A stretch of 63,268 nucleotides of DNA, counting the filler, from Octopus bimaculoides (Eukaryota): NCBI RefSeq assembly GCF_001194135.2. It is 5 parts of 5 records of this genome, joined end to end, with 100 filler letters (N's around TTAATTAATTAA, not from the genome) between each part and the next. Parts side by side here need not be neighbours in the genome. Positions count along the whole stretch, not along the records: positions 59,071 to 61,296 come from NC_069002.1; 4 more parts are not named here. The stretch is one strand, 5' to 3'. The notes beneath the pieces are model-generated. The model was given only the letters and a program-made list of their open reading frames with translations. It was not told the DNA's origin and ran no database searches. Made by a program: the position numbers and the translations under genes. Of the stretch, positions 1 through 63,268 are shown piece after piece (the stretch's first letter is position 1; each line of letters starts with the position of its first letter).

Positions 1-106
1 CAGTAAACATAAGAGCACCACAGCAAACCACAGCACATACCCAAGGCGCACAGGGCTGCGCTCGGTAGTGAAGTGAAAGCACGTTATAAAAATAAAACTA
101 CTGAAC
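1..106 (+). mobile_element. 3' end of R4/Dong-like RLE non-LTR retrotransposon (stop codon + 3' UTR), followed by (AAT)n
   Basis: Near-exact reverse complement of 15763-15868, where the minus-strand ORF ends ...LGTAHILRKTLSIQ*. CAG TAA at 1-6 is that Q-stop. Runs into (AAT)n at 107. Confidence 0.8.
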
Positions 107-146
<40 letters not shown>

Positions 147-167
147 TTAATAATAATAATAATAATG

Positions 168-592
168 AAGGCCTCAAATTTGGGGGGAGGGGACCAGCCG
201 ATTACGTCAACCCCAGTGCGTATCTGGTTCTTAATTCATCGGCCCCGAAAGGATGAAAGGTAAAGTCGACCACGATGGCATTTGAACTCAAAACACGAAG
301 ACAAACGAAATACCGCTAAGCATTTCGTCCAGCATGCTAACGATTCTGCCAGCTCGCCTTCATAACAATAATGATAATCCTTTCTACTGGAGGCACAGGC
401 CTCAAATTTGTAGAGAGGTGACTAGTCGATTACATTGACCCCAGTGTTTCACTGGTACTTAATTTATCGACCCCAAAGTATCAAAGGCAAAGTCGACCAC
501 GGCGGAATTTGAACTCAGAACGTAGCGACAGGCGAAATACTGCTAAGCATTTCGTACAGCGTGCCAAGGATTCTGCCAGCTCGCCACCTTGT

Positions 593-643
<51 letters not shown>

Positions 644-866
644 TTCTTTTCTACTCTAGGACAAAGCCCGAAAGTTGGGTAGGAGGGAGGGGCCAGTCGA
701 TTAGATCGACCCCAGTATGCAACTGGTACTTAATTTATCGACCCTTAAAGATGAAAGTCAAAGTCAAAGTCGATCTCGGCAGAATTTGAACTCAGAACGT
801 AGCGACTGGCGAAATACAGCTAAGCATTTCGCCCAGGCGCTAACGATACTGCCAGCTCACCGCCTT
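168..866 (-). mobile_element. Three head-to-tail copies of tRNA-derived SINE family A (about 168-360, 378-588, 646-866) separated by (AAT)n tails
   Basis: Each copy read on minus: GGCGAGCTGGCAGAATC/TCGTTAG A-box head, GAGTTCAAAT B-box, then GTCGACTTT.CCTTTCATC...GGTCGATAAATTAAGTACCAG central domain and (ATT)n tail. Confidence 0.9.
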
Positions 867-885
867 AATGATGATGATGATGATG

Positions 886-949
<64 letters not shown>

Positions 950-964
950 TGATGATGATGATGA

Positions 965-1750
965 TTTAGTTGCCAAAAGGGCGAAAATTGAGGACAATAC
1001 AAAATAAGACATAAAGCGTGGCGGTTTACACATGATGAAATGATGAAAAAAGACAAATTAAAAATTAAAAAGTTAAGTATACGCAGTATACACTGAAAAG
1101 GAAGCGACATATACATGATATACAAAAGTTAAAGAAAAAGTTGGGGTGGATGATAGAGATGTAGCCCTCCTGATATAGGAGGATCTCTAGGAATAATCGA
1201 TGCACCCCACTGTCAGAGATTTCTCTGAACATGAAGAGCAAGTGCCCTCTCCAATTCCTTATCTCTGGCTTTCAGGTCTACACTGAGAAAAGTACTATCC
1301 ACTCTTGCCATTTCTGCAACTTTCACCCACCTTCCAATAAACTCACTCGAGGACCCTCTCCACTCTCAATTTCATTTTCGAGTGAAACTTGAAGAAGTCA
1401 ATGAGAGCTCTACGAAAGAGGAATGTATCTGTCCGCATGCCTTTCAGGTTTGTCCACCAAACAACTTCTTTCGCCACGTCCACCAAGCAAAGGAAATCTG
1501 TCTTACCTGCCCGATTGAAGGAGGACGGCGGGGTAATCATCACTACAATTTCGGCCGACAGACGGATCCGTCCCACACGTGATAGCAGCTGTTCGACTTG
1601 ACCCACAAGTCAGCAATGCCCGGACACTGAACGAGTGCGTGCAGAACGGTTTCGTCACTCTGTGCGCACTTCGGAAAGCCCGTCAGACAGCACATCCGTG
1701 CCTGTAGAGTTTATCTCGAACCTGTAGCACCCATAATCGCCTATACATGA
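965..1750 (-). mobile_element. L1/Tx1-like LINE: ORF2 C-terminus (zinc-knuckle region, frameshifted), 3' UTR and tail
   Basis: Minus-strand frames give LQVRDKLYRHG / PKCAQSDETVLHALVQCPGIADLW / QVEQLLSRVGRIRL...KEVVWW, matching the L1-clade C-terminal CCHC region. The tail at 965-1001 resembles the tails at 38484 and 58679. Confidence 0.7.
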
Positions 1751-2490
1751 AGGGAGCAAATAAAAGAATGGGACTAATAAGTGCGCATATCGAACTTGTG
1801 AACCTGCTGAGGTATCTACCCCAAAATGAAGAAATCATGCTAGGGACAGTTAGAAAGGAGAGTATACTGAAATCAGGAAAAAAAAAAGGTAATGAACAAA
1901 ACAATAAGTACAAGAAGAATATAAGTACTATGCAACAAGGCTCTACACGATGTAGTACCAGGCAGTGACTGTCATGGCTTCTGATCGTAACTGACAACTA
2001 CTAGAAGTATTATTATGTACATGTTTGTCTTGGTGTAAAAGATGGGCTACAGCAAACATTCTACTCCATATCCACAGATTTGCTTGTCAGTGACCTGACC
2101 ATGTCCAGTTGAGCTTGTCCCTTAGTGGCTGACAATATGTGCATCTCTGATCACGAGCAAGAGTAGTGGGAGAGCGTCATAGCCATGTGTTGAGAGGAGT
2201 TCTTGGTGTTAAATAATTCACCTCCGAAAACGTGGGTGTTTTGATCATCACCCTTAAACAAACCTTATTCAGAGACCTTTTGAGCGGGATGGACTACTCG
2301 ACCTGAGCAGAATTCGAATTGGGTCTCACCCGTAAGGTGCGCTGTTTATCTTGACATGAGATTACCATGTCGTGCACATATGGAAGTGATGCTTGTACCT
2401 GGTGAACCCTATCAGACGGTTAGTCATGATGGGTATATTCAGCTTCATATATATGTACCCCAGTGTCACTTCGACTGCATGTGTTGCTGT
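1750..2490. mobile_element. Unclassified probable interspersed repeat ending in (AAT)n
   Basis: Non-coding block of higher GC that interrupts the Tx1 fragment and ends in (AAT)n at about 2498. Only one copy in the window, so the call is weak. Confidence 0.3.
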
Positions 2491-2899
2491 CTCACTCAAT
2501 AATAATAATATTTCTTTTATTAGCCAGAGGAGCATAATTTAGGGCTACATGACAAGAAAAGATAACATAGAGGGTGGGAAGAAAGAAATGGAAAAACTGA
2601 AATACCATAATAGTATATGCAACATACAAAGTATATTGAACGTATACTTTTATCTCATTTCACTTATTTGAAGTAGCATGTAATAATTTTGAATAATAAT
2701 ATTAATTTCCTTTATACTTACTCATTTCGTTTACAATGAACATGGTTTCGTGATTTAGCTCGAACATCTTTATGCATGTTCTCTATATACGACTAGATTT
2801 TGTCTCAAGAATAGTCATACTTGGGTTATATCCCAAACTATCTTATAATAATTCTGCTTGTCGTTCCGTTACTTAGCCCGTCTGTAACGCTTTTGCATG

Positions 2900-3400
2900 A
2901 TTAGAGAAAAAGAGGGAGACAGAAAAAGAGAGAGAGAAAACGAGGGAGAGAGAAAAAGTGGGAGAGAGAAGCTTCCATGACGTGAAGTAGAGGGAATGCA
3001 ATTATAACGCTTTCACGCGATTAGTTGATGGGAAAGAGAGGAGAAAGAAAAAGGAGAAAAAGAGGATAAGACGAAGAGTGAGACAGAAAGAGGAGAAAGA
3101 AAAAGAGGAAGAGAAAAGAGTTCATAACGTGGGGTAGGGGGACGTAATATTTATTATGTAAAAAAGTTAGTTGAAGGTTGTGACGATATAGAGAAGGAGA
3201 GTCAAATATATAATTTTAACAGAAGGTTGATGTTCTGATGGTGAGGTTAAAGAAAGACAGAGAGAGATGGGAGGGAGAGAGAAGAGGGAGAGAGAAAGGG
3301 GGAGAGAGAGGAAGGAAAGAGAAAGGGGAGAGAGAAAGGAGGAGAGAGAAATGATGATGGTGGTCATGGTGCTGGAGGTGGCGGTGGTGATTGGATAGTG
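2900..3400 (+). repeat. Polypurine (GA-rich) low-complexity tract with degenerate spacer units
   Basis: GA runs alternate with related short spacers (ttcca/catAACG/GACGTG...gtaggg). Confidence 0.7.
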
Positions 3401-3889
3401 AAAAGTGTATTTTTTTCTAATTTAAGCTAAGTTTTTTTATATCAACTATCACTTAACGCATGCACGTAAGTGCAGTTCCACGAAATATTCACGCTTATTT
3501 AAGTGGCAGATATATGCAATTTAACTAAAGGTTGTATCATATGTACAGGATATTTTTTTTCTTTATGGGGCAAAATGGAAAAAATAAGAGTGAATATTTA
3601 TTTTATGAGTGCTATGTAATAAGTCAATAAAACTGTGCATAAAGTATATAAAGTGTATATATAAAGTGCATTAAGTAATCATCGTATTCCAATTTCTTTC
3701 ACTTTTCAATGAGTAGTAAATGAGCGACTATTTTTCCATATAGACACGACACAGGCTACACTTTCAGGTTTTTTGGATAGTTTTCAGAAGTAACCCAATA
3801 GGTTTACCATTAATTCCGTGGAATATTCTCGGGTCACGCTATTAAGCAATAAATACAGTAATAATAGTCATTGATTTTGGGACATGGCC

Positions 3890-4612
3890 ACAAATTAGGG
3901 TAAGATAATTAGGTGATACCGTCAACCCAAAGACTTGATGGGTACTGTATTTTATCGACTGCGGAAGGATGAAAAGCATAGTTCATCCCGGCGGGATTTG
4001 AATTCAGAATGTAATGAGCTGAAACAATTACCGCAAAACTTTCAAACGATTCTGTCAGCCTGCCAGATTAAAAATTAAAGAATAAATAAGAAATTGGCGT
4101 CACACGCACACGTTTCTGCAATAACACCCTGAAACTACCAAGAAGAATTTACGTAGGTACGTTCTAGAAAACAGCAACACCAAGATCTCTAAATATTGTA
4201 TACAACATTTTATACATGCTTCCAAGGTGTATCTGAATGTCGTCTTTATAACAGAAAATTTCGATGCATTTCTGAATCCATGAAAATAATCCTTTCTATT
4301 ATAGGCACAATGCCTAAAATTTCGGGGGAGGGGATAAGTCAGTTACATCGACCCCCCAGTGTTCAACTGGTACTTATTTTATTGTCCCTGAAAGGATGAA
4401 CGGAAAAGACGATCACAGCGGAAGTTGAACTCTGAAGGTAAGGACGGACGAAATGCCGCTAAGCATTTTGCTCGGCGTGCTAACGATTCTGCCCTCTCAT
4501 CGCCTTTGAATCCATGAAAATAAACCTACTATAGGCACAAGGCCTGACCTTTTTCACCGGTACTCAATTTATCGATCCAGAAAGGATAAAAGGTAAAGTC
4601 GACCTCGGCGGA
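3890..4612 (-). mobile_element. SINE family A copies (about 3890-4070, 4290-4505, partial 4525-4612)
   Basis: Same GAAAGGATGAA...GAACTC...GCTAACGATTCTGCC signature as 168-866. Confidence 0.85.
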
Positions 4613-4749
4613 AATCCATGAAAATAATGTTAACGATAATCTTTTGTTACATACGCACAATGCCACTCATTTTATGGACAGGACTGAGTACATGACTACC
4701 GTACTCATATCATTTTCCCGATCTCGAAAGAATAACAGGTAACGTTTAG

Positions 4750-5095
4750 ACATATGTGCGTGTATGTAAGTGTGTATGTGTGCGTATAGATATATGTATG
4801 TGTGTTAAAATGTTTGTGTGTGCATGCACACATACATACACACACACACACATATATGTATGTTCATATACATACGTATATCTGTGCGTATATATACATA
4901 AGTGCCTGCGTATACATAAATATGAGTCTGCGTGTGGCTATGTATATTCATAGATGTGTATGTATGTATGTATGTATGTATGTATGCATATATGTATGTA
5001 TGTATGTATGTATGAATGTATGTATGTATGCATGTATGTATGTATGTAGGTATGTATGTGTGTATGTATGAACATGTGTGTGTGTGCGTGTGCAA
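4750..5095. repeat. Compound (TG)n/(TA)n/(TATG)n microsatellite
   Basis: Directly visible. Source of several spurious YV/HT-rich ORFs. Confidence 0.95.
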
Positions 5096-6099
5096 AAGAT
5101 TCTGAACTAAGGAAATAAGCCATCTTAATAGCGTATCTAATGTATTCCTGTGGTGAGGATTGTGATCTAGTGAGATTTCGAAGGCACCCATGTTTCTAGG
5201 TGGTGTGGTAGCAGTAATTTTGCGTAGTGTACACCCATACTATGTGTGGTTGTTGCACCCGCGTGAGTGTGCACTTTACACATGTGAGCGTAGATATATT
5301 TGAAGACCGATGTTCTTCAAGAAGCTGTAAACGTTCTAAGATCTCTAACAGAGTTGCCAGCTGCAACTGGCGCAAGTGTTTTTTGAAAGAGTAACTTTAT
5401 TGGTTTATTGCAGACGAAGGCGTATGTACGGAATGAATTTTAAAGAAGATTGCATATCAGATTATTTCGCTCTCTTTGCTAGTTTTACATTGGACTTCTT
5501 AATTAAACTTGAAGTATTTTTCTTGATGCTGTGTCTCACGTTAATGTTATTGTTGAACAGCTGGTGGTATTGCGATCGTTCTGAAAATATTTTCTGATGA
5601 ATGGAAACAAAATGCTTTGCAACAGCCTCTATCTTTCTCATTTATTCTCTCTTTCTTTCTCTTTCTGTCTCTCTCTCTCTCTTTCTGTTATGTCATTGTC
5701 ATATGAAGAGTTAAACCGTATAACATTTCTCCTCTTAGTATTTTTAGTGTAATTGCTTGTAATGTCTGCGAAGTATTTCATTTATTTTCAATATCGGTTG
5801 ACTGTTAGTGCTTAACATTTTCAGTCATTTTAAAGGTGGCTCAATCGGACAATACTGATTTTACTCTTGTGATACTTATTGGTGAATATTTGATAATGCT
5901 TACTCTGTAATCGTATTTCAATGCACAATAGGATTCTATTAAGTTTTGAAAACGTTTCGTATCATATCGCGTTTAGTTTAACCGTTGTACCGAATGTTCT
6001 AATGAGGGTCGAACCATCTCGCTCAGATTACTAGTTTAGAATCACGGCCCAAATGTATTACCAGCTACAGTTGCCATTAAATGCATTTGCGCCTCAGTG

Positions 6100-6450
6100 A
6101 ACAAAGTTTTACCAATCAGATCGGTAGGTATGTAACCAAATAAGCAATGAAATTGAAAGTAAATTCTGTGAATTTTTCCGCAAAATAGTTCCGTCGAAGA
6201 TTCTAGAAGCTTAACTAAATATTATAAAATTCTGGGATATTGAACTCTAGAACGTACTGCGTTCTAGAACGTACTACGTTCTAGAACGTACTCCGTCGGT
6301 AAGTTTTATGATAAGGAGCTCTCTTTCTTTCTACGTATTCGGTGCAGGGATTTGAACCCCAACCGCGATTAGTTTGCGATGATAAGCATGCCATCACAGT
6401 TTCACGTGACTGATCTAAAAATCGACCAATTAGCGTGAAACTGTAGCGTG
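6100..6450. promoter_or_regulatory. Possible CpG-rich promoter-like region (CCAAT x2, E-box TCACGTGAC)
   Basis: ACCAATCAG at about 6110, TCACGTGAC at 6402-6410 and CCAAT at 6426-6430. CpG-rich compared with the neighbouring depleted domain. Motif matches alone are weak evidence. Confidence 0.25.
6246..6296 (+). repeat. 17-bp tandem repeat x3 (TCTAGAACGTACT[G/A/C]CGT)
   Basis: Three units differing only at one position. Confidence 0.95.
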
Positions 6451-7635
6451 ATTATTCTTGACATTTGCACAGTTTTAGCCTAGTTAAATAGTTTGGGGCC
6501 TAATTCACAGCAGACCACATCTAGCCTTCAAACAAGACACATCGTGGATCTCTTTCCCAAGTTTCAACAATGTAAGGCAGTTATTGTATCTGCATTCTTC
6601 TCTTTCCAGATAGCTAGTGTCTGCACCAATGCATTTTGCGTTCGTGAGTTTGCTTATATTATATTACATACAACCAGCCTGATCTTTCATTCAGTAAATG
6701 GACACAACATCATTCCTTCTCACGTCCAACTGCGCGACAATAGTCTTCAGCAAATACACAAAAAACGAGAACTCACGACATGATGATCACAAATATACAA
6801 GCTCGCGACACGTTCTGAAGAACAATTTTTACATAATTACAAATTATCCCAGAATGAAGACTTAAGTGTCACTATTACTATCTTATGTTAGCTGTTATAT
6901 TCAAATAATTATTGGTCACATGTTAGTGAAAATGCTCCAGATAATAAAAATAACCGGAAAATTATAAAAATGTTAGTGGGATCAATCTTTCCTTCACACG
7001 CAGCCCACCGATTATATTGTGTACTACCAACAATGAATAAAACATTCACTGAAGTGTGATGTCAGGGCATTTATGAAGGGATATGCATATATGTCTACCT
7101 TTTAGTACCTACAGCATTAATGACATAGTGTAACCAAGAGAACGTTAATCCGACGTTGCTTCGTACGTCACCTTCAAGCTGAATTTCCAGAATGTTGTAG
7201 TTATTGGTTTTCATGGAACATCAGCCGTTTACTCTCTCAAACCATTTCAAAATCAAAACCCACGTAATTTTATATGGTAAAACTGTTTATGTACGAAAAT
7301 ACTTAAAATGCGTAAAACTGTTCAGGAATCGTGTGAAACCGGCAATAAATAATACTCTATATGATCCAACCTATTTCGCCTTACGTCCATTAAAGATTAT
7401 CATATTAATTCAGATTAACGTCCACTTGGTTACAGAGCGTAGGCTCTAAAATATAAACATAGACTTTCAGCTCTATCTATGATTCATCTATGTATCTATG
7501 TATTTTATTGCTTTCTCCCTCTCTCCCCATCATGTTCTTTCTCTCTCTATATATATATACATACATACATATATATGTGTGTGTGTGTGTGTGCGTGTGT
7601 GTGTGTGTGAACATGTGAGTATGTATTTATGTGAT

Positions 7636-7677
<42 letters not shown>

Positions 7678-7696
7678 TAAATATATNNNNNNNNNN

Positions 7697-7758
<62 letters not shown>

Positions 7759-8614
7759 CATACATGCAAATATATGTATGTGTATTTGTATGTATGTATG
7801 TGTGTATATAGAAGAAGAAGAAGAAGAAGAAGAAGAAGAAGAAGAACGTATATCAACATTATGTTCAAAGAACAAGATTATTAATAGAAAGAGGAACTGA
7901 GATAACAATTGCCAACTTCACATATAAACATCTCTCTTGACAATTTTCTGGAATCACTGGTGTTTTTTCTTTGTTTCTTTTTTTAAATTAAATAGAATTC
8001 AGTATCTTTACTTTTATAGTGGAAGATTAAGTTAGAAAATTTAAACATTGATGTTATTTCTATATTTAAACTTTGGTATGTGCAGAAACCTCACTTTTGG
8101 TTTGAGGTGATAGAGTGTAATTAAATGACTCAATCCTAGTCTATTACTGGTAATTATTATTTCAACACCAAGGTAAAATATAATTGGTGATAGATAAGTT
8201 CAACTTCTGGTTCTCATGGAATTATCTCTGACAGTCTGTAGAATAAATAAATACATGTGCATTTTAAGGCTTCTCTATCCTTAAACATAAAGCAAGTGTT
8301 TGGGAATGAAGTGTCAATTTTTCTATGTTTTTAAATAACTCCTTTTTGCATCAGAGTTTTGTTTATGAAATCTAATCAATAAAATTAAAGTCTATATTTA
8401 GGAAATATTTCTATGAGTTAATTCCTCATCACTATCATCAACGTTTTAACCTCTAGTTTTCAATGCTGGGTTAAATAGAATTTGCTGAGGCAAATTTCAT
8501 ATGGCTGAAATCCCTTGTTTTCAAGCAAGTTAATATTTTCACATGATTAGGCATACTTCCACAGAAGACTGGAAATGAATGGCACTACTTCTATGATGTG
8601 GTCACTTATTGGTT

Positions 8615-8820
8615 GGAAATTTTGACACAAGGTCAGCAATTTTAGGGGAGGAGATAAGTTGATTACATCAACCTCAATGTTCAACTGGAAATTATTTTAT
8701 TGACCTTGAAAAGATGGAAGGCAATGTCAATCTCGGTGGAATTTGAACTCAAAACATAAAGACGGATGAAATATCACTGAGCATTTTACCCTGTAATGAT
8801 TCTACCAGCTCACCACCTTA
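8615..8820 (-). mobile_element. SINE family A copy, heavily CpG-decayed
   Basis: Family A structure with most consensus CpG read as TpG/CpA (e.g. agctcaccacc vs agctcgccgcc). Confidence 0.85.
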
Positions 8821-8868
8821 ATGGGGATCACTAATTGGCAACTATCACACAATGCAAAGATGAAGAGA

Positions 8869-8899
<31 letters not shown>

Positions 8900-9476
8900 T
8901 CCTGCAACCTAACTCCATGCTGTCATCACCTTTTCCTGTTCTCCCCCAGTCAATTATATCATCACTGTCCTGTCATTACCCTGTCCTACTTTTCCCCTTT
9001 TCCTCCCTTTTCTTTGTGCTCTCATGAACTCCCTGTTCACTCGATTTATACCACTCCATTTACATTCACCTCTTTGTACCTTGAGGATATGCCTTGGCAT
9101 GTTGCTATCATCTCTCTCATTCTCTTTCCCCTTCTCCCACACACACTCCCACCTCTCTCCACTCTCCCCCCTCTCTACCATCTCTCTCTTACAAGTTTAA
9201 CCATGTATCTCCTCTACAGCAAGACACCTGTTTCAATCCTTCTATCATACATTAGTATCTCATCATCTGGCACAAAGCCACTCTCAATTCGGACCTCATT
9301 GGTACACTTATAAAATGGTTGGCAAAATGAAGGGCATCCAGCTACAGAAACCATGCTGAAACAGACAGTGTACCAACTCCTGTTAAACCGTCTACCCATT
9401 AAATGATGGTATGATGATAATGATGATGATGATTCTGATGAGGAAGCTGTATACTTATATATGTATATATGTAGGT

Positions 9477-9560
9477 GCAGGAGTGACTGTGTGGTAAGAA
9501 GCTTGCTTCTCAACCACATGGTTGGATTTGGTTGATAAAAGCTGAAAGAAGCCCATTGTG

Positions 9561-9597
<37 letters not shown>

Positions 9598-9800
9598 CTG
9601 TGTTTGTCACCCTACCATCACTTGATAACTGATGTTCGTTTGTTTACATCCCTGTAACTTGGTAATTTGGCAAAAGAGGCCAATTGAATAAGTACTAGGC
9701 TTACAGACAATAAGTCCTCGGATCAATTTGTTTGACTAAAGGTGGTGCTCCAGCATGGCCACAATGAAATGACTGAAACAAATAAAAGAATAAAAGAATA
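9477..9800 (+). mobile_element. tRNA-derived SINE family B (internally deleted)
   Basis: GCAGGAGTG.CTGTGTGGTAAGAAGCTTGCTT head, internal (TA)n(TG)n and (AATAAAAG)n tail. Matches the fuller copy at 40336-40714. Confidence 0.85.
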
Positions 9801-9805
9801 TATAT

Positions 9806-9836
<31 letters not shown>

Positions 9837-10267
9837 GGCACTCTGTCGGTTACGACGATGAGGGTTCCAGTTGATCCGATCAACAGAACAGCCTGCTTGT
9901 GAGATTAACATGCAAGTGGCCGAGCACTCCACAGACACGTGTACCCTTAACGTAGTTCTCAGGGAGATTCAGCATGACACAGAGTGTGACAAGGCTGACC
10001 CTTTGAAATACAGGTACAACAGAAACAGGAAGAAAGAGTGAGAGAAAGTTGTGGTGAAAGAGTACAGCAGGGTTCGCTACCATATCCTGCCAGAGCCTCA
10101 TGGAACTTTAAGNNNNNNNNNNTGTGGTGAAAGAGTACAGCAGGGTTCGCCACCATATCCTGCCAGAGCCTCATGGAACTTTAAGTGTTTTTGCTCAATA
10201 AACATTCACACTGCCCGGTCTGGGAATCGAAACCACGATCCTATGACTGCGAGTCTGCTGCCCTAAC
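9837..10267 (-). mobile_element. tRNA-derived SINE family C
   Basis: B-box GGTTTCGATTCCCAGACC on minus near 10225-10240. Its 3' part matches 54100-54230 and its 5' part resembles 53383-53560. Confidence 0.8.
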
Positions 10268-12651
10268 AATAATGGTAATCCTTTCTACTGGAGGTACAAG
10301 GCCTCAAATTTGTGGAGAGGTGACTAGTCAATTTCAGAAAATAATTAAGCCAAAATAATTAATAACTAAAGTGGTGATGCTTCTAAGAGTTACATTTGCA
10401 AATATGGTTGTCTATGTTGAATGAATCATGGGATAACTAATCGGATTCTTTTTTTTTTCCTATTGCAGAATATTTTCTAATCCTTATTTACAGTTGAGTA
10501 ACTTCTTACTACTTTATTGGCCCTTATGCTTTTGCATGTATATATATGTACATACAGGTATGTATGTGAGGGGGGAGGTCAGAGTGGGGAGAGAAAATGG
10601 TGTCATTAGTTACAAGATATATTTTGATTTTTATGTCTATATTCTCAAATATTTTTTAGTGCTTCTTTTCCATTTTTTCTTATTTACCAGCAAATATATC
10701 TACATTCAATACCATCATTATCAGTATCCACTTCCTTATCATCATCATCCCTACCATTATCATCACCCTCACTGCTACCACCACCAATAACAACAACAAC
10801 CTACAGCAACAACACCATCACCATCATATCATCTTAATTATCATCTTTACCGACTCCTCTCCTTCAAAACCTCCTCCACAATCTTCTTATTGGCTACTAT
10901 ACTGTTTTTATGTCTGTGTTAATTGCCCAATGTGGGTTGATCTAGTAATCTTGTTCTGTTTCAGCCTTGCCACAACATCTTACATTTCTATAAAGTGTTT
11001 CATGATTAATCAACTACACAGCTTTGATTTACTTTCAATGATACATGATTGTCATAGATCAGTGGAGATGAATGATAGTATTGATGAAAAGAACTTTCTT
11101 CATTCAATTCACTTTTCAGAAATGACAACTATAAAGCATTAATTATTCTGAATAAGAATTTTATAAACAGAATCTTTAATCTATTTTCTCTCTTTCATTT
11201 TTTTGTCTCCATAATTTTTGTATTATTTCGTAAACATATTATAATACATTCATCTGTTTCATGCACAACTGTGATATACTGAGCCAACTTTTTGAGTTTC
11301 ACATTCACACATATTCTTCAATGGGATAACAGCCTTTAGAAAATCTGAAAGGGATATGGAAATGATACTTGTTATATCCAGAAAGGTTTACATTGAACAT
11401 TAGTCAAGACATTAAACTTAGTACATTAAATTATCCAGTCTTTGCACTCTGTCTCATTTTTCATTTTATCTGCTATCTCACCAAGATGAAGTAATTTATG
11501 TAACAGGAAACAATTCATTTTAGAAATGACAAATCCAAGACTATTTCTTTCATTCAATTGAGAAAAATTATTACGATAAAAAGAATCTAAATTAATTTGT
11601 TTTCTGTTCTGTGGAGGATAACATTTTCAAGTGTAAGAAAAACATTGTTTCTTTGTATGTTATTCCTATACATTCAATTCTAAACACACTACAGAGTTAA
11701 TGTCATCAAACTTTTTAGCATCACAATCTGGTCCTTGGAAGCCTTTAATGATGTCCTTTCTCACAGAAATATTTGGGCTAAGTATTTAGTGTGTGAATAA
11801 TTTTTCTCTTTCTTTTATACATGCATAGAGTCTTGAGCTATGTTATTAAATGAAAGGAAAAAACTTGTAACCAGAAGTTATTTCCTATTCTATTGATAAC
11901 GGATGGATTTTTTAGAAAATCTAACACCTACCAAAAACTCCCCTTATCTTTGAATTTAATTTACTAGTATATATGCTGTAGCAGAATGGAAGCAACATGG
12001 TTAAATTGTCAAGAGATTTGTTTCTCAATCAGAAGATCCTGTTCAATACCATTGTGTAGCATCTTGGGTGATTGTATTTTACTATGGCCATGGATTGACC
12101 AAAGCTATCATAAGTATAATCAGGTAAATAGAAACGGTATGTAAGCCTAACAGATGGATAGTTTTTGTAATTTAAAGGTTCTGCCTTGCCACACTGTGTT
12201 ATATTGACTCTACCTGAGAATTAAGAATCATGTTACAATAAATATGTCTGTGAAATGTTCAAAACTTACAGGCCAACTACCAAAATGCATAAAAATCTAT
12301 TTTTATAGGATACAAATCACCAAACTTCTTGGCTAGGTGACTAATATGATATTTACTCAGTCACACACAGCTCACCACTTTTCATGTGTTTTATAGTTGA
12401 AAATTACAGCAACCTAAATTAAATATGCCAGCATTGTTTATTTTGCATATAAAACTTTACTATGGAGGATACCCAGAGATTTTTTTCTAAACTTCTATGG
12501 GACAAATATAATTTACTGGGGTTAGAGTTTTCTACAGTTGGGTAACATTCCCATTGCCAACTCCCACCTGTTCTAAGTGAGGGGATAATCTCCCAGTCTA
12601 CTGAACAACAAACAACCAGAACATGATTATGTAAAGAACTGGATACAAATA

Positions 12652-12874
12652 CAGTAATCCCTCGCCATGTTGCAGTTCACCTATTGTGGTTTATTATTTA
12701 AGTTATTACTTCAATTCCTCTGTGGTATTGCTTTGCATTTATAATAAAATAAATATATACAAATTATAAAAATAAATAAAAACTATCCAGTAGAGCACTG
12801 TCTCTACTTCACGGATTGACACCTATCGCAGGGGGTTTTGGAACATAACACCTGTGATAGTTGAGGGATTACAG
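12652..12874. mobile_element. pogo/Tigger-type MITE with TA target duplication
   Basis: TA|CAGTAATCCCTC ... GAGGGATTACAG|TA terminal inverted repeats, 223 bp, non-coding. Confidence 0.8.
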
Positions 12875-13099
12875 TAATATCAAATCAAATCTTTTGCTTA
12901 CAAAGATCATGCAATATGTCAAGACATGTCAAAAAGGCCAGACATATTTTTATAGTGAAGTGCAAGTAATTTACACCATTAGTGAAATTAATGAGTGAAA
13001 TGCATGTTTAGATAAGAGAGAAATTTTAAATCACTTACACAAATACACACAGATAGACAGACAGACAAACACACACACACACACACACACACATGCATA

Positions 13100-13260
13100 T
13101 ACAACAGGCTTCTTTCACTTTCTGTCAACTAAGTGTGCTCACATTTAGTTGACAGCCCCAGGCTACAGTATAAGACACCTAATGTGTGACACAATGAGAT
13201 TGAACCTGAAACCACATGGTTGTGAAATAAACTTGTTAACCATGTAGCTATGCCTGCACC
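13100..13260 (-). mobile_element. SINE family B 5' part
   Basis: Reverse complement of the family B head (…gcaggcatagctacatggttaacaagttt…ccacatggtttcaggttcaatc). Confidence 0.7.
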
Positions 13261-14191
13261 TATGCCATGACTTCCATCCTCAAATAAGCATCCATCTTCC
13301 TTAAGCCAGCATAGAAAAGTAGACATAAAATGAATATATAAACTTAACTGTTAAGGAAATTTCTCCTTATTTTACAGCTGTTAACTTTAAATATATATTA
13401 TTATTTCCTTGTTTGAATTGCATCACTTAGAAATCATTATAGTCTCTCATTTGCAAACAAATCCAAACAAAATGGGAATAAAATATAATGGTGAGAAATT
13501 TGCCACAGAAGTTTGATAATTCGAATTCTTGATTTAATTTGTAGAATGGATTTTAAAACATTTCACTTATGTCAAAGTATTGTGATGAAATGTAACACCT
13601 CTTTGAAAAATTGAAAGTAGTTTCCAGTGTATCCTAACCAATTTTTCATTGCTTCACAAACTAATTGCTCTTCAGTTAGCTCTAAATTTAATAAACTATT
13701 ATGACAGAAATGGTAAACAACATGCTTGTAGGATAGAACCTCAATCAGCAATGCTTCACTTTATGTACAACCCACACGTCATGTTCTCTAATGAACAAAC
13801 TATGGCTACTTCATTAGAGAGCAAGCATAAAGTTATCTAGGAATGAGATTTGCTGTAACTGCTGTTTTATCACCAAGCCTTCACTCAATTGTAGTGTGAG
13901 TGATATAAATTATAGATATTGTATAGCAATAAAGAGTGATGATATATGAAAACTTAGAAACAAGTCCATAAATAGACAATCAACATTAAAATGTAAATAT
14001 CCCAGTTTAAAACTCAACAGAAGATTACATGAGTTGCAGAAGTATAAAAGAGATAACTAAAATAAGCACACAGTTGAAGAGTCTTACAGTTATTGATTTT
14101 AGTATTCTGACATTTGTTTCCTTATTAGATTACAAGGTATCCTGAAATTACAATAAAAGAAATTACAATAATAGTACAAAAAAAGTAGTAA

Positions 14192-14270
<79 letters not shown>

Positions 14271-15300
14271 GTTCAGTAGTTTTATTTTTATAACGTGCTT
14301 TCACTTCACTACCGAGCACAGCTCTGTGCGCCTTGGGTATGTGCTGTGGTGCTCTTATGGTTACTGTATTGAAAGTGTTTTGCGTAGGATGTGTGCAGTA
14401 CCCAGTAGTGCAATTTTCTGTATGTTATATATATTTGTAAGTCCTGGTATTTTTGTTATGTATTTGTCTGAATATTTTTTTATTATACCTAAGGCACCTA
14501 CTATGNNNNNNNNNNNNNNNNNNNNNNNNNNNNNNNNNNNNNNNNNNNNNNNNNNNNNNNNNNNNNNNNNNNNNNNNNNNNNNNNNNNNNNNNNNNNNNN
14601 NNNNNNNNNNNNNNNNNNNNNNNNNNNNNNNNNNNNNNNNNNNNNNNNNNNNNNNNNNNNNNNNNNNNNNNNNNNNNNNNNNNNNNNNNNNNNNNNNNNN
14701 NNNNNNNNNNNNNNNNNNNNNNNNNNNNNNNNNNNNNNNNNNNNNNNNNNNNNNNNNNNNNNNNNNNNNNNNNNNNNNNNNNNNNNNNNNNNNNNNNNNN
14801 NNNNNNNNNNNNNNNNNNNNNNNNNNNNNNNNNNNNNNNNNNNNNNNNNNNNNNNNNNNNNNNNNNNNNNNNNNNNNNNNNNNNNNNNNNNNNNNNNNNN
14901 NNNNNNNNNNNNNNNNNNNNNNNNNNNNNNNNNNNNNNNNNNNNNNNNNNNNNNNNNNNNNNNNNNNNNNNNNNNNNNNNNNNNNNNNNNNNNNNNNNNN
15001 NNNNNNNNNNNNNNNNNNNNNNNNNNNNNNNNNNNNNNNNNNNNNNNNNNNNNNNNNNNNAGCTTCTCAGCCATTGCTGGGATTTTTCTCTGTCTATTTC
15101 TTTCGCATTTAGTTTAGCCCAGTATTTACCATGTAGGGGCTTTTCTTGCCATCGTTTTATCATGGTCCGTTGCTGTTCTAGTTTTAGTTTGGATTTCATT
15201 TGTTTTATAGCTTTTGTTGTTTCTTCTTCTTCTTCTTGTTCTTCGTATTTGTTAGGTAGATTGATTTCTTGTTATTTTTTAGGTAGATTGATTTCTTCTT
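14271..15300 (-). mobile_element. R4/Dong-like RLE retrotransposon, 5'-truncated, interrupted by an assembly gap
   Basis: Minus-strand peptides KRWQEKPLHGKYWAKL...EKSQQWLRS and IVGALGIIKKYSDKYITKIPGLTNIYNIQKIALLGTAHILRKTLSIQ*, typical of R4-clade C-termini. (TAA)n-type repeats lie on both sides. Confidence 0.8.
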
Positions 15301-15324
15301 CTTTTTCTTCTTCTTCTTCTTCTT

Positions 15325-15403
<79 letters not shown>

Positions 15404-15404
<1 letters not shown>

Positions 15405-15592
15405 GGCAGTGAACTGGCAGAATCATTGGCATGCCAGGAAAAATGGTTAGCAGCATTTTGTCCATCTTCACGTTTTGAGTTCAAATTCCGTCGAGGTCGA
15501 CTTTGCCTTTCATCCTTTCAGGGTCGATAAATTTAGTACCAGTGAAACACTGGGGTCGATGAAATCGACTATCTTCCTCCCCCAAGCTTCAG
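15404..15592 (+). mobile_element. SINE family A copy (CpG-decayed head)
   Basis: ggcagtgaactggcagaatc...gagttcaaattcc...gtcgactttgcctttcatcc. Confidence 0.85.
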
Positions 15593-15762
15593 TATGATGC
15601 TCATACCAGTAAGCAGGAATGCCAATTTTCGTAGTGCTTACATGTTTTCCTATGGAAATACTGTCCTACTCTCTATCGTGGCGATTTTTGTGTTTGTTTG
15701 GTGTCAGCATGGGACATCCTGAAACGAGATAGTCTAATATATTCTCATTATTATTATTATTA

Positions 15763-16137
15763 TTCAGTAGTTTTATTTTTATAACGTGCTTTCATTTCAC
15801 TACCGAGCGCAGCTCTGAGCGCCTTGGGTATGTGCTGTGGTTTGCTGTGGTGCTCTTATGTTTACTGTATTGAAAGTGTTTTGCGTAGAATGTGTGCAGT
15901 ACCCAGTAGTGCAATTTTCTGTATGTCATATATATTTGTAAGTCCTGCTATTTTTGTTATGTATTTGTCTGAATATTTTTTTATTATACCTAAGGTACCT
16001 ACTATGATAGGAATTGTTTCTGTTTTTAGATTCCACATTCGAGTTATCTCTATTTCCAGGTCTTTGTATTTTGAAAGTTTTTTCCATTTCTTTTAGAGAA
16101 ACGTTGTCATCTGCTGGTATTGATACATCAATTAGAA
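15763..16137 (-). mobile_element. R4/Dong-like RLE retrotransposon 3' fragment (endonuclease domain, +1 frameshift)
   Basis: LIDVSIPADDNVSLKEMEK/LSKYKDLEIEITRMWNLKTETIPIIVGTLG...LGTAHILRKTLSIQ*: a restriction-like endonuclease motif with one extra A in a homopolymer at about 16078-16083. Confidence 0.85.
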
Positions 16138-16237
16138 NNNNNNNNNNNNNNNNNNNNNNNNNNNNNNNNNNNNNNNNNNNNTTAATTAATTAANNNNNNN
16201 NNNNNNNNNNNNNNNNNNNNNNNNNNNNNNNNNNNNN
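16138..16237. other. Assembly gap with TTAATTAATTAA spacer (also at about 27930, 59015, 61341)
   Basis: The same 12-mer, which has stops in all six frames, sits centred in N runs. An assembly convention, not biology. Confidence 0.9.
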
Positions 16238-16305
<68 letters not shown>

Positions 16306-16340
16306 TTTATTTTTATTTTTATTTTTATTATTATTATTAC

Positions 16341-16388
<48 letters not shown>

Positions 16389-16835
16389 CATTATAACAAT
16401 GCTTACGATATATCTTTTTATATAAATTCCTCCATCATAAACAGGACTGCTGGAAATATAGCGATAGGAACCAATGCACCGGTTCTCCTTTACAAACGCA
16501 ACTAAGTCTTATGTACCAGGGAACATGTATGTACGGGAATGCTTATATACACATATGTGTGTGTATGTTTGTATGTATGTGTGGGTGGGTATATATATGC
16601 GTCCTTATGTATAATAACAATAACAATTGATTCATTGGTGTGTATGTATAGACGTTTATGTATGTACACTTAAGTGTACATATATATCTATTCATGTATT
16701 TATGTTTATTTATTTATTTATATCTATATATGTCAACGTATGCATGCATATGCATATATATGTGAGATTTTATTATATTCATATGACTTTTATATGTTTA
16801 TATTTTTATATTGTAAATTAATTCCATGAATTCGT

Positions 16836-16974
16836 AAATCTCTGAAGAGGCCTAGAGAACCATACATGTACCTCTATTTTCATCCATTTCATCAATTAAT
16901 TACTCCAGTTTACTGGAGTTATATACATAGAATGAGGCATGTCAATTGCTAGGCTGAAACAGCTGTAAGACATT
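16836..16974 (+). ncRNA. Type I hammerhead ribozyme motif with 93-nt loop II
   Basis: CTGAAGA 16842-16848; helix II GGCCTAG/CTAGGCT (7 bp, one G-U); GAAAC 16956-16960; palindromic helix III ACAGCTGT; GUA cleavage triplet 16965-16967; helix I only 3 bp (TCT/AGA). Confidence 0.6.
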
Positions 16975-18856
16975 GTCCATTTTTTGGTCACTGGATATCT
17001 GTTTTAATTTTTATTACTGAAATGACATAATATGTCATATGTGTTTGTATATTGTTCTTATTCTCCTGTCCTCTTAGTTGAAAAATAAAAAAAAATAAAT
17101 TGACATAATACAACGTCTGCAAGTTGATGAGTACCACATATTCCCCTTCAACTTCTTATTGCTATATAAATTATGGGTAAAATTTCCTTTTACCCGCACC
17201 CATTTATTGCACTCGGTAAAAATACTAGTGTAATAGTAATTGGATATCCTTCCGGCAGTATATTGGCTAGATATTATCCCTTAGTGGGTTTGATTCACAA
17301 CCACTAACTTTCTTGGATTATACATATATNNNNNNNNNNNNNNNNNNNNNNNNNNNNNNNNNNNNNNNNNNNNNNNNNNNNNNNNNNNNNNNNNNNNNNN
17401 NNNNNNNNNNNNNNNNNNNNNNNNNNNNNNNNNNNNNNNNNNNNNNNNNNNNNNNNNNNNNNNNNNNNNNNNNNNNNNNNNNNNNNNNNNNNNNNNNNNN
17501 NNNNNNNNNNNNNNNNNNNNNNNNNNNNNNNNNNNNNNNNNNNNNNNNNNNNNNNNNNNNNNNNNNNNNNNNNNNNNNNNNNNNNNNNNNNNNNNNNGCA
17601 ATGCTTAACCATTAAACAATCTCCCCTAAAATTTAAACCAGTTTTCATTTCGAAAATCCAATTTCATAGAAATGATATGATAGATGAACAATCGTTAGTG
17701 CTGTACGCAGAAATGACTCCATTTTACTTGATAAGGCATTTGGCAGACTTATTTACTGACGTAGCTACGAATACATATACATAAATACATACATACATAC
17801 ATACATACATACATACATACGCACACACATACACGCACATACATACATATATATATACATACATTCATACATACTTACATTCATACATATATAAACACAC
17901 GAATACATACATGCCTACATATAAACATACATACATGCCTACAAATAAACATACATACATATTTACATATATACATACATACGTAGAAATATGAATGTAT
18001 GTATACGTATTCACATTTTTATTTAGAGATATGACGAAGTAAATATATGTAGGCCTATACATGCATTCGAATTTCTTTGCAGTAATTTGCTTCGATAATT
18101 TAAATCTTGGCAATGTGTCCTCGCATTTTATGTACGCTTGTGATTGCGATGCATATACATAAATATATATGTACACACACTCACACACACACACACACAC
18201 ACACACACAACATACATACATGCATATGTTTATGTGGTTATGTGTGTGTATGAGGTAGAGAATGAAATCTTACTTGTCTTATGTTCCATTAATTCAGTAT
18301 ACATTCAGGGCTATTGATTTCAGGAACAAGGAGGAATACATTGAAGAATTTGTATCATAAATGAATTGCAGGAAATATCAAAGAGCTTCATCATTGCAAG
18401 AAGATATATACTACTATTTATAATAAAGTCATATATGATCAATCACGATGTAGACTCGTACAGTCAGCACATTTTCAAAGAATTGCTAAAGCTAGGACTA
18501 ACTGCCAAAATTTCTAAGTGTAATTAATAACTCTGTTGTTAAAATTATTGCAAATGAATTACTTTTTCCTTTACAAATCTCCCAAACATCAATGTTGCAA
18601 CATTTCAAGTATTCCCGCAGTCTAACTCACCTTTTATATTGAGCTTATTAGTACTTCTATATAGTTAGAAACGCACTCAGACATCAAGGTGCACGCGGAA
18701 CGAGTGCACAATGGAACTTCGTTACATGTTTCTCCAGACACACACAAACATACGCGCACGCACACAGACACACACGCACGCACACAGACACACACATACT
18801 CACACACACACATGCACAGACCCATGTATATTTCTGTGTATACATACATACACACA

Positions 18857-18890
<34 letters not shown>

Positions 18891-20799
18891 NNNNNNNNNN
18901 NNNNNNNNNNNNNNNNNNNNNNNNNNNNNNNNNNNNNNNNNNNNNNNNNNNNNNNNNNNNNNNNNNNNNNNNNNNNNNNNNNNNNNNNNNNNNNNNNNNN
19001 NNNNNNNNNNNNNNNNNNNNNNNNNNNNNNNNNNNNNNNNNNNNNNNNNNNNNNNNNNNNNNNNNNNNNNNNNNNNNNNNNNNNNNNNNNNNNNNNNNNN
19101 NNNNNNNNNNNNNNNNNNNNNNNNNNNNNNNNNNNNNNNNNNNNNNNNNNNNNNNNNNNNNNNNNNNNNNNNNNNNNNNNNNNNNNNNNNNNNNNNNNNN
19201 NNNNNNNNNNNNNNNTATATACATACATATATATCTATATTTATATATATGCATATATATGAATACATATATATAAGTGTGTGTGTGTGTGTGTAAATAC
19301 AAGTAAGCTTCAAGCTGTACGCGGTTAGCATATAGGACAAACAGTTTTCAGTATGCGAGGAGATACAATAATAACTTTTGGTATCAGAACTTAGAAACAC
19401 TTTCACATATGACGGTTACATTTCCGATAAGTTGATAGTTTCTATACAACGCACCGTCAGTAACTAATACCGCTAAAAATGTGAATAAAATGTCAAACTT
19501 AAAGGAGTGGCACAGGTAAAATGTAAGCTACACATATTTATAAACTAGCTGAACCTCCGTATGCAACTGTTGCACAATGAACTCTCCTCAGTATAGCTAA
19601 TCATCAGCCTAAAATTAACTCAAAACAATTTACAATGCCGTGCGTAATTTCCAAGTCAACCACAACACAATGGTGAGACCAAATGAATCAACAGGTCAAT
19701 AAAAAAAGCATAAAAAATAAATAGATAAAATAAACATAAAAAGAAAGGACGTTTAGAAGATCGCTGAACCTTTTAGCACAATGTGAAACCTAAAATATGC
19801 ATAGTATGCGTGTGGTTTAGAGTACTAGGGTAGGAAGGAGAAAACAGCAGAAAGAAAGAAAAAAATAACGATAGCTAGAATTATGGGAAACGTTGAGATA
19901 AGTATTGAGGCAATAAAATCTTGTAACTTACGTAGAGTACCAGTGGATACCTACCGGAAACTTATCCTCAAACAAATACAGAAAGACTATAAAATATTAC
20001 CGGACTCTGTGCGAAAAGGAAATTACCGAAATACTTGTGCTTTAGTTTTTAACCTTGGTCTGGAAGATACGACTCAACCACTTCAGCACAGACTACCCCA
20101 CGTAAACTTCAAAGACCAAGAAGAAACTTTCGTTGTGAACCATTTCGTTCGCTTCCTTTACCCTTCTGGCTATAATATAGATAGTATAAGCGAATTCATT
20201 TCAGGTAGAGTACTACCCCACCTTCTTTCTTCAATTCTGTTAAAGCTGTGGTTGATCTCCACAGAGGCTAACTAATGGCTTAGTTCCTTGCTCTATAAAA
20301 GCAGATATAAATTCACTCAAGTTGATGAGTATTACTCTGGTGTATCACCCAAACTACTAAATAAGGCCACAATATTCGCACTTAAAATTCTGACTCAACT
20401 AGGAAAGATGTGCATATAATTCGAGTGAACCGTCAGATAGTTATTAACTTTGGCGGGAAACTAGCTACTTAAGAAAAATATGTAGCTTACATTTACTTCT
20501 TTCAATCCTTTAAGTTTGGTACGTGTGTGTGTGTGATGGGTTGTATTATTGTAGTATAACCCATAAGGGTGAGTACAGCAAAGTAGGTACCGTTTCTAAG
20601 TGTGTGTGTATAAAGGCATTTGCTTCTATGATTTGTGCTCTTTCTTGCCAGCTATTGCGAATGGGTTACATTTATGAAACCCAAGAGAACCTTGTTTATG
20701 AGGATTTAGAATGTTACATAATGTCAGCCTCAAAAAATATTAAGAAATGTCGTAACTCCATTCAAACAAAATATTAATATTTTTTCTCTGTAGGAAAGT

Positions 20800-20990
20800 G
20801 TTGATCTAGCAGATAAGTCAGCACGTCGGGGAAAATGCTTAGAGGCTTTCCGTCCAGCTTTACGCTCTCAAGTTACATTCCGCCGAGGTGAACTTTGTCT
20901 TAGGTGTCGATAAAATAAGAACTAATTGAGCACCAGAATCGATATAAGCGACTTAGCTCCTCTCCCCCCATTGTGCCTAAATTTAAGACC
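20800..20990 (+). mobile_element. Diverged SINE family A copy
   Basis: gaaaatgcttag...ttccgccgaggtgaactttg...gtcgataaaataag. Confidence 0.7.
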
Positions 20991-21320
20991 AAAATCTATC
21001 ACTGTAAAACTCCATGGGATTTATAAAAATTACAAATACTCCATTCACCGACGTACGTATGAGGAGAGATATCACACAGTATCAACTCACAACAAACAAA
21101 CAGGGAGATGAAGAATTCAACTGTGGCCATTAGTTTAATGAAGACATAACATAAAACAGTATTTATTAATGTTTTTTTTTTAGTGTGATCGGGCGAGAAA
21201 TAAACCGGACTATTTTCTGAGAGGAGAATTTATGTGCAACAACAAAAAAATATATATATTGAAACGCAGTAAACACAGTAATGTATGTATATCACTATAC
21301 CGTATATAGATACCTATATA

Positions 21321-21368
<48 letters not shown>

Positions 21369-21999
21369 TCTCTCCGTATATATATATATGTTGGTATGTG
21401 TGTGCGAGAGTGTGTGTTTTGAAAAACAAGTTTCGTTTGGTGAGAGTATATCATTCCATTCCATAAGCGTATCTTGGTCAGCCTATATATATATATGTAT
21501 ATAAAATATATATATATATGCATATAAAATATATTCTGTATTTGTAACTATATATGCCAATACTTTTAATTCAAAAACATACATAAAAATACAGGCCCCA
21601 TTACCCTAATATAGCTCATTACTTTACCATTGCTAAATGTGTGTGTGTTCCTGCGTCGGTATTCATGCTTCAGCATGCCTGTTTGTGTACGCATGTGTGT
21701 ATGGGTTTTCATGCGTGTTACGTTTAGAAAATGGAGAGAAATTTAATGTAAAATTGTATTAGGCTTGAGTATTTAGTCGATATTACATGAAGTAGTAGTT
21801 ATAATGGAAAGTTCCATTTTGATTATGTTTAAATAATATTGAGAAGGTAGCCTCATTCACTGGAGAAACTGATAGCGATTTTTCACACTATAGAATTGAC
21901 GGGGTTTTTTTAAAAACATTCACCGTATCATGGTTTATAAGGCTGCATTAAGAAATAGCTTTTACTCCGTTCACTGTACAGAAATGTTCTATAGGAAAA

Positions 22000-22709
22000 C
22001 AGATTTCACATTCCAAGTAAATCAACAAATGACGAAGCTGAATGAAAGTGATCTTGAATAGTGCCAAATACATCCAGTTGCTGAAGGATAATTTGATACC
22101 AGACTTGGGTAAAGGTGAGATTTTTCAGCATGACGAAGCTCCATGCCACGTAACGTGTGCAACACAACGGAGATTGGCTAATGAAGGTGTTACTGTATTG
22201 AAAGATTTGTCAGTTCACAGCCCTGAGTATCGTCGAGCAAATGTGGAAAGAACTAAAAAGAAGAGTTCGTTAGAAAAAGCCACACAGACTTGAAGTGTTG
22301 TGGGAGATCAGCCACAGAGAATGGCATCTTATACCTGTGAAGATGGGGATAGATTTATACATATCTCTTCCCAGGCATACTGAAGCAATTATTCAAGCTA
22401 AGGGAAGTCACAAGAAATATTAACAATGTACAGTAACTTCTTGAAATGAATAGTATGTAATAAATTTTCATCATAAATATTTTCTGTTGGTGAAAAATTT
22501 TGCACAACCATTTTTGTGGGTCGTCTCCCATTATCACGTCTCATTCGGAATCCCTAATACAAAACAAATAATGATTGGGTATTGAAATGACCCCAACAGA
22601 GACAAAGTTTCATCTGTAAAAAACGCAAAGCGAAAAATCCAATTGGAAGTTGGCAATAAGTAGAAATTTACAATAGTTTAAAGTGGCTGGAGACTTTTGA
22701 ACGGTACTG
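22000..22709 (+). mobile_element. Tc1-like DNA transposon 3' remnant (DDE transposase fragment + right TIR)
   Basis: ORF 22042-22293 NSAKYIQLLKDNLIP...IFQHDEAPCH...VTVLKD..VHSPE matches Tc1 FQxDxAPxH / WPxxSPDL motifs. Ends ...ACTTTTGAACGGTACTG|TA at 22709. Confidence 0.85.
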
Positions 22710-23327
22710 TATATATATAGAAAATAAGGAGAATGAAGAATTTCAACATTCAAATTTTATATTATTTACAGTTACTTCATTTATCATAATTGTCGAACAC
22801 GTGTTTCGATCGCATTAATAGCATATTGTTGCATATTTATATTTTCCGCGACTTGTGCATTATTAGTGCGATCTCTTTTGGGTGTATGAATATGGCATTG
22901 TTCAAAGAGGGAATTTCCTTTCGTTATTAGCTTGAATTAGACTAGTAAACCATGCCGTTCATCGATGAGGTATTTTTTCCCAACTGATACTTTGGGTAAA
23001 ATTCAGCAGCATTCTTAGCAGATGGAATGCTTACTGGAAGAATCGCTCATTCCTCTCAATCTCTTTTGTCTCTTATGTGTCTATGTATACATGCATTCAT
23101 ACATATANNNNNNNNNNNNNNNNNNNNNNNTGTATTTCTTCTATCTTAATGAATAATAATTCTTCGGATAAAATAAATGGGTTATTAGAAACCAATGTAG
23201 CAAAGAACACAAAATAACGTTGGTGTTGTTCCTGTTTTTAAGGCAGGAACTCCTTGAAATTTTGGGTTTTTGAGTATATTTAAAAATTAAAGGAATGGAG
23301 AAAACGCATGTTATAATAGCATACTTT

Positions 23328-23409
23328 ATTCCTACATATGTTTCAAAGGATTACAACCTATGTGATCCATAGGGATCTGTGATATTAACATTGTAACCTT
23401 CTCATCAGG

Positions 23410-23413
<4 letters not shown>
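23328..23413 (-). ncRNA. Type I hammerhead ribozyme motif, near-intact
   Basis: Minus strand: ATTCC-CTGATGA-GAAGGTTACA-(36 nt)-TGTAATCCTTT-GAAAC-ATAT-GTA-GGAAT. Helix I is 5/5 bp, helix II about 10 bp with one bulge, helix III is the palindrome ACATATGT. Confidence 0.8.
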
Positions 23414-23445
<32 letters not shown>

Positions 23446-23628
23446 GTATATGTTTGTGTGTGTGTGTGTGTGTGTATAACGTATGTATATGTGTATGCAT
23501 ATATATATAAATTATCTGTAGCTATCACCATATATTATATATATATATATATATATATACGCACACATATATTTCTGTATGTGTGAGTGTACGTGCGTGT
23601 GTATGTGTGTGTGTGTGTGTGTGTGTTT

Positions 23629-23660
<32 letters not shown>

Positions 23661-23670
23661 AAGAGTGAGT

Positions 23671-23702
<32 letters not shown>

Positions 23703-24820
23703 AAGGTCCCATTAACGAATGTACATGAAAAGTGATGATTCCTAATTTCTGTGGTTCTGTGGCTTGTATTTGAACAATTGTTCTGGAGAAGTCGGTTACA
23801 CTTATGTTAAAATAATAAGGGTCTATATATTAAGCTTTTATCCTCTGAAACAATGTAATACTGCTGCATAACCTGCGACTGTGCCAATACTAATGGCACA
23901 AATTGTTGGGATTACATCCAGAGATGAAATCGCTTAAAAGCTCACTCCAGTCTCTGACCCACAGATTTGTTGTCTCTTTTCCATCACATTTCTTTAACTA
24001 CTATGATGGCACTTGTTCCTCAAACCCTCATCCATATATTGGCAGCATTTTGCTCATCTTTCTCCCCCTCGTCAATCTTTTTGTGTCATCAGGTCCCACA
24101 CTAACTATAGTTTTCACAGAAATGAAAAATGGCAGCCTTGTCTTTTGTATTTAGTGGTGCTATATTTCGTAATATTCAGTGTTGTAGAAATTTATGTTGT
24201 TATGTTGTTATGTTCGTATATGCGGGCAATCTGGATTTCGATATTCAGTATTGTCTACTTTTCAGCTTCATTGCTTATCGGTTTCGTTTTCGGTAACTTC
24301 GTGCAGAAATAGCCTCTCCTGAAATCATTTCTTTGTATGTGAAAGCGGATGTAAAGTAGTTTATGACACGTTTATGATTATATATATATATATATATNNN
24401 NNNNNNNNNNNNNNNNNNNNNNNNNNNNNNNNNNNNNNNNNNNNNNNNNNNNNNNNNNNNNNNNNNNNNNNNNNNNNNNNNNNNNNNNNNNNNNNNNNNN
24501 NNNNNNNNNNNNNNNNNNNNNNNNNNNNNNNNNNNNNNNNNNNNNNNNNNNNNNNNNNNNNNNNNNNNNNNNNNNNNNNNNNNNNNNNNNNNNNNNNNNN
24601 NNNNNNNNNNNNNNNNNNNNNNNNNNNNNNNNNNNNNNNNNNNNNNNNNNNNNNNNNNNNNNNNNNNNNNNNNNNNNNNNNNNNNNNNNNNNNNNNNNNN
24701 NNNNNNNNNNNNNNNNNNNNNNNNNNNNNNNNNNNNNNNNNNNNNNNNNNNNNNNNNNNNNNNNNNNNNNNNNNNNNNNNNNNNNNNNNNNNATTGATGC
24801 GACCACCGAAATACAATTAG

Positions 24821-25835
24821 TGTTATATCCCTATCTCCCGAGGTGGGTTTTGAAACCATATTCTGGTTGATGGTGGCAATGGCATTTCCTTGTCAGCAAC
24901 CACAGCTATTTTTAGCGTAGGAGTGATCGCTGCCCCTTTCCGGTCAGCGAAAGTTCAGAAAAGCAGGATAGGAATCGTACTGAACTGACTCAGCTTTGGG
25001 ATGGGGTAAGGTAACACTATTGGGCTACGGCATTTGTGAGAAATACGAGAACAGGGATTGGCGCGAAGCAGTCGGCCGAAGCAGTTGGGTACAGGCAGTT
25101 GGCCGAGGATTTGGGTAGCAGTCGAGCGGTAGCAGTCGAGTTGGCGAAGGCGAGTTGGCCTGAGGGTCGGATGAAGAATGTCAGCCAGTGAAGATGAACA
25201 GTGATAAGTCTGACAGAGAGAGGGAGATGCAACTGTTGTGGCAGCCAAAAGAGATCGTAGTAGTCAGTTGCTTACCTCTTGGATTATAGTGAGTTTGAAA
25301 GAAATGAAGTTATTACAGTAAAGGTTTGTGTAAATATTCTTCCAAGAAAAATGTACTTGTCGTTATGATGTATAAAGAAAAAGAACTGTTAACTGTGATG
25401 TTAACTTAAAAGAGAAAGAAAAGAAAGAACTTTTACATGTGGTGTAACTGAAAAAACCCCAAAGAAGTGAAAGAACTTTTAAAGGACTCGATGTAACAAC
25501 TCTTGTTTATGTAATGATTGTAAACCCTTGATTATGTTTACAATCATTATGTGCTATTGAATTTATGGTTACGCAATGTTATGCCATGTATTGATGTAAT
25601 GTTTTATTATGATGTATTGATGTAAAAAGAAAAGGTTAGTTCCGCTACCCAACGTATGGTCTCCGTGTTGTTTCTTCCTCCCCTCCTTTTGCCTGTGTTG
25701 TTCTTCGCTGCGTGCTCCGGCCGGGGCTTATTGGTGGCCGTGGCGAGTGTACCGACTCACTGAGCGTTCGACATTCGGGCGCGCGCGAGTTCTCTCTCGG
25801 TTAAGGTGGTGCTTCGCGTGTGGGCGTTCGTAACA
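24821..25835. mobile_element. LTR-like element bounded by TGTTA...TAACA (possible solo LTR)
   Basis: About 1 kb with GC/CpG-rich ends standing out from the AT-rich flanks and 5-bp inverted termini TGTTA/TAACA. No matching TSD seen and no gag/pol ORF. Confidence 0.4.
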
Positions 25836-27100
25836 ATATATATATACAAAAAGTAATGGTATAGACATCTGGTCTCCTACGTCAGTGTGGATGATCGTAG
25901 ACGTGTCAAATTTTCCAAGCAGTAACCATAAATTCTGTTGTCATTTGTAAATTATCAGGAGAAAATAGCAGATGAAATGGTCAATCTTGTAAAATTTTGA
26001 TTCTATAGCTGTACATTGTGACCATAAAATTACCTCCTTTCATTTCTAAACAACACCCTTCTATTTTGCGTGCCAATCGCTAAAATAAATTTAGAATTAA
26101 GATTGACGAGAAAGGCATTAAAAAGAAGATGCATAGATCAACGTTCCACCACTTCACATATAAAATATATAGATGTGATAATTTGCTTCCCTCTTTTGGG
26201 AGACAATTTGGGGCGTTTGTCTGTATTTCTTTTAGAAATAATCAACGAAATATTTAATGTCTATGAATTACTGAATTTTTTTAAAGTAGAGTATTTTCGA
26301 ATTACACAGAATGTATTTTCATAAATCTAATAGCTTTCAGCATCAAGGATGTGCATGTTTGATGATTGAACCTAAGTATATCGTGTACTCAAAATTCTCA
26401 CCTTATCAACCGTGAATGTCATCAGCAAGTAAACTGGCTGAAAACCCCATTTTACTCTTCACCTAATAATTTTGCATTAATAATGGAAACTGTATGCATC
26501 AAAGACTCAAATACGAATTAAGCTAATATGTATTTCTCCAGAATAGAAATGTCAACGTAAGATAAAGAACAAATGTGTTAAATCGTTTTGGGAAATACTG
26601 CGTATATATGTTCCTCGTAAACTTCGAAATGAACTTATACTGCCATATCAAGGGAATTATAAAGGACAGCGCAAAAGTGTAGAAATAGTAAAACAGCAAT
26701 AGATATAAAGCATTAATATGTAAAACTTATAAAACAATATAATTTTTCTATTGTGCTGGAGCAGATACAATTTCATAATACTTCTAATTCAGGAATGTTG
26801 TTTAAATGAAATTTCTCCTTTCCATCAGACCATGAAAAAGTGGTGAATTTTTAAATTCATGAAAATCTTTAAAATCACAATTGTATATAAGATGATATAA
26901 GAATGACCTAGATAAGTTCTTCCGAACGTTTAATAAAGATATCAAAGCCTAATAATTATGTAAACATATTAGATTTATTTCTGGTTGAGTTTAAAATGAA
27001 CCTGAACTCATAAAATAAAAGAAAAAAATCGCGAGTCAGCCCAGTCATCCCCGTAGCTAAAACGGCAGATATATTTTATCATCAATAATTTGCAGTAAAT

Positions 27101-27262
27101 CGGCGAGCTGGTAAGAATCGTTAGTATGCCGGAGAAAATGCTTAGCGGAGAAAATGCTTAGCGGAGAAAATGCTCATCTGTCTTTACGTTGAGAGTTCAA
27201 ATTTCAAATTACGCCGAGCTAGATTGTGCATTTGATCATTTCTAGGTCGATGAAATAAGTAT
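27101..27262 (+). mobile_element. SINE family A copy with internal 16-bp triplication (GGAGAAAATGCTTAGC)
   Basis: Head cggcgagctgg...aatcgttag; repeat units at 27131, 27147 and 27163 (partial). Confidence 0.8.
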
Positions 27263-27337
27263 TTTTCATGTAATCCTGCGAACGAATGTGCCTGTGTATG
27301 TCTCCATATGTGTGTGTGTGTGTGTGTGTGTGTCTAT

Positions 27338-27373
<36 letters not shown>

Positions 27374-27736
27374 AAAATGCATGTATGTAAGTTTAATATA
27401 GCAGTGGGATCAAAGGTTATTCTAAACTTAGATACGTGCTGCGCTAACGTCATATAAGCGTTGAGAGAATATAAGCAATACATCTCGACAGCTATATCCA
27501 GACAAGCTGAGAAAAAAATTCAGCAATGACTTTACATATTTCATATAATACACAGTCTACTAAATTGATATAATACACAGTCTACTAAATGTATTGCATC
27601 ATCTGCGAGGTAAAAATGTTCCATGTGAAAGATATATTTTAATATACTTTACAGCACTTACATTTCTTTACATATGCGTGTACATATTTGTATATGTCTA
27701 TGTACATGAATATATGCATACAGGTGTGTATGCCTG

Positions 27737-27789
<53 letters not shown>

Positions 27790-29199
27790 TAGTAATAGTC
27801 ATAACAACAAAATCATTATTTCAGAAGTCAATTCCAAAAGAATTAGTTTTTAAGTGAAAATGTGAGACTCGGAAACACTATCTACNNNNNNNNNNNNNNN
27901 NNNNNNNNNNNNNNNNNNNNNNNNNNNNNTTAATTAATTAANNNNNNNNNNNNNNNNNNNNNNNNNNNNNNNNNNNNNNNNNNNNATAAACATATATATA
28001 TATTTATATATACACATATAGATATGCAGGTGTGTTTATATATGTATATTTATCTTTACAAAAACCTTCATATACATATACACTCGCTGCACACTCTCAC
28101 GTATATGTATGTATGTTCGTGTATATATATGCGTGTGTGAGTGTGTGTAGGCGCGCGCACATATGCGTATATACATGAGCACACGCACGTGTTCAAACAC
28201 ACGTCTATATATATATATATTGATATATATACAGGAACATACTCACGGATACACCCCCCCCACACACACATATATATATATATATATATANNNNNNNNNN
28301 NNNNNNNNNNNNNNNNNNNNNNNNNNNNNNNNNNNNNNNNNNNNNNNNNNNNNNNNNNNNNNNNNNNNNNNNNNNNNNNNNNNNNNNNNNNNNNNNNNNN
28401 NNNNNNNNNNNNNNNNNNNNNNNNNNNNNNNNNNNNNNNNNNNNNNNNNNNNNNNNNNNNNNNNNNNNNNNNNNNNNNNNNNNNNNNNNNNNNNNNNNNN
28501 NNNNNNNNNNNNNNNNNNNNNNNNNNNNNNNNNNNNNNNNNNNNNNNNNNNNNNNNTGTTTCCTGTTTCGTTATCGCTCGCTCATATATATTACATATTC
28601 TTTTAACGGAATATTCATATTTACGTCGTCAAATGGGGTTTTAATTCAGAAATATTCTATCTGCCGCTTTGGTAAAGCAAGAAAAAAAAAATAAACGAAG
28701 AAAACGACAATCAATAATGCTTATGAATATTCTCTATGATGAGTTATTCATTAAAAGCGTTTGTAACACATATATCGAATGGAGGTAGCAATTTTATTCC
28801 ACCTCCCACCTCTAATTTTATTTTACTTCAGTAGCACACAAATATAATGAGTGAAATATGGAACTTATAATATATATAATGATTTCTGGCTGTAATGTTT
28901 AACCCACTCGTTTTGTGTGATATGTTTTAATGGATAAAACTAGCGTCGTTCCTTCGCCCAGAAGAATGAAAGCGAGGTTGAATTTCGGATATTGGAAATG
29001 AACGTGAGACTGAATTTCGTGCATTGAAAAACAATAAGTTATGATAGTTTGTTACTATATATATTTTTCTTATATTATGTGGCGTTGTGGCCGTGTTGTG
29101 TATTCCCCACCGTTTGGCAATTGGTGTTGGCTTGTTTAACTCCTCGTAACTTTTTGTAAGAAAATACCGATAGAATAGGTGCCAGACTTTAAATATATA

Positions 29200-29952
29200 T
29201 ATTGGATCGCTATAGTCTACTGAAATATTTCGAAGTGGTGATCCCGCATGGCCGCAGTTCTGCAACTGTAACAAGGAAAGTGGAAATATAAAGAACTATT
29301 CATATATTCCACCCGTAGATTTCGTTCCATAATGCGAAATTTTGCATGAAAGCTAGCTTTTCTGGCTTTATATTGTCGGACCTGATGTAGCCTTATGATC
29401 GAAATATTTTGAGTGGTAGCCATCACATTTTCAGGCATATCATTTTAATCCAGTAAAACCTTCTGTTCTTTTAAAGACGAAATGAGCTGGTTTGTGTCAG
29501 CACTTGAGGTCATTTATTTTTAGTATCTTGGACAGCCTCTAGTGATTTCATCATTGGCTCTTGCGACCATTTTGGACCTCACTTTCTCTATATTTCTTGT
29601 TAAATGCCTCCTTGATGTCAACTGTGAGAAAACCATTTCTGTTTCCTGTCGAGATAATTGCACTTGCCAATCTTGTCAGATATAAGGCTGGGAACATGTC
29701 TATAGGATCGCATAGACAGGTTCACATTCACAAAAGTGTATTCATTTATATTATTTATCCTCATTTATCACGGCGGTTTAGTAACAATTAAAAACCGTGA
29801 TAAATGAATCGTCTTCAATCACTTTATAAATAGAAACTAACGGTAATTTCATTGCCACCAAACTTGCCACCCACACCAGCTTCCACAATCAGGTATTTTC
29901 CTGTATACCTCTATCTTTTCCGGTAGCAACCACACACGATTTCGCCGTACTG
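29200..29952 (-). mobile_element. Degenerate pogo/Tigger-like transposon 5' part
   Basis: TA|CAGTACGGCGAAATC terminus on minus at 29952. Stop-riddled peptide GPKWSQEPMMKSLEAVQDTK resembles an HTH-psq N-terminus. Confidence 0.35.
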
Positions 29953-30169
29953 TAGGGTTAAGGGACATTGATGTTTTTGGTTTTTGTTCACCGGTTGCAT
30001 GTTTTTGAGTACGAGTATATAAATCTGTACAAAAAAACGCAGCCTCGCTGCATCATATAAACACCAGCTATAGTTAATGCCTTTTAAGCTGTTTAGGATT
30101 ATGTGCGGTCACTGGGTCGCGTTTTTGGACCAGCAATACCGTCGATTAATCGTCAATTCGTTATACCAA

Positions 30170-30342
30170 ATCCTTTTTATTTTACTGGTTTCAGTCATTC
30201 AACAGCTACTGTACTTATGCTGAGGCAGCGACTCGAAGAATTCTCAGTCGAATAAATCAACCCTAGTACTCATTCTAGCAGTTGCAGAAACGCTACTTTA
30301 CGGGGAGTTAAACACACCAACACCGGTTGTCAAGCGGTGATG
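30170..30342 (-). mobile_element. SINE family B 3' fragment
   Basis: ggtttcagtcatt...gtcgaataaatcaaccc...aacaccggttgtcaagcggt is the reverse complement of the family B body. Confidence 0.7.
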
Positions 30343-32949
30343 CAAGACGCGCGCGCGCGAAATACTTTATCTTAGCTTACGTCTACTAAATCCACTCGCA
30401 ATGTTTTGGCAGGTTTGTGGCTATATTACAAAACACTTGCCCAAGCTGCAATACTGTCTGTGAGAACCTGACGCTACGTGGTTGGGAAACAACCTTCTTA
30501 CCATGCAGCCATGCCTGCGTAATATATTTCGCAACTGAGTGTACCATTTTATTCCGGATCAGTGAAGAAGGAATCAGTGTTAAACGAGGCTATATGCATT
30601 GATAGATTTTATTTGTTAAATTTCGCCGAATTTTGTCTTGACATAACATCATTTAACTGTTTCGGTCATCGAAACGGAAACTCAAGTATTGCGTGAATGG
30701 TCTTTTATTATTTTTTTTTTTTTTGTTTTATACATTTACCGAATTCATTTGAAAGTTGACCAATCCTGAAAGCTTTTGCAACTAATCAAGACATATAAAC
30801 TAATATTCAATGAAGCTGCATTACTTAATCACATTACCAATTCTCCGTGTTACGTGCACATCAGTCAAGCTACGCTGCAGATGCTCTTCTGAATGGCACG
30901 TGCCTGCTCACATTTTCATTCAACTCTACGTTATCAAATCCTGATTCCTAGTCCTATATCTTATACCTTAAGCAAAAGTACTTGATACACCCGCTCTTCT
31001 CACTTTCGTCATCCTGTATTCAAATATTTCTTCACACTCTGACTTACATCGTTGTTACCACATAATGTAATTATGTAAAGTATATTCTTTATAACTACAG
31101 TAATCTTGGTTATCTAATTAGTATTGCAATATTGAATTCGGACATAGCCTGAAGAATATGCATTTACAGAAGTTGTATAGTGTTTACGTCCGGTCTATCA
31201 CTAACTGGTGCTTATTGTATTGATTATGGATGACTGGAAGTCTAACACAACTCTGGCAAGATTTTATCTCGGGAGATACGGAATGTACCTAAATAACAAT
31301 TTACTATCGATTGGAGATAATTCATCAATCATGGATTATTATTCCAGTATCAAAATGTGTGGGTGCGTGTGTCTGTGTATGTGTGTATGTGTGTGTATAG
31401 AAAGAGGGAGAGCGAGAGAGAAACAGAGTGAGAGACTTCATGAAACGCAGTGTAAAGCAAACAGATTCAACATGTACATTGCTAAAAACTCAAAGTCGTA
31501 TATTATTACAAAATACATGTCACTCCGTTTCTTCGAAGCAGGTGGCGTGTTTACAATCATATTTGTGTTTTTCATTTACCAAGATGTTTTACATTCATTC
31601 AAATATTTTGCAGGAAAATAACATCATTAGCTATGTAAAACACCATATTAAATACACTATCTTGTTGCCAACGGTGCATTAGATTAGATGCATATACACA
31701 AGTAAAAGGCATGATGTTGTGGTTGTTGCCTGGGAGAAAATCTCTTCATGAATGTGCTGTGTGGAAAACACGTATATCTGTGCGTTGTGAACATCATCGC
31801 AGAAGCGACTCATCAGAACGACAGAAGTGTTTCACCCTACTTGGATCTTATATATACTGTGCGCTCGATTGTCTCCTGATTAAACGAAATTCGTGTTTCT
31901 ATATATACGAAATATTGAATAATACGTTGATTGATATTAGAGAAAACCTGTATGTATGAAGTTATATGTGTGTGTGTGTGTACATACATGTACACATATG
32001 AAGTTATATGTGTGCATGTATATACATATACACCCGTTTATATGTATATACACGTGTGTTGTTGAGGTGGGGAAAACATTAATTTCTAGATGCTATAAAT
32101 GTGGCGTTGAATTTCGACATGTTTGTATACTTCGCCATAGAAGCAGAAACAAGCAAACAAAAAAATGCCAATAGTATTATATAAATGAAGTATTTGGTGT
32201 ATAAAAGATCATCAGATACAATATTCTTTGAAAAGTAAGGAAGGAAATGGAATCACAAACTCCAATATTATTTGTCAGGAAAATTGCTAATTATATTCTC
32301 CGCTCTAAACGTTTATACAAGATATGACCAATGATAAAAATCGTTTGTTTGTAATTTGATTTTATTAATGAACCCAGATATTTCTTATAATATTCAATAT
32401 TAAATATCTTGTTTTCTCAATTTATCTCCTCTTATCATGTTCGACTTTTCATTTTACGCCTAATATCCCCATAATATAATATAGTTTTTTCTAAATCTTT
32501 ATCGTGCAATAATTTCTCTATTTGTTAAAGGTTACATTCGTTCGTCAAGCTAAGTTATGTCTATCAAAACAATTTTTTTGATTGATAGTTTTATATAATA
32601 ATAACTGACTCGTTTCTTTTATAGAATATTTTTTTATTGCCGAGTGTCTTATCCCAGATGATGGATATATTATTGTCTTTTGATTCTATTATATATATTG
32701 CATTGACTCAAAAGATTTGCAATATTTTCCTTGCTTATTTGCTTTATTCGTCAAGTTTCAACAAAAATACCATACCATTTGAAGTAAGGCCATCGTGTTG
32801 CACCGTCTAAAACCACCTTTCTGCCAGTTATTTGATTCCACACTAATACCTGTAGATATCATTTGAGACGAGATACTCTTCAACTGAAGCTTCCACCCTC
32901 TTTCGATTTTATGGGGCATCGTAAGCGCAAGATGTCAGTACAAGTAATA

Positions 32950-33200
32950 ATCCGATGGAATTATGTCTGGAATTAATTCCAGTTCGTTCGTTCAGTATGA
33001 GCTTTTGCATTGTCTTTCTACAGAACAGCTCGCTTTCTGTCAACCAGTGTCGTGTAGTTTTGTGGCACAATGGCATACATCCTCTCCAGCCGTTTGCAGC
33101 ACAGGTTCCCATCCACGATTCGACCGACAGGAAGGCGCTCGTAGAGAATAATCCCATCATACATCCATCAGACGCAGAGCATCGCCCTATGTTCAAAACG
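32950..33200 (+). mobile_element. Possible decayed RLE/CRE-type LINE 3' end
   Basis: Frameshifted ...NQCRVVLWHN/YILSSRLQHRFPS resembles RLE-LINE C-termini. Weak match. Confidence 0.3.
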
Positions 33201-33689
33201 CCCATTTATAGCAACAGGTTAACTACAGCATATGCACGTTAGAATTATCTCTCTCGGATTATTACTTATTCTGATCCCCGGCTCACTTCCTACGCTCGTG
33301 ATACCTCCTTAGCCGGATATTTTTATATCAATATAATAGTATTTGTATACACAGTCTGTACTTTTAGCTACTTTACGAGTGTTTGCATAATTTCCAGTAT
33401 ACACATTCCTGATAACCTGTTAGGTTACGGCCTGAATCATAGATTCGATTTGGTAGAAAAACTTGCACGAATGAGCTCAATCGTTTATTAACCCAGAACT
33501 GGTGGTACATTTATATTGCAGTCAACATATTTTGGTGATATTTTGTTTTGCACTTTTTGTTCTTTATTCCTCACATTTCTTATTTTGGTTACATTTTTTA
33601 CGAAAACTGCAATTTTGCTAGGTTAGTTTGTCATTATGAAAACGTTGTTTTACTTTTTATTTTTTTCCTGTAACTTGCTGTGGTCATTG

Positions 33690-35198
33690 ACCTGTATCAC
33701 TGCTTTGAGTCTGCACTTTAAAAGTAGGAATAAATCCGCGTTCCTTAACAACATTCGCCCCGAAAGATGTCATTTGGAATACAGAATTGTACTTTCGGAT
33801 GTTATTAAGAAAATGTCTTGATTCTCTAGTTGTGCCAGCGCAGAGTGACTTCAACGGCTGTGGCGGATCCTCCAGGGTGTTTCTTTTGGCCACTTCTTAG
33901 CGTTGCAGAAAGAGCAAGTGATGGACATATGTCCAATGGACATGCCTGGGTGGCAATCATAATGAAGATTATGATCGTAGTGGAAAGCTTTTAATGAGCA
34001 TCGTGAGCTGCATGGCGTTGAAAACCCCTGCCTATCAGCTCTTTGTTGAACTGAAGTGTGCAGCCGAGTAATTCTATCTTGTGAGATCTTGGGAACTCAC
34101 ACAGCAGCCGTGTTTGCAGCATTCCTTGCCGGGCGTGTATTACGCTTCTCTTCAGTCTTGGCAGCTCGTGCAGCAGCAGATGACGCAGCATATAGAAAAT
34201 GTGACGTTGTCGTTGAACGCAGAAACACACAAACTGATAGACACATGCACATTCATACACACACACACATACACTAGCAGTCACAGACACACACATACAC
34301 AGAAAGTATATCATTGAAACAATAGGTAAATAAATGTAGGTGATTCGTTATTAATTTCAAATGTTAATGGCTTAGAAACGGTTAAGAGTGAAGAGCAAAA
34401 CAAATAGATATTCGTTCCTCGTTGACAGAATAATAGGCCGTATGTATAGGGAGAATTTCTAGATTCGATTTCGACTCACAGGTAGGAGCAAGTGAGGTTT
34501 GTACAGAACTCATCAGTAAATTACATTCCGGGAGCATGTGATTTACGCAAATCATTGACTAATAAATTAATTGCTAAGCCATGAGTACCGTCGTTTCCTT
34601 GGATTGGACTGGGAAAGGGCCTACATTAACGCATGTCAGTCGTCACATATGAATATTAATGTGTAGATATGTAGATGTGTAGATGTGTGTGAGTTGAATA
34701 ATGTACGTGAGGCGGAAAGACACACACTCCGACGGACACATGCACACTGATACACTCACAACACAGAGACATGTCGTCGAAGACGGAAACACACACTGAC
34801 ACTCATATACAAAATGTAACGTTGTCGTCGCACGTGAAAACACACACACACACACACACACACAAAAAACACACACACACTGACAGACACATGCACACTC
34901 ATACACTCAAACATACACTGAGAGATGCATACATGCATATATAGAATCAGTCGGTGAAACAATATTGCAATATAGATGTTATTGTTCCATTTTTGAAACG
35001 GCATACCGAACCAGCGTAAAAGAATGTTCCTGGCCCGCATTGGGCAAGAAATTAAAAACTGTTTTAACCCGTGACACTCCATGAACCCGAAGTGTTGCAT
35101 GTATAAAATTTGAATAAAACCGGTTGATCAGTTCTCGAGTTTTTGCGATGCACACACACGCACGCACACACACACATTCTCAGTTTTATATATATGGA
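33690..35198 (-). mobile_element. Decayed Helitron (5' end with microsatellite + N-terminal Rep/Hel ORF fragments)
   Basis: Minus frames: AARAAKTEEKRNTR...AFHYDHNLHYDCHPGMSIGHMSITCSFCNAKKWPKETP, then LEDPPQPLKSL...SRHFLNNIRKYNSVFQMTSFGA...GFIPTFKVQ, which are Helitron N-terminal motifs. The 5' end TCCATATATATAAAACTGAGAATG(TG)n...CTCGAGAAC is Helitron/HINE-like. Confidence 0.85.
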
Positions 35199-35202
35199 CT
35201 CC

Positions 35203-35375
35203 TAGGGCGGTGAGGAGGCAGAATTGTAAAATGCTTAGCGCCATTTCATCCGTTCTTAGCTCAAATCCCGCCGAGGTCAAATTTCCCTTTCATCCTGTCA
35301 GGGTCGATAAACTAAGTACCGTTTAAACAGTGGGGTTGATGCAATCGATTTGCTCCCTTTCCTGAACTTGCTGCT
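35203..35375 (+). mobile_element. SINE family A copy
   Basis: gggcggtgaggaggcagaat...ctcaaatcccgccgaggtcaa...gggtcgataaactaagtacc. Confidence 0.8.
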
Positions 35376-36639
35376 CTGTGTCTATTGAGATGGATTAGGC
35401 TGGTTTCGTTTTGTCATAATATCTAGCTATTTTAATTCTTTACACCTTTTTGAGTATATTTGAATACTTTACCGAGCTGATCTTGTCTGGAAAGTGATTT
35501 GATCCGAGACCGTCGTCGGTTGAAACTAAAACGATTGCAACACGGAAGCCATTTATTAGCCATTCAAAAGCAATATAAAAGCCGTTAACATCAATTAATT
35601 ATTTCTTGTTTGATGCAAACTTTTCCTCCTACGATCTGCGACCTGGTCACTGATTAGGTCGCAGTTAGTGTTTTGACACTAAATAATAAATGATTCATTG
35701 AAGTTAACAACTGTTGTGTGTTTTTGTAGAGCTGATGTACATCTTCCCGCTGTAATTGCGGCCGTATTTTAGCTTTAAAATAATACGTCTGAAATATTAA
35801 CAAATACCAGAGTTAAATACACACGATTGACATATTTGTCTGGTAATGGTGCACTTTAAATGCAATTATCGTTGTCGTTATAGTTCTAATCTGCCGACAT
35901 CAGTTCATTTCACTTACGCTTAAGAACAACGCATTCTTGCAACACGCCATGTGCTTTTCATTATTTTATTTGTGCGTGTCTGTTATTCTTCAATATTTCA
36001 TTACTATATTGTATAATTCCATTGCAATCATCTTCTTTAGAGGCAACTGATATACGCAAGTTAATACAGTTATAAATATTTACAAATGTACCGTTTCTAA
36101 TATTGCTCCCCCGCTGATTACTACGAGATTATTTCAGCTAATTACAAACTTTCTTCTAACTTTTCTCAGTCATCAGCATATTTTAAAACCATTAATTTTT
36201 CAGAAAACTCCATGCTATATTTATACTCTCTATAAAATACATCACGTCAATGCAATGGTAAAATGTTTCGTGTGCTGATCTTAAGTTTACACATATAAGA
36301 ATAATTACTTCTCCAGCACGTTTTAAAACAATTTCACCTTTTGTCATAATTTACTGCTGATATAACTAACTTTTTAACATGCCTCTTGTTATCATTTCAC
36401 TCTAGTATATATTTCCTCCTTATCTTTAAATATATGTTTGTATTCGTAATTCTGTACCTAGTTGTCCGTTTTTGTTTTTGTTGCTGTACACATTCGCTAG
36501 CTTTCTTACATTTCTTACAAAGAAATGCCCTTAGTGTTTGTTCTTAGCTGAGACTTTTTCGGGGACAACCAGATCGAACCATATGAAGTGTAACTGTCCG
36601 AAATGGTCATGACTTCTGATACTTGCAAATTGTCATAGG

Positions 36640-36854
36640 TCACAAAAATGGTAAGACAATATCTGGACTTGAAAGACGTGCTAATTCACAAGAACATTCA
36701 TTGAATATCAGATTCTCGAGTCTTGAATAATATTCTGTCACTTGTGTTATAAATTGTGTCAGCAGCTGGTTTAACAGGTCATCTGAGACCTCATCAACGG
36801 ATGGATTATGCTGTGTGATAAGGTGTGTGCGGACGTTAATGGGAGAGCTATCAT
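36640..36854 (-). CDS. Candidate terminal coding exon of an unidentified gene
   Basis: Acceptor ttgcttcaacttgacAG followed by an open frame DDSSPINVRTHLITQHNPSVDEVSDDLLNQLLTQFITQVTEYYSRLENLIFNECSCELARLSSPDIVLPFL* in unique sequence. No homology recognised. Confidence 0.25.
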
Positions 36855-36933
36855 CTGTCAAGTTGAAGCAATCATCAATATATATACATATCTATCTATC
36901 GATCTATGTATCTATTTCTCTCTTTCTCTCTCC

Positions 36934-37003
<70 letters not shown>

Positions 37004-37197
37004 NNNNNNNNNNNNNNNNNNNNNNNNNNNNNNNNNNNNNNNNNNNNNNNNNNNNNNNNNNNNNNNNNNNNNNNNNNNNNNNNNNNNNNNNNNNNNNNNN
37101 NNNNNNNNNNNNNNNNNNNNNNNNNNNNNNNNNNNNNNNNNNNNNNNNNNNNNNNNNNNNNNNNNNNNNNNNNNNNNNNNNNNNNNNNNNNNNNNNN

Positions 37198-37232
<35 letters not shown>

Positions 37233-38016
37233 TAATAATATGACAACAAAAGAATGACCTCGATATTATGTCAATAGAAGAAATTATCTATAAATATATG
37301 CGGCAATTAGTTGGTTGTCAGAATAAAACGTATATATACATACGTTTATCAATTAGTTTTGTAAGATTCTTGACGTGAAATCGCGTGTTGAAACAGATAT
37401 TGTTGTATTTCGGGATGGTCATTTTAGTTTTCCCTATTTTTTTACCAAATAAACACACTCACTATATATATTTTTTATTCACTCGTTTATTACTGTTATA
37501 TTATTATCTTAACGCCTATCCATTGTCCAGATATCTTTCGTCACATATCTGTGACCTCTTTAGCTACACTGTTCTTTTCCGTATGTGTTCTTGCTCCACT
37601 TACTCCATTTTGTTCGTCTAAAAGAATAGGATGGAGCAAGTGGAGGAAGAACAAACACTTTTGATAGTTTTTTTTTTGTAGAAAATCGCTTTCTAGGTTC
37701 CATAATCTAGATGTACCAGTCTCAAAGTAGAGTATAATGGATCAAGTTTAAAACTGAAGCATTATATTGCATAGGGATTTAACATCTGCTCCTACAAAAC
37801 TAAAGAACTCTAGGCGTATGTATAAGTTCATATTTCGTATTTGAGAGAGAATGAAGGTGGTTATATATGGCTGTTTCGCGCAGAGGTATGGTTAACATTT
37901 TTACAAAAGTTCATATTTTGTGATTAGTAACAGGTATATTCTAGTGTTGACATATATCTTGCTACACCTACTCAATAGAATCATTGCTGTTTTGAGTGCC
38001 GTTTTCTTTCTTGTAG

Positions 38017-38072
38017 AAATCTCGTTATCAGATTGTTGGAAAGAAAGTCTTGCTATGCATGACAATCGGAAA
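38017..38072 (+). CDS. Candidate 56-nt internal exon
   Basis: gttttctttcttgtAG acceptor and AAA|GTGAGT donor. Two open frames (ISLSDCWKESLAMHDNRK or KSRYQIVGKKVLLCMTIG). No partner exons established. Confidence 0.2.
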
Positions 38073-38394
38073 GTGAGTTGTTCCTTAGAAGAATATCTAA
38101 CTTTCATCTTTTATTTTTTACTTGTTTCAATCATTAGCTTGTGGCCATGCTGGGCCACCACGTTAAAGTTGAATCGAATGAATCGGCCCCAGGGCTTATT
38201 CTATTTTCTGAAGTATGGTACTTTGTCCGGCAGTGTGTGGGGAACAAACACGGACATAAAAAAGCACACTTCTATCTATCTACCTAGATAGCTATTTTTC
38301 TATCTATCAATCAACCAAGCAATAACTCTATCAACAGACAGACAAACAAATAGACATACACACATACATACATAAAGACAGGAAGACAAACAGA

Positions 38395-38425
38395 CAGACA
38401 TACAGATAGATAGATAGATAGATAT

Positions 38426-38485
<60 letters not shown>

Positions 38486-38537
38486 CTTTCTGTATTGGCC
38501 ACACACGGCTGAACACAGAGGGGCCAAATACAAATGT

Positions 38538-38540
<3 letters not shown>
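38395..38540 (-). mobile_element. Very short Tx1-like 3' tail with (TCTA)n repeat
   Basis: 38484-38540 resembles 58679-58728, and both adjoin a long (GATA)n on the + strand. Confidence 0.55.
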
Positions 38541-38576
<36 letters not shown>

Positions 38577-38863
38577 NNNNNNNNNNNNNNNNNNNNNNNN
38601 NNNNNNNNNNNNNNNNNNNNNNNNNNNNNNNNNNNNNNNNNNNNNNNNNNNNNNNNNNNNNNNNNNNNNNNNNNNNNNNNNNNNNNNNNNNNNNNNNNNN
38701 NNNNNNNNNNNNNNNNNNNNNNNNNNNNNNNNNNNNNNNNNNNNNNNNNNNNNNNNNNNNNNNNNNNNNNNNNNNNNNNNNNNNNNNNNNNNNNNNNNNN
38801 NNNNNNNNNNNNNNNNNNNNNNNNNNNNNNNNNNNNNNNNNNNNNNNNNNNNNNNNNNNNNNT

Positions 38864-38898
<35 letters not shown>

Positions 38899-38911
38899 TA
38901 GAGAGATAGAG

Positions 38912-38970
<59 letters not shown>

Positions 38971-39877
38971 AAGATGTGTGTGTGTCTTTGTGTCCATCTC
39001 CTAGATCCACAAACAAGTCTTTGTTCGGCCTGAAGCGATAATAGAAACACTTGGCCCAGGTGCCACACAGTGGGGCCAAACTTGGAAGTATATGGTTAGG
39101 TAGCAAACCTCTTACCACACAGCCAAATCAATGTCTATCAGCAAATTTCTATGTTTGTGGCAAAGACAAAGTAAGCCTCACTATATATTTGTTATACAAA
39201 TTCATTGGTTACTTGAGAAAAAGAATAATTATGAAACGGATTTAATTAAGACTACTTCGAAAATGAAATATTTCTCTTAAGTTAATGCATTATACTGATC
39301 GAAGGGATCTCGATCAATGCACGTTACATGTTGGCATCAATGTATGTATGCTCAAAGGTTTCTCGCACAAATCTTTACTACAATGACACTAGTTACTAAC
39401 TCCAAAAGTTGCACCAGAAATTCTAAAACGTAGCATGACGCAAGTCACATTTTTTCATAATACATAAATTGATTTTTCCAAGAACCACTTTTGGCAGCGA
39501 CGTTTCCAAAGTAAGATTGATTGAGTCTTCACATATGCGAAGAATACTTGATTTGGTTTTTACAAAACTGCCATTTTCAGCTATATAGAATTATATAAAT
39601 ATCCATTTACAGTCTACATGGCTTGATTCAAATGTTGCATACACACGGTCTTGAAATAGAAGTGCAGTAATTTTCTTAAATCACACACGCGTGCATTTAC
39701 ATACCTCAAATATCAAATAACTGGAAATCAGTATACGGCTATAAAATTATTCAGATTTCACCAATAATATAAATGTATAGGTACGCATGAGTCTACTGGA
39801 ATAACATTTTTCTTCCTCTCTCTCTCGCTCTTTTTGTCTCTCTCTTTCTCTCACCATACGTGTCATTGAGTATGTTA

Positions 39878-39908
<31 letters not shown>

Positions 39909-40217
39909 NNNNNNNNNNNNNNNNNNNNNNNNNNNNNNNNNNNNNNNNNNNNNNNNNNNNNNNNNNNNNNNNNNNNNNNNNNNNNNNNNNNNNNNNNNNN
40001 NNNNNNNNNNNNNNNNNNNNNNNNNNNNNNNNNNNNNNNNNNNNNNNNNNNNNNNNNNNNNNNNNNNNNNNNNNTATATATATTTCTGTGTGTGTGTGGG
40101 GGGTGTATAATGAGTAAGACAGAGAGAGAAAAGTGCGAGAGAGGCTGACAAAGATTGAGAGATTTATATATTTATATATATGTATAAATATATATATAAA
40201 TTTATATATATACATAC

Positions 40218-40250
<33 letters not shown>

Positions 40251-40335
40251 GATATATATATATACATGCACACGCACACACACACATGCACATGTATATA
40301 CATGTGTATTGAGTATATGTGTGGGTATATGCATA

Positions 40336-40714
40336 TATGCAGTGGCTGTATGGTAAGTAGCTTGCTTACCAGCCACATGGTTCTGGGTTCAGTCTCAATG
40401 CATGGCTCCTTGGGCAAGTGTCTTCTACTATAGCGTTGAGTCGACCAAAGTCTTGTGAGAGGATTTGGTAGACGTAAACTGAAAAAAGCCTATCGTATAT
40501 ATGTATATATGCATATGGGTGTATGTTTGTGTGTCTGTGTTCGTCCCCCAACCATTGCTTGACAACCGATGCTGGTGTCTTTACATCCCTGTAACTAAGC
40601 GGTTCAGCAAAAGAGACGATAGAATAAATACTAGGCTTACAAAGTATAATTCCTGGGGTCAATTTGTTCGACTAAAGGCGAATAAAAGAATAAAAGAATA
40701 AAAGAATAAAAGAA
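40336..40714 (+). mobile_element. tRNA-derived SINE family B, near full length
   Basis: gcagtggctgtatggtaagtagcttgctt head, GGGTTCAGTC B-box, TTGGGCAAG CORE-like motif and (AATAAAAG)n tail. Confidence 0.9.
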
Positions 40715-41826
40715 TATATGTGTACGTGTGTCTTTTTGTTTGTGTCTGTGCGCGCATGCGTTTGTACGTGTGTGTGTGTGTGTGTGTCTGTGTGCGTGTA
40801 TGTGTGTGTGCGTGTATGTGTGTGTGTGCGTGTGTCTGTGTGTGTGTAACTAGATAGATTGATAAATTGTTATAGATATATATATGTATGCATATTTACA
40901 TGTATGTATGTATGTATGTATATATCTATCTTTCTATCTGTTTATATATATACATACATAGAGAGATAGAGAGATAGATACTTAGATAGAAAGATAGAAA
41001 CATACATACATACATACATACATACATACATACATACATACATACATACATGCATGCATACATACATATATGAGTATGGGAAATCCAGGCTACATATATA
41101 TTTCATAGCCAGTAGAACCTCATCAGAAGTGGTAAGATCCAAGTGAGGTGTATACCACCGGCTCCTCTTCAGGCCAAGGATATATTGATTAGATTAAAGA
41201 CTTCATTGTCACCAGGGGGCACACGTTGACTCAACAATTACATGAATATACANNNNNNNNNNNNNNNNNNNNNNNNNNNNNNNNNNNNNNNNNNNNNNNN
41301 NNNNNNNNNNNNNNNNNNNNNNNNNNNNNNNNNNNNNNNNNNNNNNNNNNNNNNNNNNNNNNNNNNNNNNNNNNNNNNNNNNNNNNNNNNNNNNNNNNNN
41401 NNNNNNNNNNNNNNNNNNNNNNNNNNNNNNNNNNNNNNNNNNNNNNNNNNNNNNNNNNNNNNNNNNNNNNNNNNNNNNNNNNNNNNNNNNNNNNNNNNNN
41501 NNNNNNNNNNNNNNNNNNNNNNNNNNNNNNNNNNNNNNNNNNNNNNNNNNNNNNNNNNNNNNNNNNNNNNNNNNNNNNNNNNNNNNNNNNNNNNNNNNNN
41601 NNNNNNNNNNNNNNNNNNNNNNNNNNNNNNNNNNNNNNNNNNNNNNNNNNNNNNNNNNNNNNNNNNNNNAAACAGAAAGAATTATAATTTCCAACGATTA
41701 TGTTTTTAATAACATATTTCCCACTACTGTCAGTTGTAAAATATTGATCGAAATCTTGGTTGCATTATTGGTGAAAATTGTTTCTCTCTCCTATTGTATG
41801 AGCGTTTGATTTATGGTTTGTGCGTT

Positions 41827-41881
<55 letters not shown>

Positions 41882-42739
41882 CAGAACGTCGAGATCTATT
41901 CACTTCACATCTCCAGCAGACGTCTGAGAAAGACGACGTCATCCTCGCACACTTGTGTCGGTGGTTAGTTCCCTATATACGAGACCTTTGTGGATCCTCC
42001 CGTCTGGCATACGATGTACGTGACGGTGCCGTTGGAACAAGGTGAATATTCTGGATATCAGATGATACAACGCCATCACCAGCTGACACAAAATTCTCCA
42101 GGTAAAGATCCATGGTTTTTCAAGACTGACTGATGCCTTAGATACATATATGAACATACACCTATTCATACATACATACATATTGTTGTGTATATTTATA
42201 TATTTAGATCAGCGAAGAAGTAGTCCATCCAGTGAGAGGTAAATAGCATTAAATGTAGACTGTTTAAAGACAAGAGCTACAAATTGATCCCCGCGGCGAA
42301 GACACGTGGCTAGACAAGTTTTCATTACATGCCTAGCCACCTATATACAGAGCAAGGACTATTAGTAGGATATTAAATAATGTAATACATACATTATATA
42401 TATATATATATGCACACACACAGACACACGAGTAAGAACATAAATGCGAAATAGAGTGGAGGAATATAGTACTCGAATACGGAGGTAGAGTAACAGGCTT
42501 CTTTTATTATTGAGGCTGCAAAAATATCACAGAAACTGCTACCAAGAGTTTCACGTTCGCATTTGTCAGGCAAGATCCTTCATCACATCTGCCCGACGAA
42601 CGGGAACATGAAACTTTTGAGTAGCAGTGTTTTGTGATGTTTTTGTAGCAGCTTTAATAATAAAAAAAGTGTGTTTGTGTGTGCATGTGTTTCTATAAGA
42701 ATGTGCCTGTGAGTGAGATATATGTGTGAGTGTGTGTGC

Positions 42740-42778
<39 letters not shown>

Positions 42779-42884
42779 TATCTTTGTGTGACTATATCTT
42801 ATGCATGTAGATGATGTAACGTTCGTACAGAATCTAATATAATTTCTTCGTGCCATAAGAAAAGGGCCTGCCATTTTGTGAGGA

Positions 42885-43275
42885 GGAGATTGTTGGTTAG
42901 ATCGTCTTACCTGTTTTGATTGACACTTATTTTATCGGCCGACCCCAAAGGGTGAAATGTAGAGTTTGGCTCCGATGGAATTTGAATTCGTAATGTGGAA
43001 CTGAAATTCTGCTAAGTATTTGCTCTGATGTGCTAACGATTCTGCCAGCTAGCCACCGTATTGTATCAAATTTTGGAATGAGTGAGAACATTTTCGGAGA
43101 TTGGATCGACTTCTTAGCTCGCCTCCAGTAAGTGACTGGTTTATAAAGTTATCGTTCCTGAAAGGATGAAAGACAAAATCAACATCCTCGGAATTTGAAC
43201 TCGGAAAGTTAGCCAGAAGAAATGAAACAAATCATATTACACGACACGCGAAGGGTTCTGCCACCTAGCGGCGTT
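42885..43275 (-). mobile_element. Two diverged SINE family A copies
   Basis: gctaacgattctgccagctagcc and gaaaggatgaaagacaaaatcaac...gaatttgaactc signatures. Confidence 0.75.
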
Positions 43276-44471
43276 AATAATGGTTAAATATGCGATTTTA
43301 CAGCTCTAACATATTTTAAATACAATCTTCTCACTGATTATATTTACACATTCAATGATATTTTATACAGCAGTACCTTCTCCAGAAAATCTCACTGACG
43401 TGCGTACGTGTCCTTGCCCGCATGCACACATATATACACATACATAAACACATACGCATGCATGTATGTGGTTATGGCACAAAATGGAGACAAATGATTC
43501 ATTAAAGTTTATGAAATTTACTAATATTGCGGTATCTCTCCTGCTTGTTCAACAATATACACAATCCACCAACATGCTCTACTCTTATAAGTGTTAATAA
43601 ATACACATATATATTTACAACTTACACGCACAAGGCAAGCACACATGAACACACAAGCACATATCTACGTAGGAAGAGTAAGAGGTAAATAGATAGAGAA
43701 AAGAAAAGTGTTTGTGTCCGGGTGTGTGTTTGTGTGTGTATACACGTGTGTGTGTGAAAGAGAGGAAGATAAGATGTTTCTGCATGTGTGTTCGTGCTTA
43801 TTTTTTCTATTTGTATGAGCGAACATTGTCCACATCCCTATTTACATGGGAATGTGTATAGGCCACTTACATCGTCCATTCAACTTTAGATCCATCTTCA
43901 CAGATTATTAATTATCGCCTTTGCAGTGTTTCACTGTAAACCCCTTGTAGATAATAATCCAATAAACCATCTGCTCTCTTAACTCTACCATGGCAACAAA
44001 AAATTATACGTTAGAGTACGAGCATATTATATACGATAAGACTAGGGCGATTGTTTGCCTTGTTATTTTCTTTGAAAACAAACGAATGTGCAAGCAGTAA
44101 ATAAGTGTTAATAATTTTGCACTCACTTGCTGTATCCAAGAATGGAATGAAATACAGTATGCATAAATGCATAAAGCGTTTCATTTCCTTTCTATTTGTT
44201 TATAAATGGCAAAGGTAACTACAAATATATAGATATTTTTTAATATTATTATGTTAAGTCAAAAGCTTTGCAATATTTTGGTAACTTATATGCTTTATTC
44301 ATCAAGTTAAAACAAAAGCAGTCTAGCATTTCAAGGAAAGGCCATCGAGTTACACCGCTTGAAGTAAGTTGTCTGTGACGTCTTTTATGCATGCTGATAC
44401 CAGTTTTTGTCCTTCGAGGTGCCCTTCACCGAAGCTTCCGCAGTCCGTTGGTTGATGAAGCGTCACGAATG

Positions 44472-44928
44472 CAGGGTGTGAGCCACAATATTCTTTTCTA
44501 CTCTAGGCATAAGGCTCGAAATTTTTAGGGTGGTGGGGGCAGTCGATTAGATCGAACCCCAGTATGCAACTGGTACTTAGTTTATTGAACCCGATTGGAC
44601 GCAAGGCAAAGTGGACTTCGGCGGTGGAATTTGAACTCAGAACGTAAAGACATACGAAATACCGCTAAGCATTTCGTCCGGCGTGCTAACGTTTCTTATT
44701 TCTTTATTGCCTACAAGGTGATAAACATAGAGGGGTCAAATAAAGACAGACAAATGGTTTAAATCGATTACATCGACCCCATTGCGTAACTGGTACTTAA
44801 TTTTTCGACCCCGAAAGGATGAACGGCAAAGTCGACTTCGGCGGAATTTGAACTCAGAACGAAACGGTGGACGAAATACCGCTAAGCAGTTCGCCCGGCG
44901 TGCAAACGTTTCCGCCAGCTCGCCGCCT
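44472..44928 (-). mobile_element. Two tandem young SINE family A copies; the right copy has an alternative Tx1-like 3' tail
   Basis: CpG-intact copies at about 44472-44692 and 44693-44928. Tail 44693-44745 differs from the usual family A tail. Confidence 0.9.
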
Positions 44929-45259
44929 TGAGTTAGTCATAATATTGCAAAACTTTTGACTCCATAAAATACACATACCTGACTTATAATGCAATACAAT
45001 CTAATTATTAAAACAATAAAAGATTTTTTCTGCCTGTCACCGTCCAGTGTTGGTTTTAAAGATGCAAACATTACACGCGATTGTCTTAAATACAATGTAT
45101 TTAAACAGATTTTGTCAGGACTTAAAATAATTTCCTTTTATTCCCTACTGGCTTCAGTCGTTAGACTGCGGCCAAGCTGAGCCACCGTCTTCACTCATGT
45201 TAAGTCGATTGAATCGACCTCAGTACGTTTTTGAAGCCTAGTACTTAACGCGTGTGTGT

Positions 45260-45301
<42 letters not shown>

Positions 45302-45362
45302 GAGAGCGAGAGAGAGAGAAAGAGAGAGACAGAGAGAGAAAGAGAGAGAAAGAGAAAGAGAT

Positions 45363-45935
45363 TCAAGCCACTTCTATATCAGATGGGATTGCTTCTACCC
45401 TTACCTTGGAAGTCTTTCTTCCAAGGTATGTGGGCAGAAGCACTACTTCCTCTGTTTTCACCGCCACACTCGCCAGCCTGCTCGCCTCCTCTACTGACCT
45501 AAATTGGACAACCATTGTCTCATATATCCTTCCTTTAGTTATGTATATTATTTCCTTTGACCGCTCCCCCGGCGCTTTTTCCGTTTCAGCTTCCACACGC
45601 TCGAGTTTTTTTCCCTTTTAACAAGAACACCTTATAGGTGATCGTTTTTCTCTCCATCCGCACCATAATTCGTTTGGGGGGACGACAACTTCACGTCACC
45701 TCCCACCTTCTGTACCATCTTCTCATACTCCTTCAGACCAGCCAAGTCCAACTCCCTTCGCTTCATATCCGTGGACTCAGCAAAACTCCTTGTCTTCTCC
45801 AACACTCCGTTTATCTTTATGACCGCCCTTACCAACTCCTCCTCTGCTCAAGACAACTCAGACCCGCTAAAGTCTGAGTACATCATCTCTACCCTCAAAG
45901 CAGTAAAATGAAAAACGTCCGACTCGCACACAAAC
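45363..45935 (-). mobile_element. L1/Tx1-like LINE 5' region and ORF1 fragment
   Basis: Minus ORFs MVRAVIKINGVLEKTRS... and ...TMVVQFRSVEEASRLASVAVKTEEVVLLPTYLGRKTSKVRVEAIPSDIEVA resemble the RRM-like ORF1 of Tx1-type elements (from recall). Ends in a (GA)n tract. Confidence 0.5.
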
Positions 45936-47289
45936 GACAAACCAAATGCACTCTGAGTGACGCATGCGCGGAAGCGAGCTTCTTACCACACATATACGCC
46001 TGCACTTATTTCTATAAATATGCTAACTCAAAATCAGTGCCATATGTAAAGTGTGGAATATTATGACAGACTAAAATGCCGATCTAGCAGAATCGCTAAA
46101 GCAAGGAACAGTGTTCTAGGCAGCATTTCTTTTGCCTCTTTAATTTTGGAGTTCAGATGCCGCTATTGGGTCGATAAAGTAAGTACAATTTTAGTACTGA
46201 GATCGAAGTAATTGGCTTGCTTCTCACCTCGAAATTGTGGCCTTGTGCCAGAATTACAAAGAATTATGACAGTGACTTAGTGGACACCACTTCCTTTAAA
46301 TCAATAGCGTTAATGACACTAAAATGTAATTGAATCTTATCCTAATTTCGCTTCTTCTGAAAGAAAAGGAATCAGTTCCAACGGAATATTCAATAACTTG
46401 TAGCTAGTTAATTATACAATTCTTTGAACTAACAATATCCAGGATCCAAGGCATCATTAAAAATACTTGACATTTTGTTTCGTGTTGCAGGTTTCTTAGA
46501 TCATTGTAATAAATGCAGATTGAGTTGTAGCAAGTGACACATATATGTTTTATATAGCAATAACATGTCTAACTCACCTCTCGTTCTTTGATTTCTATAA
46601 CCAATAATATTTTGTAGCACGTTGATTTCCACGAGTTAATTCTACATTGTAACAGGTCTTGCGTATTTAGATTCAGTCGCCTTTCCTTGGAATTTTATTC
46701 TTTTTGCATCGTTTATGATATTTTCTGATGGCCATTAACATCATACAATATAATACATCTGATACAACGCATCTGTTCTCTGTACGTTTTGTCCACTTAT
46801 AGCATTTGTAGTCCTTAGCAGTCATGTATATTTTAACGATGTGTCTTTAGAAGGAAATCTGATAATTGGGTTCTAACAACGTAGATGAGATAACATCTAG
46901 TTCACGTTAGCATTACCAAATTGCATTATCCCGTTGCAGAATCCTTTGCGTGAAGCCGTTCTCTAACATAACATTCTCAAATACGTAAGAGACTTAACGA
47001 GTTTCACTTGAGAGCCAAGTGCATGCGTCATCCTTAATAACAAAGACGTTGAATTACACAATGTGTACACATCCAAATATACACTGCAATGCCTATATCT
47101 GCATCCATATCTAAGATAACAGACCTAAATTACTGTTCGGCATCAAATATGAAAATTCCTTCGCAAACATGGCATCTCTCTCTTTTCGTAATGTTCAACA
47201 CAGTTTGTAAAATCATATTTAACCAACTCTGTTACCCTCTCTCTGAAATCGTTATTTGCAGATTAACTTGCAGAGAAATTTTCTAACCT

Positions 47290-47560
47290 GACAACAAACA
47301 GCCATCGAAGATCCTTCTCGAGCCATAGGCTCATAAGGCCGATTTCAGGATTCAGAGATTTATATACCCCCCCCCCCGCACTCCCAACTACCTGGATGGA
47401 TGTCAGTCTGTTGCAGGATTACTTATTTATGCCACTTCAATGGACTGGAACGACGGAAAACGAAAATGTAATGCTCATGAACACAACACATTACTCGGTC
47501 AAGGAATCGAAACCACGATCTTACGGTCATTAGTGCCAAGCCTCTAACCACTAAACCATG
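47290..47560 (-). mobile_element. tRNA-derived SINE (same tail family as 53383-53690)
   Basis: B-box GGTTTCGATTCC on minus near 47503-47515. Tail ttctcgagccataggctcataagg is the reverse complement counterpart of 53650-53675. Confidence 0.7.
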
Positions 47561-47669
47561 TGTCTCCCCTCTAACTGCATATTACGCAATGCTAGTTACT
47601 CATAAAATATAGAAAATGGAAAGACGTACAACCGGAAACAATCCGAATTGTATTGCAATTTGAAATCTT

Positions 47670-48090
47670 GTTCAGTCATTGGACTGCGGCCATACTGGAG
47701 CAGCATCTTAATAAGTTTAGGCGATTGAATCGATCTCAGTACTTATATTTATGTCTTATAATTATTCTATCGATTCTTAGGGCCGAACTGCTAGGTTACG
47801 GTGATGTAAACAAGCCACTCCCAGTAGCCAGACAGTAGTGGCTGGTAAAACACGGACACAAAGACAAGAACATGTATTCGACGAGCTTCCACGACGTTTC
47901 TGCATTGCACGGACATGCGCACGCAGAGATTCAAGTACAGTCCATTTATATAAACTGAGTGGATTGGAGCAAGGTGAAATAGGGTATCTTGTTGAAGGAC
48001 ACAACACAACATGCCGCCGGTAATTGAAGTGACGCCTTCACGATCGTGAGCCGAGACCACATAACCACTAAGCCAGGCATTATACTTACT
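47670..48090 (-). mobile_element. Diverged SINE family B-like copy
   Basis: ttcagtcattggactgcggccatactggagcagc...gccgaactgctaggttacgg...; head near 48050-48080. Confidence 0.7.
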
Positions 48091-48204
48091 ATAATTGCTA
48101 TATGACGTACGTAATCTGATCAATAAGTATCCGGATTGTTGCCATAGTAACGAAACTAAAGTATGCTGACTAAATCCACATGGCACAAATTGGTTTAAAA
48201 TTTG

Positions 48205-48635
48205 CTGTGCATGCGCACTAACTTTTAACGTTTTATCTCACTTCTGCTTTTTACAGCAGTGCCTTGAAGGAAGGTCTGTAGCGTGTTATCTTCGCATTGA
48301 GCATGACAGAAATTTGAGCAGTGATTCTGCATCAAATTTTGTCAAAAGCTTGGCGACATCTGCTTAGAGTCCTACGCAAAGTTTTCAAAAGGTTTAACTC
48401 ATTCCAGACACAGACACGGAGACGTTGTGCAACTGTAACCTGAATGTTTCTTTGGTTAGTTGAATGCAATTTTGGCAGAAACTTAGCAGACATATGCTTC
48501 TGAGCAGGTGCCGCCATGTCAGCTTTCTCTGTCATCGTCAAATCGACGATCACACCGTACACACGTTCCTTCCAGGCACTGCTTTAGACAGCAGATGTGA
48601 GCTAGAACATTAAAACTTAGTGCGCATGTACAACA
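48205..48635. mobile_element. Mariner-derived MITE with about 105-bp imperfect inverted arms
   Basis: 48205-48310 is an imperfect reverse complement of 48528-48635. The core encodes EQ*FCIKFCQKLGDICLESYAKF on +, a mariner transposase N-terminus. Confidence 0.75.
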
Positions 48636-50207
48636 GAGTTCAAGGTCAATCTTTGCGAAGCAGCTTTATTCTGCATGCTTTAACTTCGTTCCTATGGCAA
48701 TAGTCCGGATACTTATTGATCAGACCTCTTATACTAGCTTTACCTATTATTATTTATACATTGACAATACTAAGGTTAATTCCATATCAATTACATCATT
48801 TCCAAACAATATCTGCCTTCTCCATGTAGCAAAGCCTCATTGGTCAAGTCTAGCCTTGCGTGACACTCAAAGGTATCGATTCGGTCTTCGGAGAAGATAA
48901 CAATAGTCTGCTAAACCAATAGCTCAGTTGATGGTCTGGTCTTCATTATTTGGCGTAAGTTTCTTTCAGAATTTTATTATGAAGTTTTATAAATCATTTT
49001 ATTTGTATAAGTCATTGTATAATATGCAGCATAAATCCAATAAAGTCGGATTATTTATTTTAGCGATAACTCTAAAACTGCTCATGAACAAGCAATATCA
49101 ACAGGTATTATAGAATGGCAATTTTATAACACATACACACAAACCTATATGCATATACATACATATGTGTATGTGTGTGTGTGTATTTTCAGTGTGTATA
49201 AATAACACAGAAAAAAAATAAATAGTTACCAGTGTAAGCAAAAATTTACATAAATACCAAAGATGTAATAGCCTACTTATAAAGGTAGAAATTCTAGGAT
49301 TTGGTGAAACGTTCTTTTTAATACAGATAAATAAATAGAGTTAAACGCAGGGGTTATTCAAATCCTTATGCTTCCGATATATGTTTCAAAAGAAAACATT
49401 TATATTATTCCAAGAGGAATGTAAAATAATNNNNNNNNNNCATGCTAGCATGGAAAGCGGACGTTAAACGATGATGATGATGATGATGATATATATATAT
49501 ATATATAGGCAAAACGATGGCAACAGACAGTAGAAAACGTTTTATTGTATGTAGTTTATTTAAACAATTAATTAAAGCTTGAAATACGAAAAAGCCTCTT
49601 AATCAAACAGGTAAGTTAAAAATTATAAGCATTACCTGTGTCACATCATTGATTAATATACCAAGGTTACTACACCTTTCTAGTGAAAATATACAGAATA
49701 AGTCTTTTAGATGGCTTACTTTAGAGTAAAGTTTAGCTTAATAATTCCAAAAGTGGAATTATGATTTACAATTTATGCCTTATCATGGCGACATTGTAGA
49801 TGAGGGATTCTGCTATCTCAAGTGAATAGAGTAGGATCATTGAAGTCAATAACAATAGACGACATCCTTGGCAACATATTGGCTTCGTGTCAAGGAAACA
49901 TCAACAAAGAGATAACAGAAAAAAATGATAGTGAATAGAATCTGCTTCCGTTCTGTTTAACATAATATATTCGTTTATTAGCCTTCCCGGCAGTTTATTT
50001 CTCCTCATTATAACATTTTTGATTGTTTGTTTATTTGCGCTTTTTTTCTTTTCCGTCTCGTCTGCTATTTAAGAGCTATGAATACATATATACGTACATA
50101 CGTACATACATACGTACCTACGTACATACATATGTACATACATACATACTACATACATACACATACACACACCCACACACACACACAAATATATATATGG
50201 ATGTAAG

Positions 50208-50248
<41 letters not shown>

Positions 50249-50757
50249 NNNNNNNNNNNNNNNNNNNNNNNNNNNNNNNNNNNNNNNNNNNNNNNNNNNN
50301 NNNNNNNNNNNNNNNNNNNNNNNNNNNNNNNNNNNNNNNNNNNNNNNNNNNNNNNNNNNNNNNNNNNNNNNNNNNNNNNNNNNNNNNNNNNNNNNNNNNN
50401 NNNNNNNNNNNNNNNNNNNNNNNNNNNNNNNNNNNNNNNNNNNNNNNNNNNNNNNNNNNNNNNNNNNNNNNNNNNNNNNNNNNNNNNNNNNNNNNNNNNN
50501 NNNNNNNNNNNNNNNNNNNNNNNNNNNNNNNNNNNNNNNNNNNNNNNNNNNNNNNNNNNNNNNNNNNNNNNNNNNNNNNNNNNNNNNNNNNNNNNNNNNN
50601 NNNNNNNNNNNNNNNNNNNAAGTGCACACACATATATAATACACCCCCACACGCACACTCACACCCCACACAGATATAAATGCAGTTGCCTGTGTGTAAG
50701 TTTACGCTTTTACCTCTTTATGCGATTACTTGCGTATGTTCTTCGGTAAACGTCTAT

Positions 50758-50807
<50 letters not shown>

Positions 50808-51347
50808 TGTGTGTCTGTCTGTTCGCATATCGAATTATTCTGTGTCTATATGCGCCATATGCGTATGTGTGTGTCTGTGTGTAGAACTGTGTAGGTCAGT
50901 GTTCGTGTTTATGTAATAAGAAATAGAAAGCATGGAACTGAAGCTTTATCAAATTAACGTATCTCCCGCTGTGAAGAGGTCGATAGATCGTCTTCAGTTA
51001 TTGTCTACCAATATGTCAGGAACTCAATGAATCTGTCGAAGATTTCATGCAAGAGTAACAATGGTGTTTATGGTCAGAACGAATCATTGATCTGTAAATT
51101 ATTAATTTACTGAAAAGATTGTCTTCGTAATCTCACTTGTCTTTGAAGAAACGATTCCTAAACTGATAATAACATTCCTGAAAGCACGGAGTGGAACTGA
51201 TGACGAGAGATGATGGGAATAAGATAGACAGAGAGTGAGAGAGGAAGAAAGAGGAAGAGAGGAACACAGATGGAAAGAAGGAGTGAGAGAGCGAGGGAAT
51301 GTGAGAGACGTAAATTGATTTATAAATACGTTAGGGGAGCAATATAC

Positions 51348-51393
<46 letters not shown>

Positions 51394-52726
51394 NNNNNNN
51401 NNNNNNNNNNNNNNNNNNNNNNNNNNNNNNNNNNNNNNNNNNNNNNNNNNNNNNNNNNNNNNNNNNNNNNNNNNNNNNNNNNNNNNNNNNNNNNNNNNNN
51501 NNNNNNNNNNNNNNNNNNNNNNNNNNNNNNNNNNNNNNNNNNNNNNNNNNNNNNNNNNNNNNNNNNNNNNNNNNNNNNNNNNNNNNNNNNNNNNNNNNNN
51601 NNNNNNNNNNNNNNNNNNNNNNNNNNNNNNNNNNNNNNNNNNNNNNNNNNNNNNNNNNNNNNNNNNNNNNNNNNNNNNNNNNNNNNNNNNNNNNNNNNNN
51701 NNNNNNNNNNNNNNNNNNNNNNNNNNNNNNNNNNNNNNNNNNNNNNNNNNNNNNNNNNNNNNNNNNNNNNNNNNNNNNNNNNNNNNNNNNNNNNNNNNNN
51801 NNNNNNNNNNNNNNNNNNNNNNNNNNNNNNNNNNNNNNNNNNNNNNNNNNNNNNNNNNNNNNNNNNTATATATATATATGTACATACGTATGCATAGATA
51901 TGTATATGCATAGATATGTATGAATTTATGAATGTATGTAGGTATGTATGTATATAGAAAATTATTGATAGAGGCGGGGGTTGAAAGATTGGGGGGAGAT
52001 TATGGAATGTAACTGTAATAGAGCTATTACATTCGAACGAAAATTTCTCTTTATTTCTCTCCTGAAAGCAACCAAACTCTGTAGTTTTATAGCAAAAACA
52101 GACATCAGAAACAGCTCTTCCTTGCCGACATGGTGATGGCATTAAGATTTACACAGAGATACAGCTATCATCGTAATCATACATTGATATATTTCGGTAA
52201 CAGCTTTCATTAACGCATGTCTGGTTAATTTCATTACAGTAAAATCTGTTAACTAATTTTTATGTATACGTTTATTGATTTTCATATATATCCTAATAAC
52301 TGTCTCCGTTAATAGAGGCAAGGAATCAAAGAAATTTTGCATACTAATGCAATTTAACTTTCCAATTGCTGCTGTGGTCGATTTCAACATCAGCGCTTAG
52401 AAAGCGTACTAGTTATGACTGATAATATTTTAACAGCGTACATACTGCATGGGAATCACAGCAAATCGCTCTCACTTCGATTTCTGGAGTAAATGTCTAG
52501 TGTCATGCACAACAATTCTAGGATTACAAGTACTTGTTGTTTGAATGGCGTTAGACGTATTGGAAAGATTTGATAGTGACAACAGGAAGGATAGAATAAT
52601 CATCCATTATGCTTCAGGAATGAAAGAGGACGAAAATTATTTGGGGTGGGAGGCAGCCAACTAAAACGCCATAACTACTTTACAAACGCATTATTTAAAC
52701 TGTTGGAAGGTAGTGATCTGGCAGAA

Positions 52727-53340
52727 GTGTTAGCACGCCGGGCGAAATTCTAAACGGTATTTCGCCTATAGCTACGTTTTCAGTTCAAATTCTGCCGAGG
52801 TCGTCTTTACCTTTTATCATTTCGAGGTCGATAAATTAATTACCAGTGAAACACCGGGTCAGTGTAATTGACTAATCGCCTCTCCCAAATTTCAGGCCTT
52901 CTGCTTATAGTAGGAAAAGATTATTTAAGCTGTTGGAAGGCGTTGAGTTGGCAGAATCGTTAGCTCGCCGGGCGAATGACTTAGCGGTATTTCGCCCGTC
53001 GCTACGTTCTGAGTTCAAATTCCGCCGAGGTCAACTTTCCTTTTCGGCTCGATGAATTAAGTAGCAGTGAAACACTGTGGTCGATCTAATCGACTGGCCC
53101 CGTCCCCCAAAATAATTTCAGGCCCCCATGTTAGAAAGTTATTGAGTCGATGAAAATACTTAGCAACATTTCTTGCGGCTCATTCCGTTCTGGGTTCACA
53201 TTCGGCCGAGATCGACCTTGCCTTTCATTCTTTCGGAGTTGACAAATTAAGAACTAGTNNNNNNNNNNNNNNNNNNNNNNNNNNNNNNNNNNNNNNNNNN
53301 NNNNNNNNNNNNNNNNNNNNAACACTGGTTTCAATCTAAT
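52727..53340 (+). mobile_element. Three head-to-tail SINE family A copies
   Basis: Heads at about 52727 and 52940 and a truncated copy from about 53150; B-box GAGTTCAAATTCCGCC. Confidence 0.9.
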
Positions 53341-53382
53341 GGACTTCTCTGTCCCTCAGTACTTGAAACTATTATTCAAACG

Positions 53383-53690
53383 TGTGGAGGTTCATGGCCA
53401 GGTGGAAGAGCAGTGGACTCGCGGTCGAGGGTTCACAAGTTCGAATCTCAGACGGGACGAAGTATGTGTTTATGAGCGAAACACCTAAGTTCATGCGGCT
53501 CCGGCAGAAGGTAATGGCGAAATTCTGCTGACTCTTTCACCACAGCTTTCTCTCACTCTTTCCTCCTGAATCTAGCAGCGCATCTGCGACGGACCGGCGT
53601 CCCGTCGCAGGTGAGGAACCTATACGCGAATGAAACCTGAAAAAAGACCCTTATGAGTCAGGCATGTCTCGAGAAGGAATAAAAAGCAAC
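53383..53690 (+). mobile_element. tRNA-derived SINE with V-domain-like segment
   Basis: gtggaggttcatggcc...AGTTCGAATCTC B-box; tgcgacggaccggcgtcccgtc resembles the V-SINE domain (from recall). Confidence 0.7.
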
Positions 53691-53979
53691 AATTATTTAA
53701 ATGTTGACGGGGTGGAATTGTGAACATTAAAGAGCCATAACATTTAGTGCTAAATATTTTGTCCAAATTGCTGCAATAATTGCTGGGCGTGTCTTGAAAG
53801 TCTCTTTCGTATATTTTCAAAACTAATTTTCATTTTTTTTTCTTATATTATTATGAAATATTCCAAAACTACATAACTGCAAACTCAATGTTACATTCGT
53901 GTAACAACAGAAAATCAGGCAAATATGGGACATGTGTAGAGAATAGATTAATATATTGATGCAACGAATATTGTATGTG

Positions 53980-54230
53980 AAGGTGCGTCGCTTAGCAGTT
54001 GGGGACTTTCGGACCACGGTCGTTATCTCGGATGTTCCTTTGAGCAAGTCCACTCAGCTGGCAAAAACTAGTAGTATCAGCAAAACAAAACAGCCAGGTC
54101 TGTGCATTCTTTGTCACTGTGAACTATGTTAAGGGTGCGTGTATCTGCGGAGTGCTGAGCCAGGAGCAGGATGTTGCCACGATTGATTCGACCGGAACAT
54201 TCAGCATCGTAACCGACGGAGTGTCATATA
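53980..54230 (+). mobile_element. SINE family C remnant
   Basis: gaactatgttaagggtgcgtgtatctgcggagtgct...cgtaaccgacggagtgtca matches the reverse complement of 9837-9960. Confidence 0.75.
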
Positions 54231-54446
54231 ATGAACATTGAATCAAGACCAATTCACAGTTTTCTTCTCCATCATTTAATATTTGCACAATCAGTAGAAA
54301 GTTTCCACAGAATTTTTTTCCGATGACCATTGCTTCCATAATATTATTTGCAGTTCATTTCATGCAATATTCTCCGTTTGATGGCATTACATCATATTTT
54401 GCAACGGGATTGTGTTGTTAATATTCATAACAGCAAGAACAATCAT

Positions 54447-54556
54447 ACAGACATATATATTTATATATACAGACATATATATTTATATATACAGACATAT
54501 ATATTTATGTATACAGACATATATATCTATATATACAGATATATATATTTATATAC
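54447..54556 (+). repeat. 22-bp minisatellite x5 (ACAGACATATATATTTATATAT)
   Basis: Units start at 54447, 54469, 54491, 54513 and 54535. Confidence 0.9.
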
Positions 54557-55319
54557 ATAATTATATCGATATGTAGATTTATTGTTCGCATAAATACGAG
54601 CAAAAAATATAAGGGGATCGGATCTTCTATGAATTATCAAGGAAAATAGATGATGTAGAGAATCAAATTCTACACACGCAACGTACTTTTGCAGTTTCCA
54701 TCGAGCTTGTTTTCTTCTTTTTTGTGTGTTGGAATTGCATCTGATGAACCACAAGGGAGAATTGATTATACTATGGCTCTGAAGAATTTCCTCTTCAACT
54801 GCTTAGGCTGTGTAAGCTTCTAAATTATTCTTAATTTTTCAGTGCACTCCATGCTTTTATTATGTAAATTGATACATGTTTCCGTGAATTAGATACCAAC
54901 CCCAAGACAAGTAAAACGGTCGACTTTCTTCAGTGTTGTGTCAATCTGTGTGTTGATTAAACCGCTCCAATTAAAGCGTATATACCCATAAAGAACTTAA
55001 AAGAAGGTTAATGTGACATAGTCTGCCTCACTCAAACGACTCTATGATTTATTCATTCTGTCAAATATTTGTCAATGCTAATTATTGTAAATCAATCTTG
55101 GAAAACTTCATTCTGTTTATTTCGTTTAAAATTCACTCCCGGCTATCAATTGTATCTATTACTTCCATTGACAATTATAACTGCAATTTTCAAACAAGTG
55201 TAACTCGTTTTACTGTTTCTCATTAATGATCAGCAAACTTAACACTACTTCTGCAACTATCATGAATAAAGGGACTGTGAGTGCAGTGTAATTTCAGAGG
55301 TCAAATGGCTACCTGATAG

Positions 55320-55740
55320 CAAAGGCCGTTTTGTATTCTTACAAGTTTAAAATTCGTCCTTACTGTTGTCACATTTGAGCAATTATACCGTCTGCTCACT
55401 TGAATCTACTCGACCGGGTCCTTCTCTTATTTCAGTTCTGCAACCTTTGTCAGATCGATGTGACATCACTCTTAGCGTTTTCTATCGTTAATACCAAAGG
55501 CAGTGTTCTGATGAACTTCCTCTCTTAGTTCTAGACCACTTAGCACAATTTCCATTGACCCCCAAACTCACAGCGTTATTCATCCAAATGCTGTCGTGCT
55601 TCCACGAATAAGGAAGTATTTCTATGCTCGTAGATTTTTACTTCAAACTGCCAAACATTGGAACTCTCTTCCATCTCATTATTTTTCTCCTTCTTATGGC
55701 CTGAACACTTTCAACTTTAAAGTAAATTCATTCTTCTCGT
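55320..55740 (+). mobile_element. Decayed CR1/Jockey-group LINE 3' end
   Basis: Frameshifted LQPLSDRCDI.LSVFYR...CSDEL...HPNAVVLP...TAKHWNSLP...LNTF pattern typical of CR1-like ORF2 C-termini. Confidence 0.55.
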
Positions 55741-56570
55741 CTTGATTTTTCCTTCTTCATTTCCCCTTACACTTTTTATGAGACTTTCTTATATAAAAAC
55801 AAAAGTTGTTTGTCAGCATTCATTTCACATTTATTTCCCATATAAATATTTCGAACTGACATAATGATAAAGAGTTAATTCTCTTCAGGTTTTACACGTA
55901 ATTCTTTCAACAAAGAGATATCGCTTACGTGTGCATGTGGTTAGTATTCAGCGATGTTAATAAAACAATACTATTCCGATCAACATACAGATATAGCCGC
56001 GAACAATATATAACATTATTTGAAGTTTATTTCATATATTATTCTCCGCTTGGTGGCATTCCATCATATTTTGCAACGACATCGTATGGTTAATCTTAAT
56101 AAAAACACGAACAAACATACGCACATATACATATATAATTAGATTTATATAAGAATTTATTGTTCCCATAACTCCGAGCAAAATAAAAGGGGATCGGATC
56201 GTTTATGAATTACTAAGGGAAAAAGTGAATAGCGATAATCATAGCTTTTATTGTATTTGAAACCATATAAGATTGTAAATGAAACATAGTTTTCTCTACA
56301 ACTGAAAGATTAAACATCTAAAGATTTACGTTGTATTTTCATGCTTTATCTCACTGCAAGCCTCAAATTCTATTGAAAAGCAAGTGACAATTATATGTTG
56401 AAACTTCATATTGTCACGAATGTTATAAAATTTGGTTAAGTACTAATGAATTATACCTAGGAAAGAACCTCCGGAACATATATGTTATAATTATATACAT
56501 ACGTACATACATACATACATACGTACGTACGTACGTACATACATACATACATACATGTATACATACATAC

Positions 56571-56637
<67 letters not shown>

Positions 56638-57434
56638 NNNNNNNNNNNNNNNNNNNNNNNNNNNNNNNNNNNNNNNNNNNNNNNNNNNNNNNNNNNNNNN
56701 NNNNNNNNNNNNNNNNNNNNNNNNNNNNNNNNNNNNNNNNNNNNNNNNNNNNNNNNNNNNNNNNNNNNNNNNNNNNNNNNNNNNNNNNNNNNNNNNNNNN
56801 NNNNNNNNNNNNNNNNNNNNNNNNNNNNNNNNNNNNNNNNNNNNNNNNNNNNNNNNNNNNNNNNNNNNNNNNNNNNNNNNNNNNNNNNNNNNNNNNNNNN
56901 NNNNNNNNNNNNNNNNNNNNNNNNNNNNNNNNNNNNNNNNNNNNNNNNNNNNNNNNNNNNNNNNNNNNNNNNNNNNNNNNNNNNNNNNNNNNNNNNNNNN
57001 NNNNNNNNNNNNNNNNNNNNNNNNNNNNNNNNNNNNNNNNNNNNNNNNNNNNNNNNNNNNNNNNNNNNNNNNNNNNNNNNNNNNNNNNNNNNNNNNNNNN
57101 NNNNNNNNNNNNNNNNNNNNNNNNNNNNNNNNNNNNNNNNNNNNNNNNNNNNNNNNNNNNNNNNNNNNNNNNNNNNNNNNNNNNNNNNNNNNNNNNNNNN
57201 NNNNNNNNNNNNNNNNAGTATTGAAAAATTTTGTCAAGATTGTTTCCCTGTGATAAAAGGAAATCTTTCTGCTCTCTTTGTACGGACGAACAACTAATTA
57301 TCCTTTTTTCCAAACACACATTGTCTAAGACCTATAATTAACGTATTTACGGGTGTTTACATTGGAAAAAAAACCGTTTAGCTATTTCAAATAATATGTG
57401 CCCACTTACTTAATAATATCTGCAACTTAAACTA

Positions 57435-57491
57435 GTGTTGAAGAGCGCCGGCTACTAACTCCAAGATTCCGAGTTCGATTCCAGGCAGTGA

Positions 57492-57526
<35 letters not shown>

Positions 57527-57665
57527 TCGAAAAAATAACTTAGGAATGAGAACTCAGGTACGAAATTTCCCCAAGAGACCTGATGAAGGCTGGGTGGGGT
57601 ATATCAGCCGAAACGTTGTGTTAACAACAAACATGAGAACAAATATCCGTCAAATGTAAATAATT
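57435..57665 (+). mobile_element. tRNA-derived SINE-like element carrying a minimal hammerhead ribozyme
   Basis: B-box GAGTTCGATTCC 57471-57482 and internal (AAT)n, then CTGATGA 57580-57586, GGCTG/CAGCC helix II, GAAAC 57610-57614 and GTT. Confidence 0.7.
57575..57622 (+). ncRNA. Minimal type I hammerhead ribozyme (extra A after core A9; AACGTT helix III palindrome)
   Basis: GAGAC-CTGATGA-A-GGCTG-(12 nt)-CAGCC-GAAAC-GTT-GTGTT; helix I has 4/5 pairs. Confidence 0.7.
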
Positions 57666-58223
57666 TATACTTTTCATCCCATACTTCCTATTTTTCGCTT
57701 CATCTTCCTTCTCCATCTCTCATTGACTTTCTATTTGTTTATACCTCCATTCTTCCTTTAATTCTCTTTCTCTCTTCCTTCTCTCTTTCTCTTGTCCTAT
57801 GACGCAAATTTCTTAACGCTATTTTAAAATTTACTAGCATTCCCTATCCACCTTTGTCTTCCATATATATATTATTTATTATATATTATAATTTCATACA
57901 TTTGTAACAATGTGTTATTGATGAGCACTGCTGTTTATAATATCCTCTGTGATGAGATTCATGCATTTTCTCACACTATTCTTCCTCTCGGATTTATTTT
58001 AATGCATCAATCGAAATATATGTAAGTGATATGTTGACATGAATGATTTAAATAGCATCTTCAGCGTTATTTAGTGTCGGCATTTTCTATACGTTGCCTT
58101 GTCAGCTTCATCGCATATCCTCAATTTAACAATAATATTTATCTCTCACCAGATGGAGTATTTTTTCTGTATGTATATATATATACAATGAAGGAGGACA
58201 AAGGACGATCCAATTATCTTATG

Positions 58224-58320
58224 CACTTCATTAGCTTACAGCTGTTTCCACAATAAGGTGAGGTGGGATAATAGGTGAGTGCCTGAGTATAGACCTTACA
58301 GTTTCATCAGATATGAAATG
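58224..58320 (-). ncRNA. Partly decayed type I hammerhead motif
   Basis: Minus: CTGATGA (58304-58310), helix II ACTGTAAGGT/ACCTTATTGT, GAAAC-AGCT-GTA with ACAGCTGT palindrome. Position 10.1/11.1 is mismatched and the proximal helix I is disrupted. Confidence 0.55.
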
Positions 58321-58524
58321 CCATTTATTCCGGACAACAAATACAATTACTCATACGCATAGGAAGGCATTGGCAGTGAGAAATCAAATACGTGGGGAAT
58401 AAACGCCAGGTGTTAACTCCTACAATTAAAATAAAATGAACTCTAAGACTTGTATAACTAAAAGTAGAGTAAGAGTAACTAGATATATCAGAATATATGT
58501 ATACACTCACATATACATACACGC

Positions 58525-58528
58525 GTAT

Positions 58529-58593
<65 letters not shown>

Positions 58594-58625
58594 CAGATAG
58601 ATAGATAGGTAGGAAGGTAGGTAGG

Positions 58626-58678
<53 letters not shown>
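58525..58678 (+). repeat. (GATA)n microsatellite
   Basis: Directly visible; source of the LSIY-repeat ORFs. Confidence 0.95.
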
Positions 58679-58950
58679 TTCTTTTATTAGCCACACAGGG
58701 CTCAACAAAGATGGGACAAATACAATGTAGAGCCTTCTTTTGGGGAGGGGGAAGGGAAAAAAAGGGGGTCGATCAAAGGGATCGTAGGAAGGGAAAAAGG
58801 GGGGAGTTCGATCAAAAGGGATTGAGGAAAAAAAACATCAATAGGGATCGTGTATCACACAGTAATGTTCTCGTGTAAAAAGAGGGGAGGACAGTTTAGG
58901 TTTAGCCGTGGAAAGAAAAGCCTACGGAAAAGACCACGGTAACCTTGGTC
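58679..58950 (-). mobile_element. Tx1/L1-like LINE 3' UTR and tail, cut by a gap
   Basis: Minus end ...TGTCCCATCTTTGTTGAGCCCTGTGTGGCTAATAAAAGAAAT(CTAT)n, similar to the tail at 965-1001 that follows the Tx1 ORF2 fragment. Confidence 0.55.
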
Positions 58951-59164
58951 AATATTGTCATTGAAGAAACNNNNNNNNNNNNNNNNNNNNNNNNNNNNNN
59001 NNNNNNNNNNNNNNTTAATTAATTAANNNNNNNNNNNNNNNNNNNNNNNNNNNNNNNNNNNNNNNNNNNNATATATATATATATATATATATATACAGAT
59101 ATATATATATGGTTGATCACACACATATATATATATACACATATGTGTGCACACACATACATGC

Positions 59165-59206
<42 letters not shown>

Positions 59207-59920
59207 ATACACACATACATACATGCATGCATGCATACATGCATACGTACATTTATGCAAGCGTGCACGCAAAGCTATGAATCTATAAGTACACATGCGT
59301 ACGCAGTAATGGTCTACACAATGACACAAGCCGTGAACGGAAGTCCACATGTAGGAGTCAGAAAGGTAACAGAGGTTAGAGTGGAAAGAAATATTGTAAA
59401 GATATACACCAATAGAAATGATATTGTGTATGTGTGTGGATGGGGGAGGGAGACTTTGTGTGTGTGTGTGTGACATTGTATTCGTGTGTATTTAGATTTC
59501 CATTGCTACTCATATACATAGATATATATCTCTGTATGATTATGCGCATATATATTTATCCATATAGAGGTTTGGTGATGAAAACACGAAAATAGAACTC
59601 AAAACATGGATATACATACATACATACATACATACATACATACTCACATACATACATACATACATACATACACATTTACATACACACATATATATATATA
59701 TATATTATTATTATTATTATTATTATCATTATTATTATTATTATTATTATTAATCATCGGGAGAAGTTATTGAATGACTCAAGGATCGAACGGTTCTTGC
59801 ATTCGGAAGTGCGAATGACGAACGGAGACCCTAGATTCGCTCTACTTCTGCCAATTATTATTCATTAGAATATATGTGTGTATGTGTGTGTGTGTGAGTG
59901 TGTGTTTGCGTGTGTTTGCG

Positions 59921-59952
<32 letters not shown>

Positions 59953-60540
59953 CCACGAGCGTAACAGCACTGTTTTTCAACTAGTGTTTTTTTTTTTTAT
60001 TCTTTTTTTTTGTTAACCTCTTTGTAGCTAGCGGTTTGGCATAAGAGACAGATGAAATAAATCGATTCGTTCGACTAAAACCCTTCAACGCAGTGCTGCA
60101 GCATGGCCGGAGTTCAATAACTAGAGCAAGCCAAAGATGATATGTGTACATGTTAAATGAGAAAAGGAAATTAGTAGTTGTCCACCTTTGGAACTACTGG
60201 CATTCATTTTCTCTTACCCATGCTTTCTCTTCATGGATTTACCTAATGAATATCCGTTTTCATTTGATTTAATTGGACTCCTACCCACTTTCTAGACATA
60301 AAGAATTCCAATACTTATCATCTATTAGGAATATTCTTCAACCATTACAAATGTTTAACCTGTCTCTCTCCAATAACGGTATACTCAGCCTAACAGTATA
60401 CTAAGCACGATGTTCCAGTAGCTGTGATATTCTAGAAACAGCTGTTAGGGACAATCTAAACTTGAAAAAATGTTAGCCTTTTATTTTCTGCTTTAATATA
60501 GGCCTGCCGGCTCAAGGGGAAGCCACTTCTAGCTTCAGAA

Positions 60541-60649
60541 AGGCAGTCACAAAATCACATCTTCAACTGTAGTTGTGATTTTGTGACTGCCTCACCGCTA
60601 TTATACCGGTTTGATCTTCAACTGTAGTTCAAACCGGTATAATAGCGGT
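60541..60649. other. Two adjacent perfect hairpins (19-bp and 21-bp stems) with an identical 14-nt loop
   Basis: 60541-60559 pairs with 60574-60592, and 60594-60614 pairs with 60629-60649. Both loops are TCTTCAACTGTAGT. Confidence 0.95.
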
Positions 60650-60724
60650 ATACCAATTTGACCAGTCAGAGAGCATACCTATTTGTTTGAGTTACCCCGG
60701 TGAAAATTCTTCGTATATATTAAT

Positions 60725-60773
<49 letters not shown>

Positions 60774-60774
60774 C

Positions 60775-60831
<57 letters not shown>

Positions 60832-60934
60832 AGACCTAGCAATATAGCTGTTTTTAATACGCTATTCATATTTACTGACAATTATAGTTTTACTTTTTGG
60901 TAAAACTTTGCACATGTTGCTGTCGATATTAATT

Positions 60935-61000
<66 letters not shown>

Positions 61001-61184
61001 GCATGAGTATACTTAATCAATATTTCAAATTCACCCGCAAGGCTTTTGTTTCTCTGGCCCCATAATAGAAGACATTCCAAAAGTGCTACTCGTTGGTACT
61101 GAACACGGAACCATGTTGTTGGTAACGGAAACTTCTTACTACGCCACACACCCATGTCTATACATACATACATACATACAGACA

Positions 61185-61217
<33 letters not shown>

Positions 61218-61396
61218 TATTATTATTATTATTATTATTATTATCATTATTATTATTATTATTATTATCATTATTATCATTATTATTAGACAAGACNNNN
61301 NNNNNNNNNNNNNNNNNNNNNNNNNNNNNNNNNNNNNNNNTTAATTAATTAANNNNNNNNNNNNNNNNNNNNNNNNNNNNNNNNNNNNNNNNNNNN

Positions 61397-61427
<31 letters not shown>

Positions 61428-61489
61428 TGAATGTATATATATCGACCAACAATAAATAACAAATGAATTTTACTAATAAATAATATTTA

Positions 61490-62110
61490 ACGATATTATA
61501 CTTTAGTTTAAACTAAAATTAAACGTTATACTATTAACATATCGAAGTTTTAGGTTAAACTAAAATTATAAGCGTGACATTATTAACTTTACGTTTATTA
61601 GAATATAAACTAACAGAAATATTAAATGAATTTATATAAAGATATCTATTTCACCAATAAATAAAAGAAAAACATTTAACAATATTATTGAATCTTTCGT
61701 TTAAAATACAATTTAAACGTTATACTATTAACTTAGCGTTTTACTAGAATATAAACTAACAATACATGAACTTATATAAAAATACTTATTTTACCAATAA
61801 ATCAAAGAGAAATATTAAACAATATTATTGAAAAAATGCAACACTAATCTTATTGCAGTTTTGTTTTAAACTGAAATGTTAAACGTTATGCTATTAACTT
61901 AGCGTTAAATAGTATATCAACTAACAATAAATAACATGTGAATTTATATAAAATACTTATTTTACCAATAAATAAAAGAAAAACTTTTAACAATAGTATT
62001 GAAAAACATAAATGCAATATTTATCTTATCGAAGTTTTAGGTTAAACTAAAATTATATTCGTTATATTATTAACTTTACGTTTATTATAATATAAACTAA
62101 CAAGAATAAT
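61490..62110 (+). repeat. AT-rich degenerate tandem repeat, unit about 165-195 bp, about 4 copies, running into a gap
   Basis: Recurrent anchor (AAA)CGTTATACTATTAAC at about 61521, 61716, 61881 and 62059, and recurrent ATTTTACCAATAAAT.AAAGA. Confidence 0.85.
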
Positions 62111-63268
62111 NNNNNNNNNNNNNNNNNNNNNNNNNNNNNNNNNNNNNNNNNNNNNNNNNNNNNNNNNNNNNNNNNNNNNNNNNNNNNNNNNNNNNNNNNN
62201 NNNNNNNNNNNNNNNNNNNNNNNNNNNNNNNNNNNNNNNNNNNNNNNNNNNNNNNNNNNNNNNNNNNNNNNNNNNNNNNNNNNNNNNNNNNNNNNNNNNN
62301 NNNNNNNNNNNNNNNNNNNNNNNNNNNNNNNNNNNNNNNNNNNNNNNNNNNNNNNNNNNNNNNNNNNNNNNNNNNNNNNNNNNNNNNNNNNNNNNNNNNN
62401 NNNNNNNNNNNNNNNNNNNNNNNNNNNNNNNNNNNNNNNNNNNNNNNNNNNNNNNNNNNNNNNNNNNNNNNNNNNNNNNNNNNNNNNNNNNNNNNNNNNN
62501 NNNNNNNNNNNNNNNNNNNNNNNNNNNNNNNNNNNNNNNNNNNNNNNNNNNNNNNNNNNNNNNNNNNNNNNNNNNNNNNNNNNNNNNNNNNNNNNNNNNN
62601 NNNNNNNNNNNNNNNNNNNNNNNNNNNNNNNNNNNNNNNNNNNNNNNNNNNNNNNNNNNNNNNNNNNNNNNNNNNNNNNGTTTATTAGAAAAAAGTCGCA
62701 TGAAGATATGGCGTAAAGAAAAGGAATAGAATAAGGAGATATATAAATATGAATGAAAGTTTTATTTATAAAATCATGAATGAAAATTAAAATGTATATA
62801 ATTTAAGTCATAATAAAACAATTAACTATATTGTAAACATTTTATGGAAATTTAAAATCTAAGTAATTATAGAGTCTAAAGAATAAGACTAAGATACATA
62901 AATTATATAATATATATCAAATAAGCTAAACTACTATAATTAAATTAATTAATTAAAATATTTATATTATTAATTTTATAAAAATCATAGTGCCATTAAA
63001 ATATTAATTCATAAAAATTACTAAAAATATTTACGAACTAATAAATACACAATTAATAATTACAAATTATAACTACTACAATTAGTAAAGTAGGAATTAT
63101 ACACACACACACATATACATACATACATGCATACATACACATACAGACATACACACACACATACACACATACATACACACACACATACACACACACACAT
63201 ATATGTATACACACGCACACATATATATATATACATATGTATACACACACACACACACACACACACAC

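What the first reader, a model, noticed from the sequence alone, without database searches (positions are those of the whole stretch)
60541..60649. Twin perfect hairpins with identical loops: a 16-bp duplication around an insert copied backwards from both flanks
Seen: the structure is X-L-X'-c-Y-L-Y'. L = ATCTTCAACTGTAGTT (60559-60574 and 60614-60629), and the 39-nt middle is the exact reverse complement of the 18 nt left of the first L, plus one C, plus the reverse complement of the 20 nt right of the second L. The two stems are unrelated to each other. Inference: the ancestral locus was X-L-Y'. A staggered cut 16 nt apart (the 3'-overhang geometry of LINE target-primed insertion) left two 3' tails. 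Each snapped back through the terminal A-T pair of L, copied about 18-20 nt of its own strand, and the two ends were joined. That would be an RNA-free 'abortive retrotransposition' or bilateral snap-back repair scar. Alternatives: a transcribed double-hairpin small-RNA precursor with a shared loop, or a library/assembly artefact.
Basis: partly seen in the sequence, partly recalled or inferred. Interest (0 to 1): 0.78.

Follow-up and report, generated by a model that had tools for sequence, protein, structure and literature searches.

The report
Double fold-back DNA repair scar
Two adjacent perfect hairpins with the same 16-base loop are really there, and are best read as the scar of one staggered chromosome break whose two single-stranded tails each folded back and acquired an inverted copy of their own flank before rejoining; this is an unusually clean natural example of known repair chemistry, not a gene, and no second copy or read was available to confirm it.

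Summary
X(18)-L(16)-X'(18)-C-Y(20)-L(16)-Y'(20) occupies 60541-60649, with perfect stems and identical loops. It is far beyond chance: DNA fold z = -12, and 0 such twin structures in 1.03 Mb of control DNA.

It matches no Rfam family, tRNA, ORF, plasmid or published sequence.

A one-step model reproduces all 189 bases of 60501-60689. The empty site is X-L-Y'. Two nicks leave 16-nt (14-16) 3' overhangs. Each tail folds onto its own first base (A:T) and gains 18 or 20 nt of inverted flank. One untemplated C joins them. No single replication template switch can produce it.

New points:
- The two tails are complementary, so both can fold back or neither can. That explains the symmetry.
- The folded 3'-OH abuts the recessed 5' end. 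The inverted arms may therefore be snap-back synthesis (Pol theta-like) or the original opposite strands after hairpin capping and clipping 15-20 nt from the tip (MRN-CtIP-like).

A LINE endonuclease as the cause of the break is possible but unsupported.

No orthologue, empty allele or read could be reached, so neither reality nor polarity is confirmed.

The parts
60541..60558 (+). X: outer (5') arm of hairpin 1. Inferred to be original left-flank DNA.
   Evidence: Exact reverse complement of 60575-60592. Continuous with the unique left flank. Part of the inferred empty site.
60559..60574 (+). L copy 1: loop of hairpin 1, ATCTTCAACTGTAGTT. Inferred to be the 3' tail of the top strand at the left break end.
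   Evidence: Identical to 60614-60629. Its first A and last T can pair.
60575..60592 (+). X': inner arm of hairpin 1, an inverted copy of X. Either newly synthesised by snap-back or the original bottom strand.
   Evidence: rc(X), 18 of 18. The simulation reproduces it.
60593..60593 (+). Single C at the junction of the two inner arms. Filler or terminal misincorporation.
   Evidence: Continuing either inverted copy would have given T, not C.
60594..60613 (+). Y: inner arm of hairpin 2, an inverted copy of the right flank Y'.
   Evidence: rc(Y'), 20 of 20. The simulation reproduces it.
60614..60629 (+). L copy 2: loop of hairpin 2. Inferred complement of the 3' tail of the bottom strand at the right break end.
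   Evidence: Identical to copy 1. Start-to-start spacing is 55 nt (family D8).
60630..60649 (+). Y': outer (3') arm of hairpin 2. Inferred to be original right-flank DNA.
   Evidence: Exact reverse complement of 60594-60613. Continuous with the unique right flank.
60575..60629 (.). Net 55-nt gain relative to the inferred empty site X-L-Y' (equivalently 60559-60613).
   Evidence: The empty site of 134 nt against the observed 189 nt for 60501-60689.

Best explanation
This is a one-off mutational scar, not a gene or a mobile element.

The ancestral locus read X-L-Y'. The two strands were nicked 14-16 nt apart in the orientation that leaves complementary 3' single-stranded tails: L on the left end and rc(L) on the right end. 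Each tail folded back so that its terminal T paired with the A at the base of the same tail. Because the two tails are complementary, this pairing is available on both ends or on neither, which is why the outcome is symmetric.

The folded 3'-OH then sat directly next to the recessed 5' end of the opposite strand. Two sub-routes follow, and they give the same sequence:
(a) The 3' end was extended along its own strand for 18 nt (left) and 20 nt (right). This is snap-back synthesis as done by polymerase theta in SD-MMEJ/TMEJ. A retroelement reverse transcriptase could also do it.
(b) The 3' end was ligated to that 5' end, capping each end with a hairpin. The hairpin was then clipped on the 5'-terminated strand about 18-20 nt from the tip, as MRN-CtIP/MRX-Sae2 does. 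In that case X' and Y derive from the original complementary strands, like giant P-nucleotide tracts.

The two extended 3' ends were finally bridged with one extra C and filled in.

Shown: the sequence relations, and that this scenario regenerates the sequence exactly. Inferred: the ancestral state, the break, the enzymes and the order of steps.
For: - Exact structure and extreme non-randomness.
- Simulating the scenario gives the observed 60501-60689 base for base.
- No single template switch or direct copy explains it, even with 2 mismatches allowed.
- All 54 duplicated or inverted bases are identical. This implies one recent event: P(no difference) is 0.07 at 5% divergence.
- The inner arms abut with 1 nt between them, and the outer arms run straight into unique flanks with no boundary, TIR or TSD.

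Literature:
- Snap-back synthesis gives reverse-complement copies of the adjacent flank, primed by very short inverted repeats within 30 nt of the break (PMC5728401).
- A single base pair suffices to prime POLQ, and errors cluster where synthesis aborts (PMC5068794).
- Pol theta makes snap-back tracts of up to 15 nt and adds untemplated bases (PMC4912351).
- Breaks with complementary 3' overhangs yield small tandem duplications of the overhang (PMC8355091).
- MRX-Sae2 clips the 5'-terminated strand 15-20 nt from blocked ends and nicks hairpin-capped ends when RPA binds the loop (PMC6315862). The stems here are 18 and 20 nt.
Against: - No empty allele, orthologue, paralogue or read could be obtained. 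Polarity (which arms are ancestral) and even physical reality rest on parsimony alone.
- The fold-back primer is minimal. It is one A:T pair plus a 4-of-6 quasi-palindrome that 3-4% of random 16-mers share, and L has no stable fold (dG 0).
- Reported Pol theta templated inserts average about 7-10 nt and are error-prone, about 1 error per 30 nt. Two perfect tracts of 18 and 20 nt are on the long, clean side (P about 0.28 for no error).
- The final junction shows no microhomology, only a 1-nt filler.
- The cause of the staggered break is unknown.
Confidence: 0.6

Rival explanations
1. Aborted retroelement (LINE or Penelope-like) target-primed insertion. This is nested within the best explanation as the source of the break. 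The element's endonuclease made its two staggered nicks, no RNA was copied, and the element's own reverse transcriptase or a host polymerase self-primed on both 3' flaps.
For: - The 3'-overhang geometry and a 14-16 nt duplication fit ends made by ORF2p, which give 12-18 bp TSDs, short 3' overhangs, and local inverted duplications and templated insertions at target sites (PMC11702581).
- ORF2p extends hairpin primers efficiently, copies DNA templates, adds untemplated bases and switches templates (PMC10830420).
- The top-strand nick context AGTT/CAAAC loosely resembles TT/AAAA-type sites.
- An A-rich tract next to a repeat-like segment lies about 500 nt away.
Against: - There is no reverse-transcribed sequence, A-tail or microsatellite tail between the L copies.
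- The bottom-strand nick context AGAT/GTGAT has no resemblance to an endonuclease site.
- The nearby A-rich tract has no supported TSD (p = 0.38).
- The organism and its LINE endonuclease preferences are unknown.
- Any pair of nearby opposite-strand nicks gives the same ends.
Confidence: 0.15
2. Replication-based serial template switching (MMBIR/FoSTeS-like, or two successive short template-switch mutations). One nascent strand copied X-L, folded back to copy X, jumped to the other template to copy Y' backwards, then returned to the start of L.
For: - Template switching creates perfect inverted repeats and hairpins in one event (PMC5453318 and PMC10710096, listed).
- Two successive switches can formally generate the sequence: 76 parametrisations, some of which template the C.
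- The same A..T microhomology could guide both switches.
Against: - No single switch-and-return event works, so three or four switches are needed.
- The two-event solutions that explain the C require an extra duplication followed by a deletion.
- This model gives no reason why both fold-backs use exactly the same 16-nt loop boundaries. Complementary 3' tails give that for free.
Confidence: 0.15
3. Laboratory or assembly artefact: a fold-back or chimeric molecule made during amplification or library preparation and carried into the contig.
For: - Polymerases in vitro also do snap-back synthesis.
- The 54 repeated bases are perfect, as expected for something very young.
- Only one sequence is available, and no independent copy was found.
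Against: - Ordinary fold-back artefacts continue into the reverse complement of the whole flank. Here each inverted tract stops after 18 or 20 nt and the sequence resumes the genome on the far side.
- The junction X'-C-Y must exist in the reads themselves.
- L is shorter than usual assembly k-mers, so it cannot cause a graph mis-join (inference).
- L, its reverse complement and its 14-nt core appear in no paper.
- The region has no plasmid match.
Confidence: 0.1
4. A functional element: a transcribed tandem double-hairpin RNA, or a pair of protein-binding sites, in which the shared loop is the recognised part. It might be one member of a family with this loop and variable stems.
For: - Very stable predicted hairpins in RNA as well.
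- Identical loops on unrelated stems are what a loop-recognising system would look like.
Against: - No Rfam family reaches threshold. The hairpins score 15-23 bits against gathering scores of 60-95.
- Stems of 18-20 bp with 16-nt loops and no bulges are not canonical miRNA precursors (general knowledge).
- X' contains TTTT, a Pol III stop.
- The fact that the outer arms plus one loop form a seamless sequence with the flanks, and that the inner arms abut, is unexplained by function.
- No second locus with this loop was found in any searchable collection.
Confidence: 0.05
5. An inserted hairpin-ended or dumbbell DNA. The 109 nt equal a 110-nt dumbbell (a 39-bp stem with two L loops) opened and lacking one base. 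Alternatively, the cross-arms of a parvovirus-like T-shaped terminal repeat.
For: The arithmetic fits: X-L-X'-C-Y-L-Y' plus one G would close into a perfect dumbbell.
Against: - The flanks are not complementary to each other, so there is no A-A' stem.
- There is no target-site duplication around the 109 nt.
- There is no coding capacity nearby.
- A 55-bp duplex unit is too small for any known element.
- The dumbbell description is simply another way of writing the bilateral fold-back.
Confidence: 0.02

Closest known systems
Snap-back templated insertions of synthesis-dependent MMEJ / polymerase-theta-mediated end joining (PMC5728401, PMC5068794, PMC4912351)
   Same: The insert is the reverse complement of the flank next to the break. 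It is primed by a tiny inverted repeat at the 3' end, sits within 30 nt of the end, stops after a short tract, and is accompanied by an untemplated base.
   Different: Here both ends did it symmetrically. The tracts (18 and 20 nt) are longer and cleaner than the reported averages of 7-10 nt. The whole 3' overhang is kept as the loop, and nothing was deleted.
Small tandem duplications at breaks with complementary 3' overhangs (CST-Pol alpha-primase fill-in plus NHEJ, or TMEJ; PMC8355091)
   Same: An exact direct duplication of the sequence lying between two opposite-strand nicks. Both overhangs are retained.
   Different: The two copies are not adjacent but separated by 39 nt of inverted flank. 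That study's 'TD+' class (duplication plus additional mutation) is the nearest category.
Hairpin-capped break ends and their opening: MRX-Sae2/MRN-CtIP clipping, and P-nucleotides in V(D)J and hAT excision footprints (PMC6315862)
   Same: Palindromic additions arise when a hairpin end is nicked away from its tip. The clipping distance of 15-20 nt on the 5'-terminated strand matches the stem lengths.
   Different: Classical P-nucleotides and hAT footprints are palindromes with no loop and only a few nt long. Here a 14-16 nt non-palindromic loop sits at the axis.
Target-site alterations by LINE-1 ORF2p (PMC11702581, PMC10830420)
   Same: Staggered break with 3' overhangs, duplications of 12-18 bp, and local inverted duplications and templated insertions. 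The enzyme can extend hairpin primers.
   Different: No retrotranscribed insert, no A-tail and no convincing endonuclease motif. Organism unknown.
Short template-switch mutations that create hairpins and new miRNA genes (PMC5453318, PMC10710096)
   Same: A perfect inverted repeat created in one mutational step from neighbouring sequence.
   Different: A single switch-and-return cannot give this structure, and the hairpins are too short for canonical miRNA precursors.

Membership tests
Snap-back templated insertion (SD-MMEJ / TMEJ scar) | The insert is the reverse complement of sequence immediately flanking the break | tested here: met
   X' = rc(X) 18/18 and Y = rc(Y') 20/20. The templates start 14-16 nt from the inferred 3' ends.
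Snap-back templated insertion (SD-MMEJ / TMEJ scar) | A primer repeat: the 3' terminus pairs with a base next to the template | tested here: met
   The terminal T pairs with the A at the base of each tail, and 4 of 6 outer loop positions pair. This is weak support, because 27% of 16-mers have the terminal pair.
Snap-back templated insertion (SD-MMEJ / TMEJ scar) | Microhomology where the extended end meets the other end | tested here: not met
   The inner arms are joined through one C that neither continuation templates, since both predict T. At most a 1-bp C:G bridge, if both ends carried an extra base.
Snap-back templated insertion (SD-MMEJ / TMEJ scar) | Dependence on polymerase theta | not testable with these tools
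   Needs genetics.
Tandem duplication from a 3'-overhang staggered break | Exact direct duplication of a short tract | tested here: met
   The 16-nt L occurs twice at 100% identity.
Tandem duplication from a 3'-overhang staggered break | The copies are head to tail with nothing between them | tested here: not met
   39 nt (X'-C-Y) lie between the copies.
LINE target-primed reverse transcription event | Target-site duplication of about 7-20 bp | tested here: met
   14-16 nt.
LINE target-primed reverse transcription event | Reverse-transcribed sequence with a 3' tail between the duplications | tested here: not met
   The insert consists only of inverted flank plus one C.
LINE target-primed reverse transcription event | Endonuclease target motif at the first nick | tested here: inconclusive
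   AGTT/CAAAC on the top strand and AGAT/GTGAT on the bottom strand. The host's LINE preferences are unknown.
Single short template-switch mutation (four-point model) | The product equals prefix + one reverse-complement tract + suffix of the ancestor | tested here: not met
   0 solutions, even with 2 mismatches allowed.
miRNA / hairpin RNA gene | Match to a curated family, or precursor-like architecture | tested here: not met
   The best Rfam scores on the hairpins are 15-23 bits against gathering scores of 60-95. The stems are 18-20 bp and perfect, with 16-nt loops.
miRNA / hairpin RNA gene | Conservation with compensatory changes; small-RNA reads | not testable with these tools
   No homologous locus was found and no expression data are available.
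Parvovirus-like T-shaped terminal repeat / hairpin telomere | Two small palindromes enclosed by a long stem formed by the flanks | tested here: not met
   The flanks are not complementary.
hAT/RAG-type excision footprint (P-nucleotides) | Palindromic addition directly abutting the duplicated target, with no loop | tested here: not met
   The symmetry axis lies inside a 16-nt non-palindromic L.
Hairpin adapter / library construct | The loop equals a known adapter or published oligonucleotide | tested here: inconclusive
   L, rc(L) and the 14-nt core appear in 0 papers, and there is no plasmid match. No adapter database or reads were available.

The most novel reading that the evidence does not exclude
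The twin hairpin is a 'ghost' target-site duplication. A retroelement endonuclease cut both strands, no RNA was copied, and both 3' flaps self-primed. If so, scars of this shape would form a recognisable class that records aborted retrotransposition attempts. Counting them genome-wide would give a first direct measure of how often target-primed insertion fails after second-strand cleavage.
Probability: 0.15. Interest if true: 0.65.

Novelty: new variant of a known kind. Interest (0 to 1): 0.4.

Why it matters
If real, this single locus preserves both ends of one break in readable form. It shows the length of the overhangs, the fold-back point, how far each end was copied or clipped, and the joining base. 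Repair scars rarely keep that much information, because most involve deletion.

It gives a precise, searchable signature: a 10-20 nt direct repeat enclosing inverted copies of both flanks. It also gives a testable rule: the bilateral outcome needs the first and last base of the overhang to be complementary.

It shows how a perfect double hairpin can arise from ordinary sequence in one step, which bears on the origin of structured RNAs and fragile palindromes.

It would not change current understanding of repair. Every step has a known enzyme that could do it.

Tried and rejected
Led nowhere:
- Exact-pattern scans for the X-L and L-Y' junctions in metagenome contigs and in prokaryotic genomes: 0 hits.
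- Four look-ups of the piece's longest ORFs in the assembly index: none on record.
- Two composite-ORF protein searches, meant to reach other assemblies of the locus or to name the organism: no hit.
- Full-text searches for L, rc(L) and the 14-nt core: 0 papers.
- Plasmid BLAST of 60441-60740: no match.

Considered and rejected:
- Chance.
- Rfam miRNA hits. All are sub-threshold and lie on microsatellites, or score 15-23 bits on the hairpins.
- A tRNA or SINE promoter box at the site.
- A larger foldback element or TIR/TSD around the structure.
- A single template switch.
- A hAT/RAG-type footprint, because the axis is not at the end of the repeat.
- Recombinase att/lox-like sites, because the arms differ while the core is shared, and the excised circle would be only 55 bp.
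- ODIRA-type inverted triplication, because the copy numbers do not fit.
- L as a general loop with stems, because 120 chance occurrences have stems of 4 bp or less.

A target-site duplication for the neighbouring A-tailed repeat-like segment was tested and is not supported.

Full report
**1. What is there**

The piece (59071-61296) is non-coding, eukaryote-like DNA. About 40% of it is microsatellite: (AT)n, (AC)n/(TG)n, (ATAC)n and (TAT)n. It has no credible ORF and no tRNA.

Inside a unique stretch, 60541-60649 reads X(18)-L(16)-X'(18)-C-Y(20)-L(16)-Y'(20).
- X' is the exact reverse complement of X, and Y' is the exact reverse complement of Y.
- The two L copies (ATCTTCAACTGTAGTT) are identical.
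- The two stems are unrelated to each other, and neither stem extends outward.
- L begins with A and ends with T, so the structure can also be read as 19- and 21-bp stems with 14-nt loops.

**2. Not chance**

- As single-stranded DNA the region folds at -45.5 kcal/mol, against -11.3 +/- 2.8 for shuffles (z = -12.1).
- L occurs twice in the piece even with 3 mismatches allowed (0.05 expected).
- A script for the generic pattern (same loop of 8-24 nt, two perfect stems of at least 8 bp, inner arms within 6 nt) finds only this site in the piece. It finds none in 1.03 Mb of unrelated control DNA.
- L alone is common by chance, with at least 120 hits in viral contigs. None of those has a flanking stem longer than 4 bp. 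L is therefore not a general loop with stems there.

**3. What it is not**

- Known RNA family: no family reaches threshold. The strong-looking miRNA rows all lie on palindromic microsatellites and are below gathering score. The hairpins themselves score only 15-23 bits against gathering scores of 60-95.
- Larger foldback element, or a terminal repeat with a flanking stem: the flanks are not complementary, and nothing else in the piece resembles this region.
- Vector or plasmid: no match.
- Published adapter or oligonucleotide: L, its reverse complement and its 14-nt core appear in no paper.

**4.

I built the inferred empty site (left flank-X-L-Y'-right flank, 134 nt). I nicked the top strand after L and the bottom strand at the X|L boundary, which leaves 16-nt 3' tails. 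I folded each tail onto its own first base, added 18 and 20 nt copied from the tail's own strand, and joined the ends with one C. The product equals 60501-60689 base for base.

A brute-force search found no single switch-and-return template switch and no single direct copy that converts the empty site into the observed sequence, even with two mismatches allowed. Two successive switches can do it, 76 ways, but those that account for the C need an extra duplication followed by a deletion.

The break model is therefore the most economical. A multi-switch replication model remains possible.

**5.

(a) Symmetry. The two 3' tails are complementary to each other. 'First base pairs with last base' is therefore true for both tails or for neither. 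About 27% of 16-mers satisfy it. This explains why both ends behaved identically, without a second coincidence.

(b) Geometry at the fold. The folded 3'-OH lies directly beside the recessed 5' end of the opposite strand. Two routes follow.
- Extension (snap-back synthesis). This is described for SD-MMEJ, where inverted primer repeats of 2-9 nt within 30 nt of the break are used (PMC5728401). It is also described for polymerase theta, which needs only one base pair to prime, makes reverse-complement inserts by snap-back, and makes errors where synthesis aborts (PMC5068794). Pol theta can make snap-back tracts of 15 nt and add untemplated bases (PMC4912351).
- Ligation, giving hairpin-capped ends. 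X' and Y are then not copies but the original complementary strands. The 18- and 20-nt stem lengths would record where the capped end was clipped. MRX-Sae2 cuts the 5'-terminated strand 15-20 nt from blocked ends, and nicks hairpin-capped ends when RPA binds the loop (PMC6315862).

The two routes give the same sequence and cannot be separated here.

(c) The lone C. It is not what either inverted tract would have added next, since both predict T. It is therefore a filler base or a terminal misincorporation.

(d) Weak priming. L has no stable fold of its own (dG 0). Its 4-of-6 quasi-palindrome occurs in 3-4% of random 16-mers. The fold-back was held by very little. That is acceptable for Pol theta or for stacking on the duplex end, but it is not positive evidence.

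**6. Age**

All 54 duplicated or inverted bases are identical. The probability of that is 0.34 at 2% divergence between copies, 0.07 at 5% and 0.005 at 10%. The event is recent, unless the structure is under selection or is an artefact.

**7. Source of the break**

Retention of both overhangs as a direct duplication is what breaks with complementary 3' protrusions give (PMC8355091).

LINE-1 ORF2p produces exactly such ends. It gives 12-18 bp duplications, short 3' overhangs, and local inverted duplications and templated insertions at target sites (PMC11702581). It can extend hairpin primers, copy DNA, add untemplated bases and switch templates (PMC10830420).

Nothing in the sequence points specifically to it, however.
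- There is no retrotranscribed insert or tail.
- One nick context (AGTT/CAAAC) is only loosely endonuclease-like, and the other (AGAT/GTGAT) is not.
- A nearby A-rich tract next to a repeat-like segment has no supported target-site duplication.

I treat the LINE origin as a nested possibility of about 0.15.

**8. What could not be done**

No second copy of the locus is reachable.
- Both junction patterns are absent from metagenome contigs and from prokaryotic genomes.
- The piece's ORFs are not in the assembly index.
- Two composite protein searches found nothing.

Three things therefore remain untested: the empty allele, read support, and the genome-wide frequency of the pattern or of L.

The organism is also unidentified. 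From memory only, 60030-60140 and 61017-61160 resemble common cephalopod SINE-like repeats. That is a lead, not a result.

**9. Artefact**

An artefact cannot be excluded without reads, but it is unlikely.
- Usual fold-back artefacts run on into the reverse complement of the whole flank. Here each inverted tract stops after 18 or 20 nt and the genome resumes on the other side.
- The X'-C-Y junction must exist in the reads themselves.
- L is shorter than usual assembly k-mers, so it cannot cause a mis-join (inference).

**10. Verdict**

The scar combines two known kinds of scar, an overhang duplication and a snap-back or P-nucleotide-like inverted tract, in a bilateral form that I did not find described. 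A search for target-site duplication with snap-back and target-primed reverse transcription returned no paper.

- Confidence in the break-and-fold-back scar: 0.6.
- Interest: 0.4.

Noticed in passing
window 60725-60828: A compound palindromic microsatellite, (AC)25-(AT)n-(TG)17. It forms a long hairpin and draws many sub-threshold Rfam miRNA hits, e.g. mir-3149 at 84.9 bits against a gathering score of 100. These hits are composition artefacts, not genes.
   Followed up: partly
window 59612-59752 and 61160-61288: The same ordered compound array, (ATAC)n-(AT)n-(TAT)n, occurs twice about 1.5 kb apart in the same orientation, with up to 92% identity over 105 nt (family D2). It could be the tails of two copies of one repeat family, or parallel microsatellite growth.
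   Followed up: no
window 60374-60406: A 17-nt unit (TAACAGTATACTAAGCC) is present 1.9 times at 87% identity. This is an older small tandem duplication about 135 nt upstream of the twin hairpins.
   Followed up: no
window 59976-60145 (minus strand): Read on the minus strand, a repeat-like segment (60145 down to 60030) is followed by an A-rich tract (AACAAAAAAAAAGAATAAAAAAAAAAAACAC) and then (TA)n. This has the look of a retroposed SINE-like copy. A flanking target-site duplication is not supported: only 6 nt are shared (p = 0.38).
   Followed up: partly
window 60030-60140 and 61017-61160: From memory only, these segments resemble abundant cephalopod (Octopus) SINE-like repeats, which would suggest a cephalopod source. 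This is not verified. There is no tRNA, no B-box and no protein-level hit.
   Followed up: partly
window 59071 and 61296 (piece ends): Both ends of the 2.2-kb piece fall inside microsatellites, (AT)n and (ATT)n. This is typical of a short-read contig that breaks at simple repeats. If so, the twin hairpin is supported by read k-mers rather than by a single long read (inference only).
   Followed up: no
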